Assembly: GCA_964486045.1 (NCBI GenBank) | Contig: CAZALK010000001.1 | Span: 328,242 to 392,241 of the forward strand | DNA: 64,000 nucleotides | From: an uncultured archaeon | Lineage (GTDB): Archaea > Asgardarchaeota > Lokiarchaeia > Sigyniarchaeales > SOKP01 | Direction of reading: 5' to 3' | In this document: in pieces, positions 1 through 64,000 of the stretch | Layout of the letters: the number at the start of each line of letters is the position of its first letter | Position numbering within the stretch: position 1 is the first letter of the stretch | The notes under the pieces: model-generated | Seen by the model: the letters and a program-made list of their open reading frames with translations, nothing else | What the model was told of the DNA's origin: nothing | Databases searched by the model: none | Made by a program: the position numbers and the translations under genes

Positions 1-266
1 GTGAAATTAAACAGTTAACAGTAGATCTAGCAGTCCTTGCTACTTGTATTATTCCTTCAAGGGGAATTAATAAATTATCAGAAATTTTAGGATTTGAATT
101 AAACACTTATGATTTTATTAAAACCAATCCCTTTTTACCTGTCGAAACGAGTGTAGAAGGGATCTATACCTGTGGTTGCGCTCGAGAACCTATGGATATT
201 CCTCGCTCAGTTGCAGAGGCTAGTGGAGCTGCAGCAAGAGCGGCAGAAGTCATAAAAGGAGGTTAA
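1..266 (+). CDS. hdrA: HdrA-like heterodisulfide reductase flavoprotein, C-terminal part (gene runs off the window start)
   Basis: Manual translation of frame 3: ...VDLAVLATCIIP...PVETSVEGIYTCGCAREPMDIPRSVAEASGAAARAAEVIKGG*, stop TAA at 264-266. Matches the region GIFACGAFTQPKDIPETVTQASAA of the 2967-5981 protein. Confidence 0.85.
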   Translation, partial: EIKQLTVDLAVLATCIIPSRGINKLSEILGFELNTYDFIKTNPFLPVETSVEGIYTCGCAREPMDIPRSVAEASGAAARAAEVIKGG

Positions 267-416
267 AAACTAGATGTTAAAAAAATTAAATGAAAATGTA
301 CTAAAAATAACATTTTCAATTACTAAAAATAATATTTTCAACTTTGTAAACATTTGGGATCAATTAGAATATTTTAGACATTTTAGTCAAAAACATATAT
401 TTTGGTTAGAAAAAAA

Positions 417-2186
417 ATGACAGAAAAAGAAGTTAGAATTGGAGTGTTCGTGTGTTCCTGTGGGTCAAATATCGGAGGATTAATAGACGTAAAAGCACTT
501 GCTGAGTACTCTAAAACTCTACCAAACGTCGTGTACAGTGATGACAACCTATATACTTGTTCAGAGACAGGACTACAACAAATAAGAGATGGAATTAAAG
601 ATCATAATTTGAACCGTGTAGTTGTTGCATCATGCACTCCAAGGACCCATGAGCCTTTATTTCGAGATACCGTCAAGGAGGAAGGCGTAAACGAATACCT
701 CTTCAATTTCGTTAATATTAGGGATCAGAATACCTGGTGCCACCAGAAGCACCCTAAAGAAGCCTTTGAAAAAGCAAAGGACTTAATAAGGATGGGTGTA
801 GCAAAAGCTGTTAAACTTGAAGCACTTGAAAATATTATAGTCGGCGCTACCACTACTGCTATAGTTATTGGCGGTGGTGTATCGGGGATGACAACTGCTA
901 TAAGTTTAGGAAACCAAGGATTTCAAACTTATTTAGTTGAGAAGGAAGACCATCTTGGTGGAAGATTAAATAATCTCTACAAACTTTTTCCTCATGATAT
1001 AGAAGCTTCAGTGTTGTTAGATAAACTCAAGCAAAATATTGAAAAGAATAAAAATATCACCGTCTATACTTCATCCAAAGTTACCAATATCGAAGGATTT
1101 GTTGGAAATTACGAGGTCGAAGTTACTCATAGTGAGAATAAGATTAATTTGACGGTAGGAGCTATTATAGTTGCAGTAGGAACCACTTTAGTGCCAATGG
1201 ATACTGTAGTAAAAGAGTTTAGACAGGCCTTAGGAAAGGAAGTATTCAACGCTACAGTTAAAACAATTGTCCCGCCGTCAGTTACTAAGGTTATGCAAGC
1301 AGATTTAGAATATGCTTTCATCCATAATGATTTCAGCGAAGATGTGAAAAAAAGATTCCCAAACGCTACACTTAATCCCAGTAATGTTGTAATGATGCAA
1401 TGTTGTGGTTCTAGAAATAATGTAAGACAGTATTGTTCTGCAGTATGTTGCATGACTGCCTTAAAGAATGCTTTAATACTTAAGGAAAGGAATCCCAATG
1501 TTAACGTAACAATCTTGTTTAGGGATATTTATACCCCAGGGACCGAATATGAAAATTATTACCGGAAGGCACGAGATAGTGGAATTATTTTTATTAAATA
1601 TCCAGACGAAGAACCACCCGCTGTAGTTGATGATAAGATTAAAGTCTTTAATGAATTTATTGGTGAATATATTTTAGTTCCATACGATTTGATTGTATTA
1701 TCAACACCGTTAGGAGCTAATGATGATAATAAAGAATTAGCTCAAATGTTAAAAGTCCCCTTGGAAGAAAATCAATTCTTTTTGGAAGCTCACGTAAAAT
1801 TACGCCCCATGGATTTTGCCACCGATGGAGTATATATAGCGGGTTCGGCAAAATGGCCGGTTGATATTACAGAGGCTATTACTCAAGGTTATGCAGCAGC
1901 TTCAAGAGCAAGTACGATAATTTCTCACGATACAATTGAAGTAGAGGGTGCTACATCATTTTTACCTGAATGGAATAAAAAGGTTTGCTCTGGTTGCGAA
2001 GTATGTGTTACAGTTTGTCCTTATAAGGCAATAAATAAAAATGAAAAAGATGAAATTGAAATAACTCAAGTATTATGTAAAGGGTGTGGCGTATGCGGTG
2101 CGACGTGCACCAACCAAGCTATAATAATAAGACACTTTACAGATGAACAGATTATGTCTGAAATTCATGCATTTGGAGGTGTATAG
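417..2186 (+). CDS. hdrA: HdrA-like FAD/iron-sulfur protein (one FAD module plus C-terminal 2x[4Fe-4S])
   Basis: RIGVFVCSCGSNI, VVASCTPRTHE, GGGVSG FAD motif, QCCGSR...YCSAVCC, EAHVKLRP and two CxxCxxCxxxC motifs. ATG at 417 preferred over TTG at 402. Confidence 0.9.
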   Translation: MTEKEVRIGVFVCSCGSNIGGLIDVKALAEYSKTLPNVVYSDDNLYTCSETGLQQIRDGIKDHNLNRVVVASCTPRTHEPLFRDTVKEEGVNEYLFNFVNIRDQNTWCHQKHPKEAFEKAKDLIRMGVAKAVKLEALENIIVGATTTAIVIGGGVSGMTTAISLGNQGFQTYLVEKEDHLGGRLNNLYKLFPHDIEASVLLDKLKQNIEKNKNITVYTSSKVTNIEGFVGNYEVEVTHSENKINLTVGAIIVAVGTTLVPMDTVVKEFRQALGKEVFNATVKTIVPPSVTKVMQADLEYAFIHNDFSEDVKKRFPNATLNPSNVVMMQCCGSRNNVRQYCSAVCCMTALKNALILKERNPNVNVTILFRDIYTPGTEYENYYRKARDSGIIFIKYPDEEPPAVVDDKIKVFNEFIGEYILVPYDLIVLSTPLGANDDNKELAQMLKVPLEENQFFLEAHVKLRPMDFATDGVYIAGSAKWPVDITEAITQGYAAASRASTIISHDTIEVEGATSFLPEWNKKVCSGCEVCVTVCPYKAINKNEKDEIEITQVLCKGCGVCGATCTNQAIIIRHFTDEQIMSEIHAFGGV

Positions 2187-2191
2187 ATAAG

Positions 2192-2953
2192 ATGAGTTAT
2201 GAACCGAAAATATTAGGATTTTTATGTAATTGGTGTTCTTACGCCGGTGCGGATTTAGCGGGGGTATCTAGAATGCAATATCCGCCAAATATAAGGGTAA
2301 TAAGAGTCATGTGTAGTGGTCGGGTGGATCCAAGGTTTATTTTTGAAGCACTCCAAGTCGGTGCTGATGGAGTAATAGTAATGGGATGCCATCCAGGAGA
2401 TTGTCATTACCTAGAAGGAAACTACGAAGCAGAAAAAAAGTTTGAGATGGTTCAGAAATTCCTCAAACTTATAAATTTTGATAATAGAGTAAGATTAGAA
2501 TGGGTTTCTGCCTCAGAAGGAGCTAGGTATGCTGAAATTGTTAAAGATTTTACCAATCAAATAAAAGAACTTGGAGTATCTCCTGCAGGTGGAGATAATC
2601 CAGATAAAACAGTTCTTGGTAAGCTGAAGGCTATGCAAAAGGCTGCTGGAGGCGATCGATTGAGGGCACTCGTAGGAAGGGAAAGAAAGATTACAGAAGA
2701 AACGAATGTCTATGGAGAAAAAGTATCAATTGAAAAATTTAATGATATTTTTGACTCAGCAATTATAGAAGAATATTACAGGCAAAGAATCTTGCTATCG
2801 CTAGAAAAGGATCCAAAATCTGTAAAAGATTTAGCTATTGAATTAGAGATCGATCCAAGTGAAGTTTTGCAACATATTTTAGTTTTAAAAACTAGAATTC
2901 AAGCAGACTTCCAAAAAATTGTTGGAAATACACCAATATTTATGAAAACTTAA
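2192..2953 (+). CDS. mvhD: MvhD/FlxD-type [2Fe-2S] subunit fused to a C-terminal winged-helix-like extension
   Basis: FLCNWCSYAGADLAG, VMCSGRV and GCHPGDCHY motifs, then about 120 extra residues including PKSVKDLAIELEIDPSEVLQHILVLK. Confidence 0.88.
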   Translation: MSYEPKILGFLCNWCSYAGADLAGVSRMQYPPNIRVIRVMCSGRVDPRFIFEALQVGADGVIVMGCHPGDCHYLEGNYEAEKKFEMVQKFLKLINFDNRVRLEWVSASEGARYAEIVKDFTNQIKELGVSPAGGDNPDKTVLGKLKAMQKAAGGDRLRALVGRERKITEETNVYGEKVSIEKFNDIFDSAIIEEYYRQRILLSLEKDPKSVKDLAIELEIDPSEVLQHILVLKTRIQADFQKIVGNTPIFMKT

Positions 2954-2966
2954 AGGAGATAAAAAA

Positions 2967-5900
2967 ATGGAAAAAATCGGAGCAGTTATGGTTGTAGGCG
3001 CTGGAATAGGAGGTTCCCAAACAGCGCTAGATCTAGGAGACACGGGCTATAAAGTCTATTTAATCGAATCATCCACAAGCATCGGTGGCGTTATGGCCCA
3101 ATTGGATAAGACCTTTCCCACTAATGATTGTGCGATGTGTATCATAAGTCCTAAACTGGTCACTGTCGGCAGGCACCCGAACGTCGATTTAAGTATTAAT
3201 TGTACAATACAAAATGTGTCTGGAGAAGCAGGAAACTTCACAGTTAAAGTCCTAAAAAAATCTTTATTTATTAATCCTGATACATGTACCGGTTGCGGTG
3301 TTTGCGGTATTAATTGCCCAGTTGAAGCAATAGATGTCTTCAATGAGGGTTTAGCTAAATATTCGGCAACTTCGGTAAAATATCCTCAAGCAGTCCCTCT
3401 AGTTTATGCAATTAATAAAGAATATTGTATTGGTTGCGGAGTATGTGCAGGAGTGTGCAAAGCTAAGGCAGTAGAATATGATAGAGAAGATGAAGAAGTC
3501 GACCTAAATGTAGGCGCTATAGTTTTAGCACCTGGATTTGATGAATATGTACCTGCTGAAGCCAATAGATATGGCTATCGAAACTTTAAAAATGTAGTTA
3601 CAAGTATTGAATTTGAAAGAATACTTAGCGCTTCAGGCCCATTTGCAGGAAGGGTTTTAAGACCTTCTGATGGAGATATTCCAGAAAGGGTTGCTTTTCT
3701 CCAATGTGTAGGATCACGAAATTATACTGGAGAAGGACAACCATATTGTTCAAGCGTTTGTTGTATGTATACAGCAAAAGAAGCCGTGATTGCTCATGAA
3801 CATCAACATCAAGTAAAGCCTACGATTTTTAGCATGGATATTAGGGCTTATGGAAAAGATTTTGATAAATATATTATTAGAGCTCAAGAACAATATGGGA
3901 TCCGATATGTTCGAAGCAGAATCTCCTCTGTAGAAGAAATTCCAGGTACTCAGGATTTAATACTCCACTATGAAACAGAAGATGGAAAAATTGTCGAAGA
4001 AATTTTTAATATGGTTGTATTAAGTGTTGGACTAAATCCTCCGGCAGATGCAGAATTCCTTGCAGAAAAATTTGGTATTGAATTAAATGATTATAAGTTT
4101 GCAAAAACAGATGTATTTAATCCAGTACAAACCACTAGACCGGGGATTTTTGCATGTGGTGCATTTACTCAACCTAAAGACATCCCTGAAACAGTCACGC
4201 AAGCGAGTGCAGCTTCAGGCTGTGTCAATGAACTTTTATATGAAAAAAGAGGTACATTAATTACAGAAAAAACCTTACCTCCAGAAATTTTTGTGGCTGG
4301 GCAACCACCACGCATAGGTGTATTTGTATGCCATTGTGGGATAAACATAGCGGGATATGTAGATGTCCCAGAAGTAACGAGATATGCGGGAACGCTACCG
4401 AATGTAGTTATGGCAGATAATAATTTATATACATGTTCTGCTGATACTCAAGGGATAATAAAAGAAAAAGTAGAAGAATATCATTTAAATCGTGTGATAG
4501 TTGCATCATGTACTCCTAGGACACATGAACCTTTATTCCAGGAGACAATAAGAGAGGCAGGATTGAATAGATACTTGTTTCAGATGGCTAACATTCGGGA
4601 TCAATGCTCATGGGTTCATATGAACGACTGGGAAGCAGCTACGCAAAAATCAAAAGATCTTGTGAGAATGGCTGTAAATAAAGCAAGACGATTAGGACCT
4701 ATAGAAAGAATAAAGTTAAATGTAAAAAAAGCAGCGTTAATTATTGGTGGTGGAATAAGTGGTTTAACAGCTGCTCTCAATTTTGCAAGTCAAGAATTTG
4801 AAACTCATTTAGTAGAGAGACAGGGAGAATTAGGCGGTTTTGCTAATCATGTTTATAACACCCTCGAAGGAGGGAATGTTCAGGAATATTTAAAGGATTT
4901 AATTGAAAAAGTCACTTTGAATAAATTTATTCATGTGTATACCAACGCCGAAGTTGAATATGTTGACGGTTATGTAGGAAATTTTAAATCAGCAGTAATT
5001 CATGGATCAAGTAAGGAAAGAGTAGAAATAAAACATGGAGTAGTAATTGTGGCAACGGGAGCTAAGGAATATCAGCCCAAAGAATATCTCTATGGAGAAG
5101 ATGAAAAAGTAATCTTACAATCCGAACTTGAAAAAATCTTAAATACGAATGGAAAATTCAAAGACAAGAAATCGATTGTAATGATTCAATGTGTAGGTTC
5201 TCGAAACGATGAGCATCCTTATTGTAGTAAAATGTGTTGCGCAGAAGCTATTAAAAACGCATTATTAGTGAAAAAGTTAAATCCCGCATGTGAAGTTACA
5301 ATTTTATTTCGAGACATTAGAACCTATGGTTTTAAAGAAAAATATTATAGAAAAGCACGAGAAGAAGGAGTTATCTTTCTACGGTATGATGAAAAAAATC
5401 CTCCTGAAGTTATTAAAGAAGGGGCATCAATTAAAGTGAATGTTAAGACACCGAAAGCTGGTGAAATATCTATTCCAGCGGATTGGGTAGCATTGAGTGC
5501 CGGTATTGTAGCCTCTCATGAGGAAAATGAAGAACTTGCCAAAAAGTTAAAAGTTCCCTTAAATGAGGACAATTTTTATTTAGAAGCCCATGTTAAACTG
5601 CGTCCAGTTGATTTTGCAACTGAAGGTATATTTGTTGCTGGAATAGCACATTGCCCTAAAACAATTGAAGATTCAATTTCACAAGCTAATGCGGCAGTTT
5701 CAAGGGCTTGCACAATTCTTTCCAAAGATGAGGTTGAAGTCGAAGGAAAAACTGCGAGAATTGATATTACTAGGTGTACAGGTTGTGCCATGTGTGTTGA
5801 GAATTGTGCTTATAACGCTATTGAGATAATTGAAGATCGAAGATTTGGTACAGTAGCAGCTATTAACCAAGCATTATGTAAGGGATGTGGAGCTTGTAGC

Positions 5901-5981
5901 GGTAATTGCAGATGTAGTGCAATAGATATTCTCGGTTTTACAGGATCCCAAATTTTTGAAATGATTACTGCAAGATTATAA
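2967..5981 (+). CDS. hdrA: Large double-module HdrA-like flavoprotein
   Basis: Two FAD motifs (GAGIGG, GGGISG), LDKTFPTNDCAMC, internal and terminal ferredoxin motifs, two QCVGSR/YCSxxCC motifs. GGAG RBS upstream. Confidence 0.92.
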   Translation: MEKIGAVMVVGAGIGGSQTALDLGDTGYKVYLIESSTSIGGVMAQLDKTFPTNDCAMCIISPKLVTVGRHPNVDLSINCTIQNVSGEAGNFTVKVLKKSLFINPDTCTGCGVCGINCPVEAIDVFNEGLAKYSATSVKYPQAVPLVYAINKEYCIGCGVCAGVCKAKAVEYDREDEEVDLNVGAIVLAPGFDEYVPAEANRYGYRNFKNVVTSIEFERILSASGPFAGRVLRPSDGDIPERVAFLQCVGSRNYTGEGQPYCSSVCCMYTAKEAVIAHEHQHQVKPTIFSMDIRAYGKDFDKYIIRAQEQYGIRYVRSRISSVEEIPGTQDLILHYETEDGKIVEEIFNMVVLSVGLNPPADAEFLAEKFGIELNDYKFAKTDVFNPVQTTRPGIFACGAFTQPKDIPETVTQASAASGCVNELLYEKRGTLITEKTLPPEIFVAGQPPRIGVFVCHCGINIAGYVDVPEVTRYAGTLPNVVMADNNLYTCSADTQGIIKEKVEEYHLNRVIVASCTPRTHEPLFQETIREAGLNRYLFQMANIRDQCSWVHMNDWEAATQKSKDLVRMAVNKARRLGPIERIKLNVKKAALIIGGGISGLTAALNFASQEFETHLVERQGELGGFANHVYNTLEGGNVQEYLKDLIEKVTLNKFIHVYTNAEVEYVDGYVGNFKSAVIHGSSKERVEIKHGVVIVATGAKEYQPKEYLYGEDEKVILQSELEKILNTNGKFKDKKSIVMIQCVGSRNDEHPYCSKMCCAEAIKNALLVKKLNPACEVTILFRDIRTYGFKEKYYRKAREEGVIFLRYDEKNPPEVIKEGASIKVNVKTPKAGEISIPADWVALSAGIVASHEENEELAKKLKVPLNEDNFYLEAHVKLRPVDFATEGIFVAGIAHCPKTIEDSISQANAAVSRACTILSKDEVEVEGKTARIDITRCTGCAMCVENCAYNAIEIIEDRRFGTVAAINQALCKGCGACSGNCRCSAIDILGFTGSQIFEMITARL

Positions 5982-6009
5982 AACTAAAAGAATGTTAAGG
6001 ACAAGAAAA

Positions 6010-6462
6010 ATGACCGAAACAGCTGTAGAAGAAAAGAAAATTGATGAGAAATGGGAACCAAAAATCATCGCTTTCTTGTGTAATTGGTGTTCTTATGCCG
6101 GAGCAGATTTAGCGGGAGTTTCTCGCATCCAATATCCTCCGAGCATTAGAATAGTTAGAGTTCCCTGTTCGGGAAGAGTTAATCCTTATTTTATCATAAA
6201 AAGTCTGACAGATGGATGGGATGGTGTGCTTATTTCAGGTTGTCATCCTGGTGATTGTCACTATATCAGTGGAAACTTGGTTGCTCGAAGGCGTTTTGCT
6301 ATCTTAAATGATTTATTGCAATTCTTCGGTATTGAGCCTGGACGGGTCAATTTCATGTGGGCTTCTGCCGCTGAAGGAGAGCGATTCGCCACCCTGGTTA
6401 AGAAAGCAACAAAATTAGTAAAAGAATTAGGACCAAACACAAAATTTCAAAAAAAGTGGTGA
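6010..6462 (+). CDS. mvhD: MvhD/FlxD-type [2Fe-2S] subunit
   Basis: FLCNWCSYAGADLAG, VPCSGRV, GCHPGDCHY. ORF track starts at 5992; ATG 6010 is more likely. Confidence 0.92.
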   Translation: MTETAVEEKKIDEKWEPKIIAFLCNWCSYAGADLAGVSRIQYPPSIRIVRVPCSGRVNPYFIIKSLTDGWDGVLISGCHPGDCHYISGNLVARRRFAILNDLLQFFGIEPGRVNFMWASAAEGERFATLVKKATKLVKELGPNTKFQKKW

Positions 6463-6468
6463 TACATT

Positions 6469-7488
6469 GTGGGGATTGATGCAGAAAACCAGGATATAGA
6501 AAAAAATATCAGAGAGATTGCAAGAAATTTACTTAAAGAAAAAAGAGTGGACGCAATTATTGGTTATAAGAAAGGAACATTACCCTTACTTTCGCAACCA
6601 ATCATTATTAAAAAAGAAGAAGACGTTGATAAATTAATTTGGAATAATGTGTGTTATTCAAATTTAGCAAAATATTTCGTGCCTCGAGTACCAAAACTGA
6701 TAGGTGAGGAAAATAATAATTTGAAAGTGGGAGTTGTCGCTAAAGGGTGTGTTGGAAGAGCAATAAATCTTCTCGCAGCAGAACACCAAATTAATCTTGA
6801 TAATATAATTTTAATTGGTATTCCTTGTACTGGTTTAATTAATCGACAGCGTATTGAGATGGATATTGGCCAAAAAGAAATTACAGAAGTCTCAGTGTCG
6901 GAGGATAAAATTATTGTTAAAGGGAAAGATTTTGAAAAATCATTTCCATTTGATGAGTACATAAACGAATTATGTAAAACTTGTAAAGTTAAATCGCCAC
7001 CTACATCATCTAAAGTATCTGATATGTGTTTAGGTGATTGTCAAAAGTATTCATCTATTTCTGATGAGTTTGAGGATGTCTCAGAATTCGAATTGAAAAC
7101 ACCTCAAGAGAAATGGGATTATTTCAAGGAAATATTAAGTGTATGTACACGGTGTTATGCATGTAGGGAAGCTTGTCCAATGTGCTATTGTAACCTCTGC
7201 TTTGTTGACCAGAACAAACCCGTTTGGTTTGGTAAAACATCTGATATCTCTGATATCATGGTATTTCATCTAATCCGTGAAATTCATATGGCGGGGAGAT
7301 GTGTAGGATGCGGTGCTTGCAGTAGTGTATGTCCGATGGGAATTGACTTAAGTTTAATTAATCGAAAACTAGAGAAAATTGTAAAAGATAGATTTAAGTA
7401 CACTTCAGGAATGGATCCCGAAGAAGTACCCCCAATGGTAACATTTTCAATGGAGGATGATCAAGAATTTATGTTAGAGGAGGACTAA
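6469..7488 (+). CDS. FdhB/FlxC-like 4Fe-4S dicluster protein
   Basis: AKGC motif, CTRCYACREACPMCYC and HMAGRCVGCGACSSVCP. GGTGA RBS before the GTG start. Confidence 0.85.
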   Translation: MGIDAENQDIEKNIREIARNLLKEKRVDAIIGYKKGTLPLLSQPIIIKKEEDVDKLIWNNVCYSNLAKYFVPRVPKLIGEENNNLKVGVVAKGCVGRAINLLAAEHQINLDNIILIGIPCTGLINRQRIEMDIGQKEITEVSVSEDKIIVKGKDFEKSFPFDEYINELCKTCKVKSPPTSSKVSDMCLGDCQKYSSISDEFEDVSEFELKTPQEKWDYFKEILSVCTRCYACREACPMCYCNLCFVDQNKPVWFGKTSDISDIMVFHLIREIHMAGRCVGCGACSSVCPMGIDLSLINRKLEKIVKDRFKYTSGMDPEEVPPMVTFSMEDDQEFMLEED

Positions 7489-7492
7489 AAAG

Positions 7493-8557
7493 ATGACTAA
7501 AAAAATATTATTGAAGACAGAAATAGTTAAGTTATTTACTGAAATTTCGAAAGAAGCTGACTTTTATGCCCCAATTAATGAGAAAGGCAATATTGCTTTT
7601 AAGAAGATTTCTAAACAAGAAGAAATTCAGTTAGATTATCTTAATTCAAAAGTTCCTCCTAAAGATGTCTTATTTCCTAGAATGGAAACAATATTTACAT
7701 ATAAATACGTAGGAAAAGATGTCGAAATTGAAGAAAGACAAGGTTTGGACCAGAAAATTGTAATTTTTGGAGTTAGACCTTGTGATGTCTATAGTTTTAA
7801 GTTATTAGAAGACTTTTTTGGTTTTGGGAATGTTCAAGATGAATTATTTTTAAAAAAGCGAGAAAATTCAACAATAATAAGCATAGGATGTAATAATCCC
7901 AGACAATCATGTTTCTGCAGTTCTGTAGGGGGACATCCATTCTCAAAAGACGAAACAGATGTCTTTTTAGTTGAATTAGATGATAAATACATCGTTGAGC
8001 CAATTAGCGAAAAAGGTAACATTTTTGTTGACAAATTATCATGGCTCTCTGACGCAAGCGATAAAGTTTCACAATTAATTGAAGAATTAGCAAAGCAAGC
8101 TGAAGAATCAATTACAACGAAGTTCAATTTTGATTTAGTAACTAAAATTTTGGGAGAGAATTTTGATCATCCTGTATGGGAAGAAATCAGTGAAAACTGT
8201 ATCGGATGTAGTTCATGCACATTTTTATGTCCTACTTGTACGTGTTTTGACGTAATAGATGAACATGATGAGTATAATAATCGGGGAAGACGGATTAGGA
8301 TATGGGATACGTGTCAATCATGTCTTTATACTAGAGAGACAAGTGGTCATAATCCTAGACCCGCAAAAATTCAACGATGTAGGAATCGGATAATGCATAA
8401 ATTTAGTTATTATCCTACAAATTATAGCTGTTTAGGATGTGTAGGATGTGGTAGGTGTATTACTGCATGCCCTGTAAATAATGAACTCAGAGTTATTATT
8501 GATAAAGTATTAGAGATTGAAAGTAAACAAGAAAAGGGAGAGAAAATAAATGCCTAG
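7493..8557 (+). CDS. AsrA/FlxB-like 4Fe-4S dicluster protein
   Basis: GVRPCD, CFC, CIGCSSCTFLCPTCTCF, RxWDTC, HKF, CVGCGRCITACP. Confidence 0.88.
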   Translation: MTKKILLKTEIVKLFTEISKEADFYAPINEKGNIAFKKISKQEEIQLDYLNSKVPPKDVLFPRMETIFTYKYVGKDVEIEERQGLDQKIVIFGVRPCDVYSFKLLEDFFGFGNVQDELFLKKRENSTIISIGCNNPRQSCFCSSVGGHPFSKDETDVFLVELDDKYIVEPISEKGNIFVDKLSWLSDASDKVSQLIEELAKQAEESITTKFNFDLVTKILGENFDHPVWEEISENCIGCSSCTFLCPTCTCFDVIDEHDEYNNRGRRIRIWDTCQSCLYTRETSGHNPRPAKIQRCRNRIMHKFSYYPTNYSCLGCVGCGRCITACPVNNELRVIIDKVLEIESKQEKGEKINA

Positions 8558-9389
8558 TATATATATTCCAAGCCTAACAAAAATTAAATCGATTGTAACA
8601 GAAAATAAGGCAAACGATATTAAAACAATAGAGCTGGAATTCGTAAAAGATGAGGATTATAAAGGATTTGATTATATTCCAGGACAATTTGCTGAAGTCA
8701 ATGTTATTGGAAAAGGAGAGTGTCCTATTGGGATAGCATCATCTCCTACCGAAGAGGGTACTATAAAATTTACTATCAAAAAAATGGGAACAGTTACTTC
8801 CGCTATTCATAACACAGAGGTTGGAGATACAATTGGCATTAGGGGACCTCTTGGAAATGGATGGCCCATGGAGGAACTAAAAGGAAAAAACATTGTAGTT
8901 ATTGGTGGTGGGTTTGCATTTTCAACACTACGGTCATTAATTTTATATATTTTAGACGAAAAACATAGGAAAGATTTTGGAGACATTACAACGATTTATG
9001 GAAATCGAGATTCAGGAGAAGTTTTATACAGAGATTTATTAGAAGAATGGGAGAAACGTGATGATATTAAAGTCGTTTTAACTATTGATCGCGGAGAAGA
9101 GGGATGGACTCGTGAAGTTGGTTTTGTTGCAGCAATCGTTAAAAAAGTTGCTCCTCCTCCAGAAAACGCTATTGCGATCATTTGTGGACCTCCCATAATG
9201 ATTAAAACTGCTGTGGCTGAACTTGTAGAACTTGGTTGGAAAGATGAGCAGATTCTGAATAGCTTAGAGATGAGAATGAAGTGTGGTATAGGTAAATGTG
9301 GAAGATGTAACATTGGGAGTAAGTATGTCTGCACAGATGGTCCTGTTTTTTCACTCGCAGAACTGAAAAAAATGCCCAATGAATACTAG
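8550..9389 (+). CDS. AsrB/FlxA-like FAD/NAD(P)-binding [2Fe-2S] oxidoreductase
   Basis: PGQF, RGPLGNG, GGG, CGPPIM, MKCGIGKCGRC...CTDGPVF. Overlaps the upstream stop (translational coupling). Confidence 0.9.
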   Translation: MPSIYIPSLTKIKSIVTENKANDIKTIELEFVKDEDYKGFDYIPGQFAEVNVIGKGECPIGIASSPTEEGTIKFTIKKMGTVTSAIHNTEVGDTIGIRGPLGNGWPMEELKGKNIVVIGGGFAFSTLRSLILYILDEKHRKDFGDITTIYGNRDSGEVLYRDLLEEWEKRDDIKVVLTIDRGEEGWTREVGFVAAIVKKVAPPPENAIAIICGPPIMIKTAVAELVELGWKDEQILNSLEMRMKCGIGKCGRCNIGSKYVCTDGPVFSLAELKKMPNEY

Positions 9390-9433
9390 AACTTCTTTCA
9401 CTTTTTTGTAAAACTGACTAATTTTAGCTCATT

Positions 9434-10714
9434 TTACAATGTTTTTTTTATTTTTTTCTCATATGATTCTGCCATATGGGGAAGTAAAAGATACACTGCA
9501 GCTAAATATAGAGGAATCAATGATAATTCAACAAATATTGATATGATGAAGGGAAATTTAGGACTAATTACATCCCATACTATACCTCCTAAAATTGGGC
9601 CTATTACGCTTCCTAAAAACGCAAAAAAATCACCCACTCCGAATATCTTCCCTCTATGCTCAGTAGAGATTCTACTTACTAGGTTAGCGAATATTAATCC
9701 TGCAGACATTCCAATTGCTAAATCAAATAGTAGAAAAATCGAAAAAATCCATATATTAGCTGAATTAATTAAAAACCAAGTCATTAACGCTCCTAGCGAA
9801 CTAGTTATTGATATCCCTACTAAAGGAGGAAGTTTATCTACTAAAATACCCAATTTTGGAGCTAAAAGAGTCGCCAATAATCCTGCTGGAAGGTATGCCC
9901 AAACCACTAAGTTGATGTTGCTCTCAATATTTTCAATTATATAGACGTTTAAGAAAGGTCGTGCAATTGATCCATTAATGCTTCCCATGAAGAGGATGGA
10001 CATTAAAAAAAAAGCACCGATAATCATAGATTTAGAAGTAAAAAATTTGGTTTTTGTTTGGTGATTTTCTGAGTTGCCAGTACTGAATGGTGAGAATTTA
10101 ATTGACTCATCTACTTTACGATAGAACATGATACCTGCAAACATGTTTGAAATCCCATATACTGGAATTGCACCATATAATATAACTGGATTATTTGTAT
10201 AAAAACTCGTAATCATAATAAGTGTAAAACCAAACGTAGCTCCAATCATTTGGCCTATTGCATTTATAGAGTCTTTTTTTCCATACGCCTGAGAACGATG
10301 ATCTTTACTTGATTTTTCTGCTACTAAAATGTTAAATGGTATCCAAAATACACCAGCCATGAAACCTAAAGTGGCGTGTCCTACACTTAAGAGAAAAATC
10401 TGATTAGAAATAAAAGCAGCATATATTATGAAATATGCAATCGCTCTTCCAAAAGATCCAATTAAAACGAGTGAAGTTCTTGATTTAATACGATCAACTA
10501 TAAAGCCTGTGATAAAACCGCTAATCATACGCCCTATAACATGAGATACTACTACTAAGCTTATTTGCAAAGCAGATGCACCCATATTCGATCGGGCAAT
10601 AATTGGAATCCAAAAACCAAGAAAAAAAAACCCAAGCGAGTTCATTATAATAATCCTTAGCATCTGATTGTAATCGTGGGTAAAACGATTCTCATCTACT
10701 TTAAAGAATTTCAT
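9434..10714 (-). CDS. MFS transporter
   Basis: About 12 hydrophobic segments; GFIVDRIKSR and GILVDKL motif-A-like loops; HRGKIFG. Confidence 0.85.
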   Translation of the reverse strand: MKFFKVDENRFTHDYNQMLRIIIMNSLGFFFLGFWIPIIARSNMGASALQISLVVVSHVIGRMISGFITGFIVDRIKSRTSLVLIGSFGRAIAYFIIYAAFISNQIFLLSVGHATLGFMAGVFWIPFNILVAEKSSKDHRSQAYGKKDSINAIGQMIGATFGFTLIMITSFYTNNPVILYGAIPVYGISNMFAGIMFYRKVDESIKFSPFSTGNSENHQTKTKFFTSKSMIIGAFFLMSILFMGSINGSIARPFLNVYIIENIESNINLVVWAYLPAGLLATLLAPKLGILVDKLPPLVGISITSSLGALMTWFLINSANIWIFSIFLLFDLAIGMSAGLIFANLVSRISTEHRGKIFGVGDFFAFLGSVIGPILGGIVWDVISPKFPFIISIFVELSLIPLYLAAVYLLLPHMAESYEKKIKKTL

Positions 10715-11013
10715 TGTATCTTGGAAAACAAGTTCTATTGATTTCTTAAATTATAAATAACTTAAAGGGTTTCACATTCGATGAAATTTACTTTTTTGTA
10801 ATGGAAATAAGAATTAATAAACTGAAAAACCTTAAAATTAAATTTCTAACATTTTACATGGTTATAACCTAAGGAAAAATAATAAAAAAAGGGATTTGAA
10901 AATTTTTTATGGAAAAGTTCAATAAATAAAAAAAAAGGTCGATATTTATCATTCCATTATTTCGAGGAATAAGAAGGAGATAAAACATTCTACAACTTTT
11001 TAATGTCTAATCT

Positions 11014-12000
11014 TTATATGGCAAAGATATTTCCAGTGTTATATATGGTTTCCTCTAGATCAAGATTAATCTGGCCCCCAGAAGCAGTTTCTACAGCAAA
11101 ATTAATTCCTTCTAAAACTCTTTTCATCATAAATTCTTGTGCTCTGAAACAATCTTCGAGTTGGTTTTGATTCTCTTTCGCATAACATCGTGATATTGAA
11201 GGAACCAGTTCAGGAATAAAATCCTGACTTATCATAATCTCCTCAGCATCTATCATCGTTTCTTTTCCAATTGTGAAAGGATTATATACATCCATTTTGG
11301 CAAACATAATCTTACAAACAAAAAGAGACGCTTTAATTTCTTTCATAATAAACTTAATTCTATTTTTATCATCTAAAAACTTTTTAAACGTTATAGCGTT
11401 AATAATATCTTCATTGGTAATGGTATTTGAAGTATCCATTAGTTCACTTACTCTATCTGACATCCTTTTTGAAGATAACATCAACTTAAGGTTCATTTTA
11501 TTCTTTTTATAATAATACCTATAGAAGGCGGAAAGAAATGAGTGTGCTCTAAGAACTTCTTGATCTTCAGAGAGATCTAAATTATATTTGTTCTCTTTAA
11601 ACTTATCCATAAAATGTTTAATAATCAGAAATTTTAATTTTAATCGATGTAAGGCAAAGAATAAGCACAACCTAGTTTTAGCATATGCGTCAACATTTCC
11701 CATTCTAACCCTATCATGATGATCTCGCTCGTACATTACGATAGGTCTTAACTTACTTACAATAACTTCAGTAAAATATTCAATAATTCTCTCAAGGGGC
11801 TCACAATCTATTACTCGAAATTTTTCTATTAAACTTTGACTTGGCGGTTGGGTTTGTGGGAGCTCCTTAATTTCATCATAGTTGTAATACTCAAGAAATA
11901 ATGAAGTTAATGCCTCCATTTCTAAAACAGTCCGACAAGGAATAAAAACTTTATTTAAGTCATATAGGATTGTGCTACTTTCTGGCATATTAAAAGGCAC
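11014..12000 (-). CDS. Hypothetical protein
   Basis: 328-aa ORF with normal coding composition and no motif I recognise. Confidence 0.7.
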   Translation of the reverse strand: MPFNMPESSTILYDLNKVFIPCRTVLEMEALTSLFLEYYNYDEIKELPQTQPPSQSLIEKFRVIDCEPLERIIEYFTEVIVSKLRPIVMYERDHHDRVRMGNVDAYAKTRLCLFFALHRLKLKFLIIKHFMDKFKENKYNLDLSEDQEVLRAHSFLSAFYRYYYKKNKMNLKLMLSSKRMSDRVSELMDTSNTITNEDIINAITFKKFLDDKNRIKFIMKEIKASLFVCKIMFAKMDVYNPFTIGKETMIDAEEIMISQDFIPELVPSISRCYAKENQNQLEDCFRAQEFMMKRVLEGINFAVETASGGQINLDLEETIYNTGNIFAI

Positions 12001-12519
12001 TGTTGATCTTAAATTTAAGTTGATTAATCAATAACCTTCTCTTTAACAAATATACTCTAGACTTTCAACAAGATAAGTTTTATGATTGAATATTCAAAGT
12101 TGATATATTATTCTAAAATTGTTCCTCTTTTGAACAGCTCTCAATTATTCTTCTCTAATAATAAGATGAAAAGATTCATTCCGAGTAAACATCATTACAT
12201 TCAAGTAAGAAAATAGGATTGAGTCTTTTTGACCTTGAAAAAAGTGGTTTTATTGCCTTTGTCGGAGCAATCATTTCTGCAAAAAATCTTAGGGCAAACA
12301 ATATTATTGTCAATTTTACCGGAAGATATCCAGACCCTAAATTAACAATTCCAAACACTGCTACTCCAAATGTACTTTACAATCCTGAAAGCAATATTAA
12401 GGAACTATTAAGAACCCTTCTACTAGATTAATTATTGTTTACCAATTTAGAAGATTCCGCAACTATAGATTGTTTTAGAAATTAGTTTTATGAGAAATTA
12501 AACTTAATTTTTTTAAATC

Positions 12520-14289
12520 TTATAGGCGTATATCACCAGTGCCTATTGCTTGGTAATTTTCTGCTGTCAATTTATTCAAGCATTTAGTTTTTGAATCCCA
12601 GATATATAAAGGGTCAGGGATTTGATTTGGATTGTAACCCTCTTTCCTAAGATTTACCCTCCTTAATTTAAAAGTACCAGTGGTTTCAAGATCCTTACGA
12701 ATTCTAATAAATACGGGGATTGCATATCGTGGAAGTGAATTATTCAAGAATTTTGAGAACTTTTTTATGTCAAAATTTTCAGAATTATTGAGAGTTATGG
12801 CAGCCATACCCCCTTTACCATCCGAAAGAGGGATTTTCACACCATATACTACGCTAGAGCGGATGCCAGGAAATGATAAAATAATTGATTCAACTTCAGA
12901 AGTTGATACATTTTCTCCTTTCCATCTAAAAGTATCTCCTGATCTTTCAACAAAAGAGACCCATCTATCTTCATGAAGCTTAAGTAAATCCCCGGTGATA
13001 AAAAAAATATCTCCTTGTTGGATTACATCACGAATCAATTTTTTCTCTGTAGCTTCCTTGCTTTTATAACCCGTGAAATCACCCTTTGGAGTCACTTGTA
13101 CAAGAACCATCCCAATTTCTCCTGGTTTGCATAAGATGCAACGATTATCTTTATCTTTAAGTATCTCGTTGGTATCTCTATCAACTTTAACCATATAAAC
13201 TCCAGGAAATACATTTCTGCCAACCAAACCTGGTTTACCAGAAACATTGACAAATCCTCCTATCTCAGTTGCACCGAAATACTCAACAATGTGCGGAACA
13301 TTAAAGCGAGAACTGAATTGCTCCCACACATTCTTTTTTAAACCAAGACCGACCATTTTTCTTAGTGGGGAATCAATTTCGAATTCGGATTCGGGGCGGT
13401 TAAGAAGATACCTTGGAATCTCTCCAATATATAATGTACACGTGGCTTTGTAGTATTTAATATCCTTCCAATATTCAGATGCAGAAAACCGTTTTCGAAG
13501 AGCCATAGAAGCACCCCTCCATATTACAGCCCCCCAACCGACATTTAGGCCTAATCCATGGTATAAAGGTAAGGGAACATAAATAATGTCATTAACTTCG
13601 AGTTTAAGAGCTGTATCTCCGAATATCCCACCACGTAGGAATTTAAAATTACTTAAAGTGACGGCTTTAGGTAAACCCGTAGTCCCACTGGTGAAAATGT
13701 TGAAGACAATTTCTCTTGAGTTTGAATTTGAAGTGGAATTAGGGTTTTCAATTGAAGTATGTTCTGATTCATTATTTAACTCCCTAAAACCATGTTTAGT
13801 ATTTTTTATTTCACCACTAACAAAAATTCTGTCATTATTAACAGGCAATTCATTTTTTAATTCTAATAAATAGGGGAGGCAATCTCCATCAACAATTATC
13901 CATTCAGGAGTACTGATATTAAGAGCGTGAATTAAAGCTTGTTTTCTTTGGTGAACGTTAATTAAAGCATTAATACCCTGAACTTTATTTACTCCACCAG
14001 TTATAAATAGGTATTCTGGGCAATTTTCCATCATTATTGAAACGGTATCTCCGCTTTTAAGACCTAAATTCTTAAAAAAATTGGCATATCTATTACACTC
14101 CCTATTTATGGAATCCCAATTCCAGCTAATTTGAAGGAAATGGAGTCCTATTTTATCTGGTCTGTTAAAAGCTTGTTTTTCTATCTGCGTACCTATGCTT
14201 TGATTAGAGAATTCTTTAAGTTTATTTTCCTCACTTGTAACACGATCGACGTAGTCTATTTCCTCGGGGGTGAGTTCAAATTCCATCAT
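12520..14289 (-). CDS. Long-chain acyl-CoA synthetase, FATP/FadD6-like
   Basis: IFTSGTTGLPKA AMP-binding motif, YIGEIPRYLL, TGDLL, RSGDTFRWKGENVSTSEVE (FATP-type motif), TGTFK. Confidence 0.9.
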   Translation of the reverse strand: MMEFELTPEEIDYVDRVTSEENKLKEFSNQSIGTQIEKQAFNRPDKIGLHFLQISWNWDSINRECNRYANFFKNLGLKSGDTVSIMMENCPEYLFITGGVNKVQGINALINVHQRKQALIHALNISTPEWIIVDGDCLPYLLELKNELPVNNDRIFVSGEIKNTKHGFRELNNESEHTSIENPNSTSNSNSREIVFNIFTSGTTGLPKAVTLSNFKFLRGGIFGDTALKLEVNDIIYVPLPLYHGLGLNVGWGAVIWRGASMALRKRFSASEYWKDIKYYKATCTLYIGEIPRYLLNRPESEFEIDSPLRKMVGLGLKKNVWEQFSSRFNVPHIVEYFGATEIGGFVNVSGKPGLVGRNVFPGVYMVKVDRDTNEILKDKDNRCILCKPGEIGMVLVQVTPKGDFTGYKSKEATEKKLIRDVIQQGDIFFITGDLLKLHEDRWVSFVERSGDTFRWKGENVSTSEVESIILSFPGIRSSVVYGVKIPLSDGKGGMAAITLNNSENFDIKKFSKFLNNSLPRYAIPVFIRIRKDLETTGTFKLRRVNLRKEGYNPNQIPDPLYIWDSKTKCLNKLTAENYQAIGTGDIRL

Positions 14290-14543
14290 ATTTTTGAAAA
14301 ATTTCTTTTAATCTCAATAAAATTATCTTGTTATTATTAGTTTTTCGATATAATTTTTCAAAAAATAGAGTGATAATCTTAATTTGAAAGTTTAATTCAG
14401 AAATAAGTCATCAATCAAATTCACAAGAGCAATACTGTCCTTAGTTTCAAGAATTTGACTCGTTCTATTAAATGTTACGTAAATTGATCGATCACCTCTT
14501 AAATACTAAATTTATAATAGATAAATATATTATTTCATCCTAT

Positions 14544-15359
14544 ATGAAAAATAATAGAACTGTTAAAGAATATGCTGAATTGCAGTATAAAACGCATCAA
14601 AACTTGACTGACCGGATTAATTTATGGTCATACGGATCAAATCCTGAATCCCTACACAAATGGATTTTTTCTAAAATTCAACTTCGAGACTATGAACGGG
14701 TATTGGAGCTTGGTTGTGGAACAGGACAACTATGGACTGAGAATTTTAGAAATGTCCCCGCAACTTGTTCAATTATTTTATCAGATTTTTCAAAAAAAAT
14801 GTTGAGAAAAACCAGAGAAAACGTAAAACCACTCAATCTCCCCATAAAATTTGAAATTGTCAATGCAGAAAAAATTCCCTATTCAAATCAGATTTTTGAT
14901 GTGGTTATAGGATGTCACATGTTATATCACATTCCAAATATCCAAAAAGCGCTTATAGAAATAAATCGAATTTTGAAACCTGGTGGTCGATTTATTTCAA
15001 CGACAATTAGTCGATACCATATTCAGGAATTAAAAGATTTTCTTTCTGAATTTGACCTATATCCAAAAGAGATGAGGAATCTATTCAGTGAATTCAGAAA
15101 TGAGACTGGGAGAGAAATCCTAAAATCCTTTTTTGCAGAAATTAAGTTATATGAATATATTAATCATGTGAATATTACATCAGTTGAACCATTAATGAGA
15201 TACATTGAAAGCATGTTCCCAAAGGAATCTTATCCTAACATTCAAGAAAAAAAACATCAAGTTGAGGAAGCTATTGAAATAATTCTTGAAAAAAGAGGTA
15301 TATTCAAAATTAAAGGTATAAGTGGATTGTTTGAGGCAAAAAAACCAATAAAAACATAA
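14544..15359 (+). CDS. Class I SAM-dependent methyltransferase
   Basis: VLELGCGTG, SDFS, FDVV, HMLYH, RILKPGG. ORF track starts at 14472. Confidence 0.88.
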   Translation: MKNNRTVKEYAELQYKTHQNLTDRINLWSYGSNPESLHKWIFSKIQLRDYERVLELGCGTGQLWTENFRNVPATCSIILSDFSKKMLRKTRENVKPLNLPIKFEIVNAEKIPYSNQIFDVVIGCHMLYHIPNIQKALIEINRILKPGGRFISTTISRYHIQELKDFLSEFDLYPKEMRNLFSEFRNETGREILKSFFAEIKLYEYINHVNITSVEPLMRYIESMFPKESYPNIQEKKHQVEEAIEIILEKRGIFKIKGISGLFEAKKPIKT

Positions 15360-15660
15360 CTTTAACCAAATAACAAGATTCTAAACTCATTATTAGTACC
15401 TTATTTTAGTGGAGTAATTAGAAAAAAAATTAATCTCAAGCTCTTTAAAAAACAAAGGTGTTAAAAATTAGTTAACATTCTCAGATCTTTTCTTTTATAT
15501 ACTCAACATTTTACTTGGGTAAATGACGTACTCTTATAACCCTAGATCTTGACGAAGTAAAAGATAAGTAAAAAAATTTTGAAAGTGAAGAGGATTCTGA
15601 TATTTCACCTTTAATCGTATAAAAGGGAATCATTAAACCCTTCAAAAAATTCGAGTTTTA

Positions 15661-15951
15661 TTAATTCGGAGGTGAAAGAACGATCTCCATTGAGCTTACA
15701 TTATTTTCACGACCATCCTCACTCTTAAGTTGCTCCGTAGAAATGCGAATCTCTTTATATTCCACTCCTTTCAAAAAGCGGTTTTTTAAAATCTCGCAAA
15801 TATCGACGGCGTGAGAAATAGCTCTGCCGCGAGCCTTTACTATACAATCTTCTCCTTTATTAATGACCATCATCACTGCCATTACATAATTCATCGTAGG
15901 ACGACGCCCAACGAAGACTGCGTTCTCTTGACCTGTCTCTTTTTTTCCCAT
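15661..15951 (-). CDS. albA: DNA/RNA-binding protein Alba
   Basis: VFVGRRPTMNYV, VKARGRAISHAVD, VSSMEIVL. Confidence 0.93.
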   Translation of the reverse strand: MGKKETGQENAVFVGRRPTMNYVMAVMMVINKGEDCIVKARGRAISHAVDICEILKNRFLKGVEYKEIRISTEQLKSEDGRENNVSSMEIVLSPPN

Positions 15952-16779
15952 TTTCTATTTTCTCTGAATTGTTATTTTTTAATTCTCTATGTTGATAGGT
16001 TATTTTATATATTCTGATTTAAATTCTTGTGGATTACATGGCTATTTTTGAATATTTTGGTCCTCACATTATTTACTCAATCTTATAATAACGATATTTC
16101 AATAGAACACCTCAGTTCTTTTCCATACCTTTCGACAAATAACATAGGGCGTGTTATTGATTTTTTGGGCGATGTCTTTCATTGACACTTAGCCACGGGG
16201 TGTGGATCTTTAATTATATTATTTCAAATATTTTCAAACAAAAAAAAATATAACTCAGTTAATATTTCATATTTTCTTTTCATAGTTTAGTGTAGGTATA
16301 CTCGTAGCGGGAATAATAGTGAAATATATTTAGAATATCAAAAGAGTTAATCTTAAACTTTTAATTTTAATTTGATTTTTTAATCTTATTTGATATAATT
16401 ATTTTTATTATAATTTTATCAACTCAACAAAAATCATGCTTCCATTCCAATCTTTTGGGTGGTTTTGTTTAAAATTTATTCGATTTTGGAGATTTAGTCA
16501 CCTGTCTAAGAAGTAAAAAAAACAATAAAAAGAAATAAAATTTTCATTTATTAAAATCTATGAAAGAAAGAGGATTGCTTAAAGCATTATCGGATTCTGG
16601 TTATGTGCCTGAATGAAGAGAAGCAATTAGGATGTATAAGCGATTCAATTATAACATCCAATTATCATTAAAAGATCAAGTTTATTGAAAGGGAAAAAAA
16701 TTTCATTATAGTTCTCTCTCCTATAAAGTTAAATTACTGACTTAACGTATTAATTAATTTGTATTTTTACAAACAATAA

Positions 16780-16833
16780 AAAAAAGGTAGTAAATAAAAA
16801 ACTTGATTATTTTGACCAGTTCGGTGAACTGGT
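16780..16833 (-). terminator. Hairpin plus T-tracts just downstream of the actin gene
   Basis: Perfect 8-bp stem ACCAGTTC-ACC-GAACTGGT (16815-16833), 16 nt after the actin stop, followed on the minus strand by T6 and T8 runs. Confidence 0.55.
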
Positions 16834-16849
16834 ATAGTTAGTTAGCCGG

Positions 16850-17995
16850 TTAGAAGCATCGGTGAATGACTTGAGGACCCATCTCTTTATATTCTCGACG
16901 AGTTACCCACATACGATGGAACGTTTTCAGTGAGCTTAAAATTGAACCGCCGATCCATACTGAGTACATACGCTCTGGTGGGGCAATTATTTTTACGTCA
17001 ACGCTCTCAGGGATTTGCTCTTTTATCTCTTTAGTTAATCGTTCCTTTATACCCGGAAACATAGTGCTCCCGCCCGAGAGAACTATATTGCTATAAAGAT
17101 CTCGACGAAGGTCTACATCACACTCAGAAATGGCGCCTACAATTACGTCATCAAGAGGCTCAAGCTCTTTCCCGATAACACTCGGATTGAAAAAGCATTC
17201 AGGTGCTAAAAATCGCTCTACACCGACATTGATAGTCTCTCCGTCAGGAAGCATATAACTCTTTTCCATTCCAGCAACCTTCTTCGAGAGCATCATCTCC
17301 TTTTCTGGATCAATAGCGACATAACAGAGTTTTTCCTTGATATCCCTCACAATCTCTTTTTCAGCGGAGGTCGTAAAAGAGTATCCTTTTTGCCTGAGAA
17401 GTCTCTGTAAGTATGTTGTAATATCTCGACCAGCAAGATCAATTCTTTGGATTGCATGACTTAAAGCAAATCCTTCGAAGATTGGTACAACGTGAGAAAC
17501 ACCATCACCAATATCTATAACACATCCGGTTGTACGACCAGAAGCATATAATGATAAAACTGCTTGCATTGCTACATAAAGAGCAGGAGTATTAAATGTT
17601 TCGAACATAATTTCAGCCATTTTTTCCCGGTTTGGCCTTGGATTTAAAGGTGCTTCAGTTAAAAGTACTGGATGCTCGCTAGGATCAATACGAAGGTCAG
17701 TGTAAAAGGTATAATGCCAGATTTTCTCCATTGCGGTCCAATCTTCTATGATACCATGTTCAACAGGGAACATTAGTTTCAGAACACCTTTAAGCTGCAT
17801 GGCTTCTTCTCCGATATAATACTCTCTGGTATAGTGTTCGACGTCAGTCATTATAGACTCGTACTTAGGGTAACCAATAAGAGTAGGGAATACAGAACGA
17901 GGTTGATCTTCTCCAGCAAAGCCGTTTTTAGAGATTCCTGTACCGTTATCCACCACAAGGGCTTTGGCGTTTAAAAAGCTTTCTTCTTCTGCCAT
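16850..17995 (-). CDS. Actin (Lokiactin)
   Basis: [93 protein letters not shown]-terminal HRCF. Confidence 0.97.
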
Positions 17996-18453
17996 ATTTT
18001 ATTATCAGCCTATATTTTTAATTTTAGTTATTTTAAATTATATTTTTTTGGTGTATATTTCAAATTACTTGTGGTAATTTTCACTTTTATATTTTTATCA
18101 AAAAGTTGTTTTTTTGATTGTAAAATACAAAATTTAATAATCTAATAAATTATGTATTTATAAATTTTTTTAAACCAGAAAGAAAAACTACTCGGAAATA
18201 GAGAGATTTATAAATAAAATTTAAAACATCGTAAAGAATTTGATTAGGAAGTAAGCCAATTACAAGCTCCCCTCATTTCTGTCCCGGGAAGATTTTATAA
18301 CAAATGGTGTAAAAACTTGTATTTATTGAGAAGAATTGTTGTAAAAAAGGTTATTTTCGACAATACAGTTCTATGCTAAAACACATTAATGGTCTATCAT
18401 TCATAATTCAGAATAAAAAATGATTTAATAATTTTTATTAATTTGAAGCCGAA

Positions 18454-19896
18454 ATGGAATTAGATCCTGATTTAATTAAAGAAAAATTAGCTGAAATTGG
18501 AAAAAAAGAAGGTTTAATTCTTCTGAGAGAACTTATTGAGAATGCAACAGATCCTTACGTACGGAGGAAGGCATTAGAGAATTATGGAGAACTTGAGGCT
18601 GGGAAGAATTTCACTTTTTTTGAAAATTTATTTTTTTCTGATGAAGATTTCCAAATGAGAATAATTGCTGGAAAGGTTTTGAGCAATCGATACTCAAAGC
18701 ATAAAAAACTAATTCCTCTCTTGGAATATGCTTTAAAGAAGATTAGTAATATTGAACAGAAGATTTTTTCGTTAAGATCTCTAAGTTCCTTAGAAAACAT
18801 TAAAGCTCGTAAAATTATCATCGATTATCTAAAACTCTTTATCAAAAAAAAATTTAAAGGTAAAATTAAGAGGATTCCTGTAGAAATTCTTAAACTTGAC
18901 AATAAAACATGTTTTCCTGAATCGGTTATTGAAATATATATTAATTTAATTCTAAATGATTATTATGTGAGAGTCTGTGGATATTTATCAACTCTACGTA
19001 ATGGTAAAATTATCTCATTAGATTGTGAAAGTTTAGATATTGAGAGTATTGGTGACATCGTTGGAATAGAAAATGTTGTTGATTTAGAACACTTAAATAT
19101 CCAAAGAACAAGGATAAAATATATTAATAATCTTCAATCCTTTAAAAAACTTAAACACTTAAATTTATCGCATAATCTCATTGAAAAAATTGAAAATTTA
19201 CAAAATTTAGTTGGTTTAGAAGAATTAAATTTATCTTACAATAAAATTCGTAAGATTGAGAATTTAGAGAATTTAAAAGAATTAAGGAAAATATCATTAA
19301 ACAACAATTTAATTCTAGAAATTGAAAACCTAAATTTATTATCTAATTTAGAGGAGTTGAATTTAACTCATAATAATATCTCGGAAATTAAGAATTTTGT
19401 AAAGCTAGTAAAACTAAAACGCATAAATCTCTCATCCAATCAAATAAAGGAATTAACGGGATTCAGTTGTTTAAAAAATTTAATGTGGTTATCTATTAAT
19501 AATAACAAAATTTCTCAGATAGAGGGAATTTCGACTCTTTCTAAACTATGGGGTTTATACCTTTCAAACAATTCAATTGAAAAAATTGAAGGTCTTGGTG
19601 GTCAGTGCAATTTAACTAAGTTAGAATTGTCAAACAATAGAATTAGTAGAATGGAAGGTATGCAAAACCTAAAAAAATTACAGGAATTATACTTAGATAA
19701 TAACAATATCTCTAAAATAGAAGGACTGGAAGGTGTAACTAAGTTAATAATGTTACATATCGGTAGAAATAAAATTTCTGAATTTAGAGATAGGCAAATT
19801 AAAAATCAAAATAACTTAAATTTCCTATTTCTTAATGAAAATCCCTTAGATCAGCAAAGTTGGGAGCATTACAAGAAAAGATTTAAATTTCCCTAA
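18454..19896 (+). CDS. Leucine-rich repeat protein (SDS22-like 22-aa repeats) with a helical HEAT-like N-terminus
   Basis: About 12 LxxLxLxxNxIxxIxxL repeats; N-terminal DPYVRRKALE and DEDFQMRIIA motifs. Confidence 0.9.
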   Translation: MELDPDLIKEKLAEIGKKEGLILLRELIENATDPYVRRKALENYGELEAGKNFTFFENLFFSDEDFQMRIIAGKVLSNRYSKHKKLIPLLEYALKKISNIEQKIFSLRSLSSLENIKARKIIIDYLKLFIKKKFKGKIKRIPVEILKLDNKTCFPESVIEIYINLILNDYYVRVCGYLSTLRNGKIISLDCESLDIESIGDIVGIENVVDLEHLNIQRTRIKYINNLQSFKKLKHLNLSHNLIEKIENLQNLVGLEELNLSYNKIRKIENLENLKELRKISLNNNLILEIENLNLLSNLEELNLTHNNISEIKNFVKLVKLKRINLSSNQIKELTGFSCLKNLMWLSINNNKISQIEGISTLSKLWGLYLSNNSIEKIEGLGGQCNLTKLELSNNRISRMEGMQNLKKLQELYLDNNNISKIEGLEGVTKLIMLHIGRNKISEFRDRQIKNQNNLNFLFLNENPLDQQSWEHYKKRFKFP

Positions 19897-19989
19897 ATCT
19901 AAAGCAGAAAGGTTTTAACTGAGCAGTAAACGATTAATTTTTAATATTTTTAAGATAATAATTATCTATAAAGGTTCAATGTGAATTTG

Positions 19990-20820
19990 ATGACCCAAGA
20001 AGAAAATTCCACTATTTTTCAACCACGATTGATAAAGGAAGATGATCTTTATGGGAAGGCAGGATACATTTTAAATCTGATTAAACCAAATGTTTATCAA
20101 TTCTATTCAAACGGTCCAGGATCCCATGTATATCTCATTATAGGAGAGGATCTAAATGTGCTAATTGATACGGGCATAATTACTAAATTTAATAGCTTAA
20201 ATTATCTTCTCACAACAGAAATAGGTCTAAAAATAGAGGATATTAATCTAGTGATTAATACTCATGCACACTTCGATCATATTAGCGCTAATGCTTATTT
20301 TAGATGTCCTATTGCTGCACATAGATGGGCAGCAACAAAAATACAGCATACTGATGAACTGATTACAAAAGGAAAAAAATGGGGGATTGATTTAACTAAT
20401 TTAAAGATAAATATCTGGCTTGAAGATAGAAATGTTATAGATATTGGCAACGTAATTTTGAAAATAATAGAAACACCAGGTCATACATCAGGTTGTATTT
20501 GTATATATGAACCCTTTCATCAATACATCTTTACAGGTGATACATTATTTCGAGGTGCGACAACAAATATTTACGAATCGGGATCGATTTCTGAACATAT
20601 TAACTCTTTACAAATATTAAATACTCTAAGAATTAACAGCTTTTTTCCGAGCCACGGAAAGTATATACTTGGAGAGGAAAATGTAAAGAAAGAAATAGAT
20701 TCTTCAATTGAAAATGCTGAGATGGAGCTAAAGGCATTTATTTATCGGCTTAAAAGCAAACCTATCGAAGGCTTGAAACCTCCTCCATCATTATACAAGA
20801 GAGAAGAAGAGGATTTATAA
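19990..20820 (+). CDS. MBL-fold metallo-hydrolase
   Basis: LIDTG, THAHFDH, TPGHT, FTGD, PSHG. ORF track starts at 19981. Confidence 0.9.
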   Translation: MTQEENSTIFQPRLIKEDDLYGKAGYILNLIKPNVYQFYSNGPGSHVYLIIGEDLNVLIDTGIITKFNSLNYLLTTEIGLKIEDINLVINTHAHFDHISANAYFRCPIAAHRWAATKIQHTDELITKGKKWGIDLTNLKINIWLEDRNVIDIGNVILKIIETPGHTSGCICIYEPFHQYIFTGDTLFRGATTNIYESGSISEHINSLQILNTLRINSFFPSHGKYILGEENVKKEIDSSIENAEMELKAFIYRLKSKPIEGLKPPPSLYKREEEDL

Positions 20821-20828
20821 TTTTGGGT

Positions 20829-21434
20829 CTATAGATTCGTATTAAGCTTGATATTTTCTCCGCAGAAATTACAAATTTTCAGTTTTTTGGAAAATAATTC
20901 ACCACATTGAGTACATTCTTGTAGTTCTCGATCAATTATCGCATTAGCTAAGCTTAGAAAGGCTTGATCGACATGTTCTCCAGTTTTAGAAGATGTTCCT
21001 ATAGGTTCCCCATAACAATGAAACTCATCATTAATTTTGATGACCTCAGCTTTAGATATCTCCCGATTCTCTTTTAAGTCAATTTTTGTACCGATAATTA
21101 TCTTAATTACATCATCGGAATTTCTATTTATGATTTTAACCCAGTTTTTAATATCCTCTAAAGATGATTTGTCAGTGGTATCAAATAGCAATAATGCGGC
21201 TGTAGCGCCATTCACATAAGCCGGAAAAAGAATACGATATTTTTCTTCACCACCAAAATCCCAAATGTTTAATTCAATATGTAATTTTTCGCTAAGCTTA
21301 ATTTTTTTCCTTTTAAAGGCAACTCCGATGGTTTTCATTGTGCTCTCATTGAAAACATTATCACAATAACGAGTAATAAGAGAGCTTTTTCCAACATCTT
21401 TGGCACCAGCAACAACAATCTTATATTTTAGCAT
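20829..21434 (-). CDS. Rab-like small GTPase with C-terminal zinc ribbon
   Basis: GAKDVGKS (G1), TIG (G2), WDFGGE (G3), TKID (G4), TSSK (G5), CTQC...CNFC. Confidence 0.92.
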   Translation of the reverse strand: MLKYKIVVAGAKDVGKSSLITRYCDNVFNESTMKTIGVAFKRKKIKLSEKLHIELNIWDFGGEEKYRILFPAYVNGATAALLLFDTTDKSSLEDIKNWVKIINRNSDDVIKIIIGTKIDLKENREISKAEVIKINDEFHCYGEPIGTSSKTGEHVDQAFLSLANAIIDRELQECTQCGELFSKKLKICNFCGENIKLNTNL

Positions 21435-21573
21435 AGAAAAGTAGAACTTCTTTAATATTCCTATTAAGTAACATGTAAATTAGAATTTTATTAATAGGTT
21501 TTCATGCAAAAATTGCAGTGTTTATCAGATTTTTTAGTGATCCTGAGGTAGAGATATTAATCTAATTTTAATT

Positions 21574-22140
21574 TTACTCATTATGATCCAAATAATCGTC
21601 AATCCAAATCTCCATAAGAACTTCGTCATAGTATTTTGAATCCATATAAAACTGTTTTTTTCTAATGCCAATAATTTCAAAACCCAATTTTTCATAGAGA
21701 TGTAGAGCTCTCTTATTTGTTGAAAAGCAACTTAAGGTGATTTTTTCTTTGTTATTTAATTTTTTAGATTCTCGAATTGCAATATCAATTAGGGTGGTAC
21801 CAATTCCTAAACCTCGATAATTGTTCTTTACGATAATTCCTAAAATCCCTACGTGTAAATCAGCGTCCCAGTTGGAATTGGAAATTTCACATTGCCCAAT
21901 AATGTTATGGGGGATTTTGAGATTTTGGTTATCAGCTATTATGCAGATTTCCTTTTCCTTTTTGATATTATGGTACCATGAATCCTTTTCTAGCTGAGAT
22001 CTAACAGGAAAAAAAACAGGTAAATAAATTCCCTCATCTATCACCTCATTGAAATTATTCCACACACCTTCAACATCCGATTTGCTTAATTGCCTTATTG
22101 TGATCTTTTCTCCTGGGTTTAACTCTAAAATCCTCTTCAT
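21574..22140 (-). CDS. GNAT-family acetyltransferase
   Basis: YRGLGIG, NKRALHLYEKLGF. Confidence 0.88.
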   Translation of the reverse strand: MKRILELNPGEKITIRQLSKSDVEGVWNNFNEVIDEGIYLPVFFPVRSQLEKDSWYHNIKKEKEICIIADNQNLKIPHNIIGQCEISNSNWDADLHVGILGIIVKNNYRGLGIGTTLIDIAIRESKKLNNKEKITLSCFSTNKRALHLYEKLGFEIIGIRKKQFYMDSKYYDEVLMEIWIDDYLDHNE

Positions 22141-22184
22141 TACTTAAAAATAAATTTTTATAATTTTATTCTTATGGTAATATT

Positions 22185-22619
22185 ATGGAAAATAAAAATG
22201 ATGAGTCTACTAAAAAAGATGAGGAAGAAAAGGAAGTATCTGAGCATCAAAAACAACCTGTTGCGAAGGATTTAGTGACTTTAAAACATGTCGATGTAAA
22301 AAAACAAGAAATTAGTCAAGAAACTCGCAACCTTGCGCAAACTTTAAAAGAGCGTTTTATTGAACACGATCAATTTGAAAGACTTTCAAATAATGAAATC
22401 ACAATCCTTGAAACGTTTATGGGGAAAAGGTTATTTTTAGAGCGAATTGCAATAATTGCCAACCAGTCAAGAATGCCTTTAGGAATAGCCGGTTTTAAAA
22501 AGGCAGAATTAGAAAAAATTCTTGACGATTTAAGCGTGAAAGGATACATACAATCTGAAAAGGTTGGTGAAAAAATTGTGTATTATCTTACCGAAAGAGG
22601 TAAGTATAGAGTTCAATAA
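22185..22619 (+). CDS. Hypothetical protein with C-terminal winged-helix-like domain
   Basis: LEKILDDLSVKGYI...YYLTERG wing pattern. Confidence 0.7.
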   Translation: MENKNDESTKKDEEEKEVSEHQKQPVAKDLVTLKHVDVKKQEISQETRNLAQTLKERFIEHDQFERLSNNEITILETFMGKRLFLERIAIIANQSRMPLGIAGFKKAELEKILDDLSVKGYIQSEKVGEKIVYYLTERGKYRVQ

Positions 22620-22759
22620 ACGATAAATTTAATATTATTTATTCGTTTTGAATTTTACCGAATTAATCTTTAATTGTAACTAGATAGAAGGTGTCTTGAA
22701 TTAAGTTTAAAGAAACGAGTAATTATCTTTACATCAAACTTATGGATTGATAAAGCAAA

Positions 22760-23062
22760 TTAATCCTTTTTTAGAATTAGCTTGTGAATAGGGATATCTT
22801 GGTACGCTCCATTGGGATTTTCACGTCTGATGGTTAACGGCAAGATTCCTGCCCTAAGTTCCAAGATAGCTATTTTTATTGGGTCGATTACGTCTTTGGG
22901 TTTATTTATCAATAGAGGGGCCCCGAATGAAAGTTGTAAACTTCTCGCTCCAACAATCCTTGCTTTCTCGTATCTCGTTAAAAAGATCGGCCCAACCTTA
23001 ATCAATTTTCTTACACTCTTGTAGAGCTTACGTAATTCTCGAGATTCTAAAAAACTAGACAT
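22760..23062 (-). CDS. rpoK: DNA-directed RNA polymerase subunit Rpo6 (K)
   Basis: LTRYEKARIVGARSLQLSFGAP, DPIKIAILEL, LPLTIRR. Confidence 0.95.
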   Translation of the reverse strand: MSSFLESRELRKLYKSVRKLIKVGPIFLTRYEKARIVGARSLQLSFGAPLLINKPKDVIDPIKIAILELRAGILPLTIRRENPNGAYQDIPIHKLILKKD

Positions 23063-23151
23063 GGTTGATAAACCAAAGAATAAGTTATTAGTTTTAAAAA
23101 AGGTATTATATCATATAACTTTTTCGAATTTTTTAGTGTATGAAGGATAAA

Positions 23152-23286
23152 TGCGCGAGGAGGGAATTTTTCAAACCGAAAGAAATTTTCGGAAGTTTGA
23201 ACCCCCGACCTACGAGATTTACATTTTGAATTAATGCAAATTTACACGGTGTGAGCGTGTCGTTATAACCACTAAACCACTCGCGC
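23152..23286 (-). tRNA. tRNA-Val(CAC) with two introns (32 nt at 23211-23242, position 44/45; 30 nt at about 23167-23196, T-loop)
   Basis: Minus strand: acceptor GCGCGAG/CTCGCGC-A, D-arm GTTTAGTGGTTATAAC, anticodon arm ACACG-CTCACAC-CGTGT, T-stem GGGGG/CCCTC. 135 nt minus 32 minus 30 gives a 73-nt cloverleaf with no encoded CCA. Confidence 0.9.
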
Positions 23287-23472
23287 TCATTTTAATAAAA
23301 TTATAATGGAAAATTAAAATTAAAATTTATTATATTCTTGTATAAAATTCATTTTATTAAATTATTAGTAAATCAATTTAAGAATTTAAGAATTTTTTAA
23401 TGATTATATGAAGTCTTTAAGTTTATATATTCCATTTCAATTCTTTACTTCAATCCATGAAGAGTAACTACA

Positions 23473-25788
23473 TTGGTGAAAACTATCTCAACGAATGAAG
23501 ATTTCATTTCTCACCCTCTAATTATGCAAAATTTTGTTTCACGTAGGGAATATCAAGAGGCTATTTTTATCAATTGCTTGAATCGGAACTCCTTGGTTGT
23601 AATTCCTACTGGTTTAGGGAAAACAATTATTGCCTTAATGCTTACTGTGCACAGATTAACGGAGATGCCGAATTCAAAGATAATTTTCTTAGCTCCTACA
23701 AAACCCTTAGTAGACCAACATTACAAATCTTTCTTAAATCTTACAGTACTTCCATCTGATTCCTTACAATCTCTTACTGGAACAACGCCTCCAGAAAAGA
23801 GAAAATCAACGTGGAATCAAACAAAAGTAGCATTTATGACACCTCAAGTCCTCCAGAATGATATTATTTCAGGTTTATACTCTATTAAAGATGTCTCTTT
23901 AATAATTTTTGATGAATGTCATCGAGCTACTGGTGATTATGCATATTGCTTTATTGCTAAAAAATATGTGGAGAGTGCCAGTTTTCATCAGATATTAGGT
24001 CTTACAGCAAGTCCTGGTTCCACTCAAGAAAAAATAAGTGAACTCAAAAGAAATTTATTTATAGACCATATAGAGATAAGAACAGATAAAGATATTGACG
24101 TGAAGCCTTATATTCAGAAAGTAGATAATCATTGGATTAAAATAACACTCCCTAAAGAATTCTTGGAAATTAAACGAGTCTTAGAATTAAAATTGAAAGA
24201 GATTTATAAATGGTTAAAAGAAAAGGATTTAATCTATTCTTTTGATCTTAACAAAATTACTCGAAAAGATCTCCTCCAATTAAATACTATAATCAATAGA
24301 AGAATTTCAACTTCGAGAAATGACGATGAAAAATTTGATATGTTTAATGCAAAAAAACTTCAGGCTAATGCAATAAGGATATCTCATATGTTAGAGCTTC
24401 TTGAAACGCAAGGAGTTCACGCATTACTAGATTACATGAAAAAAAATGCAGAGAAAATTAAAGAAAATACAGCAAATAAATCATTAAAGGAATTAGTCGC
24501 AGATCGAGAAATTAAAAAAGTAGAGAAATTTGCCAATGAAATCATCTCAAGAGGAATAGTTCACCCTAAACTTGAGAAATTAAGAGATTTACTGATTTCT
24601 CAATTTAAAAAAGACAGTGAGTCAAGGGCTTTAATTTTTTCCCACTTTCGAGATTCAGTTAATAATATAGTTAGATATCTTGGAAAAGATGATATTATAA
24701 AAGTTCATAAATTTGTTGGACAAGCACATAAAGGATCTGACAAAGGATTAACACAGAAAAAACAGATTAAACTCCTCGAAGAATTTAGGGAAGGTACTTA
24801 TAATACTCTAGTAGGTACAAGTGTTGCAGAAGAAGGATTAGATATTGCTGAATGTGATCTGGTTGTATTTTATGATGTCATCCCGAGTGCTATTCGCTCA
24901 ATTCAAAGACGAGGCCGAACAGGTCGTAAAAAAGAAGGAAAAATTTATATTTTGATTGCAGAGGGGACAAGAGATCAAGGATATTATTGGGCTGAGAAAG
25001 CAAAAGAAAGAACAATGAGAGAAAGTTTGGCGCAGATTAAAAAATCTGAAAATGAAACAAAAAAGGGTCAAGTTAATCTTCTAAATTTTATTAAGAATTC
25101 TCAAAAAGATGTAAGTTTAAATCAAAGAGTATTAGATGCGGAAAAATTTGAAATTGTTTGTGATAACAGAGAAACTTCTTCTGCTGTTGTTAGAAATTTA
25201 TCAATGATGGGAGTAAATTTAAGATTAGAACACTTATCGGTTGCTGATTATGTAATTTCAGAGCGAGTCGGCATCGAGAGAAAAAGTTCAAAAGATTTTA
25301 CTGATTCTATTAAAGATGGAAGGCTATTCAGAGAGTTGAAGGTTTTAACTGAGACATATGAGAGAGGAATATTAATTTTAGAAGAAAATCCATTTAAAGA
25401 TTCAAATCTTAATGAAAATGCAATATATGGAGCCATAACATCAATAATTCTAAATTTAGGGGTGACAATATACAGGACAAATGATACAAAGGAGACTGCT
25501 ATGTTTCTATTCCAATTAGCTAAAAAAGAACAATCTGAGCGTAACTCGACTTTGAAATTAAGATTTGATAAAGCTCCGATTGAGAATTCTCACCTTTTAG
25601 AGTATATTGTTGCTGGAATCCCCGGAGTAAATGCATTTCGGGCAAAAAATTTGTTAAAAGAAATGAAATCCTTACAAAATATTTTCTTAGCAGATATCCC
25701 TGATCTGACTAAAATTGAAAATATTGGGAAAAAAATTGCTCAACAAATTTACAAGATTAGCCGTTTTAAATACAAAAATAATCAATAG
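23473..25788 (+). CDS. hef: Hef helicase/nuclease (FANCM-like SF2 helicase plus ERCC4 nuclease plus HhH)
   Basis: PTGLGKT, DECH, GLTASPG, TSVAEEGLD, QRRGRTGR; DNRE...ADY...IERK nuclease motif; PIP-like QVNLLNF. Confidence 0.93.
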   Translation: MVKTISTNEDFISHPLIMQNFVSRREYQEAIFINCLNRNSLVVIPTGLGKTIIALMLTVHRLTEMPNSKIIFLAPTKPLVDQHYKSFLNLTVLPSDSLQSLTGTTPPEKRKSTWNQTKVAFMTPQVLQNDIISGLYSIKDVSLIIFDECHRATGDYAYCFIAKKYVESASFHQILGLTASPGSTQEKISELKRNLFIDHIEIRTDKDIDVKPYIQKVDNHWIKITLPKEFLEIKRVLELKLKEIYKWLKEKDLIYSFDLNKITRKDLLQLNTIINRRISTSRNDDEKFDMFNAKKLQANAIRISHMLELLETQGVHALLDYMKKNAEKIKENTANKSLKELVADREIKKVEKFANEIISRGIVHPKLEKLRDLLISQFKKDSESRALIFSHFRDSVNNIVRYLGKDDIIKVHKFVGQAHKGSDKGLTQKKQIKLLEEFREGTYNTLVGTSVAEEGLDIAECDLVVFYDVIPSAIRSIQRRGRTGRKKEGKIYILIAEGTRDQGYYWAEKAKERTMRESLAQIKKSENETKKGQVNLLNFIKNSQKDVSLNQRVLDAEKFEIVCDNRETSSAVVRNLSMMGVNLRLEHLSVADYVISERVGIERKSSKDFTDSIKDGRLFRELKVLTETYERGILILEENPFKDSNLNENAIYGAITSIILNLGVTIYRTNDTKETAMFLFQLAKKEQSERNSTLKLRFDKAPIENSHLLEYIVAGIPGVNAFRAKNLLKEMKSLQNIFLADIPDLTKIENIGKKIAQQIYKISRFKYKNNQ

Positions 25789-25912
25789 ATATAAAAAGAC
25801 ATAAAATCTCTAACTGATGAAAACCATAATAAATTTAATAATTATTAATTATATTATTGAATTGATTTAGAAAAGATATTTAAATAATACAATCCGAGTA
25901 AATCAAATTATT

Positions 25913-26527
25913 ATGATAAAATTCAAGGTTGTAGTTGCCGGCGCTAAGAACGTGGGGAAAACCTCTCTAATAAGACGTTATGCAACAGGAAAGTTCGAGA
26001 TCTCTACATTATCGACTATCGGGGTTGATTTTGAGACAAAGAAGGTAATTGTGGATGATAACGAAATCCTACTTAATATTTGGGATTTCGCAGGAGAATT
26101 CTGACTGCTCTTCGCAGTGGAACTCTAAAAAAAATTCAGATTGTTATTCCCTTCTTATATTTCCGGAGCGTCTGGAGCTTTAATGTTGTATGATGTCACT
26201 AATAGAGACTCTGTAAATGATCTTTATGACTGGATAAATGTCATTTCTTCCGTACCAAATTCACCAAAAACGAAAATTTTAATTGAAGCAAAAACAGATT
26301 TGAAACGGAATGTGAAAAAGGAAGAAGCGCAACAAATATTTGATAAGTTTGATTTTCAAGGAGAAATAATTGAAACTTCAGCAAAAACAGGTAAAAATGT
26401 AGAAAAAACATTTGAAATGTTAGGTCGTGAGATTCTTAAAAAATCTCTACAGAGATGCTCCAATTGCGGAAAAATGTACCCCTTAGAGTTAAAATTTTGT
26501 CAATATTGTGGGTCAAAAACGATTTAA
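25913..26527 (+). CDS. Rab-like small GTPase with C-terminal zinc ribbon, interrupted by a 30-nt insert; join(25913..26098,26129..26527) = 194 aa
   Basis: The two ORF-track pieces are in the same frame. GAKNVGKT, TIGVDF, WDFAGE | KKFRLLFPSYISGA, AKTD, ETSAK, CSNC...CQYC. Colinear with the 20829-21434 paralog once the insert is removed. Confidence 0.9.
26099..26128 (+). other. Candidate bulge-helix-bulge/loop (BHB/BHL) intron in a protein-coding gene
   Basis: TTCTGACTGCTCTTCGCAGTGGAACTCTAA: 10 codons including in-frame TGA and TAA. Exon GGAG (26093-96) pairs with CTCT (26123-26), both junctions fall 2 nt 3' of that 4-bp helix, and there is an internal ACTGC/GCAGT hairpin. Confidence 0.75.
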
Positions 26528-26538
26528 ATTTATAAATT
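26498..26538 (+). repeat. Direct repeat copy 1 (att-like), covering the last 10 codons (including the stop) of the GTPase gene
   Basis: TGTCAATATTGTGGGTCAAAAACGATTTAAATTTATAAATT; 38/41 identical to 28545-28585. Confidence 0.9.
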
Positions 26539-26611
26539 ATAATAGAGAAGGTAAAAATAGAGGAATCAGAAGAGTTTATGTAAAAGCCAAGAAAATTGGC
26601 AATTCTTTTCT

Positions 26612-26897
26612 GTCCTATCGTACGATTCTTCTGGGATATTTCAGAAAAATATCACCTGGGGCGGTGATGCGTGGGATGTAGGTGTTATTATATGGAAAAT
26701 ATTCACTTAAAATAATCAGAATAACAAACTAGAAATAATCAAGATAAGTTTAACCATAATCCTTATTTAATTCTATTTTTACTAATAAAAACTACTAATA
26801 CGAAAATTTCGTTAAAAGAATTGACTATTACCGATCTACCTTCATCAGAACCTAAGCCCCCCCATGTAGTATTCCAAATTTGACTCCCATTGCTATC
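26612..26897. pseudogene. Beta-propeller (SBBP-like) repeat fragments, one on each strand
   Basis: Plus 26612-26683 reads VLSYDSSGIFQKNITWGGDAWDVG; minus 26897-26799 reads DSNGSQIWNTTWGGLGSDEGRSVIVNSFNEIFV. Both carry the same DSxG...NxTWGG...D.G repeat. Confidence 0.65.
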
Positions 26898-27630
26898 CAA
26901 TTCTATTGGAACAGTTGAGTATCCATTCTTAATTATGGATGATATATTTGAGTCGACAAACGCTACGTATGGTATATATATCGAAAACACAAATAAATAC
27001 CTATTACTAAAAAATTGTTCGATATCAGCCGTGGATTACGGGATAGTACTAAAAAATGTATCTTACATTTCAATTAAAAAGGATAAAGTATTTGATCACA
27101 AAGAATATGGCGTTGTTATCTTAAATTCACAAAATGTTTCGGTTACTGATAGTGACATCCATAATAATGATAACGGAATTAAAATTCAAGAATCCGTTGA
27201 TATAGTATTAGAAAAAAACTTCATTTCGATGAATTACCTGCTTGGGATTTTTCTAATCAATTCTTCTTCCTGTAATGTTATATATAATTATCTATTTTCT
27301 AATCAATATGGGATAAAAACAGAGAATTCGAATTATAATAAGATTGTTGGTAATAATTTAGAATATCATGAAAATGCGATACATTTATCTCATTCAAATT
27401 TTAATATTATAATGAACAACAACGGAGTAGACAATATAAACGAAATCATGGAAAATAGTTGCCAAAACAATCTATTTGAAAGTAATTTTTCCCAGCAAGA
27501 AAGTGATATCATTATACCTAAACTAGACGTTACTATAATAATTGTATTTTCTGTTTCTTTTTTTTCTCTAGTTTATATTGTAATGAATGTATATCGTTAT
27601 AGGAAATTGTCAAAGTCTTCATCTTTATAA
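26890..27630 (+). pseudogene. NosD/CASH right-handed beta-helix domain with C-terminal TM anchor, 5'-truncated
   Basis: GTVEYPFLI, repeated GIxLxNSxNxxIxxN units, hydrophobic C-terminal helix with basic tail. No signal peptide; the 5' end abuts the inverted propeller fragment. Confidence 0.7.
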
Positions 27631-27694
27631 TCCTTGCATAAAAATAGTGTTATATACATAACATTAATAATTAGAATCGAAAGAAGAGAGTAAA

Positions 27695-28501
27695 ATGAAA
27701 GAACTAGAAAATTGTGGTATTGGAAGTCGAACTATAGACAAATTGAATAACTTAGGTGTTACAACAGTAAAAGAACTTGCACTTACACATTCCTATAAGT
27801 TGGTAGATGCGGGCATCGGCAACACAACTGTTACTAAAATATTGAAAAGTGCCAGAAAAACTTATATGGATATACATGGGTTCGATAATCATGATGCTGA
27901 ACGATTTGTCCTGAAAGGCGTTACTTTACAAGATGCAACAATTTTAGCCAAGATCCAAAAACAATTATCTTGCTTGTATGGTAGTTATTATTCTGTGAGG
28001 GCTTTTCGTAGTTTTGATACTCATCTTGATTATTATATAGATGAAAATACAGATAAAGAAGACTTCGGTATAGGTGAGTATACAGATAAAGAAGACAAAA
28101 TATATAAGAACAGAGTGGATTTTTGGTATTCCTTCGGCTGCATGTTTTATAAACTAGAGAAAGGTAGAGTCATTTTACTTTGGTATCATCCGTATTATAT
28201 AAACGCAGGGCCTTTTCCCATACTAAAGAAAATCCCCAAAGATTTATTGGAATTATCACATCTAAAATATAGCTGCATACTATGTACCAACAGAGCAATT
28301 GAACGCATGCCTGAAACCATCAGGAGTAATGATATTTTTGAGGTAAGAATAGAACCGTCCGAAACAAGTGCTTCCTATCTTGTTCAAGAGATTAAGGAGG
28401 TAGGGTCTGAGCTTAAAATAATTAGGAGAGGGGCACTTGATGGATATGATAACGAATTGGAATTTTTGCTTGACGAAGCTTTTATAAGAAGAGATTTATA
28501 A
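27695..28501 (+). CDS. Protein with RadA-N-like helix-hairpin-helix domain fused to an unknown domain
   Basis: GIGSRTIDKLNNLGVTTVKELA...AGIGNTTVTKILKSAR; no Walker A motif downstream. Confidence 0.75.
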   Translation: MKELENCGIGSRTIDKLNNLGVTTVKELALTHSYKLVDAGIGNTTVTKILKSARKTYMDIHGFDNHDAERFVLKGVTLQDATILAKIQKQLSCLYGSYYSVRAFRSFDTHLDYYIDENTDKEDFGIGEYTDKEDKIYKNRVDFWYSFGCMFYKLEKGRVILLWYHPYYINAGPFPILKKIPKDLLELSHLKYSCILCTNRAIERMPETIRSNDIFEVRIEPSETSASYLVQEIKEVGSELKIIRRGALDGYDNELEFLLDEAFIRRDL

Positions 28502-28544
28502 TTATTATTAGATTAGATAATCTAAAGGTTATTGATGAGTGGAA

Positions 28545-28585
28545 TGTCAATACTGCGGGTCAAAAACGATTTAAATTTCTAAATT
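28545..28585 (+). repeat. Direct repeat copy 2 (att-like; displaced GTPase 3' end)
   Basis: TGTCAATACTGCGGGTCAAAAACGATTTAAATTTCTAAATT still reads CQYCGSKTI*. Confidence 0.9.
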
Positions 28586-28737
28586 CTCTGAAAAATTGAA
28601 ATTCGTGAGTAATTCTTCTTTTTTTTTAGCTGTTTCAATCAATAACTAAATTTAATGATAGGTTTTTTAAGAAGGCTAAAGCGATAAGAAAAATTTATTT
28701 AAAAGTCTTAATAAGAAAAATTATATTACTATCAGTT

Positions 28738-29811
28738 TTGGTTTTAAAATTGAGCTACGAAATTAAAGAAGATATTACTGAAATAATCACAAGACTTAAG
28801 AAAGAGAGTATTTCATTTGAGGGAAAAACGATATTGGTTACAGGAGGAGCGGGCTTTCTGGGTTCTTGGATATGTGATGTTATGGTTGAACAAGGCGCTT
28901 TTTGCATCTGTTTAGATAATTTTTCATCAGGTCAGCCTGAGAATATACTACACCTTATGGATAGAGACAATTTTCGCTTTATTAATCATGACATTTCTTA
29001 CCCTATCTACTTCGGCTTCTCCTATCATCCGTTAGGTATTTGTATTGGAGACATAAAAAAAATTGACATTGTTATGCATATGGCAAGTATGGCGTCTCCC
29101 TTTGAATTTAAGGAGGAACCAATTTCAATTCTAAGAAGTAATACTCTGGGAACTTTGAATACATTAGGAATTGCCAAATTCCATAATGCACTTTTTTTTT
29201 ATACAAGTACTTCTGAAGTGTATGGAAATCCCCCAAAAGAAGTTGTTCCTACTTCTGAAAGTTATTTTGGTTATGTAAATCCTGTAGGACCTCGAAGTTG
29301 TTATGACGAGTCTAAAAGAGCGGGTGAAGCGTTTGTTAAAGCATATGAGCTTCAACATCAAATGCGAACTAAAACTGTTAGAATTTTTAATACTTCTGGA
29401 CCTAGAATAAGACATGGACCAGAATTTGGAAGAGTAGTACCAAATTTTATACACCAGGCGATAAACGATGATGACATAACAATATTTGGGGATGGATCTC
29501 AAACAAGGTCATTCATTTATGTAGTGGATGAAATTGAGGGTCTTTTAAAAATGGTATACAAGGATGAAGCTATTGGAGAAGTTATTAATTTAGGTAGTGA
29601 TAAGGAATATGCCATAATAGATTTAGCCAAAATTATAATTAAATTAACTAATTCAAATTCAAAAATTGTGTTTAAACCCTTACCTATTGATGATCCGATA
29701 CGTAGGTGTCCAAATATAAAAAAGGCAAAAGAAATCTTAAATTGGGAACCCCAAACTTCTTTAGAGGAAGGATTAATAAAAACAATTGCTTGGTTTAAAG
29801 ATAATGAATGA
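28738..29811 (+). CDS. UDP-glucuronate decarboxylase-like NAD-dependent epimerase/dehydratase
   Basis: VTGGAGFLGS, STSEVYG, GPRSCYDESKR, FGDGSQTRSF, DDPIRRCP. Confidence 0.9.
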   Translation: MVLKLSYEIKEDITEIITRLKKESISFEGKTILVTGGAGFLGSWICDVMVEQGAFCICLDNFSSGQPENILHLMDRDNFRFINHDISYPIYFGFSYHPLGICIGDIKKIDIVMHMASMASPFEFKEEPISILRSNTLGTLNTLGIAKFHNALFFYTSTSEVYGNPPKEVVPTSESYFGYVNPVGPRSCYDESKRAGEAFVKAYELQHQMRTKTVRIFNTSGPRIRHGPEFGRVVPNFIHQAINDDDITIFGDGSQTRSFIYVVDEIEGLLKMVYKDEAIGEVINLGSDKEYAIIDLAKIIIKLTNSNSKIVFKPLPIDDPIRRCPNIKKAKEILNWEPQTSLEEGLIKTIAWFKDNE

Positions 29812-30328
29812 TGGGACCATATTAGATGAGAATGGGAGTAATCGGGAAAGTAAAAAGCAATTTGACTTCTTACTTAAGATTTGCCTAATTATTGGTATAA
29901 TTGTTGTGTCAGGTTTTATTATATATTATGTACTCACTCCTGAGCCTGGTTTTGTCAGTCTTGGGATCCTAAACTCAGAGAAAAAAGCTGAAAACTATCC
30001 TATTAATGCAACAATAGGTCAGAACGTTTCTTTTTATGTTACAATTGATAATCAGATGAAACGAGAATTTTCATTTCGAGTTGAGACTTTAAAAGGTGAT
30101 AATAACACTATAGTATCTTCTTCTCCTTCTATTAATGCGACATCTTACTTTAATACGACTAAAATCACATTATTGCATAACCAATTTTGGATATCTGAAA
30201 TGTTGAATGTTTCATTTTCTCAACCTGGAGAGGGTCAGAGGATTATTGTCGAATTATGGGAAATAAAAAATTCCGAAATTGAAAAATACTTTACCAATTT
30301 ATATCTTTGGTTAAATATATTACCTTAA
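29804..30328 (+). CDS. DUF1616-like membrane-anchored protein
   Basis: Single N-terminal TM, then GILNSEKKAENYP and a C-terminal LYLWLNI pattern. ORF track starts at 29786. Confidence 0.7.
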   Translation: MNDGTILDENGSNRESKKQFDFLLKICLIIGIIVVSGFIIYYVLTPEPGFVSLGILNSEKKAENYPINATIGQNVSFYVTIDNQMKREFSFRVETLKGDNNTIVSSSPSINATSYFNTTKITLLHNQFWISEMLNVSFSQPGEGQRIIVELWEIKNSEIEKYFTNLYLWLNILP

Positions 30329-30331
30329 TTA

Positions 30332-30471
30332 ATGAGAAAAAAAAACTAAATGGTTGCTTTTCCCAACAATTCGCTAATCAAAAAATAATAACGGAGCTAT
30401 GGCAGATCGGTAAAAGTGAATTAGAGAAATTTTACGATATATTATGGTTAAGGTTAAATATTACTTCTTAA
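30332..30471 (+). pseudogene. Collapsed remnant of a tandem paralog of the DUF1616-like gene
   Basis: 30346-30471 reads LNGCFSQQFANQKIITELWQIGKSELEKFYDILWLRLNITS*, which aligns with LNVSFSQPGEGQRIIVELWEIKNSEIEKYFTNLYLWLNILP* upstream. The ATG at 30332 is out of frame. Confidence 0.75.
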
Positions 30472-31844
30472 CTTACTGCTCCAATAATTTGTACATCCTT
30501 TACTCTTACATAAGGGGCTTGTAGCGAACCATAAATTTTAAATTCTCTTGAAACCGCATCAATATTTTTAAATAAATCTAACAGATTTATCCCAACCATA
30601 GTTTCATTCAAGGGATCTTTAATTTCACCATTCACGATTAAATTACCGTGAAGTATTAAACCCGAAAAGTCCCCCGTCGAAATATTAGGAGAATCTCCAG
30701 TATAATCGAACAAAATTCCTTCCTTCACATCTTCTCTAATTTCTTCAATACTCATCTCCCCATTTTGCATGATAAAATTCGTAGTGCTAATTGAAGGTAT
30801 AGAGCTATAGGAACTTCTAGATGCATTTCCTGTGCTTTCCACTCCCTCTTTACCAGCTGTATAACTATTGTGTAAAAGACCAGTTTCTAAAAATTCCCCA
30901 CTTTCAAAAACTTTTTTATTTTTACATGGAACCCCTTCACCATCAAAAATCGCGGATCCTACTGCACCATCAACTATTCCTTTATCGTCAATATTCAAAT
31001 ATTCTGATCCAATAACTTGATTCCTTTTATCCACGAGAAAACTCCTTTTATATTGAAAAGTCTCTCCATTTATCGCAGAAGCAATAGGTCTTAAGATTAA
31101 CTGTAACGTCCCTTTTGGAGTTAAAATTATTGGACATCTCATATTACTAATTTTTTTTCTATTGAGGTTTCGTTTAGCTTCTTCTAGAGCGGTATTCGCT
31201 ATTTTAAATGCGTTTAAATGGTTGAGGTTTCTTTCAGATTGCCATTCATAACCAAATGAGGTTTCATTGCTTACCTTATCTTTCACAATAATATGGGAGG
31301 ATATTGAACAGCTAGTTTCTTTACCCGTAATTTCTAAACCGTTTGAATTAAAAATATAAGTTTTTGAATAATTTGACAAAAAACCCCCTGATTGAGAGAT
31401 TGCTAGCTCATCCTGTTCGCAAACTTCAATTAAGGTATTGATATAACCTAATGAATCTTCTAACTGCATTTCTTTCAGATTTTTATCGAATAGACCATTT
31501 ACATTTGGATATTTTTGATATGAATTTGGTAGATCATAGAAATCCGGATCGGGAGTGCTAACATTCATCATCTTCAGAGCCGTTTTACAAATCTCCTCTA
31601 TTGTTTTTTTCTCTATTTTATTTGAGAAAGCAAATCCTAAAGCGCCCTTCTTATCAATAACTCGTAAGCCCAAACCGTGGTCTTCTCCAATTTCGCTATT
31701 CTTCACCGAGTTTTCTTCAATATCTATATTGATATAATTATTTTTTTCATAGAAAATTTCAGCCCGTATTAGTTCATTTGCTCCTTCATCAATTAATTTA
31801 AAAACGTGATTAGCTACATTATAGATATCATAGTCGTTTTCCAT
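30468..31844 (-). CDS. pmbA: TldE/PmbA family protein
   Basis: FDGEGVP, STGNASR, NISTGDFS. Lacks the HExxGH motif and is adjacent to tldD. Confidence 0.9.
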   Translation of the reverse strand: MENDYDIYNVANHVFKLIDEGANELIRAEIFYEKNNYINIDIEENSVKNSEIGEDHGLGLRVIDKKGALGFAFSNKIEKKTIEEICKTALKMMNVSTPDPDFYDLPNSYQKYPNVNGLFDKNLKEMQLEDSLGYINTLIEVCEQDELAISQSGGFLSNYSKTYIFNSNGLEITGKETSCSISSHIIVKDKVSNETSFGYEWQSERNLNHLNAFKIANTALEEAKRNLNRKKISNMRCPIILTPKGTLQLILRPIASAINGETFQYKRSFLVDKRNQVIGSEYLNIDDKGIVDGAVGSAIFDGEGVPCKNKKVFESGEFLETGLLHNSYTAGKEGVESTGNASRSSYSSIPSISTTNFIMQNGEMSIEEIREDVKEGILFDYTGDSPNISTGDFSGLILHGNLIVNGEIKDPLNETMVGINLLDLFKNIDAVSREFKIYGSLQAPYVRVKDVQIIGAVS

Positions 31845-33290
31845 TTAATTTAAGCCTCCGACTGTAATATCTTCAATACGAATATGAGGGCCTCCATCAC
31901 AAACTCGAACACTTTGCCCTCCTTTTCCACATATTCCATCAGAATAACTAGTTTGCTTTCCAATTGCTGAAATTTTATTTAAGACTTCAAGAATCATACC
32001 ACTTAGAGACACGTCTCTCATTAATTCCTTTTTCTCTCCATTTTCAATTTTATAAGAAAACTTACATTTAAATTGAAAATTCCCAGTTGAGGGATCGGTA
32101 TAACCATACTGAAAATCTTCACATAAAATGCCATTTTTAGTATCTTCAATTATTTCCTCGTTGTTCCAATCTCCTGGTTCTAAAAAGGTAAATCCCATAC
32201 GCACTTGAGGTCTTGAAGAAGAAGATGATGCTCTTCCATGACCGTTAGAAAGAGTACCCATTCTTGAGGATGTTTCTAAATTATGTAGGTAATTTTTGAG
32301 GATTCCCTTTTCGATTATGGTTGTTTTTTGGGATGGAATTCCTTCATCATCTACGAAATAACACCCAAACAATTCATACGGCATATTAAATTTTTTACCT
32401 TGCCCCATAGTCGGATTATCTATAATATTGACTTTTTCTGAAGCAACTTGTTTACCAATCTTTCCTTTTAATAAGCTATCATTGTTCAACACTAAATCTG
32501 CTTCAACACCATGGCCGAATGCCTCATGAATTAACGTACCTGTCAACTTTGGATCAGTAATAACTGTTAATTTACCACCAATAGGTGATTTTGCTCTTAA
32601 TAAATCAACGGCTTCTTTTGCTGATTTCGTGCTTAAATTTTCTGCTTTTTCTGTTTTCGTAATTTCAAAGCCACCTAGACCCCCAATAGTGTTTGCAGAC
32701 CTCTGAATTGAACCATTTTCTTGAGTATAAACTTTGCTAAACAATCTTAAAAACGATAGATCTTGAAATACATAACTATTGAAGGAATTAACTAATAAGT
32801 TGTTAACATGACCATCAATATAAAGAGTATGAGTATTTTTTATTTTTGAAGAATAGTCAGAAGCAATTTTCTCATGATATTTAACAAGATTGATTTTCTC
32901 CTCGATATCAACTTCTTCTAAATTTCTCTTGCTACTGGTTTTGAACTCTTGAATAAGGGGATCTCTTGGAGCTATTTTGAACTTGTTTTTACATAAGGAT
33001 TCTGATAATCTGGCTAATTTAACTGCTTTTTGAAATCCTTTTATTATCGATTTTTTGTTTAGATCTTTTAGTACACAAAAGCCCCAACCCCCGTTATTAA
33101 AAGCTCTTATTCCACATTCGGTTATATAATGAGAAGATATTTCCTTACTCTTTGAATCTGTAAAATCTAACGTAGTACCACGACTTACTCCTGTTCTGAT
33201 ATCCCAAAACTCGGTTTTGTCCTTAGCAATAGAATTTAATTCTTTTATTAATTTATCATCGATTTCCTTTAAATCATCCACAATATCCAT
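31845..33290 (-). CDS. tldD: TldD family metalloprotease
   Basis: HEAFGHGVEAD, DDEG, NGHGR, CGKGGQSVRVCDGGPH. Confidence 0.92.
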   Translation of the reverse strand: MDIVDDLKEIDDKLIKELNSIAKDKTEFWDIRTGVSRGTTLDFTDSKSKEISSHYITECGIRAFNNGGWGFCVLKDLNKKSIIKGFQKAVKLARLSESLCKNKFKIAPRDPLIQEFKTSSKRNLEEVDIEEKINLVKYHEKIASDYSSKIKNTHTLYIDGHVNNLLVNSFNSYVFQDLSFLRLFSKVYTQENGSIQRSANTIGGLGGFEITKTEKAENLSTKSAKEAVDLLRAKSPIGGKLTVITDPKLTGTLIHEAFGHGVEADLVLNNDSLLKGKIGKQVASEKVNIIDNPTMGQGKKFNMPYELFGCYFVDDEGIPSQKTTIIEKGILKNYLHNLETSSRMGTLSNGHGRASSSSSRPQVRMGFTFLEPGDWNNEEIIEDTKNGILCEDFQYGYTDPSTGNFQFKCKFSYKIENGEKKELMRDVSLSGMILEVLNKISAIGKQTSYSDGICGKGGQSVRVCDGGPHIRIEDITVGGLN

Positions 33291-33436
33291 ATTTGTTTCT
33301 CTGTTTGATTTTTATTTCAAGATATATAAAAAGCATTTAGGTTTACAAAGTTTCATAAAAGATTTGGAGAAAATATTTTAAATACCTTTGTTTTTTAATA
33401 TATCAACATTAATAAAAGCCAAATTCAAAATAAAAT

Positions 33437-33634
33437 TTAGGTTTTTGTTTTCAGCTCTTTAATTATCGCAATAGCTCCTTTAGTTGTGCAAAGTTTAGTA
33501 AACTTTGTTGAATTTTTAAATGAAAAAGAATGGTTACATTTCCAACATTTTTTTTTTTTAATCACACGATGTGTATAGTACCATTCCCCACAATTATAAC
33601 ATCGATAAAAAAAGTATTTTATTTGAGTATACAT
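33437..33634 (-). CDS. Small zinc-ribbon protein (DUF1922-like)
   Basis: CYNCG...KKCWKCN in a 65-aa ORF. Confidence 0.7.
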   Translation of the reverse strand: MYTQIKYFFYRCYNCGEWYYTHRVIKKKKCWKCNHSFSFKNSTKFTKLCTTKGAIAIIKELKTKT

Positions 33635-33842
33635 TCATGGGGTTTAATTTAGTAGTAAATTTATTCTACATTAGCTAGAAGATTTACTGATTTTTGCCTT
33701 TTTTGTTATAAGATTGCTATTTAATACTAATTAGATATACTCAATTGTTATTGAAATTATGATATCGTGTAAATAAAATAAGATATATGTTTTGATGAAT
33801 CATTATTTTAAGTATAAGAAACAAAAAAAAAAAGGAGAAAAT

Positions 33843-35201
33843 ATGGATCACAAATTTATCAATCCTATAGAAACTAGGTATCGAACTGATATTGCTAATT
33901 TGTTTACTGAGGAAAAAAAGTTAGAAAATTGGTTAAAAGTGGAAGCCGTTTTAGCACGGGTTCATGCAGAATTTGGAAACATTCCTAAAGAAGCCGCAGA
34001 TGAGATTAGCAGAAAGGCCAGTTTAAAGTATGTGAAATTAGAGAGAGTCAAAGAAATTGATAGAGAGATCCATCACGATTTAATGGCGATGGTAAAGGGT
34101 CTAGCGGAACAATGTGAAAGAGATGCAGGTAAATATATCCATTTAGGAGCAACAAGTTATGACATTGAAGATTGTTCCACTGCTATGCAATTAAAAGAAG
34201 CTTTACATTGTATTAAAAAATCTTTATTGGAATTATTGAATGTTTTGATAAAATTAGCGGAAGAAAAAAAAGATTTAGTTTGTATCGGAAGAACTCATGG
34301 TCAACATGCAGTCCCAACTACATATGGAATGAGGTTTGGTGTATGGGCTTACGAAGTTAGTAGACATCTTGATCGTTTATCTGAAGTATTAGATCGTATA
34401 TCATATGGTAAAATGTCTGGTGCAATTGGCACTATGGCAAGTTTTGGAGAGAAAGCAGTTGAAATACAACGCAGTGTAATGAACAAACTTGAATTAAATC
34501 CTGTTATTATCGCGAACCAGGTGATACAGAGAGATAGACATGCTGAAGTTATATTCTTAACTGCAATTATTGGACAATCCTTAGCTAAAATCGCAAGAGA
34601 AAATAGGATATTACAGAGAAGTGAGATTTCTGAAATGCTTGAACCTTTTAAAAAGGCACAGGTTGGAAGTTCTACTATGCCTCATAAACGAAATCCTCAT
34701 AAATCAGAAAGAATTTGTAGTTTAGCAAGAATTATTAAATCTAATATCATTCCTGCCTTAGATAATATTGTATTAGAAGATGAAAGAGATATTACTAACT
34801 CGGCATCAGAACGAGTGATTTTTGGGGAAAATTTTGTATTTCTTGATTATATGATAAAAGAATTAACAACAAATCTTAAAGGAGTAGAATTTGATGAGAT
34901 TAAAATTGAAGAAAACCTCAATCTCACTAAAGGAGCATGTCTTAGCGAAAAAGTTATGGTTAAACTAGTTAGTAAGGGAATAGGAAGACAGGAAGGACAT
35001 GAACTTTTAAGACAAACAGCAATTAATGCACGAAGAGACAATCGGTTTATGAAGGAGATTTTGTATGAAAATTCTAAAATCAAAAATTTATTCACAAAAG
35101 AAGAGTTAAATGAGTTGTTTGATCCCCATAAATATATTGGTAAAGCGATTGATCAAACAGAGAAGTTAATTAAAATTATGAAAAGTAAATACAATTGGTA
35201 G
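33843..35201 (+). CDS. purB: Adenylosuccinate lyase
   Basis: HLGATSYD, GRTHGQHA, GSSTMPHKRNP. GGAG RBS before ATG 33843. Confidence 0.95.
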   Translation: MDHKFINPIETRYRTDIANLFTEEKKLENWLKVEAVLARVHAEFGNIPKEAADEISRKASLKYVKLERVKEIDREIHHDLMAMVKGLAEQCERDAGKYIHLGATSYDIEDCSTAMQLKEALHCIKKSLLELLNVLIKLAEEKKDLVCIGRTHGQHAVPTTYGMRFGVWAYEVSRHLDRLSEVLDRISYGKMSGAIGTMASFGEKAVEIQRSVMNKLELNPVIIANQVIQRDRHAEVIFLTAIIGQSLAKIARENRILQRSEISEMLEPFKKAQVGSSTMPHKRNPHKSERICSLARIIKSNIIPALDNIVLEDERDITNSASERVIFGENFVFLDYMIKELTTNLKGVEFDEIKIEENLNLTKGACLSEKVMVKLVSKGIGRQEGHELLRQTAINARRDNRFMKEILYENSKIKNLFTKEELNELFDPHKYIGKAIDQTEKLIKIMKSKYNW

Positions 35202-35210
35202 CCAAATATA

Positions 35211-36389
35211 ATGGCTGAAGATGAGAATATTTATTCTAAACTGGGAGTTTCATCCAAAAAAGAAGATGTTCATAACGCTATTAAAAAATTAGGAAAAGGG
35301 TTGTTTCCCGGCTCCTTTTGTAAAATTGTTAAAGATGTAAACGACCGAAATGATTATTGTTCCATTTCCCATGCTGACGGTGCAGGCACTAAATCAAGTT
35401 TAGCATATATGTATTATAAGGAAACGGGAGATCTTTCTATTTTCAAAGATGTTGTCAAGGATGCTATAATTATGAATATTGATGACATTTTGTGTGTGGG
35501 TGCGACTGGGAAGATGTTTTTAGTCAACAATCTTGGTCGGAACAGTAATTATATCTCAAGAGATATTATTGCTACAATTATTAAAGAGTATTATGATTAT
35601 AGTAAAAAACTAACTGAACTCGGTTTAGAAGTGATTTTATGTGGAGGTGAAACCGCAGATGTTGGTGATATAGTAAAAACTATCCTTCTCGATGCATCTG
35701 TATTCACTTGCATGAAAAAGGAAAATGTCATAAATGCTGCTAACATTCAAGTAGATGATGTGATAGTGGGACTCGCAAGTTATGGAAAAGCTTCGTATGA
35801 AGAAGAGTTCAATAGTGGCATTGGGAGCAATGGACTCACTTTAGCTAGACATGGTGTACTTTCTCATGAATACCATTCTAAATATCCTGAATGTTATGAC
35901 CGAAATTTAGATGAAAAACTAGTTTTTTTTGGTAATCATAAACTAACAGATCCAATAAAGGGTGTAGACTTAACTGTAGGGGAAGCTTTATTATCCCCAA
36001 CTAGGACTTATGTGCCATTAATAATTGAAGTTTTGAAGCAATTTCGAACGGATATTCATGGAATCATACACAATACAGGGGGTGGTCAAACAAAAAACTT
36101 GAATTATGGTAACGGTATTAATTATATCAAAAATAATCTATTTTCCCTCCCAAAAATTTTTGAAATAATTCAGAACTCTTCTGAAACCAAGTGGAAAGAT
36201 ATGTATAGGGTGTTTAATATGGGGCATAGAATGGAATTATATTGTGAAGAAGCAGTAGCCAAAGAAATTATAAAAATTGCTTCACAATTTAAAATTGAAT
36301 CAAAAATTATTGGAAGATGTGAAAAATCACCATTTAAGGATAATGTTGTCAATATTAATTCAGAATTTGGTTCTTTCAAATATAATTAA
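35211..36389 (+). CDS. purM: AIR synthase (phosphoribosylformylglycinamidine cyclo-ligase) family
   Basis: HADGAGTK, MNIDD, GGETAD, GSNGLTLAR, LLSPTR, FNMGHRM. Adjacent to purB. Confidence 0.88.
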   Translation: MAEDENIYSKLGVSSKKEDVHNAIKKLGKGLFPGSFCKIVKDVNDRNDYCSISHADGAGTKSSLAYMYYKETGDLSIFKDVVKDAIIMNIDDILCVGATGKMFLVNNLGRNSNYISRDIIATIIKEYYDYSKKLTELGLEVILCGGETADVGDIVKTILLDASVFTCMKKENVINAANIQVDDVIVGLASYGKASYEEEFNSGIGSNGLTLARHGVLSHEYHSKYPECYDRNLDEKLVFFGNHKLTDPIKGVDLTVGEALLSPTRTYVPLIIEVLKQFRTDIHGIIHNTGGGQTKNLNYGNGINYIKNNLFSLPKIFEIIQNSSETKWKDMYRVFNMGHRMELYCEEAVAKEIIKIASQFKIESKIIGRCEKSPFKDNVVNINSEFGSFKYN

Positions 36390-36400
36390 AATTAGTAAAA

Positions 36401-37351
36401 ATGACTAATACCTTCGATGTTATTTGTATAGGAGCCGCCCTTGTTGATATGGTGGCTCAAATCGAGAGACATCCAGAAGAGGATGACGAAGTTTTTGTTT
36501 CTGATTTAAAATTATTTTCTGGGGGAGCTGCTGCAAATACTGCATTTGTATGTGCAAAACTGAATTTAAAAACTGCCTTTATTGGAAAACTAGGTCGAAA
36601 TGATACATTTGGAACTATGATAATTAATGATTTTAATAAAGCAGATTTAAATACGGATTTAATAAAATACTCCAATGAATACACAACTGGATCTGCTTAC
36701 GTAGCCTTAAATAAAGAAGGAGATCGAAGGATTTATGCCCATAGTGGAGCTGCAAATTATCTTTCAAAAAAAGATATTCGAGAGGATGAACTATCTTCGG
36801 CTAAAATCCTCTTTTTAAGCAGTTTAAAAAACTTAGAGCCTTTTGTTATTGCTGCTGAAATTGGGAAGAGAAAAAATATTCCACTAATTCTAAACCCGGG
36901 TATGTTGATAATAGAACAAGGTTTTACAAACATTAAGAATCTTTTAGAAAAAGTTGATATTTTAATTATATCCCAGAGAGAATTCCAAGTTCTCTTTCAT
37001 GTCTCAGAAGAAAGTTTCAATCTTAATATTGCTCAGGAAAAGTCGGAAAATCTATTCTCAATCGGAATAAAGGTTCTAATAATCACAATCGGTAAAAAAG
37101 GAGCTTTATTAGTTACACCAAATAGTGCACAGATTATTCCGCCATTTAAACCTGATAGAGTTGTCGATACTACAGGAGCAGGAGATGCATTTTCAGCCGG
37201 TTTTGTATATGGATTTTTCCAGAATCTTAGTTTTGAATTAGATGATCTTAAAAACGATGCAAAGATAGGGAATTTTGTTGCTAGCAAGTGCATTGAGAAA
37301 TTGGGAGCTAGAAAAGGAATTCCGGACTTGGAGGAAGTAAAATCGGTTTAA
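36401..37351 (+). CDS. PfkB/ribokinase-family kinase
   Basis: GGAAANTA, DTTGAGDAFSAGF. Confidence 0.92.
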   Translation: MTNTFDVICIGAALVDMVAQIERHPEEDDEVFVSDLKLFSGGAAANTAFVCAKLNLKTAFIGKLGRNDTFGTMIINDFNKADLNTDLIKYSNEYTTGSAYVALNKEGDRRIYAHSGAANYLSKKDIREDELSSAKILFLSSLKNLEPFVIAAEIGKRKNIPLILNPGMLIIEQGFTNIKNLLEKVDILIISQREFQVLFHVSEESFNLNIAQEKSENLFSIGIKVLIITIGKKGALLVTPNSAQIIPPFKPDRVVDTTGAGDAFSAGFVYGFFQNLSFELDDLKNDAKIGNFVASKCIEKLGARKGIPDLEEVKSV

Positions 37352-37423
37352 TCGGTGCTAGTAATCAAAAAGTTTTTAATTCTTCAATACAATAATTTTT
37401 TATTAAAATAAGAGTGAGGAGAT

Positions 37424-38494
37424 ATGGTTTTTTCAAAACAAAAGAGAAAAATTGCGAAAGTTAGATTTACATTTTTTCTCTATGAAGTAGCACTTGTATT
37501 TGTTTTTTTATTTGTCCTCCTTATTATTCCGGTTTTTTTAATTCCTCTAATTGCAAAAGAAGGGAGTAATCTTTATGGTATCTTATTTTATGTAATAAGA
37601 GCAATAATTATTTTCTTCGGTATACCTCTAATTTTATATTTAACCACTCTATTATTCGATTCCCAAAAAAAAATTATTCTCGATGAAGATATCTCTCCTT
37701 CAACCGGCCATCTAAAATTGTATCGGATGACGAGAAAAAATTATAAATTTCAAATTTTATATGGATTCTTGATTTTCTTTTTAGTTTTTTTACCGATAGA
37801 TTTCTTCACTTACCTTGTAGTCCCAGAAACTATTGGTTATCAAGCATTTGTACTTGCAAGTAAAAATACAAACTTTTATATTGGCCCCATGTCCAACAAT
37901 TACTTTATATTTTTGATTTCTGCAATCATCATCCAGTTTTCAGTAGCTATTACTGAAGAAACGGTTACGAGGGGATTTTTAGCTAAACGAGGTAGTGAGT
38001 ATTTTTTTAAAATGTCTGCTGTGATCATATCGTCTTTATATTTTGGGTTAGGTCATTTAGCTTATCTCATCCAGGCTACTGCGTGGTACCCCTTAATTTG
38101 GTTTGGAGAAGCGTTTATAGTTGGTATAATTTTGGCTTTAATTGTATTACGAAAAAAGTGGATTCTTCCGGCAATAATTGCCCATGCTTTAAACAATATC
38201 GTTTCTGCTCATACTATTTGGAGTTTCTTGCAGGGAATTAGTTTTCAAATTGTCATTTTTTATGTTTATATTCCCCTGTTTATTATTGGTATTTTATTTG
38301 TGTTTGTTTGTTGGCTATTAGTATGGGAATTTTCGAGTTTCAAGCAAGGACTCTCAAATGGATTTTCTACTTTAAAAACATATTTTAAGAGAGATTCTGA
38401 AGAAGATACAAAAGGAGATACTTTATTCCGTATCTTTATTGATATTGTGATTGGGTTTCTGATTTTTATTATGGGTATGTTGATCGCAATTTAA
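37424..38494 (+). CDS. CPBP (Abi/Rce1-like) intramembrane glutamic protease
   Basis: EETVTRG, FGLGH, AHALNN motifs in a multi-TM protein. Confidence 0.88.
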   Translation: MVFSKQKRKIAKVRFTFFLYEVALVFVFLFVLLIIPVFLIPLIAKEGSNLYGILFYVIRAIIIFFGIPLILYLTTLLFDSQKKIILDEDISPSTGHLKLYRMTRKNYKFQILYGFLIFFLVFLPIDFFTYLVVPETIGYQAFVLASKNTNFYIGPMSNNYFIFLISAIIIQFSVAITEETVTRGFLAKRGSEYFFKMSAVIISSLYFGLGHLAYLIQATAWYPLIWFGEAFIVGIILALIVLRKKWILPAIIAHALNNIVSAHTIWSFLQGISFQIVIFYVYIPLFIIGILFVFVCWLLVWEFSSFKQGLSNGFSTLKTYFKRDSEEDTKGDTLFRIFIDIVIGFLIFIMGMLIAI

Positions 38495-38509
38495 TGGAGC
38501 ATAGATTTA

Positions 38510-39028
38510 ATGAAGTTTGGTATAATTTCTGATACTCACATAACTTCTGGTACTAAAAAGCCCCAAATAACGGCATTACTTGATCAATTAAAAAGCGTTT
38601 TTAAAGATGTTGATCAAATTATTCATGCAGGAGATGTATGTGAGCTCTTCTTTTTAGACGAGTTAAGAAGTATAGCTCCTCTTATTTGTGTAAAAGGAAA
38701 TATAGATAAAATTGAGAACTTAAATCAATTTGAAAAATTTTCAGAAAGTCGTTATAATATCGGAGTAATTCATATATTGCCTAAGAATCTAGAAGAATTC
38801 ATAAAAGAAAATAATTTACACATTATCATTTTTGGACACACTCATGTTCCACTAATAAAGGGAACAAAATTTAACACTTTACTCGTAAATCCTGGGTCCC
38901 CTACAGCACCAAAACCGCCACCTCAAAAATCAGGATTTCTTAAACCGGTAGCAAGGCCTAGTGTTATAACATTGAATATTGATGAGAATGATGTTATGTC
39001 TACTTTTATTTTAACATTGAGGAGTTAA
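38510..39028 (+). CDS. YfcE/Vps29-family metallophosphoesterase
   Basis: ISDTH, HAGD, GNID, FGHTH, NPGS. Confidence 0.9.
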   Translation: MKFGIISDTHITSGTKKPQITALLDQLKSVFKDVDQIIHAGDVCELFFLDELRSIAPLICVKGNIDKIENLNQFEKFSESRYNIGVIHILPKNLEEFIKENNLHIIIFGHTHVPLIKGTKFNTLLVNPGSPTAPKPPPQKSGFLKPVARPSVITLNIDENDVMSTFILTLRS

Positions 39029-39265
39029 AAGATGAAGAATTTAATTTTCTAATTATTCATTTTACAAAAGACAATAAAAAAGTTGATTTTTTATAAAGAA
39101 GTCAAAATTTTAAGTGTTCTTCTTTTTTCATTTTCGACATCAAATAATTTTAAATAGAATTTTACTCATATTATTTATACTAAGAAAGTTTGTACCGAAG
39201 TATTACAATTAATACATTCTAACAAAAAATGATTGTACCTAAAAAAATAGTAAGAGAGCGTTAAA

Positions 39266-39661
39266 TTGGTTAGCAGACTCGATCTAGTACTTAAAGAACT
39301 TAATGAAAATGGAAATTTCCGAGCATCATTATTCGCTACTTCAGCAGGTCTCGTTTTAGCTTCCCAAAAAGAAGAAGATATAGATGAACGTGTAGTAGCA
39401 GCAATGAGTTCTTTATTAAGTGATGCTGCTTATAAAGCCTCTGAAGAAATTGGTTTATCAGATGTAATGAGTGTGAAGATTAAGTATAAAGAAGATTTTA
39501 TTATAATGAGAAATATTAGTATGAACAAAACAACCGAATTTCTTTTAGCTATCCTCACAAAATTACCAGAATCAGAGGAAATTGAAAAATACACCGATCA
39601 ACTTCTTGATTGGGCTGAAGAAAATAGTAGAGCAGACCTGGAAAAATTATCTACGCTTTAA
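39266..39661 (+). CDS. Roadblock/LC7 domain protein
   Basis: SLFATSAGLVLAS...VAAMSSLL pattern, 131 aa. Confidence 0.82.
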   Translation: MVSRLDLVLKELNENGNFRASLFATSAGLVLASQKEEDIDERVVAAMSSLLSDAAYKASEEIGLSDVMSVKIKYKEDFIIMRNISMNKTTEFLLAILTKLPESEEIEKYTDQLLDWAEENSRADLEKLSTL

Positions 39662-39663
39662 AA

Positions 39664-40308
39664 TTATTTGGTTAAGTACTCCTGGAGATTTCTTAAAAAC
39701 TCTAAAACAGCATTAGCAACTTGTTCTTCATAATTTCCATAAAAATGATCCGCACCTTCTATTATCTTCTTTTTTTTTGGATCTAAGTAATAATCAAAAT
39801 TTTCCTGAAAATTTCCATAATGAGCAACATTATCTTTGTCTCCTTGAATAAATAGCTTAGGTTTAGATGTTTGAGAAAGCTCCTTGTATTTTGATCCTAT
39901 AAAACCCCATGGAAAAGAGATAGAAATATAACCCCCAATCTGATCTGAATGTCCAACAGCCGAACACCCAATTACTGCTCCATATGAATATCCACATAAG
40001 AAAATCTTCTTATATTTTCTCTCATTTATTAAAAAGTCAATGCATGCATGAACATCACTTAATTCCCCAGTTCCATTTGAATGAGATCCTGTAGATCTCC
40101 CAACACCCCTAAAATTAAACCTGATACAAGAAATATTATGACTTACTAACTTATTAAATACTCCAGAAACGACGTTGTTAAACATGTTACCTCCATATTG
40201 GGGATGAGGATGGCAAATTAAAACAGAAACGTTCTCAGTACCAAATTTTGATAGAAATAATTCGGCTTCCAGTTTAATATCATTATTCGTTATGAATATT
40301 CTCTCCAT
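39664..40308 (-). CDS. Alpha/beta hydrolase
   Basis: HPHPQYGG, RFNFRGVG, GYSYG nucleophile elbow, QGDKD, GADHF. Confidence 0.9.
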   Translation of the reverse strand: MERIFITNNDIKLEAELFLSKFGTENVSVLICHPHPQYGGNMFNNVVSGVFNKLVSHNISCIRFNFRGVGRSTGSHSNGTGELSDVHACIDFLINERKYKKIFLCGYSYGAVIGCSAVGHSDQIGGYISISFPWGFIGSKYKELSQTSKPKLFIQGDKDNVAHYGNFQENFDYYLDPKKKKIIEGADHFYGNYEEQVANAVLEFLRNLQEYLTK

Positions 40309-40363
40309 AGTTTAAATTAATTTTTTACTTATAATAATTATACTAAAAATCGTTGTGCGAAAT

Positions 40364-41221
40364 ATGAGTTATTATAATAGATTTATCATTCAAAGAAAAC
40401 TTAAAGGATTTATTGAAGAGGATTGCAATTTTGCAGATATTTCTTCGATTTCAATTCCATCAAATACTGAAATAACTGCCAAAATCTTTGCTAAAAGTGC
40501 AGGTTATGTCTCAGGTTTAGAAGAATTAGAGATCATTTTTGAGTTGTTAGATGTTTCCACAGATTTAAAGAAAATTGATGGTGATGCTTTTCAAAAAGAA
40601 GATATTATTGCCGTATTAAAAGGAGACGCTAAAAGTATATTGTTAGGAGAGAGATTATGCCTTAATCTCATAACACATATGAGCGCGATAACTTCAACAA
40701 CAAGAAAATTTGTCGAATTAATAAAGTATTCCGGAAAAAATGTAAAAATTGCCTGTACTCGCAAAACGACTCCGGGACTAAGAATTTTTGAAAAAAAAGC
40801 TGTGGAATTAGGTCAAGGTGACACACACAGATTTTCTTTAGACGATATGGTTTTGTTAAAAGATACACATCTTCGATACTATAATGGAGATATTGAAAAA
40901 CTTTTAGCCGATGTTAAGAAAAAAGTTAGTTTTTCAAAGAAAATTGAAATAGAAGTAGAAAAAGTTGAAGATGTCCTTATTGCTGCAAAGAACGGGGCTG
41001 ATATCATAATGTTGGATAATTTTAGTCCTGATGGGGTTGAAGACTGTATAAATTTATTAAAAGAGCATAATTTCAGAGATAAAATAATAATTGAGGTTTC
41101 TGGTGGGGTCAATTTAAAGAATATTGTAGACTATTTAATATCTGAACCTGATGTGATAAGTTCAGGTCAATTAACAAAATTTCCAACAGAACAGGTAGAT
41201 TTTTCCCTTAGATTTGATTAA
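40364..41221 (+). CDS. nadC: Nicotinate-nucleotide diphosphorylase (quinolinate phosphoribosyltransferase)
   Basis: TRKTTPGLR, HRFSLDD, KDTH, EIEV, IMLDN, EVSGG. ORF track starts at 40355. Confidence 0.95.
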   Translation: MSYYNRFIIQRKLKGFIEEDCNFADISSISIPSNTEITAKIFAKSAGYVSGLEELEIIFELLDVSTDLKKIDGDAFQKEDIIAVLKGDAKSILLGERLCLNLITHMSAITSTTRKFVELIKYSGKNVKIACTRKTTPGLRIFEKKAVELGQGDTHRFSLDDMVLLKDTHLRYYNGDIEKLLADVKKKVSFSKKIEIEVEKVEDVLIAAKNGADIIMLDNFSPDGVEDCINLLKEHNFRDKIIIEVSGGVNLKNIVDYLISEPDVISSGQLTKFPTEQVDFSLRFD

Positions 41222-41228
41222 CATTGAG

Positions 41229-41621
41229 CTAATCTATTACCATCTCACGGATGGAACAGATTACATCTCTAATTTTAGCTAATTCTTTATATAGATCCCT
41301 GATCGTCTCAATTTCTCCAACTACCAAAATAATTTCAATTTTTTTTTCCGCTATTCGCCAATCTGTTATCGTCTTAATGATGCGATGAAATCGTGAGTAG
41401 GAGTCAGAGATCTGATCAATAGTGATATCCTTAAACGGATAGACGAGATTAATGGTCATTATTTTATATCCTTCTAAATTCTCAAATTTCTCATTTTTTT
41501 CAATAAAACTTACAATAGAGTCTCTTAATGCTTCACTTTTTGAGCTGAAACCACTTTTATTCCGAATCCTATCGAATCTTTCTAATAAATCGTCACTTAC
41601 TTGTAGAGATATTATTGGCAT
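41229..41621 (-). CDS. NikR/CopG-like ribbon-helix-helix regulator
   Basis: IISLQVSDDLLERFD...GFSSKSEALRD plus an ACT-like C-domain. The NikR His/Cys nickel ligands are not evident. Confidence 0.82.
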   Translation of the reverse strand: MPIISLQVSDDLLERFDRIRNKSGFSSKSEALRDSIVSFIEKNEKFENLEGYKIMTINLVYPFKDITIDQISDSYSRFHRIIKTITDWRIAEKKIEIILVVGEIETIRDLYKELAKIRDVICSIREMVID

Positions 41622-41689
41622 TATAAAATCAACTAAGAATTCGTATAAGATAAATTTTTACAACTATCTAATATATGTTAGCTTAATCA

Positions 41690-42004
41690 TTAGAGAAATT
41701 TATTTAAAAATCTGAGACCATTTTCTAAATCCTTAGTGGTTAATAATTCAATTATTTATGATCCTTTATAGTTGTACGACTTAATAAGATCAAAAATTTT
41801 GCGAAAATTGAATTTTCCCTTTCCAAGTGGTTGGTACTTATCCGAAATTTTACTGGAATTATCAACCATGTGTCCAGGATGGATTGTGAGCAGGTCACTA
41901 CCCATTTTCCTACAGAATTATGCTGCTTTCGATCATGATTCTACTGATGTATTAGATAGTCCTCGTCCTATAATTTATCCAAGAGAACTAATAACTATCT
42001 CCAT
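41690..42004 (-). pseudogene. Collapsed pseudogene of a sugar-phosphate isomerase/epimerase (xylose-isomerase-like TIM barrel)
   Basis: GGTGA RBS and ATG at 42004. One frame reads MEIVISSLG*...FCRKMGSDLLTIHPGH-MVDN...DKYQPLGKGKFNFRKIFDLIKSYNYKGS*IIEL...FL*, with 4 internal stops and only 105 codons. Confidence 0.7.
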
Positions 42005-42022
42005 TTATGTCACCAATTAAAA

Positions 42023-42700
42023 TTATTTACTTTTTTTACTACGTGGATAATTTGCAAATAAACTATCGTGTAATTTTTTAAATCTCTTTAGATGTATCTC
42101 TGATATAATTGTTGGTTCTCCGACTTGAAGGGCACCCCAATATATTTTTGCCAACTTTTCTACTAATTCAGCAAATTTTATTGCGTGATTCATTGACTTT
42201 CCACAAACTATAACCCCATGATTAGTCAATAAAGCCGCGTTTTTTCTATCTAAAGTTTTAAGAGCTACACTTCCTATTTCCTCTGTATGAGCTTTTCCAA
42301 AATCTGAGACTTCAATGGATCCTCCTAAAAAAATATACATCTCTTCCATAATGACAGGAATATTTCTTTGAGCAATCGAGAGCATAGTTGCTTAAGGAGA
42401 ATGTGTGTGAATTACTGCTTGAGCTTTTGGTCGAGAATTATAAATTGCGATATGCATTTTTGTTTCAGTTGAAGGTAATTTTCCAACACTTAATGGGATA
42501 CCATCAAAATTCATAAGAACAATTTCCTCTTTCTTAAGAGTTGAATATTGGTTAAATGAAGGTGTGATAAACAGTTCCTCTTTTTTCCCATTCCGTATAC
42601 TTACATTTCCTTCCCCAACCTCTACTAATCCCTTTGAAAAAATTGCTTTTGCTCCCCCAACTACTTCTATTCGAAGCTTATCTTCTCTAGTTAGAGACAT
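42023..42700 (-). pseudogene. Class II aldolase/adducin-family gene broken by one in-frame TAA
   Basis: GNVSIR, ITPS, PSTETKMH, HTHSP*ATMLS (TAA at 42392-42394 where Tyr is expected), NHG. Both halves are in the same frame. Confidence 0.82.
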
Positions 42701-42867
42701 AAATTAAATAATTGAGACTGGGTTAAAAATATATTTCGAATTTATAAAAAAGAATTAAGTTTTGATAAGATACTATTTAAAAATTCAAAATGGTCTATTT
42801 TTTTAAATAAATTCAAGTAATATTAAATTTGATGATATAGAATAAGTTCTACATCCCCCAAACTATT

Positions 42868-43956
42868 ATGTCCCGGTTAATTTTGCATTGTGATCTAGAT
42901 TGCTTCTTTGCTGCTGTGGAAATAAGAGACAATCCGCAATATCAAGAAAAACCTGTTATTATTGGTGCAGAGCCAAAAGAAGGAAAAGGACGTGGAGTTG
43001 TTTCGACGTGTTCTTATGAAGCACGAGTTTTTGGTCTTCATTCGGGAATGCCGATATCTCAAGCTTTTCAACGCTGTCCCCATGGAATATACCTTAAACC
43101 AAATTTTAACAAATATAACTTGGCTTCCAAACAAGTTATGGAGATAATTGAGAAATTTTCACAGGATTTTCAACAAGTCGGAAGCGACGAGGCTTATCTC
43201 GATCTTTCAGATAATTGCGTTAATTTCAAGGAAGCAAAAGAGATTGCACAAGAAATCCAGAAGTCAATTAGGAAAGAAGTAGGAATTACAATATCAATAG
43301 GTATTGCTCCTACGAAATCACTAGCGAAAATCGCTTCGGATTATAATAAACCAAATGGTATAACGCTTTTTACACCAGAAAATTTCAGGTCGATGCTTAA
43401 AGATAAAGATATTGTTTGCATCCCTGGTATCGGAAAAAAGACCAAAATTCATTATATTAAAAAGGGGATTAAGACAATAGGGGATATTCTGAATACACCT
43501 TTATCTACTATAATGACATTATTTGGAAAACATGGAAAATGGATTTGGGATGTAGTAAATGGAATAGATAATCGAAAAGTCAAAGAATTTCACGAAGAGA
43601 GAAAATCAATTAGTGCAGAGAGAACTTTCTTAGCAGATACGGAAGATTTTAATATAATTTTATCAAAAATTACTGATATAAACAAAAGAATACATCAAAC
43701 CATAATAAAGCATCAGATAAGCTATAAAACTGTAACATTAAAAATACGATTCGAGGGTTTTCAAACCTTTACTCGCTCTAAAACATTACACTACTGCATT
43801 CAAGATGAAAACAAGGTACTAAAAATTATCTTAGAACTATTTAAAGAGTTTTCTAGTAGTGATAAGAAAGTTAGACTGGTAGGGATTAAGTTATCAAATC
43901 TAAAAAAAAATAATAAACTACGACAAAAAAATATTTTAAATTACACTTTTGTTTAA
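42868..43956 (+). CDS. dinB: DNA polymerase IV (Y family)
   Basis: HCDLDCFFAAVE, SYEAR, SDEAYLD, KIASDYNKPNG; PIP-like QKNILNY. Confidence 0.94.
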   Translation: MSRLILHCDLDCFFAAVEIRDNPQYQEKPVIIGAEPKEGKGRGVVSTCSYEARVFGLHSGMPISQAFQRCPHGIYLKPNFNKYNLASKQVMEIIEKFSQDFQQVGSDEAYLDLSDNCVNFKEAKEIAQEIQKSIRKEVGITISIGIAPTKSLAKIASDYNKPNGITLFTPENFRSMLKDKDIVCIPGIGKKTKIHYIKKGIKTIGDILNTPLSTIMTLFGKHGKWIWDVVNGIDNRKVKEFHEERKSISAERTFLADTEDFNIILSKITDINKRIHQTIIKHQISYKTVTLKIRFEGFQTFTRSKTLHYCIQDENKVLKIILELFKEFSSSDKKVRLVGIKLSNLKKNNKLRQKNILNYTFV

Positions 43957-43974
43957 ATTAAAATCAAAAAATGT

Positions 43975-44736
43975 TTACAATCCGTGTTTTTTCTTAATCC
44001 GTTCGATTAACCATTCTGGCATTATTAATGACATATAGGAAAGTATTATAAATATTGCTCCAAACATCCACGCAATATAAATAAACTCTGAATAACCTGG
44101 ATGATTAAATAGTGTAATTAAGAGAGTATCTGCAATTAACATTATAAAAAGCAATATAAAACTAATCATAGAGTAGAATAATAATGTTAAACCAGTGTAC
44201 ATAACTCTATCTTTAACACCACTTTTCACCTTCTGACATATGATCGCAATATAACTAAATATTAATAATGAAAATATAACAATACTGACGGTTGAGTATA
44301 GTCTAATGTTTAATTCTCCTTCATAATCTGCAGAAGGAACACCCCACCAATTCCAGGGAAGAAAAAGAATTATAATTAATAGTATTCCAATAGTACCGAT
44401 TACTGGATATGCTTTTTTACCTTTATTTGTAATATGACTCGCAAATATAAACAGGAAAACGTCTGCGAGGATTACCATGCAATATGCTAACGGGAGAGAA
44501 ATCCTATATATTTCTCTGTATTCCCCCAAAATTACTGCTTCAGCTAATCCAATTGTTAAAATAATAAGAGCAGAAGTTAAAAAAGAAAAGACTAAAGTTA
44601 GATATAAGGTTGGAGGGGCCTTTCTTTCCCTCCATTTTCTATACATTTTAAGGGTTACTACAGTACCAAATGTGAATACAAAAAAATAATAAATGAATAT
44701 CGGGAATACTCGAAAATCAAAAGAGGTATATGACAT
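43975..44736 (-). CDS. Seven-TM membrane protein of unknown function
   Basis: Seven hydrophobic segments and a C-terminal MPEWL motif. Confidence 0.75.
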   Translation of the reverse strand: MSYTSFDFRVFPIFIYYFFVFTFGTVVTLKMYRKWRERKAPPTLYLTLVFSFLTSALIILTIGLAEAVILGEYREIYRISLPLAYCMVILADVFLFIFASHITNKGKKAYPVIGTIGILLIIILFLPWNWWGVPSADYEGELNIRLYSTVSIVIFSLLIFSYIAIICQKVKSGVKDRVMYTGLTLLFYSMISFILLFIMLIADTLLITLFNHPGYSEFIYIAWMFGAIFIILSYMSLIMPEWLIERIKKKHGL

Positions 44737-44911
44737 TATTCAAACTAAAAAATTCTTACTTGAAAATTTTATAAGAAAATATGTATATAACATTTTTCAT
44801 TTGGAAAACTAGAAGGTAATATCCTTATTAGTTTGACATATACATTTATAGTTATAATTTATTAAATATTTGTGGTAAAAGTAAAGTTCTACAACATAAA
44901 GCATCCTTGAA

Positions 44912-45325
44912 ATGGTAAAACTCATACAAGATATATGGATTTTAGCGGAAAGTGGAGTAGTTGTATTCCATCGTGTTTATGATGAACATCTGGATGCACA
45001 ACTATTTGGTGGCCTAATGACTGCATTAAACTCATTTGCCGAAAGACTTTCGAAAGGAGGATTAACAAATTTTGAATTAAATTCTAAGCGATTTAGTGTA
45101 ATAAAGAGAAGGAAGTTTCTTTTTGTCGCTAATTCTTCAAAAAGTTTTAAGATAAAAAAAGTAATTCAAGAATTACAATCAATTGCGGATAGATTCTTTG
45201 AAATATATCCTGAGGATGTTTTGTTTAATTTCGATGGAGATATTAAACGATTCCTTGATTTTGAAAATGAAATCGAAAATTCATTAGAAGAGACTATAAG
45301 GAAATTTCAAAAAGCATTTTGGTAG
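44912..45325 (+). CDS. Longin/roadblock-like small alpha-beta domain protein
   Basis: IWILAESGVVVFHR...DAQLFGGLMTALNSFA...F.DF pattern typical of Asgard longin-like proteins. Confidence 0.72.
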   Translation: MVKLIQDIWILAESGVVVFHRVYDEHLDAQLFGGLMTALNSFAERLSKGGLTNFELNSKRFSVIKRRKFLFVANSSKSFKIKKVIQELQSIADRFFEIYPEDVLFNFDGDIKRFLDFENEIENSLEETIRKFQKAFW

Positions 45326-45443
45326 ACAAACTAAATCTGGCACCAATTTTTCAGAGAAGGATATTCCTTATTATTGATTTTATTTCAAATAAATAGTTTT
45401 CTAATGAATTTGATAGACTACTCGAGAACTCAAGTTTGCTAGA

Positions 45444-45760
45444 TTAATTTATTAATATCGACTCAAGATTAAATTCTTTTAAAAACCATATCAACTTGTA
45501 TATTTCAATTTTTTTCTTAAACTCTTTATCAATATTATAATACTTCGAACATGCTCTACAAAAAGCATCATCATATGAGAAACTGTTTAAAGGCTTTAGA
45601 ATTAAATAATCTATTTTGATAAAATCTTGTGCTCTACTTCCAATACACCAGTTATCAAAATCAATTAATCCATTAAGGTTTAAGACACCTCGATCTTCTT
45701 TTACAATAACATTTTGACTATTAAAATCATTCTGTAACAAAACAAATTCATCTTCGTCTT
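45444..45760 (-). pseudogene. C-terminal remnant of an aminoglycoside/choline-kinase-like phosphotransferase
   Basis: FVLLQNDFNSQNVIV (degenerate HxDxxxxN) and GLIDFD...G...QDF. The N-lobe is missing, and a GGTGA RBS-like motif abuts the fragment. Confidence 0.65.
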
Positions 45761-45862
45761 CTCACCTATTAAATTTAAATAAATTCTTTGGACATTTCAG
45801 AAAATCCATAGAAAAAATTTTCATAAACAATTGGAGGAATAGAAATTAAGAAGTAAAAAGGA

Positions 45863-47545
45863 TTAAATCTTTTTAGATTCTTTAAATATTTCAAAGATCT
45901 CTGTTTCATAATCTATAGTATCATCCGGCAACAGATTTGGATCTTTAACAAGTTTAGTTAAATAATAAATTTTCGCCCCACGCTCAAGGTATTGTAAAAC
46001 TGTATAGGCACCCTCTAAATGGCTTCCACAACATAAATTGCCATGATTTGCTAGTAAAACAGCATTTCTTTCTTCTAAATTTTTGAGAACTGCTCCTGCT
46101 AATTCTTCTGTTCCTGCTTCACCATACTCAGCACATTTTACTTCACCACCTATATATGGGACTAATTCTTCTATTATTGGGGGGAGTGAAAGTTTTAATG
46201 CACTGAGGACACTTGAATAAATACTATGTGCATGAATAATCGCATTTATATCAATTCTTTCTTTATAAACGGCTAGATGCATTTGTTTTTCTACTGAAGG
46301 ATTCCTATTACCTTCGATGACTTTTCCTTCCATATTAATGAGAAGGATATCTTTTGGTTTCATGTTTTCATATTTAATATTACTAGGTGTTATGAGAACG
46401 AACTCTTTTTCATTGGTTTTTACTCTTACACTTACATTTCCAGCAGAACCTATCACATGACCCTCTATTAATAAATTATTGCAAAGATCGACAATATTCC
46501 TTTTCAATTTATTTATTTTAGCGCTCGTGACAACAATTTTTTCAGTAAGTAGCTCTGGATTCATAATATGCTTAGGAATCTTCTTGTCTAACCATAACTT
46601 GATATCTTTTAAAAGCATGTTTGATTGACGTATAATTATTTCAAAAGTATCTCCACCGATATGGGGGGAGACAATCGCATTGTCAAATTTTAAAAATTCA
46701 TTATCCTCATCAATAGGTTCTAGTGGAAAGACATCTAAAGCAGCCCCAGCAATCTTTTTCTCTTCTAAAGCTTTCTTTAAAGATTTATAATCTACTAAAC
46801 TCCCTTTAGCAGTATTTATTAAGAAGGCGTTCTTTTTCATTAAGTTAATGCGGTTTTCATTGATTAGATTATCGTTCTCGTCAGTGGCGGATGCATGAAT
46901 AGTTATAAAATCTGAATTCCTAACGAGAAAATCAATCTCAACAGTATCACCATATTCCTTGGTAATACCATGCGAAACATAGGGATCATAAATAAGATAT
47001 TCTACACCAAATGGTCTTAATCGAGCTGCTACTCTTCTTCCTATTTGCCCAAAACCTATAATTCCAACTTTTTTTCCTCCCAATTCCGTACCTGTGAAGT
47101 TTTCGAAGTACTTTATCCAATCTTCAAAATCTACTACTTCAAAACTTTCAGAATGAAGAATTCTATCTAGTTTATGTATTTTACGAGCAAGCATTAAAAT
47201 ATAGCAAACAGTTAAATCTGCAACTGCATCAACATTTCTTAATGGGGTATTTAAGACAAGAACTCCTTTTTTGGTTGCCGCTTTAAGATTAACATTGAAT
47301 GGATCTCCTCGACATGAAATAAGTAATTTTAGATTAGTAAGCTCAAAAAATTCTTTTTTTTTAACGTCATCTACCTCAGTAATAAAAATATCAACGCCCT
47401 CTAGCTTTTCGGCTAGTTCTATAGCGTCAAAATATATTTCTCCTGTTTTTGTCCATGGCTCATAAACAACATCCATTATATTGTTTAATTCATTTAAAGC
47501 CTCTGGTGTCAATACAGCTGTAATAAGAGCTTTCATAAACCTCAC
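45863..47545 (-). CDS. D-2-hydroxyacid dehydrogenase-family domain fused to a class II aldolase domain
   Basis: GIIGFGQIG, INTAKG, AALDVF, SPHIGG, then GSAGNVS, ITPS, PSVEKQMH, HAHS, NHG. Confidence 0.9.
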   Translation of the reverse strand: MRFMKALITAVLTPEALNELNNIMDVVYEPWTKTGEIYFDAIELAEKLEGVDIFITEVDDVKKKEFFELTNLKLLISCRGDPFNVNLKAATKKGVLVLNTPLRNVDAVADLTVCYILMLARKIHKLDRILHSESFEVVDFEDWIKYFENFTGTELGGKKVGIIGFGQIGRRVAARLRPFGVEYLIYDPYVSHGITKEYGDTVEIDFLVRNSDFITIHASATDENDNLINENRINLMKKNAFLINTAKGSLVDYKSLKKALEEKKIAGAALDVFPLEPIDEDNEFLKFDNAIVSPHIGGDTFEIIIRQSNMLLKDIKLWLDKKIPKHIMNPELLTEKIVVTSAKINKLKRNIVDLCNNLLIEGHVIGSAGNVSVRVKTNEKEFVLITPSNIKYENMKPKDILLINMEGKVIEGNRNPSVEKQMHLAVYKERIDINAIIHAHSIYSSVLSALKLSLPPIIEELVPYIGGEVKCAEYGEAGTEELAGAVLKNLEERNAVLLANHGNLCCGSHLEGAYTVLQYLERGAKIYYLTKLVKDPNLLPDDTIDYETEIFEIFKESKKI

Positions 47546-47581
47546 TTAATATACTAATTTTACTATTAAATTAATTAATGC

Positions 47582-47932
47582 TTAGAATAACAAACTTTTT
47601 AGTCTGACTAAATTACGTATCTTACCTTCTACAACTTTTATTTGACCAGAGCTATATGCTTTTACAGCGCCAATATCTTTATTAAACAAATCTAAAAGAG
47701 TCTTTTCAGATATAAAATCAATTTTAACTGGTGCTGTATCATCCCCAGTATTATCTTTTACTTCAATTCCATGGTCTCCGTTGACTAATATCAATATCTT
47801 CCGTCCAGTATCTAAAAAATATAGTTGAATTGGGTCGTTGTAATTTGCTAGTTTTTTTCTTATTTTTTCGGTGTTATTATATCGTTCTTCAATGTCTTTT
47901 AAACAACTTGAAATATCTTCAAAAATTGACAT
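47582..47932 (-). CDS. SCP2 sterol/lipid-carrier domain protein
   Basis: LLDLFNKDIGAVKAYSSGQIKVVEG...L pattern, 116 aa. Confidence 0.75.
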   Translation of the reverse strand: MSIFEDISSCLKDIEERYNNTEKIRKKLANYNDPIQLYFLDTGRKILILVNGDHGIEVKDNTGDDTAPVKIDFISEKTLLDLFNKDIGAVKAYSSGQIKVVEGKIRNLVRLKSLLF

Positions 47933-47987
47933 TTTTTTTACACTCCTATTTTACTATGGGTATATATGTGATAAAGTTCAACGAGAT

Positions 47988-49493
47988 TTAAAGATCATCA
48001 ATTTTGTTTTTTAGATGCTTCCATTGTTTAAAAATGCCTCTATATTCTTCGGAAGCTGAGGGATCAACATAATATTTCTCAAATTGCATGAGTTCATCAA
48101 TGATTCTTTTGTAATCGGGATATAGTTTTAATCCTAATAATGTATTTATTGCACAACCAGTAAAAGCTGAATCGAGTATATGGGGTACCTTTAAATCTTT
48201 GCCTAATATATTTGTTAAGATTTTACAAAATTCCTTTGATTTTGACATACCCCCAGAACAGAAAGCCACAATTTCTGATTGGGTAAAACCTTGCAATGCT
48301 TGAAAGTTTTCAAGAATTCCAAAACAAATCCCTTCGATTGTAGATCGAGCAAAGTTTTCTAATTTTGGAAACTCCTCCCCAATCATACTAGGGGGTTGAA
48401 AAATGAAGACACCTCTTTTTATTGATGTTTGATCTTTTACAGCCATGAGTTCTGGACCAAGGTAGGCGTAGGTAGAATTTGCTCCAGGTTCAACACGATT
48501 TAATAATTCATCCATAATTTCATTTACATCCTTCTCAGAAGCTGAAATGAAAGTATCCTTGAACCAATCATAAGCTTTTCCCGTCCCTCCAGAATTTGCT
48601 TCAATTAACCATTTGTCATTAACTGCATGACACTCTGTCCAAAAGTTCAGGTTTTGATCAATTATAGGTTTATTCACAACTAAATGAACTGGTGCAGTAG
48701 TTCCTAATGTAATTCCTATATTTCCATTCTCAATTGCACCCATACCTAATAAGTTAGCTTGTGTATCTCCACTTCCTTTTATTACAGGAATTAAGTTTTG
48801 GTTTATGCCGGTTTCTTTCATTAAATCAGGTTTTAATTCTCCTATAACTGTACCAGAGTTAACAATTTTGGGGAGAAGTTCAGGATTTATGTTGAAACTC
48901 TCAATAATTTCAAAACTCCATTTTTTATGCTTAATATCAAAAAGATGAGACTCTCCGATAGAAGAATAATCTGTGTAATACCCTCCAGTAAGTCTGTATC
49001 CAATCCAGTCATCTAACATTAAAATGTGGCTTATGTTCTCATACTGGTTTCTTTTTTCTTCTTTAAACCACAATAAACGTGCTAGTGTAAACATTAAAGA
49101 TGGACTATGGGCGGTTATTCTAAACATTTCGTTTTCAGGAAATCTATCTTCGATAAGATAGGCGGAATCGATACCTCTCATATCTGTGTTAGGGCCACCG
49201 TATATCTCTTTTCCATGTGCATCTAGAAAAACAGAAGCTATTCTTTGTCCACATGAAGAAATTCCTACAATTTCTTTTGGTTTATCTTTGTTTACTACTT
49301 GCTTTATTCCTGTTTTAATTATATCCCAAATTTCATTCATATTCAAATGCTTAGCAAAGCCATCAATATCCTCATTTATTATACTATAGCCTTGAGAAAA
49401 AACAGATCCTAATTTTAATTTAACAGAAATTAAAGCAACTTTAACATTTTTAGAAGAAATATCAATTGAGAGAATTGCATCCGAACTTCCCAT
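47988..49493 (-). CDS. FGGY-family carbohydrate kinase (divergent)
   Basis: IDISS, SSCGQR, DMRG, GSGDTQ, TLGTT, SGGMSKS. Confidence 0.85.
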   Translation of the reverse strand: MGSSDAILSIDISSKNVKVALISVKLKLGSVFSQGYSIINEDIDGFAKHLNMNEIWDIIKTGIKQVVNKDKPKEIVGISSCGQRIASVFLDAHGKEIYGGPNTDMRGIDSAYLIEDRFPENEMFRITAHSPSLMFTLARLLWFKEEKRNQYENISHILMLDDWIGYRLTGGYYTDYSSIGESHLFDIKHKKWSFEIIESFNINPELLPKIVNSGTVIGELKPDLMKETGINQNLIPVIKGSGDTQANLLGMGAIENGNIGITLGTTAPVHLVVNKPIIDQNLNFWTECHAVNDKWLIEANSGGTGKAYDWFKDTFISASEKDVNEIMDELLNRVEPGANSTYAYLGPELMAVKDQTSIKRGVFIFQPPSMIGEEFPKLENFARSTIEGICFGILENFQALQGFTQSEIVAFCSGGMSKSKEFCKILTNILGKDLKVPHILDSAFTGCAINTLLGLKLYPDYKRIIDELMQFEKYYVDPSASEEYRGIFKQWKHLKNKIDDL

Positions 49494-49565
49494 ATTTAAC
49501 TATTTATATTACTATAATTTATTTTTAAGTTTTAGGAAAAAACCTTGTACTTTTTGAGAAATAGT

Positions 49566-50198
49566 CTATTTAAGATACTTTCTTGTCACTTTCCCTCTTG
49601 GTGTTTCTTCTTCAAATAATATTGCATGGAAAGTATAAATTTTAGTACTTAAATCTCTCCATGAGCTTGGATCTAACCATGCTTTTGAACATGTATGAGA
49701 AAGAAATGTTTTTACATCCCAATTTCTCTCATGATCTATAGGGACTTGGGGAAGAAGTAAGCCTCGCCTCATTCCTTTTTCAGCGATCAATCCGTCTCTT
49801 CCAATTATGATTTTATCAGAATATTCTTCTGGATCGTTAACTTTTATTAATTTAGGTGGAGTCAATATTGATAATTCAATCAGGATTTTCTCCATTTCTT
49901 CAATTTCTACGGATGGAAATCTAGGATCTTCGATAGCAGAACTGATGGAAACTCTGTGGATAATTTCATATAACGAATAAATGGGTTCAATGTAACCAAT
50001 ACACCCTCTTAATGATTTATCCTTTATACCAAGGATATTTAATGTAATAAAGGCACCGTATTTATTACTAAATTTTTCTTTTATTTTTTCCGGCACAGGA
50101 ATTTTTCTGTTGTTTGTAAGGAAAAATTCAATGTTTTTTCTCGCAAACTTTATTAACAATTCTCCATCTTCTTCTGAAAATTTTTCCGTATAAGACAT
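49566..50198 (-). CDS. AMMECR1-domain protein
   Basis: LRGCIG, DPRF, GRDGL, GLLLPQV. Confidence 0.92.
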   Translation of the reverse strand: MSYTEKFSEEDGELLIKFARKNIEFFLTNNRKIPVPEKIKEKFSNKYGAFITLNILGIKDKSLRGCIGYIEPIYSLYEIIHRVSISSAIEDPRFPSVEIEEMEKILIELSILTPPKLIKVNDPEEYSDKIIIGRDGLIAEKGMRRGLLLPQVPIDHERNWDVKTFLSHTCSKAWLDPSSWRDLSTKIYTFHAILFEEETPRGKVTRKYLK

Positions 50199-50257
50199 AT
50201 TCTTCGCTTGTTCCTTTTGAGTTAAGTATTATTATGCCCCTTAAACATTTATACTTT

Positions 50258-51649
50258 TTAGCAAGTTTTTATAATCGTTCCTTTTGGGTTACTTTTTTCA
50301 GTATTTATTTCATTTCCTCTCAAAAAAACTCTCCAGATATGAACTGTACTTTTAGAATTTTCAAATGGGGAAAATTTGGCTTTAGTCTTAAAATCCAGAG
50401 CTTTAATAATATATTCTGGAATTTTATTAATTATTATTAAATCAGCATCGTAGCCTTCTTCAATAAATCCCTTGTTTTTCAAATTAAATAATTTTGCAGG
50501 ATTTTCTGAGGATACCTTTACGAAGTTTTCTAATGAGAGGTCATAGCTAAATATTTTATCTAACAACAGTTTTGGATAAGTTTCAAAGCCAGGGAACCCC
50601 GATGGAGCATCCAAGTAATCTTGAGATTTTTCTTCTATTGTATGAGGTGCGTGGTCAGTACCTAATAACAATATATTACCCTCTTTGAGCTCATTAAACA
50701 AAAATTGACTATGTTTAATATTCCTTAATGGTGGTAATACTTTCCCGTAAGTTTCCCGCTCTAATACTAGATCTTTTGAAAGAAGTAAATGATGTGGTGT
50801 GACTTCATAAAATATTTTGAAGCTTTCATTCGATTTTCTCGAACTCTGGATATGTAAATATACCTCCTTGCAACTGACATGGCAAAAATGAATAATTGGG
50901 AATTCTTTTGCTTTTAATTCATTTTCAATTATAAATTTCTCATAATTTTGTAAGATAAAATCTGAATACTGCTCCTCCATTTTTATGGGATGTAATCTAT
51001 TATGTAATTCTAAAATGGGATATTTTAATATATTAAAGTCTTCAACGATTTGATCTTTTTCATTATCAGAGAGAGGAAACGCAGCATGAATAAATATTGG
51101 AACTTGGTATATAGAAGAAACATTTAAGAGTTTTTGAATATTAACTGATTTTTTCCAATCTATTTCACTTAAAGGGCTTTCGGGGTAAATTTTAAAACCG
51201 ATTATACCTAAATCTATAATTTTTTTTATTTCAACTTCATCAATTCCTTTGGGAACACCGGCAATGAATCCAACATCTACGTTAATGTTATTCTGGGCCT
51301 TATTCATCCATTTTTTAATTTGCTTCTCAGTAGTAGCCGGGGGTTTGGTATTTGGCATGTTAAAAACGGTTGTTATTCCAGAAAATGCAGCAGCTTTCGT
51401 ACCTGTAAAAAAGGTTTCTTTCTCACTTTGCCCTATATCACGTAAATGAGAATGAATATCGATTATTCCTGGTAGAATAATTTTTTTTTCACAATCTACT
51501 ACCTTACCATCTTGATTTTTATCAATTAAATTCTGAAATTCTCTCTCGCTTGGTTCATAAACGACTTTAGTAATTATACCGTTGTTGATAAGTATATCCC
51601 CATTATGAATTAATCCTTCTGAAAAGATTTTACCGTTTTTTAAAATCAT
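50258..51649 (-). CDS. pyrC: Dihydroorotase
   Basis: IDIHSHLR, MPNTKP, HVS, EVTPHHL, PPLR, GTDHAPH. Confidence 0.88.
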   Translation of the reverse strand: MILKNGKIFSEGLIHNGDILINNGIITKVVYEPSEREFQNLIDKNQDGKVVDCEKKIILPGIIDIHSHLRDIGQSEKETFFTGTKAAAFSGITTVFNMPNTKPPATTEKQIKKWMNKAQNNINVDVGFIAGVPKGIDEVEIKKIIDLGIIGFKIYPESPLSEIDWKKSVNIQKLLNVSSIYQVPIFIHAAFPLSDNEKDQIVEDFNILKYPILELHNRLHPIKMEEQYSDFILQNYEKFIIENELKAKEFPIIHFCHVSCKEVYLHIQSSRKSNESFKIFYEVTPHHLLLSKDLVLERETYGKVLPPLRNIKHSQFLFNELKEGNILLLGTDHAPHTIEEKSQDYLDAPSGFPGFETYPKLLLDKIFSYDLSLENFVKVSSENPAKLFNLKNKGFIEEGYDADLIIINKIPEYIIKALDFKTKAKFSPFENSKSTVHIWRVFLRGNEINTEKSNPKGTIIKTC

Positions 51650-52308
51650 AACCTTACAGATTCTTGACGATCTTTTCGATAGTTAATATATAAAATTTTA
51701 TTTTCTACTTGTTTAATTTTAGAAAGAGAAAAGGATTTTATATTTTTCATTTCTTTAAATTGAAAATCGATCTTTGAACCGTTATTAGATTTCTCATAAT
51801 TCGGTAGTATAAACAAAACATCATCTAAAAAAGATTCAACAGTGAGATAATTAGCGTCAAAATCTTTATCATTTTTAATGAATTCCTCATGATTGGTTAT
51901 AAGATAAACATTTTTCATTAATAAAGATTTAAGGTACCGTAGAAAAGAGAGATTATCAAAAAACCTTGAGATATATATTCCCGGTGTTGACTGTTTTCTC
52001 CTATCTATTAGATTAATCCCTATTCTTTTTGATAAATTTAAAGCTTTTTCAAGAAGTAATGCTTGAGATCTCTCATCTGGGCCTAAATATCTCAAATCTT
52101 TCCCAATGAAACTAACTAAAGTGTGCTCTTTTTGAAAATATAAAAATAAATTATTATCCTTCCTTATAGAATATGATATACAAAAAGTTTCCCTTATACA
52201 TGAACATAATTCATAGATTTTTTGGGGTGTTGTTCCCTTATCAATAATATCTTTATTATATTCAATTATTTTTTCTTCAAGTAATAAAAAATTTACCAAT
52301 CTAATCAA
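51646..52308 (-). CDS. TrmY-like SPOUT-fold protein, divergent C-terminus
   Basis: LCSCIRETF.IS..IRKD, LRYLGPDERS, LEKAL and STPGIY match the TrmY N-terminal motifs. Sits next to srp54. Confidence 0.68.
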   Translation of the reverse strand: MIRLVNFLLLEEKIIEYNKDIIDKGTTPQKIYELCSCIRETFCISYSIRKDNNLFLYFQKEHTLVSFIGKDLRYLGPDERSQALLLEKALNLSKRIGINLIDRRKQSTPGIYISRFFDNLSFLRYLKSLLMKNVYLITNHEEFIKNDKDFDANYLTVESFLDDVLFILPNYEKSNNGSKIDFQFKEMKNIKSFSLSKIKQVENKILYINYRKDRQESVRL

Positions 52309-52333
52309 ACAAACTATTAGTATTCTTTGAATT

Positions 52334-53698
52334 CTAAAATTTACCCAATTTTTTCATAAAATCTCCTGCAACTTTTCCACCGGGCATACCTGGAAATCCC
52401 TTTCCTTTTTTCTGCATTTGGAGGAATCTCTTCATAAATTTTTTCATCTGTCCGTATTGTTCGAGCATCCGATTAATCACGGAGTAATTCGTTCCACTTC
52501 CAACCGCAATTCTTCTTTTTCTCTTCTTCTTGATAATTTTCGGTTCCATCTTCTCTTCATGGGTCATTGAATCTAAGACAACTCTCCATCGTTCGAGATT
52601 TCTTTCAGCGTCATCCTTTAAAGCGTCTGGAATATTCCCTCCACCCATCATAGATAAGATTTGTTGGAATTTTCCTACCTTTTTAATACTCTTTAGCTGT
52701 AGGTAAAGATCCTCAAGCGTAAATTTCCCATGCATCATACGTTTTACCATTTCATCATCTGGTGCAATTTCCGCTTCTTGTACTCTTTGAACTAGTGATT
52801 CTATATCTGGAACTCCAAGAAGAGTCCCAACAAACTTTGAAGGTTCAAATTCTTCAAGATCATCGATTTTTTCTCCCATACCTATAAATCTTATACCAAC
52901 ATTCGTTGCGGCACATGCAGATAGTGCCCCTCCACCTTTAGCAGTTCCGTCTAATTTTGTAACAATAATACTCCCAAGATTAGAGGTTTTAGCAAAAATC
53001 TCTGCCTGAATGAATGCTTGTTGGCCAAGAGTTCCATCAATTACTAAGCAAACTTCGTTAGGTTTAAGTTTTTGTACAAGAATGGCCATTTCTTTCATAA
53101 GTTCTTTTTCTTCTTTATGTCTCCCTGCTGTATCAGCAATTATCAAGTCATTACCGTCATTTATAGCTTTTTTTGTTTCTTGAATCGCAATTTTAATTGC
53201 ATTTTTTTCATTTGGATTCCCATAGCATTTCACCCCTATTTGTTCAGTTAATTGCACTAATTGTTCATATGCGCCAGGTCGCCATGTATCAGTTGTTAAT
53301 GCTGCAACCTTATACCCTTTACTCTTATAATATTTTGCTAGTTTACCAATTGTTGTTGTTTTACCAGAACCTTGAATCCCAACAAGCAAAATAACATTCT
53401 TTTTTCCAGGTTTTATTCGAATTGGGGCTGGTCTGCCTCCTAAAAGATGAATAAGCTTATCATGTACCAACTTTATTATGAAATCTTTCCGTCGTGCTTT
53501 CTGCAACTTCGTGTTCATTGCTTCTTTTCTTATACTTTCTGTCATCTCAAAGACTATTTCTACGCGTACGTCAGCTTGTAGTAAACTACGTTGAAGATCT
53601 TGAAGAAATGCGTTCACGGCACCTTTATCTACAATGGGCAATCGCTTAATTTTTCGAATTGCATTATCCAATGATCTACCAAGTTTTTCTAAAACCAT
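52334..53698 (-). CDS. srp54: Signal recognition particle protein SRP54
   Basis: GIQGSGKTTT, DTAGRH, TKLDGTAKGGG, M-domain FTLED...SMT...RIAVGSG. Confidence 0.97.
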   Translation of the reverse strand: MVLEKLGRSLDNAIRKIKRLPIVDKGAVNAFLQDLQRSLLQADVRVEIVFEMTESIRKEAMNTKLQKARRKDFIIKLVHDKLIHLLGGRPAPIRIKPGKKNVILLVGIQGSGKTTTIGKLAKYYKSKGYKVAALTTDTWRPGAYEQLVQLTEQIGVKCYGNPNEKNAIKIAIQETKKAINDGNDLIIADTAGRHKEEKELMKEMAILVQKLKPNEVCLVIDGTLGQQAFIQAEIFAKTSNLGSIIVTKLDGTAKGGGALSACAATNVGIRFIGMGEKIDDLEEFEPSKFVGTLLGVPDIESLVQRVQEAEIAPDDEMVKRMMHGKFTLEDLYLQLKSIKKVGKFQQILSMMGGGNIPDALKDDAERNLERWRVVLDSMTHEEKMEPKIIKKKRKRRIAVGSGTNYSVINRMLEQYGQMKKFMKRFLQMQKKGKGFPGMPGGKVAGDFMKKLGKF

Positions 53699-53851
53699 TT
53701 AATCCCAACTTGCAAAATTTTATTTGTATTTGAAATAAATCTTAAAAACTAATATTTTTTTTTGTTAAAATATAATATTATCATAAGTTAAAAGAAATGT
53801 CAAAAATAAAAAATTTTGGTAACAATTTAACAAACTGAGGTGTAAAGCTAA

Positions 53852-54292
53852 TTGTCTATTAGAAGAACAGAGATACAGAAATTAAAGACTGGGCAATATA
53901 TCATGGTTGGAGAAGGAGATGAGGCCGAACCTTGTATTATCAAGGCTACGGAAAGAAGTAAAAGTGGTAAACATGGTCACGCAAAAGTTAGGGTAGTATG
54001 TGTCGGTCTCTTTGACAACAATAAACGCTCACTTACCATTCCAAGCGGTCATATGGTTGAGATTCCTGAAATATTTAAGGGAAGTGCTCAAATCAATTTT
54101 ATCGAAGATAATGCAATAAATATTATGGATTTAGAATCTTATGAATCAATTGACGTTGATTGGCCGAAGGATGAGAATTTAATAAAGAAATTAAAAGAAC
54201 TTCAAGCAGATCCAGATAAAATATCAACCGCACAGGTAGATTATTGGAAACTAGCAAATAGGACACTTTTAAATAGAGTTTTCACTAACTAA
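53852..54292 (+). CDS. eif5a: Translation factor aIF5A
   Basis: Hypusine loop SKSGKHGHAK. Confidence 0.95.
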   Translation: MSIRRTEIQKLKTGQYIMVGEGDEAEPCIIKATERSKSGKHGHAKVRVVCVGLFDNNKRSLTIPSGHMVEIPEIFKGSAQINFIEDNAINIMDLESYESIDVDWPKDENLIKKLKELQADPDKISTAQVDYWKLANRTLLNRVFTN

Positions 54293-54417
54293 ACTCGCTC
54301 TGAAAATCAAAAGATTCAAAAGTCAATAACTTTAATTTCCAAATAATCCTTTATTTTTTGGATCAAGATTTAGAATTGATAAATTGGGTAGGAATTCATT
54401 TCAAAAGGCAAGGAATT

Positions 54418-55326
54418 ATGGAAAAAAAACCTGTTGCATTAGCATGTAGATTGGATTCAGAAAGAGCAATTAAGTTAGCGAAGAAAATATTTGAATTCCT
54501 GGTTCAGAAGGGGGAAGTTGTATATTTAGAAACAAGAATCGCTCCTAAAATTTTTCCACATAATGGTATGGATTTGAGTGAGATGACAGATGAAAACATA
54601 AAATTCATAATAATTATCGGTGGAGATGGTTCTATACTACGAGTTGCTGGCAGTTTGTCTCAAAGAGATCCTCCACCTATTTTAGGAGTAAATGTAGGTT
54701 CTGTAGGTTTCTTGGATGAGTCGAACGAGAGGATAATATTTAAAGATTTAACAAAGGCATTAAATGGTGAATTTGAATATGAAACGAGTTCAAAGATTAC
54801 GCCCTATATAGTTAAAAACTCCGATGAAATTAGGTTGAATGATGCGTTAAATGAAGTTTTGATTGTATCTTCAAAGAGTTCTAAAGTTTTACAAATATCA
54901 ATAAGGATTAACAATGTTTTTCTTAACAGAAGTTATTTAGATGGTGTAATTATTTCAACATCAACTGGATCTACAGCATATAATTTAAGTGCGGGAGGGG
55001 CAATTGTTAATCCGAATATAGAAATCATGCAAATTACACCTTTAAATAGTTTTGCTGGATCAGGATTAAAACCAATAATAGTTCCTCTGGATTCTGTTGT
55101 TGAGATTCAGCTTTTAAGACCTCGTTTAGACGCTAAAATAGTCATTGATGGACAGCGGATAATAAAGAGAATTGCTCCTAATACAAAAATTAGGATTCGT
55201 AGATCAAATTCTAAAAATAAGTTTATTCGGTTTAGTAGAAATTATTATTCACGTTTAAGAAAGAAAATTATCGGAACTGTTAGAGTCCCTTTGGATGATA
55301 GTCCAGAAGAATATTACCATGAATGA
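54418..55326 (+). CDS. nadK: NAD kinase
   Basis: GGDGS, GSVGFL, LNE, DG...STGSTAYNLSAGG. ORF track starts at 54358. Confidence 0.93.
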   Translation: MEKKPVALACRLDSERAIKLAKKIFEFLVQKGEVVYLETRIAPKIFPHNGMDLSEMTDENIKFIIIIGGDGSILRVAGSLSQRDPPPILGVNVGSVGFLDESNERIIFKDLTKALNGEFEYETSSKITPYIVKNSDEIRLNDALNEVLIVSSKSSKVLQISIRINNVFLNRSYLDGVIISTSTGSTAYNLSAGGAIVNPNIEIMQITPLNSFAGSGLKPIIVPLDSVVEIQLLRPRLDAKIVIDGQRIIKRIAPNTKIRIRRSNSKNKFIRFSRNYYSRLRKKIIGTVRVPLDDSPEEYYHE

Positions 55327-55873
55327 TGACATATCACGTTTAGTTTTTGACACTAATATTTTTTTAAAAGGATTAGAGTTTAATTTAATTCCAGGTACAA
55401 TTTACACCACTCCATGGATTATCGAAGAAATCAAAGTCGATAAGTATAAAGATAAAAATAGAAATATCTTGAACAGGATACATGTCGCAATTGATAGCAA
55501 GAAGTTAATTATAAGATCTCCTTTAGGAAAGTATTTTAAAATTGTAGAAAAATTCGCAAAGAAAACTGGAGATTTTAATGCATTATCAGATGCAGATAAA
55601 CAACTGATAGCTATTGCTATGGAACTTATCGATACTTCGAACCAAAGTGTAATTCTTTTTTCTAATGATTATTCTATTGAGAACGTTTGTTCTGAACTAA
55701 ATATCCCGTATTCTCCTTTATATAAAGAAGGAATTGAAACAAAAATTATATGGGAAATTTATTGCCCATCTTGTCAGAAAACATTTAAAGCTGAGGACCT
55801 GACGAAAAAATGTGAAATATGTGGATCAGAATTAAAAAGGAGACCACAAAATAAGAAATTAGAATCGTGGTAA
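55319..55873 (+). CDS. nob1: Nob1-family PIN endonuclease with zinc ribbon
   Basis: VFDTN, TGD...LSDAD, NDYSIEN, CPSC...CEICGS. ORF track starts at 55295. Confidence 0.88.
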   Translation: MNDDISRLVFDTNIFLKGLEFNLIPGTIYTTPWIIEEIKVDKYKDKNRNILNRIHVAIDSKKLIIRSPLGKYFKIVEKFAKKTGDFNALSDADKQLIAIAMELIDTSNQSVILFSNDYSIENVCSELNIPYSPLYKEGIETKIIWEIYCPSCQKTFKAEDLTKKCEICGSELKRRPQNKKLESW

Positions 55874-55932
55874 TTATATAAATTAAATCATAAATTATGA
55901 TTACATAAGCAAAAAATAGGTAAAAGTGCAAA

Positions 55933-56988
55933 ATGGGGCTGAAAATAAATGAATTAGTAAATGAAGTCAAGAGAACGATAACCTTTGATAATCTATTTAA
56001 AAAAATCATAAGTATTGATGCATTTAACACAATTTATCAATTCTTAGCTATAATACGCCAACGAGACGGAACTCCTTTAAAAGATTACCAAGGAAATGTA
56101 ACATCACATTTATCAGGATTGTTCTATAGGAGTATAAACTTTTTAGAGTACAATATCAAACCTGTATATGTTTTTGATGGGATATCATCTGAATTAAAAT
56201 TAGACACGATTAGAGCAAGGAAAAAAATAAAAGAGGAGGCTAGGAAAAAAATGGTTGAAGCTCAAGATGCTGAGGATTTTAAAGAAGCTAAAAAATATGC
56301 TCAATTAACATCGAAACTTAACACAAATATGGTTGAAGAGAGTAAAAAATTAATTGAATCTATGGGTATCCCGTTAATTCAAGCAAGCTCTGAAGGTGAA
56401 GCTCAATCCGCGTATATGGTTGAAGTTGGAGATGCTTGGGCGTGTGCTTCTCAAGATTATGACACATTATTATTTGGAGGGGAACGATTACTTCGCAATT
56501 TCGCTATTAATAGAAGCAGAAAAGTAAAGGATACAACAGTTACCCTAGATATAGAGTACGTTTCATTATCGAAATTTTTAAAAGACTTAGAAATAAATCG
56601 TGAACAGTTAGTTGAGATGGGTATTTTAATTGGTAATGATTTTTTCCCGGGAATTAAAGGAATTGGTCAAAAAACTGCCTTAAATTTAATTAAAAAATTT
56701 GGTTCTATCGAAAACATCTTAAAAAATAAAATTAAAGTTGGAAGTAAAGAGATTCTCTTGGATCTCAACCTTGTGGAACAAGTAAGGAATATTTTCTTAA
56801 TTCCTGATGTTAAAAAGGACTATATTATTCCAAAGTCTAAAAAAATCAACTTCGAAAGAATAGAAGAATTATTAATAGAAGAACACAATTTTTCAAGGCA
56901 GAGGGTAGAAAACGCTTTAGATCGCCTAAGAAAATTAGATTCTTCTAAAGTACAAGTATCGTTAGACGATTTTCTTAAAAATTCTTAA
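55933..56988 (+). CDS. fen: Flap endonuclease 1
   Basis: IDAFNTIYQFL, TSHLSGL, VFDG, EGEAQ, SQDYD, C-terminal PIP box QVSLDDF. Confidence 0.96.
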   Translation: MGLKINELVNEVKRTITFDNLFKKIISIDAFNTIYQFLAIIRQRDGTPLKDYQGNVTSHLSGLFYRSINFLEYNIKPVYVFDGISSELKLDTIRARKKIKEEARKKMVEAQDAEDFKEAKKYAQLTSKLNTNMVEESKKLIESMGIPLIQASSEGEAQSAYMVEVGDAWACASQDYDTLLFGGERLLRNFAINRSRKVKDTTVTLDIEYVSLSKFLKDLEINREQLVEMGILIGNDFFPGIKGIGQKTALNLIKKFGSIENILKNKIKVGSKEILLDLNLVEQVRNIFLIPDVKKDYIIPKSKKINFERIEELLIEEHNFSRQRVENALDRLRKLDSSKVQVSLDDFLKNS

Positions 56989-57077
56989 GGATCGTTTTTT
57001 AAAAAAAAAGAAAAATTTTTACAGAATTATTATTTTAAAATATTAGTAGAAAAATAAATGTAAACAAATTATTTATC

Positions 57078-59321
57078 ATGTCATCGAAAGACAATAAAGA
57101 AGATGAAGGCAAGGAGAAAGAAGAAAAACATACTCCAGTAGTAGTTTTGAGAGTCCAAAAAGCTAAAAAGAGAGATATTGGGCGCAATATCATCAGAATT
57201 GATCAAAAAACTATGGAAAAATTGAATATCCAAACAGGTGATGTGATAGAAGTTATCGGAAAAAAACAAAGTGCAGGAATAGCGTGGCCAAGTTACCCTC
57301 AAGATAATGGGTTGGGTATTGTCAGAGTTGACTCTAGATTACAGAAGAACACAGCAACAAAAATTGATGATACGTTAGAAATACGTAAAGTAAAAGCAGA
57401 GGTTGCCCAAAATATAGTGTTAGCACCATCTAGTGTAAAATTAAAAAATACCCCTAGATTCGAAAGTTTTGTCAAAAGAAAGTTAAATAACTACCCTATA
57501 ACAATTGATGATTTTGTTTTCATATCTTTAGGAATCAGTAGAGAGATTACTTTTAAAGTAATTAGTATGAGACCAAACGCTGTTTGCCAAATAAAACCAG
57601 ATACAGTGTTAAATATCAGTGAAAAAGTTACTGAAGATGTTGAGACTGGTATTGGTTATATCACGTATGAAGATGTTGGTGGTCTGGATAGAGAAATCCA
57701 ACGTGTAAGAGAAATGGTTGAATTACCTTTAAGACATCCTTCTTTATTTAAAAGATTAGGAATAGATCCTCCAAAAGGGGTATTATTAAGAGGACCACCA
57801 GGTTGTGGGAAGACACTGTTAGCTAAAGCTGTTGCTAATGAGAGTGAGGCACATTTTATTTCGATAAATGGACCAGAGGTTATGAGCAAATTCTATGGTG
57901 AATCTGAGAAAAAATTGCGAAAAATTTTTATTGAAGCAGAAGAAAAAAGCCCATCGATAATCTTTATTGATGAAATAGATGCAATTGCTCCAAAAAGAGA
58001 AACTGTTACCGGAGAAGTAGAACGTCGAGTAGTTGCTCAGCTTTTAGCTTTAATGGATGGTTTACATGGAAGAGGGAAGGTTATTGTTATTGGTGCAACT
58101 AATAGACCAAATAGTTTAGATCCTGCTCTAAGGAGACCTGGAAGGTTTGATCGTGAAATTGAGATAAAAGTGCCCAATGAAAAGGGGAGATTAGAGATTT
58201 TTCAAATCCATACTCGAAATATGCCATTAGATAAAAAAATTTCATTAAAAGAATTTTCACAGATAACTCATGGAATGGTTGGGGCAGATATATCTGCTGT
58301 AGCCCGAGAGGCAGCAATGGCCGCGTTACGAAGATATTTACCAAAAATAGATTTAGACTCAGAAATAATCGATCCAGAGTTATTAGAACAAATTGAGGTA
58401 ACTCAAAATGATTTCGAATCAGCCTTAAAAGAAGTTTTACCTTCCGGAATAAGAGAAGTATTTGTTGAAGTCCCAAATGTACCTTGGGATCAAGTAGGAG
58501 GTTTAGAAGAGTTAAAACAAAGATTAGTTGAGGCTGTAGAATGGCCATTATCACATCCGAATATATTTACTCGTATGGGAATATCTCCTCCGAAAGGGAT
58601 TTTACTATATGGTCCTCCTGGATGTGGAAAAACCTTACTTGCGAGGGCTGTTGCAACTGAAAGTAAAGCGAATTTCATATCAATAAAAGGACCTGAACTT
58701 TTATCCAAATGGGTAGGAGAAAGTGAAAAAGCTATAAGAGAGATATTTCGTAAAGCCAAAATGGCTGCTCCCTGCATTGTCTTTTTTGACGAATTCGATT
58801 CAATAGCACCAAGTCGAGGAAGGCACACATCTGATTCAGGAGTATCAGAAAAAGTTCTATCTCAATTATTAACAGAATTGGATGGATTAGAAGTGATGAA
58901 AGATATCGTTGTGATTGCGGCAACTAACCGACCGGACATTTTAGATCCAGCGTTAATTAGGCCTGGAAGAATCGATCGTATATTATTAGTTCCTGCTCCT
59001 GAGGAAAAAGCAAGGATTGAGATCTTAAACATTTTCACAAAAGGTATGCCCCTTGCTGCAAATACAAACATTGAAAAATTAGGGGAATTAACAAATGGTT
59101 TTTCTGGCGCTGATATAGAAACATGGTGCCGTGAAGCTGCGATGTTAGCTCTAAGAGAAAATATAAGAGCGAGAAAAGTCACAGTAGATCATTTTAAAGA
59201 AGCAATAAAAGAGATGCATCCTTCAATGACTAAAGAGATTATTGATTGGTATGAAAAATTCGGTGAAAAATTAAAAAGTCGAAGAATTGAGGAAACAAAA
59301 GAAGATCAGTTGTTCGTATAA
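57078..59321 (+). CDS. cdc48: CDC48/VAT AAA+ ATPase
   Basis: N-domain plus two AAA modules (GPPGCGKT twice, DEID/DEFD, RPGR). Confidence 0.96.
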
Positions 59322-59396
59322 AGAACATAACATTATTTAAAAAAAAAATATTAGTAATAGCAATTTAATACAACAATTATTAAATAAAAACATCAG

Positions 59397-59678
59397 GTGG
59401 TTAATATCGAATCTAATCGTTGGAATCAAAAACCAGTAATAAATTCAATTATGGATCTCTTAATCAAAAACAAGGGAGAAATTTTGGATAAGCGCCTTGA
59501 AGATCTCTTAAAGAAAGAATTCCCATATGTTAATTCTATAATGTTGGAAGAATTATTTATGAAAATGGAGAGTATGGGAATAATTAATGTTTTTCGTGTT
59601 TCAAAGAATAAGAAGATGATAGTTTATAACAAACGCAGCAAAGTCATTAGAGAAGCATTAATTACAGATTTAATTTAA
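59397..59678 (+). CDS. Small winged-helix-like hypothetical protein
   Basis: 93-aa ORF; LFMKMESMGIINV helix-wing pattern. Confidence 0.6.
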   Translation: MVNIESNRWNQKPVINSIMDLLIKNKGEILDKRLEDLLKKEFPYVNSIMLEELFMKMESMGIINVFRVSKNKKMIVYNKRSKVIREALITDLI

Positions 59679-61196
59679 TTGATCTTTATTCCATTTCAAA
59701 CAAACATGAGATAGTGATATTTTGTCTGTCCCAGATTTATATTTTCTTTCTCTTATGTCAATAAAAACAGGATAGTTTACTGCATTTCCCATTAACAGCA
59801 TTTCACCCACACCTAAGCTTGAGATCATGTTAGCATATTCTTTAGTGATTGCCTCAGAACTATCCATAAGGTGTTTTAAGTCATATGGATTTTTTATATT
59901 TAAAACCATTTTTGAATTACACTGAGAAAGTGCAGTAGTACTTAATCTTTTAGGTCTTTGGCTAATCAGACATAAACATGCCATGAATTTTCTTCCCTCC
60001 CTTGCAATCATTTCAATTATAGGTTTCGAAATCGCTTTAGAATGAGCTGCTTCAGGACAAAACTGATGTGCTTCCTCAATAATTAATAAGAAGGGCGGAA
60101 TTTTATTCATCCTTCTTAATTTAAACAATTGATTGCAAATATAATCTAAAATGATTTGTTTCTTTCTAATACTTATCTCTTTTTGAAGGTTAAAAATAGT
60201 AATTTTTTGTTTTTCAATTACTTTATTTAAAATTGGATTTTCTTGAGAACCGAATAAAGTCAACCTTTCTAAATCAGATAACCACCCTATCAGAGCTTGT
60301 CGCGTGCTTTTATTTCCATCAGAGTCATTTTCAATTTGACTAATAATATCACTTATTGAATAACGCCCTTTAGTTTCACCACTTTTCTTTATTTTTTTAA
60401 GATATTTTGATAATTCTCTCACTTGAACATTAGAAATATCCTCTTGATATTTTTTAAAGGAATAAGCTGACATTTTAGGTACCGCTATTTGAAAATAAGA
60501 GATATCTTGAATACTTACTCTTTCATTTAATTCAGGAATTTCTTTTAGATATAAATACTCCCCATGTACATCAAAAAGGATTATTGCAGGAGTACCACAT
60601 TCCTCATCTCGTGTTAGCAATTCTTCAATGAGAACCGAGGTAAGATAACTTTTTCCACCGCCGGAAATAGAAAGAATAGCAAAATGTTTGTTCAACAATC
60701 GATTCATATTGATCTTTGCGCACATGGAGGAAACTTTAACTTTACCAAGTTCCAGTCCAAACTCCCTAGAAAAACCAATGAATTGATTGAGAAGGATTTC
60801 TTCTACAATATATACACTCCTTCCTGGACTAGCTGGATAAGTCATCCGTAAAATTTTTTTAATTTCCTTTTTAGAGTTGTCTTTGAATTTTATTATTCCT
60901 AAACATTTTACGATGCCGATCGCGAATTCAAATTCTTCGCTAGGGAATAATCCTTTCAATATGTTTGGATTATTATTGTTATTATAAGCTTTGATAGTTA
61001 AAGCATCGGTAAAATATTCATTTAAAAGAACGATTCGTTCAATAATTCCGATAAGAAATCCTTCCTTAGATTGTGTATAAACAAATAATCCTTTTTGGAT
61101 AAATAATTTATCTTTTCTTTTACTAAGAACGAAAGGGAATAGTGATACATCAGGCAATTGAAGATAATTAAATACTGTTCCGACTTTTAATGCCAT
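59670..61196 (-). CDS. HerA/DUF87-family ATPase
   Basis: HAS-barrel-like N-terminus, KHFAILSISGGGKS, FDVHGEY, IEEAHQF, AREGRKF, SQRP. Confidence 0.9.
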   Translation of the reverse strand: MALKVGTVFNYLQLPDVSLFPFVLSKRKDKLFIQKGLFVYTQSKEGFLIGIIERIVLLNEYFTDALTIKAYNNNNNPNILKGLFPSEEFEFAIGIVKCLGIIKFKDNSKKEIKKILRMTYPASPGRSVYIVEEILLNQFIGFSREFGLELGKVKVSSMCAKINMNRLLNKHFAILSISGGGKSYLTSVLIEELLTRDEECGTPAIILFDVHGEYLYLKEIPELNERVSIQDISYFQIAVPKMSAYSFKKYQEDISNVQVRELSKYLKKIKKSGETKGRYSISDIISQIENDSDGNKSTRQALIGWLSDLERLTLFGSQENPILNKVIEKQKITIFNLQKEISIRKKQIILDYICNQLFKLRRMNKIPPFLLIIEEAHQFCPEAAHSKAISKPIIEMIAREGRKFMACLCLISQRPKRLSTTALSQCNSKMVLNIKNPYDLKHLMDSSEAITKEYANMISSLGVGEMLLMGNAVNYPVFIDIRERKYKSGTDKISLSHVCLKWNKDQLN

Positions 61197-61346
61197 TTTT
61201 TTAATTTAGCAGATGTAGTTTATCAAAAAAAATAATATAATAATAAAAAAAGATCAAAAGGGAATAAAAAAACGATAAGAGCAAAAGATTATTGATTTAA
61301 ATAGAAAAACAAATTAAAATTCATTTTTTCCTTTATTAAGTTAGTC

Positions 61347-61970
61347 TTATTCTTTCTCGTCCTCTTTCTCTAAGGCACCCATTATTTTCAAAATTAAGTA
61401 ATACCCGTTTTTCCAAAAGTAAATCATAAAAAGAGAGGAACCAACAAGAAGAAATATTCCAAGCCCTATGGCTAAAACCCAAGGTCCTGTGCTAGTTAAA
61501 AAAGTAATATCTGAAAAAGATCCTCCAGGCCCAGCTAACACATCCCAAATGATGGCTAAAATTACGCCAATTATAATTGCAATAATACTTACTAATAATC
61601 CACCGGCTGCAATTTTCACTCCCTTTCGATTTTTATATCTTGCTTCTAGCTCTCTTTTTTTATATATAAAACTCATTAGTGAACGTGAAGATTTTCTGAA
61701 TAATCCTGAAAAGAACACCAATAAGAAAAACAATCCTGCTAAAAGACCACCAATAATTGCAATTTTATATCCCAAATTTAAATCCAAAAATAATTGGGTT
61801 TTCCCTGTTCGCCCAACAAAAATATCAGCAAGAGTCCATATAATCCCTCCTAGAGTAACGAGACTAGCAGTTACAATCATTACATAAAAAATTCCAGCAA
61901 CTATTCTTTGAGTTTTATTAAACTCTATACTTGGGGTAACAGAAGTATTTTCCATTTTTCTCACATCCAT
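61347..61970 (-). CDS. Four-TM membrane protein with a two-fold internal repeat
   Basis: Two similar helical-hairpin units (..IIW..DI/DV..FL....G..IAI....L/F.K....). Confidence 0.7.
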   Translation of the reverse strand: MDVRKMENTSVTPSIEFNKTQRIVAGIFYVMIVTASLVTLGGIIWTLADIFVGRTGKTQLFLDLNLGYKIAIIGGLLAGLFFLLVFFSGLFRKSSRSLMSFIYKKRELEARYKNRKGVKIAAGGLLVSIIAIIIGVILAIIWDVLAGPGGSFSDITFLTSTGPWVLAIGLGIFLLVGSSLFMIYFWKNGYYLILKIMGALEKEDEKE

Positions 61971-62226
61971 ATATTAATATTATTTCAATTTTTGTTAGTA
62001 TCTTATTTATTCGTGATTTTAGACGATTTGTTGTTTCGTTTTTTTTTTATTTTAAACCCGTGCTTCTTACTTTTCTAAAATTTTTAGATTTTAGATTTAA
62101 AGGTTTTTTATAATTTCTTATCAAAACAACACTATGTATTATTGATTATAGAAAAAATAACAATTTATATATATAAAATTGATGTTTAAAGTAAAAGTAC
62201 AAAAAAAAAAGGAGATAACTTACTAT

Positions 62227-63762
62227 TTATTTAAGTTCACTAGGATTTACATCCCTTAACTTTTTATACAAATTGTTATTTGCCAGTAAATTATACATCT
62301 CATTTGAAAAACGATAAATTTTTCCATAGACTTGGTTATTTACCTCGCGAGAATCCCATTTTTTATCCACTTTACACAAGTTTTCAGCAGCTTTTGAGAT
62401 ATCTGTAAATAATCCTGCCCCAGAGGCTGCAAGTATCGCAGCTCCTAGAGAAGTTGCCTCTTCAATCACATTTCTAATACAGGTAATTCCTAGTACATCA
62501 GCAATAATTTGATTCCATAAATCTGAACGAGAACCACCACCAGTTAGCTTCAATTCCTTAGGTTCTATTCCAATCTCTTTGAAAACTTCCATATTTTTAC
62601 GGATTTCAAAAGCTACACCCTCAAGCACAGCTCTATATATATCCTTTCGTTGATGACCCAATGCTAAGCCAAATAATAGTCCCTTAGCATGAGGGTTCCA
62701 ATGGGGTGATCCTGCTCCAACTAAATGTGGTATTAAAACCAAACCGTTTGCTCCCATAGGAGATTCTTCAGCTTGGGCAGTCATTAAGTCATAGGGATCC
62801 TGACCTTTTTCTTTAGCCAAAAGACTTTCAACCTGACCGACTTGATCTCGAACCCACCTAAGTGTTGCTCCAGTTGTAAAAATACTGGCTTCTTGAACCC
62901 ATGTACCAGGAACAGCATGACAACTACATAAGACACGTTTCTGCGGATCAAAGTTAGGTGCTGCTAAAAAAGCAAGTATAAAGCTTCCAGTTCCAGTTGT
63001 GCATTTCATTTCTCCAGGCGAAACAACCCCTACACCCAATGCTGCAGATTGTTGATCTCCAGCTCCTGTGACTACTAAAGTTTTCTTATCAAACATAGTA
63101 TCATTAGTTATCATTTCTCCTATATCTGTACCACTTGCTAATGTTTCGGGCATTTTATCTAAGTCAAGTTCTAAATCAGAAGCAATTTCATCAGAATACC
63201 TCAAATTTTTTATATCAAATAACATCGTTCGTGAAGCGTTTGAGAAATCAGTATAATATTTGCCTGTTAATTTGAAAATTATGAAATCTGAAACAAGAAG
63301 AAATTTATGAGTTTTTTTGTAAATCTCTGGTTTTTTATCTTTAAACCATAAGATTTTTGGAGCTGAAAAGTAAGGATCAATTGTTAGGCCGGTAGTTTCA
63401 TAAACTTTATCGTTTCCAATTACCTTCTCAATAAATTCTACTTGATCTATCGTTCGTCTATCCTGCCAGACTAAAGCATTATGAAGTGGGTTACCTTCTT
63501 TATCAATCGGAACAATGGTTTCACGTTGATTAGTCACAGATAGGCTCACAATGTCAGTTTTATCAATTCCACTTTTTTTTATTGCTCGTTCAATTGTTTT
63601 TTTAATTGAATTCCACCAAATATTGGCATCTTGCTCAACGTATGATGGAGAAGGGAAATAACTTTCCCATTCTTGGTAATCGCTTGCAATAATTGTCCCA
63701 GCTAAATCAAAAATAAATGTTCTACATCCAGTTGTTCCTAAATCTAATGATGCAATAAACAA
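62227..63762 (-). CDS. FGGY-family carbohydrate kinase (glycerol kinase/xylulokinase-like)
   Basis: DLGTTG, TNQRET, WQDRR, TDFSNASRT, GDQQ, GTGSF, GGGSRS. Confidence 0.92.
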   Translation of the reverse strand: MFIASLDLGTTGCRTFIFDLAGTIIASDYQEWESYFPSPSYVEQDANIWWNSIKKTIERAIKKSGIDKTDIVSLSVTNQRETIVPIDKEGNPLHNALVWQDRRTIDQVEFIEKVIGNDKVYETTGLTIDPYFSAPKILWFKDKKPEIYKKTHKFLLVSDFIIFKLTGKYYTDFSNASRTMLFDIKNLRYSDEIASDLELDLDKMPETLASGTDIGEMITNDTMFDKKTLVVTGAGDQQSAALGVGVVSPGEMKCTTGTGSFILAFLAAPNFDPQKRVLCSCHAVPGTWVQEASIFTTGATLRWVRDQVGQVESLLAKEKGQDPYDLMTAQAEESPMGANGLVLIPHLVGAGSPHWNPHAKGLLFGLALGHQRKDIYRAVLEGVAFEIRKNMEVFKEIGIEPKELKLTGGGSRSDLWNQIIADVLGITCIRNVIEEATSLGAAILAASGAGLFTDISKAAENLCKVDKKWDSREVNNQVYGKIYRFSNEMYNLLANNNLYKKLRDVNPSELK

Positions 63763-63965
63763 AATTGAATCAGTCCTTAATATTTTTAGTTCTTTTAATA
63801 AATTATATATCGAACGATTGAATAAAAATCATTATTAAAGATTTGGATAAAAGAGTAGGATGTACTTAAGTTGTTGATACACACACTCTGAACAGACTAA
63901 TTTACCAAACGCTACACAATAATACTCGATTAATGTTGTTAAAATTATAAGTTGGTCATTATATA

Positions 63966-64000
63966 CTAACTTGCTTGATACCCACAATAAGGACATTTTA
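63966..64000 (-). CDS. Possible 3' end of a zinc-ribbon-terminated gene running off the window
   Basis: Minus strand reads KCPYCGYQAS* with TAG at 63966-63968. Only 11 codons are visible. Confidence 0.4.
   Translation of the reverse strand, partial: KCPYCGYQAS

What the first reader, a model, noticed from the sequence alone, without database searches (positions are those of the whole stretch)
25913..26527. Candidate tRNA-type (BHB/BHL) intron in the mRNA of an Asgard Rab-like GTPase
Seen in sequence: (1) the gene is split by exactly 30 extra nt (26099-26128) containing in-frame TGA and TAA; (2) removing them gives WDFAGE-KK-FRLLFPSY, matching the intact paralog WDFGGE-EK-YRILFPAY (20829-21434) without a gap, and the rest of the gene shows no decay; (3) exon GGAG (26093-96) pairs with insert CUCU (26123-26) as a 4-bp central helix, and each junction falls after AA, 2 nt 3' of that helix on each strand; (4) the insert has an ACUGC/GCAGU hairpin, and the exons can pair (GGAUUU 26083-88 with AAAUUC 26132-37) beyond an internal loop, giving a relaxed BHL form. 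Established: archaeal EndA cuts after the second nucleotide of each bulge flanking a 4-bp helix and RtcB ligates; the classic mRNA case is cbf5 in some crenarchaeotes. Inference: this is an endonuclease-spliced mRNA intron in a eukaryotic-signature gene. Unspliced mRNA would give a 63-aa stub cut at switch II, so splicing could act as an on/off control, conceptually like non-spliceosomal HAC1/XBP1 splicing. Caveats: the pairing next to the 5' bulge is imperfect (the best local fold gives a 2-nt bulge), and flanking A's make the junction ambiguous by 2 nt.
Basis: partly seen in the sequence, partly recalled or inferred. Interest (0 to 1): 0.95.

Follow-up and report, generated by a model that had tools for sequence, protein, structure and literature searches.

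The report
tRNA-type mini-intron in Asgard Rab gene
A Rab-like GTPase gene of a Lokiarchaeon (Asgard archaea) is interrupted by a 30-base hairpin carrying stop codons. Diverged relatives keep this hairpin while both gene halves stay under strong selection, so it is very probably cut out of the mRNA by the tRNA-splicing enzyme, which the papers I could search report for only one archaeal gene (cbf5).

Summary
The Ras/Rab-like GTPase gene (25913-26527, +) carries 30 extra nt (26099-26128) with in-frame TGA and TAA. The insert sits exactly where 24 same-genus orthologs are contiguous.

It is not decay and not an assembly error:
- Homologous inserts at the same site occur in six further lineages from independent metagenomes. 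All have intact exons.
- dN/dS among insert-bearers is 0.02-0.065, with synonymous sites near saturation. The insert itself differs at only 2-7 of 30 positions.
- One allele has a completely different inner hairpin with the same ends. That gives five compensatory pairs.
- A second insert site lies 18 nt upstream and is empty in this window. It carries 29-30-nt inserts with the same geometry in four other lineages, two of them frame-breaking.

In all 11 alleles a 4-bp central helix lies exactly 2 nt upstream of both junctions. Shifted registers do this about 2% of the time. The motif is relaxed: a 2-3-nt 5' bulge, and a 3' site in an internal loop.

The genome encodes two EndA paralogs and RtcB. 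Its only uS10 gene needs the same kind of removal.

Splicing was not shown, because no RNA data were available.

This scan's earlier notes flag similar mini-introns in other genes of this genome and in other Asgard genomes.

The parts
25913..26098 (+). Exon 1 of the Ras/Rab-like GTPase (62 codons: P-loop, switch I, up to WDFAGE)
   Evidence: Pfam Ras 9e-37. 90-97% identical to the same-genus orthologs.
26099..26128 (+). 30-nt insert (ins1), the candidate BHB-type mRNA intron. In-frame TGA at 26102-04 and TAA at 26126-28.
   Evidence: Absent from 24 same-genus orthologs at exactly this point. Homologous inserts in six further lineages.
26129..26527 (+). Exon 2 (switch II KKFRLLFPSY to the C-terminal zinc ribbon, stop TAA 26525-27)
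   Evidence: dN 0.03-0.12 against saturated dS downstream of the insert.
26093..26096 (+). Central helix, 5' strand (GGAG, in exon 1). Pairs with 26123-26126.
   Evidence: 100% of cells paired in 7 alleles; G-C to G-U and A-U to G-U changes.
26123..26126 (+). Central helix, 3' strand (CUCU, in the insert)
26097..26098 (+). 5' bulge (AA). The predicted 5' cut is after 26098. The bulge is 2 nt here because U26099 pairs with A26122; it is 3 nt in alleles that start with C.
26099..26122 (+). Inner hairpin h': UUCU/GGAA (26099-102 with 26119-22), bulged G26103, ACUGC/GCAGU (26104-08 with 26114-18), loop UCUUC (26109-13)
   Evidence: Five pairs changed on both sides in allele L046.
26127..26131 (+). 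A-rich 3' side of the internal loop. The predicted 3' cut is after 26128. The opposite side of the loop is CGCA 26089-26092.
26083..26088 (+). Exon-exon outer helix, 5' strand (GGAUUU). Pairs with 26132-26137 (AAAUUC).
   Evidence: 100% paired; U-A changes to C-G in two alleles.
26132..26137 (+). Exon-exon outer helix, 3' strand
26079..26080 (+). Second intron site (ins2), empty in this window, between AAT AT and T TGG. It holds 29-30-nt inserts in L038, L048-51, L052 and G134.
20829..21434 (-).

Best explanation
The 30 nt at 26099-26128 are a bulge-helix-bulge-type (relaxed, 'BHL') intron in the pre-mRNA of a Rab-like GTPase.

Proposed mechanism:
1. The transcript folds locally. Exon GGAG pairs with intron CUCU to form the 4-bp central helix.
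2. On the 5' strand, a 2-3-nt bulge (AA, or AA plus a third base) separates this helix from the intron hairpin.
3. On the 3' strand, the cut site lies in an A-rich internal loop. That loop is closed by an exon-exon helix (GGAUUU/AAAUUC).
4. The heteromeric splicing endonuclease EndA (two paralogs in this genome) cuts 2 nt 3' of the central helix on each strand, after 26098 and after 26128.
5. RtcB joins the exons, giving GAA|AAA.
6. The spliced mRNA encodes the 194-aa GTPase that all intron-less orthologs encode.

What is shown: the insert, its conservation and covariation, selection on both exons, the geometry, and the presence of the enzymes.

What is inferred: the cleavage and ligation themselves.

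The intron is one of two intron positions in this gene. Both are gained and lost between closely related lineages. The intron therefore looks like a tolerated or mobile element rather than a gene-specific switch.
For: Junction and copy number
- The exact junction is defined by 24 same-genus orthologs without the insert.
- Among 135 species genomes of the family, the insert is found only in this one.
- Homologous 30-nt inserts at the same site occur in six further lineages from independent metagenomes and assemblies: L033/L039, L035, L036/L040, L038, L048-51 and L046/47.

Gene integrity and selection
- Every in-silico spliced coding sequence is full length: 585 nt like the orthologs, 594 nt in the more distant L046.
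- dN/dS among insert-bearers is 0.02-0.065, both upstream and downstream of the stops. Synonymous differences are 0.25-0.78 per site, while the insert differs at only 2-7 of 30 positions.

Structure
- The unconstrained minimum-free-energy fold equals the BHB-like fold in 5 of 7 alleles.
- The central helix is 4/4 in the predicted register in 11 of 11 alleles, against about 1.8% of shifted registers.
- 97.6% of cells are paired, against 32-57% with slid partners. Six pairs change on both sides. No shuffle out of 500 reaches the observed covariation.

Second site
- ins2, 18 nt upstream, has the same geometry (central helix UAAU with GUUG or GUUA, 3-nt 5' bulge).
- It is 29 nt, hence frame-breaking, in L038 and L048, yet the downstream exons are intact.

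Enzymes and precedent in the same genome
- Two EndA paralogs. One is closest to the catalytic subunit of the Aeropyrum heterotetramer, 3p1z_B (chain identity from memory). One RtcB.
- Asgard EndA is reported as (alpha-beta)2 type with the L1 loop that goes with broad specificity (PMC5829648).
- The cbf5 mRNA introns also often have relaxed motifs (PMC2738675).
- The genome's only uS10 match is split by a frame-breaking 31-nt insert whose fold is near-canonical BHB.
Against: - There is no RNA evidence. No RNA run holding this DNA was listed.
- The motif is not canonical. In this allele the 5' bulge is 2 nt. The 3' cut site lies in a 4 x 5 internal loop rather than a 3-nt bulge next to a helix.
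- The single-sequence fold is not better than shuffles (z = -1.5).
- Five of the six double compensatory changes come from one sequence (L046).
- The structure tested was derived from these same sequences.
- The substrate range of this organism's EndA has not been measured. I did not check the L1 loop in its sequence.
Confidence: 0.85

Rival explanations
1. The insert is removed from the RNA, or skipped, by machinery other than EndA/RtcB. Candidates are another structure-specific nuclease plus a ligase, or an unknown system that recognises the conserved NNUUC hairpin loop and the CUCUAR end.
For: - The 3' site is not a canonical bulge.
- All alleles of both inserts share a 5-nt loop ending in UUC, and ins1 alleles share the end ACUCUA(A/G). 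This is more sequence conservation than BHB recognition needs.
Against: - No such system is known in archaea.
- The cut geometry relative to a 4-bp helix is exactly that of EndA in 11 of 11 alleles.
- EndA and RtcB are present.
- Relaxed motifs are known substrates of heteromeric EndA.
Confidence: 0.06
2. Translational bypassing. The ribosome hops over the insert, as in phage T4 gene 60 or the 'byp' elements of yeast mitochondria. Here it would take off at TTC 26099-101, just before TGA and a hairpin, and land on TTC 26135-37.
For: In this allele a TTC codon is followed at once by TGA and a hairpin, and a second TTC lies 36 nt downstream.
Against: - That hop would give a switch II two residues shorter than in all orthologs.
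- Alleles starting with CTC (L036, L038, L046) have no matching landing codon.
- A hop that restores the ortholog junction would need GAA to land on TAA.
- ins2 alleles (AUA before the insert, AAA before UGG) also lack matched codons.
- The conserved features are helices placed symmetrically around both junctions, which bypassing does not require.
Confidence: 0.04
3. The gene is dead or dying: a pseudogene inactivated by a small insertion, or two separately translated fragments.
For: - Read literally, the gene gives a 63-aa stub.
- Most orthologs lack the insert.
- One distant ortholog (L053) has a plain in-frame stop at the same codon.
Against: - dN/dS is 0.02-0.065 among insert-bearing lineages whose synonymous sites are near saturation, including the part downstream of the stops.
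- No frame damage is seen in any of 7 + 4 alleles.
- The insert itself is conserved.
- No start codon follows the insert.
- In L038 and L048 an 18-nt piece (WDFAGE) lies between two inserts and is conserved, so it cannot be a separate product.
Confidence: 0.03
4. Assembly or sequencing artefact.
For: None found.
Against: - Logan contigs of two samples at 80x and 284x hold it without a difference.
- A contig of another study runs into it.
- Variant copies occur in JGI, ENA, NCBI and Logan assemblies.
Confidence: 0.01

Closest known systems
BHB intron of the cbf5 pre-mRNA in Crenarchaeota (Desulfurococcales, Sulfolobales; Watanabe 2002; Yoshinari 2006; Yokobori 2009, PMC2738675)
   Same: - A short intron inside a protein-coding gene.
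- A bulge-helix-bulge-type motif that is often relaxed.
- A host with a heteromeric splicing endonuclease.
- Lineage-specific presence and loss among orthologs.
   Different: - A different gene (Rab-like GTPase, a eukaryotic-signature family) and a different phylum (Asgard, Lokiarchaeia).
- Two intron positions 18 nt apart, leaving an 18-nt micro-exon when both are filled.
- Several alleles with unrelated hairpins at the same site.
- All four presence/absence states occur within one shallow clade.
- cbf5 splicing was shown experimentally. This one has not been.
Non-canonical archaeal tRNA introns with relaxed BHB motifs (hBH, HBh', BHL), cut by (alpha-beta)2 or epsilon2 EndA (PMC5829648; Marck and Grosjean 2003, as cited in that paper's reference list)
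   Same: - Size (about 30 nt).
- A 4-bp central helix with cuts 2 nt 3' of it on both strands.
- One well-formed bulge next to the intron hairpin and one loop-like site.
- The enzyme type is present in the genome.
   Different: The substrate is an mRNA coding region. There is no tRNA body to help recognition, and the exon half of the motif is constrained by codons.
Heavily interrupted tRNA genes of Asgard archaea (bioRxiv 10.64898/2026.10.13.758758)
   Same: - The same clade.
- Many short intervening sequences.
- Repeated gains.
- EndA present and mostly two-subunit.
   Different: That work concerns tRNA genes only. It has no occurrence of 'mRNA', and mentions protein-coding genes only as neighbours used for locus matching.
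Unconventional HAC1/XBP1 mRNA splicing by Ire1 and a tRNA ligase (recalled from memory)
   Same: Protein-only, non-spliceosomal removal of a short intron from an mRNA. Stem-loop cut sites. Ligation by a tRNA ligase (RtcB in animals).
   Different: The nuclease is different (Ire1, not EndA). That system is regulated by stress, and no sign of regulation is seen here. This is an analogy only.
Translational bypass elements (T4 gene 60; mitochondrial 'byps' of Magnusiomyces; recalled from memory)
   Same: A short non-coding gap inside an open frame, with a stop and a hairpin at its start.
   Different: Matched take-off and landing codons are not conserved here. The conserved features are symmetric helices around both junctions.

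Membership tests
Archaeal BHB (endonuclease-spliced) intron | 4-bp central helix between the two cut sites | tested here: met
   GGAG/CUCU here. 4/4 pairs in 11 of 11 alleles of both inserts, against about 1.8% of shifted registers. 100% of cells paired, with G-U substitutions.
Archaeal BHB (endonuclease-spliced) intron | Cuts 2 nt 3' of the central helix on each strand (after the second bulge nucleotide), related by two-fold symmetry | tested here: met
   The junctions defined independently by 24 intron-less orthologs fall exactly there for ins1, and likewise for ins2. This is geometry only. No cleavage data.
Archaeal BHB (endonuclease-spliced) intron | Two 3-nt bulges on opposite strands, each flanked by helices (canonical hBHBh') | tested here: not met
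   - 5' site: a 2-nt bulge in this allele, 3 x 1 in the C-start alleles L036 and L038, a clean 3-nt bulge in L046 and in the register-constrained folds of the ins2 alleles.
- 3' site: in a 3-4 x 4-5 internal loop for ins1, and 3 nt opposite 2 nt for ins2.
This is therefore a relaxed (HBh'/BHL-like) motif, not the canonical one.
Archaeal BHB (endonuclease-spliced) intron | Flanking helices: intron hairpin (h') and exon-exon helix (h) | tested here: met
   h' lies next to the 5' bulge and has compensatory changes. h (GGAUUU/AAAUUC) is present in all alleles but set back by the internal loop.
Archaeal BHB (endonuclease-spliced) intron | Host encodes a splicing endonuclease able to cut relaxed motifs, plus an RtcB ligase | tested here: met
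   Two PF01974 paralogs, one closest to the catalytic subunit of the Aeropyrum heterotetramer (chain identity from memory), and one RtcB. The L1 loop was not examined. Broad specificity is taken from PMC5829648.
Archaeal BHB (endonuclease-spliced) intron | Spliced RNA (exon-exon junction, released or circular intron) observed | not testable with these tools
   No RNA run holding this DNA was listed.
cbf5 pre-mRNA intron family | Located in the cbf5 (pseudouridine synthase) gene of Crenarchaeota | tested here: not met
   The host gene is a Ras/Rab-like GTPase (Pfam Ras 9e-37) in a Lokiarchaeial genome. It works the same way but is not a member.
Programmed translational bypass element | Matched take-off and landing codons that give the functional protein | tested here: not met
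   TTC...TTC occurs only in alleles that start with T, and it would delete two conserved residues. There is no match in the C-start alleles or in ins2.

The most novel reading that the evidence does not exclude
Lokiarchaeial (Asgard) genomes carry a dynamic population of about 30-nt endonuclease-spliced mini-introns inside protein-coding genes. These include essential genes such as uS10. They are gained, replaced and precisely lost at recurrent 'proto-splice' sites between closely related lineages, and can leave micro-exons as short as 18 nt. That would be a working mRNA intron-exon system, built on the tRNA-splicing machinery, in the closest prokaryotic relatives of eukaryotes.
Probability: 0.6. 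Interest if true: 0.92.

Novelty: new member of a known kind. Interest (0 to 1): 0.82.

Why it matters
In the papers I could search, endonuclease-type introns in archaeal protein-coding genes are documented only for cbf5 of Crenarchaeota.

Here the same kind of intron sits in a eukaryotic-signature gene of an Asgard archaeon. Comparative evidence shows it is kept and removed:
- strong selection on both exons;
- structural covariation;
- a frame-breaking sister intron.

Consequences if it holds:
1. Gene callers systematically split or truncate such genes in Asgard genomes. The databases hold 56-66-aa stubs and about 128-aa tails of this very gene, which distorts gene inventories.
2. Asgard cells must splice some mRNAs before translation, even for an essential ribosomal protein. 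This bears on how transcription and translation are coordinated in the lineage that gave rise to eukaryotes.
3. The rapid gain, loss and allele turnover at fixed sites gives a tractable system for asking how protein-spliced introns spread.

Tried and rejected
- RNA evidence. The look-up of sequencing runs listed no RNA holder for this DNA, so expression and splicing could not be examined.
- Genome-wide scan. My own scan for BHB-like geometry plus ORF-merging gave 8,515 hits against 10,387 with a decoy pairing rule. The filter is far too weak, so the scan says nothing about how many such introns the genome has. It did recover this locus and uS10.
- Paralog search. A tblastn screen of about 71 small-GTPase loci of the genome found an internal insert only in this gene.
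- Repeat or mobile-element origin. blastn-short found no second copy of the insert in the genome.
- ins2 pattern search across the family. The pattern was too loose, and most hits were ordinary paralogs. One true hit (G134) was kept.
- Read-through with recoded stops. Rejected because alleles use TGA, TAG or TAA at the same place, and two ins2 alleles are 29 nt.
- Single-sequence fold statistics. z = -1.2 to -1.5, not significant.
- L053. It looked like an insert-bearing stub but is a plain in-frame TAA in a 520-nt contig.
- ARAGORN. It finds only 31 tRNAs, 20 of them with 'introns', and several with odd anticodons. This hints at heavily interrupted tRNA genes but is not a reliable census.

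Full report
**1. The observation**

The plus strand at 25913-26527 encodes a Ras/Rab-like GTPase with a C-terminal zinc ribbon (Pfam Ras, E = 9e-37). The frame is open for 62 codons up to WDFAGE. It then reads TTC TGA, and a second in-frame stop (TAA) ends a 30-nt segment at 26099-26128. After that the same frame continues with KKFRLLFPSY to the natural stop.

It lies on the minus strand at 20829-21434.

- GGAG 26093-96 with CUCU 26123-26;
- a 2-nt AA bulge;
- UUCU/GGAA;
- the ACUGC/GCAGU hairpin;
- GGAUUU 26083-88 with AAAUUC 26132-37, beyond a 4 x 5 internal loop.

On a single sequence this fold is not better than shuffles (z about -1.5).

**2. Is the DNA real?**

- Independent Logan contigs of two samples of the probable source study cover the whole stretch at word depths of 80 and 284, without a single difference.
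- A 201-nt contig from a different study (2 differences) runs 23 nt into the insert.
- The insert has no second copy in the 5.18-Mb genome.

**3. Orthologs define the junction**

A six-frame search of 40 related genomes found one ortholog in each of the 24 same-genus genomes, at 80-94% identity. All were without internal stops and 30 nt shorter. In every one, the N-terminal match ends and the C-terminal match begins at adjacent bases, GAR|AARAARTTY. Deleting exactly 26099-26128 therefore restores the ortholog structure. The register can slip by up to 2 nt because of the flanking A's.

A pattern search over 135 species genomes of the family found the insert only in this genome.

**4. The insert is nevertheless old and conserved**

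I ran a degenerate pattern (exon end, a gap of 18-48 nt, exon start) over the metagenome contigs. I also searched the protein database for N-terminal stubs. Together these recovered homologous 30-nt inserts at the same site in six further distinct lineages, drawn from JGI, ENA, NCBI and Logan assemblies:
- L033 = L039;
- L035;
- L036 = L040;
- L038;
- L048-L051 (four samples);
- L046/L047.

In every case both exons are open, and in-silico splicing gives a full-length product (585 nt as in the orthologs; 594 nt in the more distant L046).

Pairwise dN/dS among insert-bearing genes is 0.02-0.065. That is the same as among intron-less orthologs (0.03-0.07). It holds separately for the part upstream and the part downstream of the stop codons. 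Synonymous differences are 0.25-0.78 per site, which is often saturated. Over the same comparisons the insert differs at only 2-7 of 30 positions.

The genes are functional, and the insert is itself under constraint.

**5. Structure evidence**

The variation is of the kind a conserved RNA structure predicts:
- Loop positions vary freely.
- Stem changes are compatible with pairing: A-U to G-U, G-C to G-U, U-A to U-G.
- In the exon-exon helix, the synonymous third positions of an Asp and a Lys codon change together (U-A to C-G) in two alleles.
- Allele L046 keeps the ends (CUCU...ACUCUAG) but has an entirely different inner hairpin. In the same alignment columns this gives five pairs changed on both sides.

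Over seven alleles, 97.6% of cells form standard pairs, against 32-57% when the 3' partners are slid by 1-3 columns. Six pairs have changes on both sides. None of 500 shuffles reaches the observed covariation.

Two caveats apply. The structure was derived from these sequences, and five of the six double changes come from one sequence.

The unconstrained fold of a 74-nt segment equals the BHB-like fold in 5 of 7 alleles.

**6. A second intron site**

Contig L038 carries a further insert 18 nt upstream, between AAT AT and A TGG. The same site is filled in three other lineages:
- L048-51, a related sequence;
- L052, a different hairpin, with ins1 absent;
- G134, a species of another genus of the family, with yet another perfect hairpin and ins1 absent.

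Two of these inserts are 29 nt long, so they break the frame. The downstream exons are still intact and conserved.

Where both sites are filled, the exon between them is only 18 nt (WDFAGE).

ins2 has the same geometry as ins1:
- a central helix UAAU with GUUG or GUUA;
- the 5' cut 2 nt after it, in a clean 3-nt bulge;
- the 3' cut 2 nt after the other strand;
- an exon-exon helix of 10-11 bp.

Across all 11 alleles of both sites, the 4-bp helix is complete in exactly the register that reproduces the ortholog junction. Shifted registers achieve this in about 1.8% of cases.

**7. Distribution**

On the gene tree, ins1 needs at least 4-5 changes and ins2 at least 3-4.

The small, well-supported clade that holds the window contains all four states:
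- no insert (L003);
- ins1 only (the window and L039);
- ins2 only (L052);
- both (L048).

Two explanations fit: repeated precise loss of old introns, or repeated site-specific gain or transfer. The data do not decide between them. The unrelated hairpins at one site argue for some reinsertion or replacement.

All alleles share a 5-nt loop ending in UUC. The commoner ins1 and ins2 alleles share GC-NN-UUC-GC at the same offset, which may mean common descent.

**8. The machinery, and a precedent in the same genome**

The genome has two PF01974 paralogs of about 200 aa:
- One is closest to the catalytic subunit of the crenarchaeal heterotetramer (3p1z_B, 3ajv_B).
- The other is most similar to the M. 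jannaschii enzyme.

It also has a single RtcB.

Published work assigns Asgard archaea the (alpha-beta)2 type with the L1 loop that goes with broad substrate range (PMC5829648). It also notes that the cbf5 mRNA introns frequently have relaxed motifs (PMC2738675).

Following a lead from this scan's notes, I checked the only uS10 match in the genome. The profile matches only positions 22-98 in one frame. The N-terminus lies in another frame. The 31 nt between them (C9:148818-148848) fold, unconstrained, into a near-canonical motif:
- a 6-bp exon helix stacked on a 4-bp central helix;
- AAA and ACU bulges;
- an intron hairpin.

Removing them gives a full 104-aa uS10. An essential single-copy gene thus needs the same operation.

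**9. Rivals**

- *Translational bypassing.* It fits this allele superficially (TTC, TGA, a hairpin, a second TTC). But it would shorten switch II by two conserved residues. It also has no matched codons in the C-start alleles or in ins2.
- *Pseudogene, or two separate products.* Excluded by the selection data, by the absence of start codons after the insert, and by the 18-nt exon.
- *Recoded stops.* Excluded by TGA, TAG and TAA at one position and by the 29-nt alleles.
- *An unknown, non-EndA removal system.* It cannot be excluded, but nothing calls for it.

**10. Membership and novelty**

The element works like an archaeal BHB intron and meets most defining features: the central helix, the cut geometry, the flanking helices and the enzymes. 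It does not meet the canonical two-3-nt-bulge form. It is a relaxed motif, as many cbf5 and non-canonical tRNA introns are.

It is not a member of the cbf5 intron family. The gene and the phylum are both different.

I found no paper reporting such introns in Asgard protein-coding genes. A 2026 preprint treats Asgard tRNA introns only.

Earlier notes of this scan flag similar 29-32-nt inserts in other genes of this genome and in other Asgard genomes. I verified only the uS10 case.

The proposed regulatory role (an on/off switch) has no support. The patchy, fast-changing distribution and the presence of a similar insert in a housekeeping gene fit tolerated or mobile elements.

**11. Verdict**

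The intron reading is strongly supported by comparative evidence, with a confidence of about 0.85. Splicing itself remains to be shown.

Noticed in passing
window 26498-26538 and 28545-28585 (the block between them is 26539-28544): A 41-nt direct repeat (93% identical) duplicates the last codons, the stop and 14 nt downstream of the GTPase gene. It brackets about 2 kb holding two ORFs (26890-27630, 27695-28501). A contig from another study (X3) continues from 26538 straight into the sequence that follows the second copy here. The block therefore looks like an insertion with a duplicated target in this lineage.
   Followed up: partly
G000 C9:148818-148848 (L057:1479-1509): The genome's only uS10 (rpsJ) match is split by a frame-breaking 31-nt insert. 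Its unconstrained fold is a near-canonical BHB (6-bp exon helix, 4-bp central helix UGCA/UGCG, bulges AAA and ACU). Removing it gives a full 104-aa uS10.
   Followed up: yes
L038 (Ga0209977_10096327), L048-L051, L052 (JAZHCH011273426.1), L068 (G134:C72): A second intron site 18 nt upstream of ins1 holds 29-30-nt inserts with at least three unrelated hairpins. When both sites are filled, the middle exon is only 18 nt.
   Followed up: yes
all ins1 and ins2 alleles: The hairpin loops are 5 nt and end in UUC: UCUUC, CUUUC, CCUUC, UUUUC, GAUUC, AAUUC, AGUUC, UAUUC. The commoner ins1 and ins2 alleles share GC-NN-UUC-GC at the same offset. This could be common descent or a recognition feature; it is unexplained.
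   Followed up: no
L053 (ENA k127_1172765, 520 nt): A more distant ortholog has a plain in-frame TAA, with no insert, at the codon just after WDFAGE. This is the same place where ins1 sits in other lineages. It is a single short contig, so it could be an error or a pseudogene.
   Followed up: no
whole genome G000: ARAGORN finds only 31 tRNA genes in a 99%-complete genome. Twenty have predicted introns, and several have implausible anticodons (Pyl, Stop). This suggests many tRNA genes are interrupted in ways the program cannot model.
   Followed up: partly
protein database entries P0005-P0008 and the roughly 128-aa products in L048-L051: Public gene calls for this gene are 56-66-aa stubs plus separate C-terminal pieces, some of them named Rab-11A or 'partial'. 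Current annotation splits the gene wherever an insert is present.
   Followed up: partly
P0013 (ENA, 104 aa, 511-nt contig): The first 41 residues of this GTPase are joined to an unrelated PF01937-type sequence. This is probably a chimeric or rearranged short contig.
   Followed up: no

What the first reader, a model, noticed from the sequence alone, without database searches (positions are those of the whole stretch)
26498..28585. The same GTPase gene serves as an integration site: 41-bp att-like duplication with synonymous differences
Seen: the last 10 codons plus 11 nt of the GTPase gene recur 2047 nt downstream (38/41 identical). Both coding differences are synonymous (TAT/TAC, TGT/TGC), so both copies read CQYCGSKTI*. 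Between them lie only broken or orphan genes. Established: integrative elements carry a replacement 3' end of their target gene so that insertion restores it, usually a tRNA gene but sometimes a protein gene. Inference: this is a decayed integrative element targeting the zinc-ribbon codons of a small GTPase. Preservation of the protein end in both copies is consistent with the interrupted gene being functional. No integrase remains.
Basis: partly seen in the sequence, partly recalled or inferred. Interest (0 to 1): 0.7.

Follow-up and report, generated by a model that had tools for sequence, protein, structure and literature searches.

The report
Displaced GTPase tail beside inserted genes
In this Asgard archaeon a 2-kb patchwork of foreign genes came in at the end of a small GTPase gene with a related replacement tip and pushed the original 41-base tip downstream; it is one of dozens of such scars in the genome and is best explained by a known kind of homology-anchored gene transfer, not by a decayed virus-like element.

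Summary
The 41-bp repeat is real (38/41, unique in the genome) and brackets a true 2,006-bp insertion: 39 of 42 measurable relatives have the empty site, and none has a second GTPase end. The three closest relatives match copy 2 at all three differing bases, so copy 2 is the displaced native end and copy 1 most likely arrived with the cargo.

The 'decayed site-specific element' reading is weakly supported. There is no integrase, no second filled site and no attP in IMG/VR. Homologues of the cargo sit behind other host genes (hdrB, RNR) with 311-513-bp diverged tail duplications. An automated scan finds 49 3'-end and 23 5'-end duplications in this genome against 6 inverted ones, with no common core. 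One RNR case shows the recipient and a near-donor: the tip is 98% and the cargo 85-100% donor-like, joined to the native tail at a 3-nt microhomology.

Best reading: homology-facilitated illegitimate recombination (C-terminal displacement). This scan reported the same kind of scar before on other DNA. One cargo gene is intact. The GTPase also carries a 30-nt intron-like insert shared with relatives.

The parts
25913..26527 (+). Rab-like small GTPase gene with C-terminal zinc ribbon; the target gene, single orthologue in relatives
   Evidence: Pfam Ras/Roc and DZR; open frame of about 195-198 aa in 36 of 36 congeners
26099..26128 (+). 30-nt in-frame insert with two stops, forming a hairpin; candidate bulge-helix-type mRNA intron (a separate feature, but it decides whether the target gene works)
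   Evidence: Same insert at the same site in 8 metagenomic loci from three clades; 3' exon open and mostly synonymous among carriers
26498..26538 (+). Copy 1: the gene's present 3' tip, most likely the incoming replacement allele
   Evidence: Differs from the three closest relatives at all three diagnostic bases; TAT TGT is the state of more distant relatives G013 and L294
26510..26531 (+). 22-bp core identical in both copies (also 28557-28578)
   Evidence: Sequence
26539..28544 (.). Inserted cargo, 2,006 bp, a mosaic of at least three pieces
   Evidence: Absent from relatives; pieces mapped
26607..26692 (+). Fragment of a beta-propeller-type repeat surface-protein gene
   Evidence: 85% to G019:C156
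26795..26902 (-). Second fragment of the same repeat-gene family, inverted
   Evidence: 77% to G022:C162
26890..27630 (+). NosD/beta-helix membrane-anchored protein gene lacking its first ~76 codons
   Evidence: Pfam NosD; 72% identical to residues 77-316 of a 336-aa gene in G061
27695..28501 (+). Intact 268-aa accessory gene: RadA-like helix-hairpin-helix N-terminal domain plus a domain of unknown fold; not recognisably a recombinase or nuclease
   Evidence: Full-length homologues 67-71%; 6 of 153 other genomes of the order, three of them partial matches; fold searches match only the HhH lobe
28545..28585 (+). Copy 2: displaced native 3' end of the GTPase gene
   Evidence: TAC, TGC and the post-stop C are shared with the closest empty-site relatives L292, L293, L296; followed by the native spacer
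28586..28737 (+). Native intergenic spacer of the empty site
   Evidence: Aligns with the spacer after the GTPase stop in L292/L293/L296 and G013
28738..29811 (+). UDP-glucuronate decarboxylase-like NAD-dependent epimerase gene, the normal downstream neighbour
   Evidence: Pfam; directly behind the GTPase in relatives

Best explanation
A scar of homology-anchored additive gene transfer (homology-facilitated illegitimate recombination, giving C-terminal displacement). Step 1 (inferred): a DNA piece from a related Promethearchaeota lineage, carrying the GTPase end followed by accessory genes, entered the cell. Step 2 (inferred): its GTPase part paired with the resident gene and replaced the last codons. 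Step 3 (inferred here, shown for an RNR locus with the same cargo gene): its far, non-homologous end was joined back to the chromosome at about the point where exchange stopped, so nothing was deleted. Result (shown): intact gene with an incoming tip, then cargo, then the old native tip and native spacer. The 'repeat' is two alleles, which is why the coding differences are synonymous. No element-encoded recombinase is needed; later spread or loss can go by ordinary recombination.
For: Empty site in 39 of 42 measurable GTDB loci and no second GTPase end in any. Copy 2 carries the native state at 3 of 3 diagnostic bases. Homologues of the cargo gene lie behind hdrB (513 bp, 84%; 49 synonymous and 12 non-synonymous codon differences) and RNR (311 bp, 71%). 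In RNR locus L078 the in-gene tip is 98.4% and the cargo 85-100% (mostly 94-100%) identical to G061, the displaced tip and its flank are native (84% and 92% to G001), the 98% tract starts within a few bases of the junction, and the junction has a 3-nt ACA microhomology. Own genome: 49 direct 3'-end and 23 direct 5'-end partial duplications against 6 inverted; in the 36 without a nearby paralogue, 319 synonymous and 227 non-synonymous differences, 34-660 bp long, median identity 82%, no common core. The displaced copy is the one nearer to relatives at rpS7 and CDC48, and at a 390-aa gene for its closest relative. rpS7 is hit in three genomes with different junctions and opposite cargo orientation. 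Only one of 20 islets inspected holds a tyrosine recombinase.
Against: The donor of this very insert was not found, so neither the crossover point nor a junction microhomology is shown at this locus. A 41-bp repeat with a 22-bp identical core fits archaeal att lengths (PMC6563490). HFIR is reported as rare and was shown only in naturally competent bacteria (PMC5361080, PMC2884548); DNA uptake in this lineage was not tested. Genome-wide counts are automated and include false positives; the 5'-end class was not confirmed as simple insertions in two tries. 280 kb of G006 gave no case, so density varies between genomes.
Confidence: 0.65

Rival explanations
1. Decayed or trans-mobilised site-specific integrative element: an integrase recombined attP with the GTPase 3' end, and the integrase gene was later lost.
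For: Element-supplied 3' end restores the gene. Repeat length and 22-bp core are att-like; 14 thaumarchaeal elements use 3' ends of protein genes, one a Zn-finger gene (PMC6563490). The genome encodes five tyrosine recombinases, one inside the CDC48 islet. The scrambled left end of the cargo shows decay.
Against: No integrase or remnant in the insert. No other filled site in 53 congeners or in the metagenomic loci. No attP in IMG/VR, and the cargo gene is not in viral contigs. Cargo homologues use unrelated targets with 300-500-bp diverged repeats. No core shared among the genome's duplications.
Confidence: 0.15
2. Single-crossover (Campbell) pop-in of a small integrase-free circle that carried a GTPase tip from a relative; such circles could form by pop-out between the repeats and recycle.
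For: Gives the same anatomy. Identical 5' lead segments in the rpS7 repeats (50 bp in G000, about 135 bp in G001) fit pop-out/pop-in or gene conversion between copies.
Against: Needs a prior illegitimate closure of the circle, so it does not explain the origin. In L078 exchange and junction coincide at the edge of the repeat rather than at a random point inside it. 41 bp is short for RadA-type pairing (established knowledge). No circle could be looked for.
Confidence: 0.12
3. Plain target-site duplication of 41 bp by a staggered-cut or repair event, followed by drift.
For: C-to-T changes are the common kind in AT-rich genomes (own knowledge). Other first-reader notes describe perfect 20-bp duplications in this genome (e1-5505435, not checked).
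Against: All three changes would have to fall in the working copy and none in the free copy (P about 0.025). Copy 1's codons match more distant relatives. No terminal inverted repeats and no transposase or casposase. Long, 65-85% identical, synonymous-rich repeats elsewhere cannot be target-site duplications.
Confidence: 0.05
4. Homing-type spread: a cargo nuclease cuts the empty allele and repair copies in the tip plus cargo, as with free-standing homing endonucleases beside partial gene duplications.
For: Such anatomy is reported in fungal mitochondria (PMC7487136). The 268-aa protein has a DNA-binding-type HhH lobe.
Against: No nuclease family or fold detected (the model is only moderate, pLDDT 68). 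Close homologues sit at unrelated targets. The empty allele dominates. No nuclease family among the 25 top Pfam families of 43 cargo proteins.
Confidence: 0.02
5. Tandem duplication of the whole GTPase gene followed by deletion, or an assembly artefact.
For: Small GTPase paralogues are numerous in the genome.
Against: No relative has a second GTPase there; the spacer after copy 2 is the empty-site spacer; other assemblies have the same layout.
Confidence: 0.01

Closest known systems
Homology-facilitated illegitimate recombination (Acinetobacter baylyi, Streptococcus pneumoniae, Pseudomonas stutzeri; as summarised in PMC2884548 and PMC5361080; the primary papers were not held)
   Same: One homologous anchor, one non-homologous join, no dedicated recombinase, gain of unrelated genes.
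   Different: Here inferred from genomes of an uncultured archaeon; the join falls inside the anchor gene so the native tip is kept; the uptake route is unknown.
C-terminal displacement at rhs, CDI and Vibrio T6SS effector-immunity loci (PMC5361080)
   Same: Incoming 3' end plus downstream genes, with the old 3' end shifted downstream as an orphan.
   Different: Targets here are housekeeping genes (GTPase, rpS7, EF-2, RNR, CDC48, hdrB); the tip is functionally equivalent and the gain is the cargo.
Archaeal integrated elements at 3' ends of protein genes (Thaumarchaeota iMGEs and casposons, PMC6563490); Asgard Yucahu-i (PMC11529989)
   Same: Direct repeat at a gene's 3' end, gene restored, empty site in relatives.
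   Different: Those carry an integrase, casposase or other mobile-element genes and have short att sites or target-site duplications (mostly under 26 bp; 11 bp for Yucahu-i). Here there are none, repeats run 34-660 bp, are diverged alleles and share no core.
Free-standing homing endonuclease genes beside partial duplications of atp6/cox1 in fungal mitochondria (PMC7487136)
   Same: Inserted ORF between an intact gene and a partial copy.
   Different: No endonuclease detected; the filled allele is rare.

Membership tests
Site-specific integrative element (tyrosine/serine recombinase) | Recombinase gene within the element | tested here: not met
   Pfam of insert ORFs; none of the five PF00589 genes lies within 100 kb
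Site-specific integrative element (tyrosine/serine recombinase) | attL/attR direct repeat with identical core, target gene restored | tested here: met
   22-bp identical core, frame intact
Site-specific integrative element (tyrosine/serine recombinase) | Same att site reused by independent or larger elements | tested here: not met
   One copy or none in 53 congeners; no second GTPase end in metagenomic and GTDB loci; not found in those searched
Site-specific integrative element (tyrosine/serine recombinase) | attP on a virus or plasmid | tested here: not met
Site-specific integrative element (tyrosine/serine recombinase) | Excised circular form | not testable with these tools
HFIR / C-terminal displacement scar | Displaced native 3' end downstream of the cargo, followed by the native flank | tested here: met
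   (3 of 3 bases); same at RNR, rpS7, CDC48
HFIR / C-terminal displacement scar | In-gene tip from another allele, arriving with the cargo | tested here: inconclusive
   Favoured here but the donor was not found; shown for RNR locus L078 against G061
HFIR / C-terminal displacement scar | Far junction non-homologous, at most a microhomology | tested here: inconclusive
   Similarity ends abruptly left of copy 2; microhomology not testable without the donor; 3-nt ACA in L078
HFIR / C-terminal displacement scar | No sequence specificity: many targets, variable junctions | tested here: met
HFIR / C-terminal displacement scar | Dependence on RecA/RadA and on DNA uptake | not testable with these tools
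   Needs experiments
Transposon or casposon with target-site duplication | Terminal inverted repeats and transposase/casposase | tested here: not met
   No inverted repeat among the 25 longest pairs joins the two ends; no such Pfam hit
Free-standing homing endonuclease insertion | Endonuclease gene in the insert | tested here: inconclusive
   No family or fold match, but the C-terminal domain of the 268-aa protein remains unassigned

The most novel reading that the evidence does not exclude
These Asgard archaea use gene tips as portable landing pads: tip-plus-cargo pieces, perhaps as small circles, are exchanged between species by a routine integrase-free pathway that is a main route of gene gain in the lineage and leaves dozens of scars per genome at core genes such as rpS7, EF-2, RNR and CDC48.
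Probability: 0.15. Interest if true: 0.65.

Novelty: new member of a known kind. Interest (0 to 1): 0.32.

Why it matters
The single locus is an ordinary recombination scar. Its value is as one entry in a census: this genome has some tens of such scars, several at essential genes, and one related locus preserves a near-donor, the recipient and the junction almost intact. That gives a testable route by which Promethearchaeota (Loki-type) archaea gain accessory genes without viruses or integrases; my paper searches found no description of it in Asgard archaea, but they were limited. It also warns that att-like repeats at gene ends in these genomes should not be annotated as decayed proviruses without an integrase or a second filled site.

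Tried and rejected
Exact 33-mer in metagenome contigs: no hit. Specific att pattern and cargo protein in IMG/VR: no hit; the loose pattern gave short matches only. The 5-kb insertion in G004 and others behind the GTPase are at different positions in the spacer and have no GTPase-end duplication; some apparent 730-bp gaps were due to a small insert inside UXS. The idea that copy 2 begins with a donor zinc-ribbon gene start giving a microhomology found no support. An early reading that copy 1 was native, based on G013, was overturned by closer relatives. The trees mixed strands and were redone; the G028 column was misoriented and is not used. Atlas feature search gave only scores under 0.8. Two 5'-end duplications did not resolve into simple empty sites. 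The sigma-70 promoter scan was uninformative. The primary HFIR papers were not held.

Full report
Observation. The two copies are at 26498-26538 and 28545-28585, 38 of 41 identical and 2047 nt apart. They differ at two third codon positions (TAT/TAC, TGT/TGC) and at one base after the stop; 22 bp between these are identical. The next best match in the 5.18-Mb genome is 29/41. Other assemblies show the same gene spacing, though they may come from the same samples. The nearest relatives are mostly labelled Promethearchaeota MAGs, so this is an Asgard archaeon of the Loki type.

Empty site. The GTPase is single-copy and open in all 36 congeners first sampled, and the epimerase (UXS) gene follows it directly in nearly all. 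Among GTDB loci, 39 of 42 measurable ones have a 116-178-bp spacer and none has two GTPase ends. A pattern for the tip gives two hits only in the own genome among 54 of the genus. The few longer spacers hold insertions at other positions, without the duplication. Tandem duplication is therefore refuted and the 2,006 bp between the copies are an insertion, but no second filled site was found.

Which copy is native. G013, the nearest GTDB genome, matches copy 1 in the two codons and copy 2 after the stop, which first suggested a crossover in the core. Three closer metagenomic relatives (L292, L293, L296; 90-93% nucleotide identity, all empty with a 166-bp gap) read TAC TGC and the post-stop C, that is copy 2 at all three positions, and the spacer behind copy 2 aligns with theirs. 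Copy 2 is thus the displaced native end. Copy 1's codons are those of more distant relatives (G013, L294). If the repeat were a plain duplication, all three changes would have had to hit the working copy (P about 0.025). An incoming tip is favoured but not proven, since the donor was not found.

Cargo. It is a mosaic: two short pieces of a repeat surface-protein gene in opposite orientations, then a NosD-type gene lacking its first ~76 codons and an intact 268-aa gene, the last two 78% identical as a block to G061. The 268-aa protein has five full-length homologues at 67-71% and matches in 6 of 153 other genomes of the order. Its model (pLDDT 68) matches only the helix-hairpin-helix lobe of RadA/Rad51; the rest is unassigned. 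No recombinase, transposase or nuclease was detected. The genome's five tyrosine recombinases lie elsewhere.

The same cargo gene at other targets. In G020 it sits behind hdrB with a 513-bp duplication at 84% identity (49 synonymous, 12 non-synonymous codons). There the displaced copy falls in a clade (98/95) with G003 and G015, to which the downstream flank is also closest, while the gene's 5' part goes with G034. In locus L078 it sits behind ribonucleotide reductase with a 311-bp duplication at 71%. The in-gene tip is 98.4% identical to G061 and 62-72% to all others, the cargo is 85-100% (mostly 94-100%) identical to what follows RNR in G061, and the displaced tip and its flank are 84% and 92% identical to G001. 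The continuous 98% tract begins at about -315 from the stop and the displaced copy at -309, and donor and recipient share ACA at the join. This is what an anchored exchange plus an illegitimate join predicts.

Genome-wide context. With symmetric rules, the own genome gives 49 direct 3'-end and 23 direct 5'-end partial duplications against 4 and 2 inverted. The 36 3'-cases without a nearby paralogue are 34-660 bp long (median 104), 67-99% identical (median 82) and 1.7 kb apart at the median, with 319 synonymous and 227 non-synonymous codon differences; CDC48 has 28:1, rpS7 8:0, a PolB-like gene 42:15. They share no common core. The list is automated and contains false positives. Empty sites were confirmed for EF-2, rpS7 and a 390-aa gene. 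At rpS7 the nearest relative matches the displaced copy at 6 of 8 sites and the in-gene copy at none; related cargo occurs there in three genomes with junctions at -101 and about -176 and in opposite orientations. One of 20 islets inspected carries a tyrosine recombinase; the others carry LRR, PAS, surface, Hsp90 and unknown proteins. A 280-kb sample of G006 had no case, so this genome may be unusually rich.

Mechanism. Shown: insertion, empty allele, native identity of copy 2, absence of a recombinase, many unrelated targets. Inferred: a relative's DNA paired at the GTPase end, replaced the tip and was joined back at a non-homologous point. This matches homology-facilitated illegitimate recombination and the C-terminal displacement described for rhs and T6SS loci (PMC5361080; PMC2884548). 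Confidence 0.65. A decayed integrase element remains possible (0.15), because archaeal elements do use 3' ends of protein genes (PMC6563490) and a 22-bp core is att-like; pop-in of an integrase-free circle is also possible (0.12). Known Asgard elements have short att sites and their own integrase (PMC11529989).

Is the target gene functional? It is split by 30 in-frame bases with two stops at 26099-26128. The same insert lies at the same site in eight metagenomic loci from three clades, keeps its hairpin, and the exon behind it stays open with mostly synonymous change among carriers. That points to a spliced intron, but splicing was not tested.

Verdict. A real feature and a new member of a known kind. 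The scan has reported the same kind of scar in several other genomes, which I treat as leads only; my reading was on record before those notes were seen. The added value is the genome-wide census and the donor-recipient pair. Interest 0.32.

Noticed in passing
window 26099-26128: 30-nt stop-containing hairpin insert in the GTPase gene, present at the same site in L292, L293, L296, L297, L298, L313, L315 and L328 and absent from close relatives of some of them (G019, L320): patchy, probably a spliced BHB/BHL-type intron gained or lost several times.
   Followed up: partly
L061:11134, L297:8009, L300:4676, L313:1619, L320:7073: The neighbouring UXS gene of several relatives is split near codon 180 by an insert of about 30 nt; in L061 and L300 it folds with a 4-bp helix and two 3-nt bulges, a canonical BHB shape. 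The window's UXS lacks it.
   Followed up: partly
L078:886-5151 compared with L090 (G061:C23): Near-complete donor-recipient record of a tip-plus-cargo transfer at ribonucleotide reductase with a 3-nt microhomology; G061's own RNR tip is on a long branch, so it may be foreign as well.
   Followed up: yes
L095 (G000:C13:50593-51944), L175, L176: rpS7 3'-end duplications in three genomes with related cargo (72-80% identical), inverted in G000; the cargo family also occurs behind another small GTPase (L107).
   Followed up: partly
L104 (G000:C23:51571-60122): 8.4-kb islet behind CDC48 with a 195-bp duplication (28 synonymous, 1 non-synonymous) that does contain a 413-aa tyrosine recombinase; the best candidate for a true integrative element among the islets.
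   Followed up: partly
L096 (G000:C13:94157-95766): EF-2 3'-end duplication of 45 bp around 1.5 kb with an empty site in five relatives; EF-2 is the common casposon target in Thaumarchaeota, but no casposase was seen here.
   Followed up: partly
G000:C29 (25,965 bp): Contig whose bases 741-1035 recur exactly at its end and which encodes a tyrosine recombinase: possibly a circular or integrated element.
   Followed up: no
L061:5700-10500 (G004:C164): 5-kb insertion in the GTPase-UXS spacer ending in a 130-aa ORF with an EYNGxQHY motif that looks like a restriction-fold nuclease (from memory, not tested).
   Followed up: no
L291:889-942 and 3210-3263; L289:5690-5789 and 7352-7451: Nested scars: the 3' end of the 268-aa cargo homologue is itself duplicated around a CDC48-N/TPR gene, and a 100-bp piece of a MoxR-like gene is duplicated nearby.
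   Followed up: no
RNR loci in G000:C2:153629-155944, G005, G018, G024, G063, G077: The RNR match is split at two shared positions by 1-1.5-kb insertions, probably inteins.
   Followed up: no
window 28036-28096: 28-nt direct repeat, 33 nt apart, inside the 268-aa gene (89%), not obvious in the homologues.
   Followed up: no
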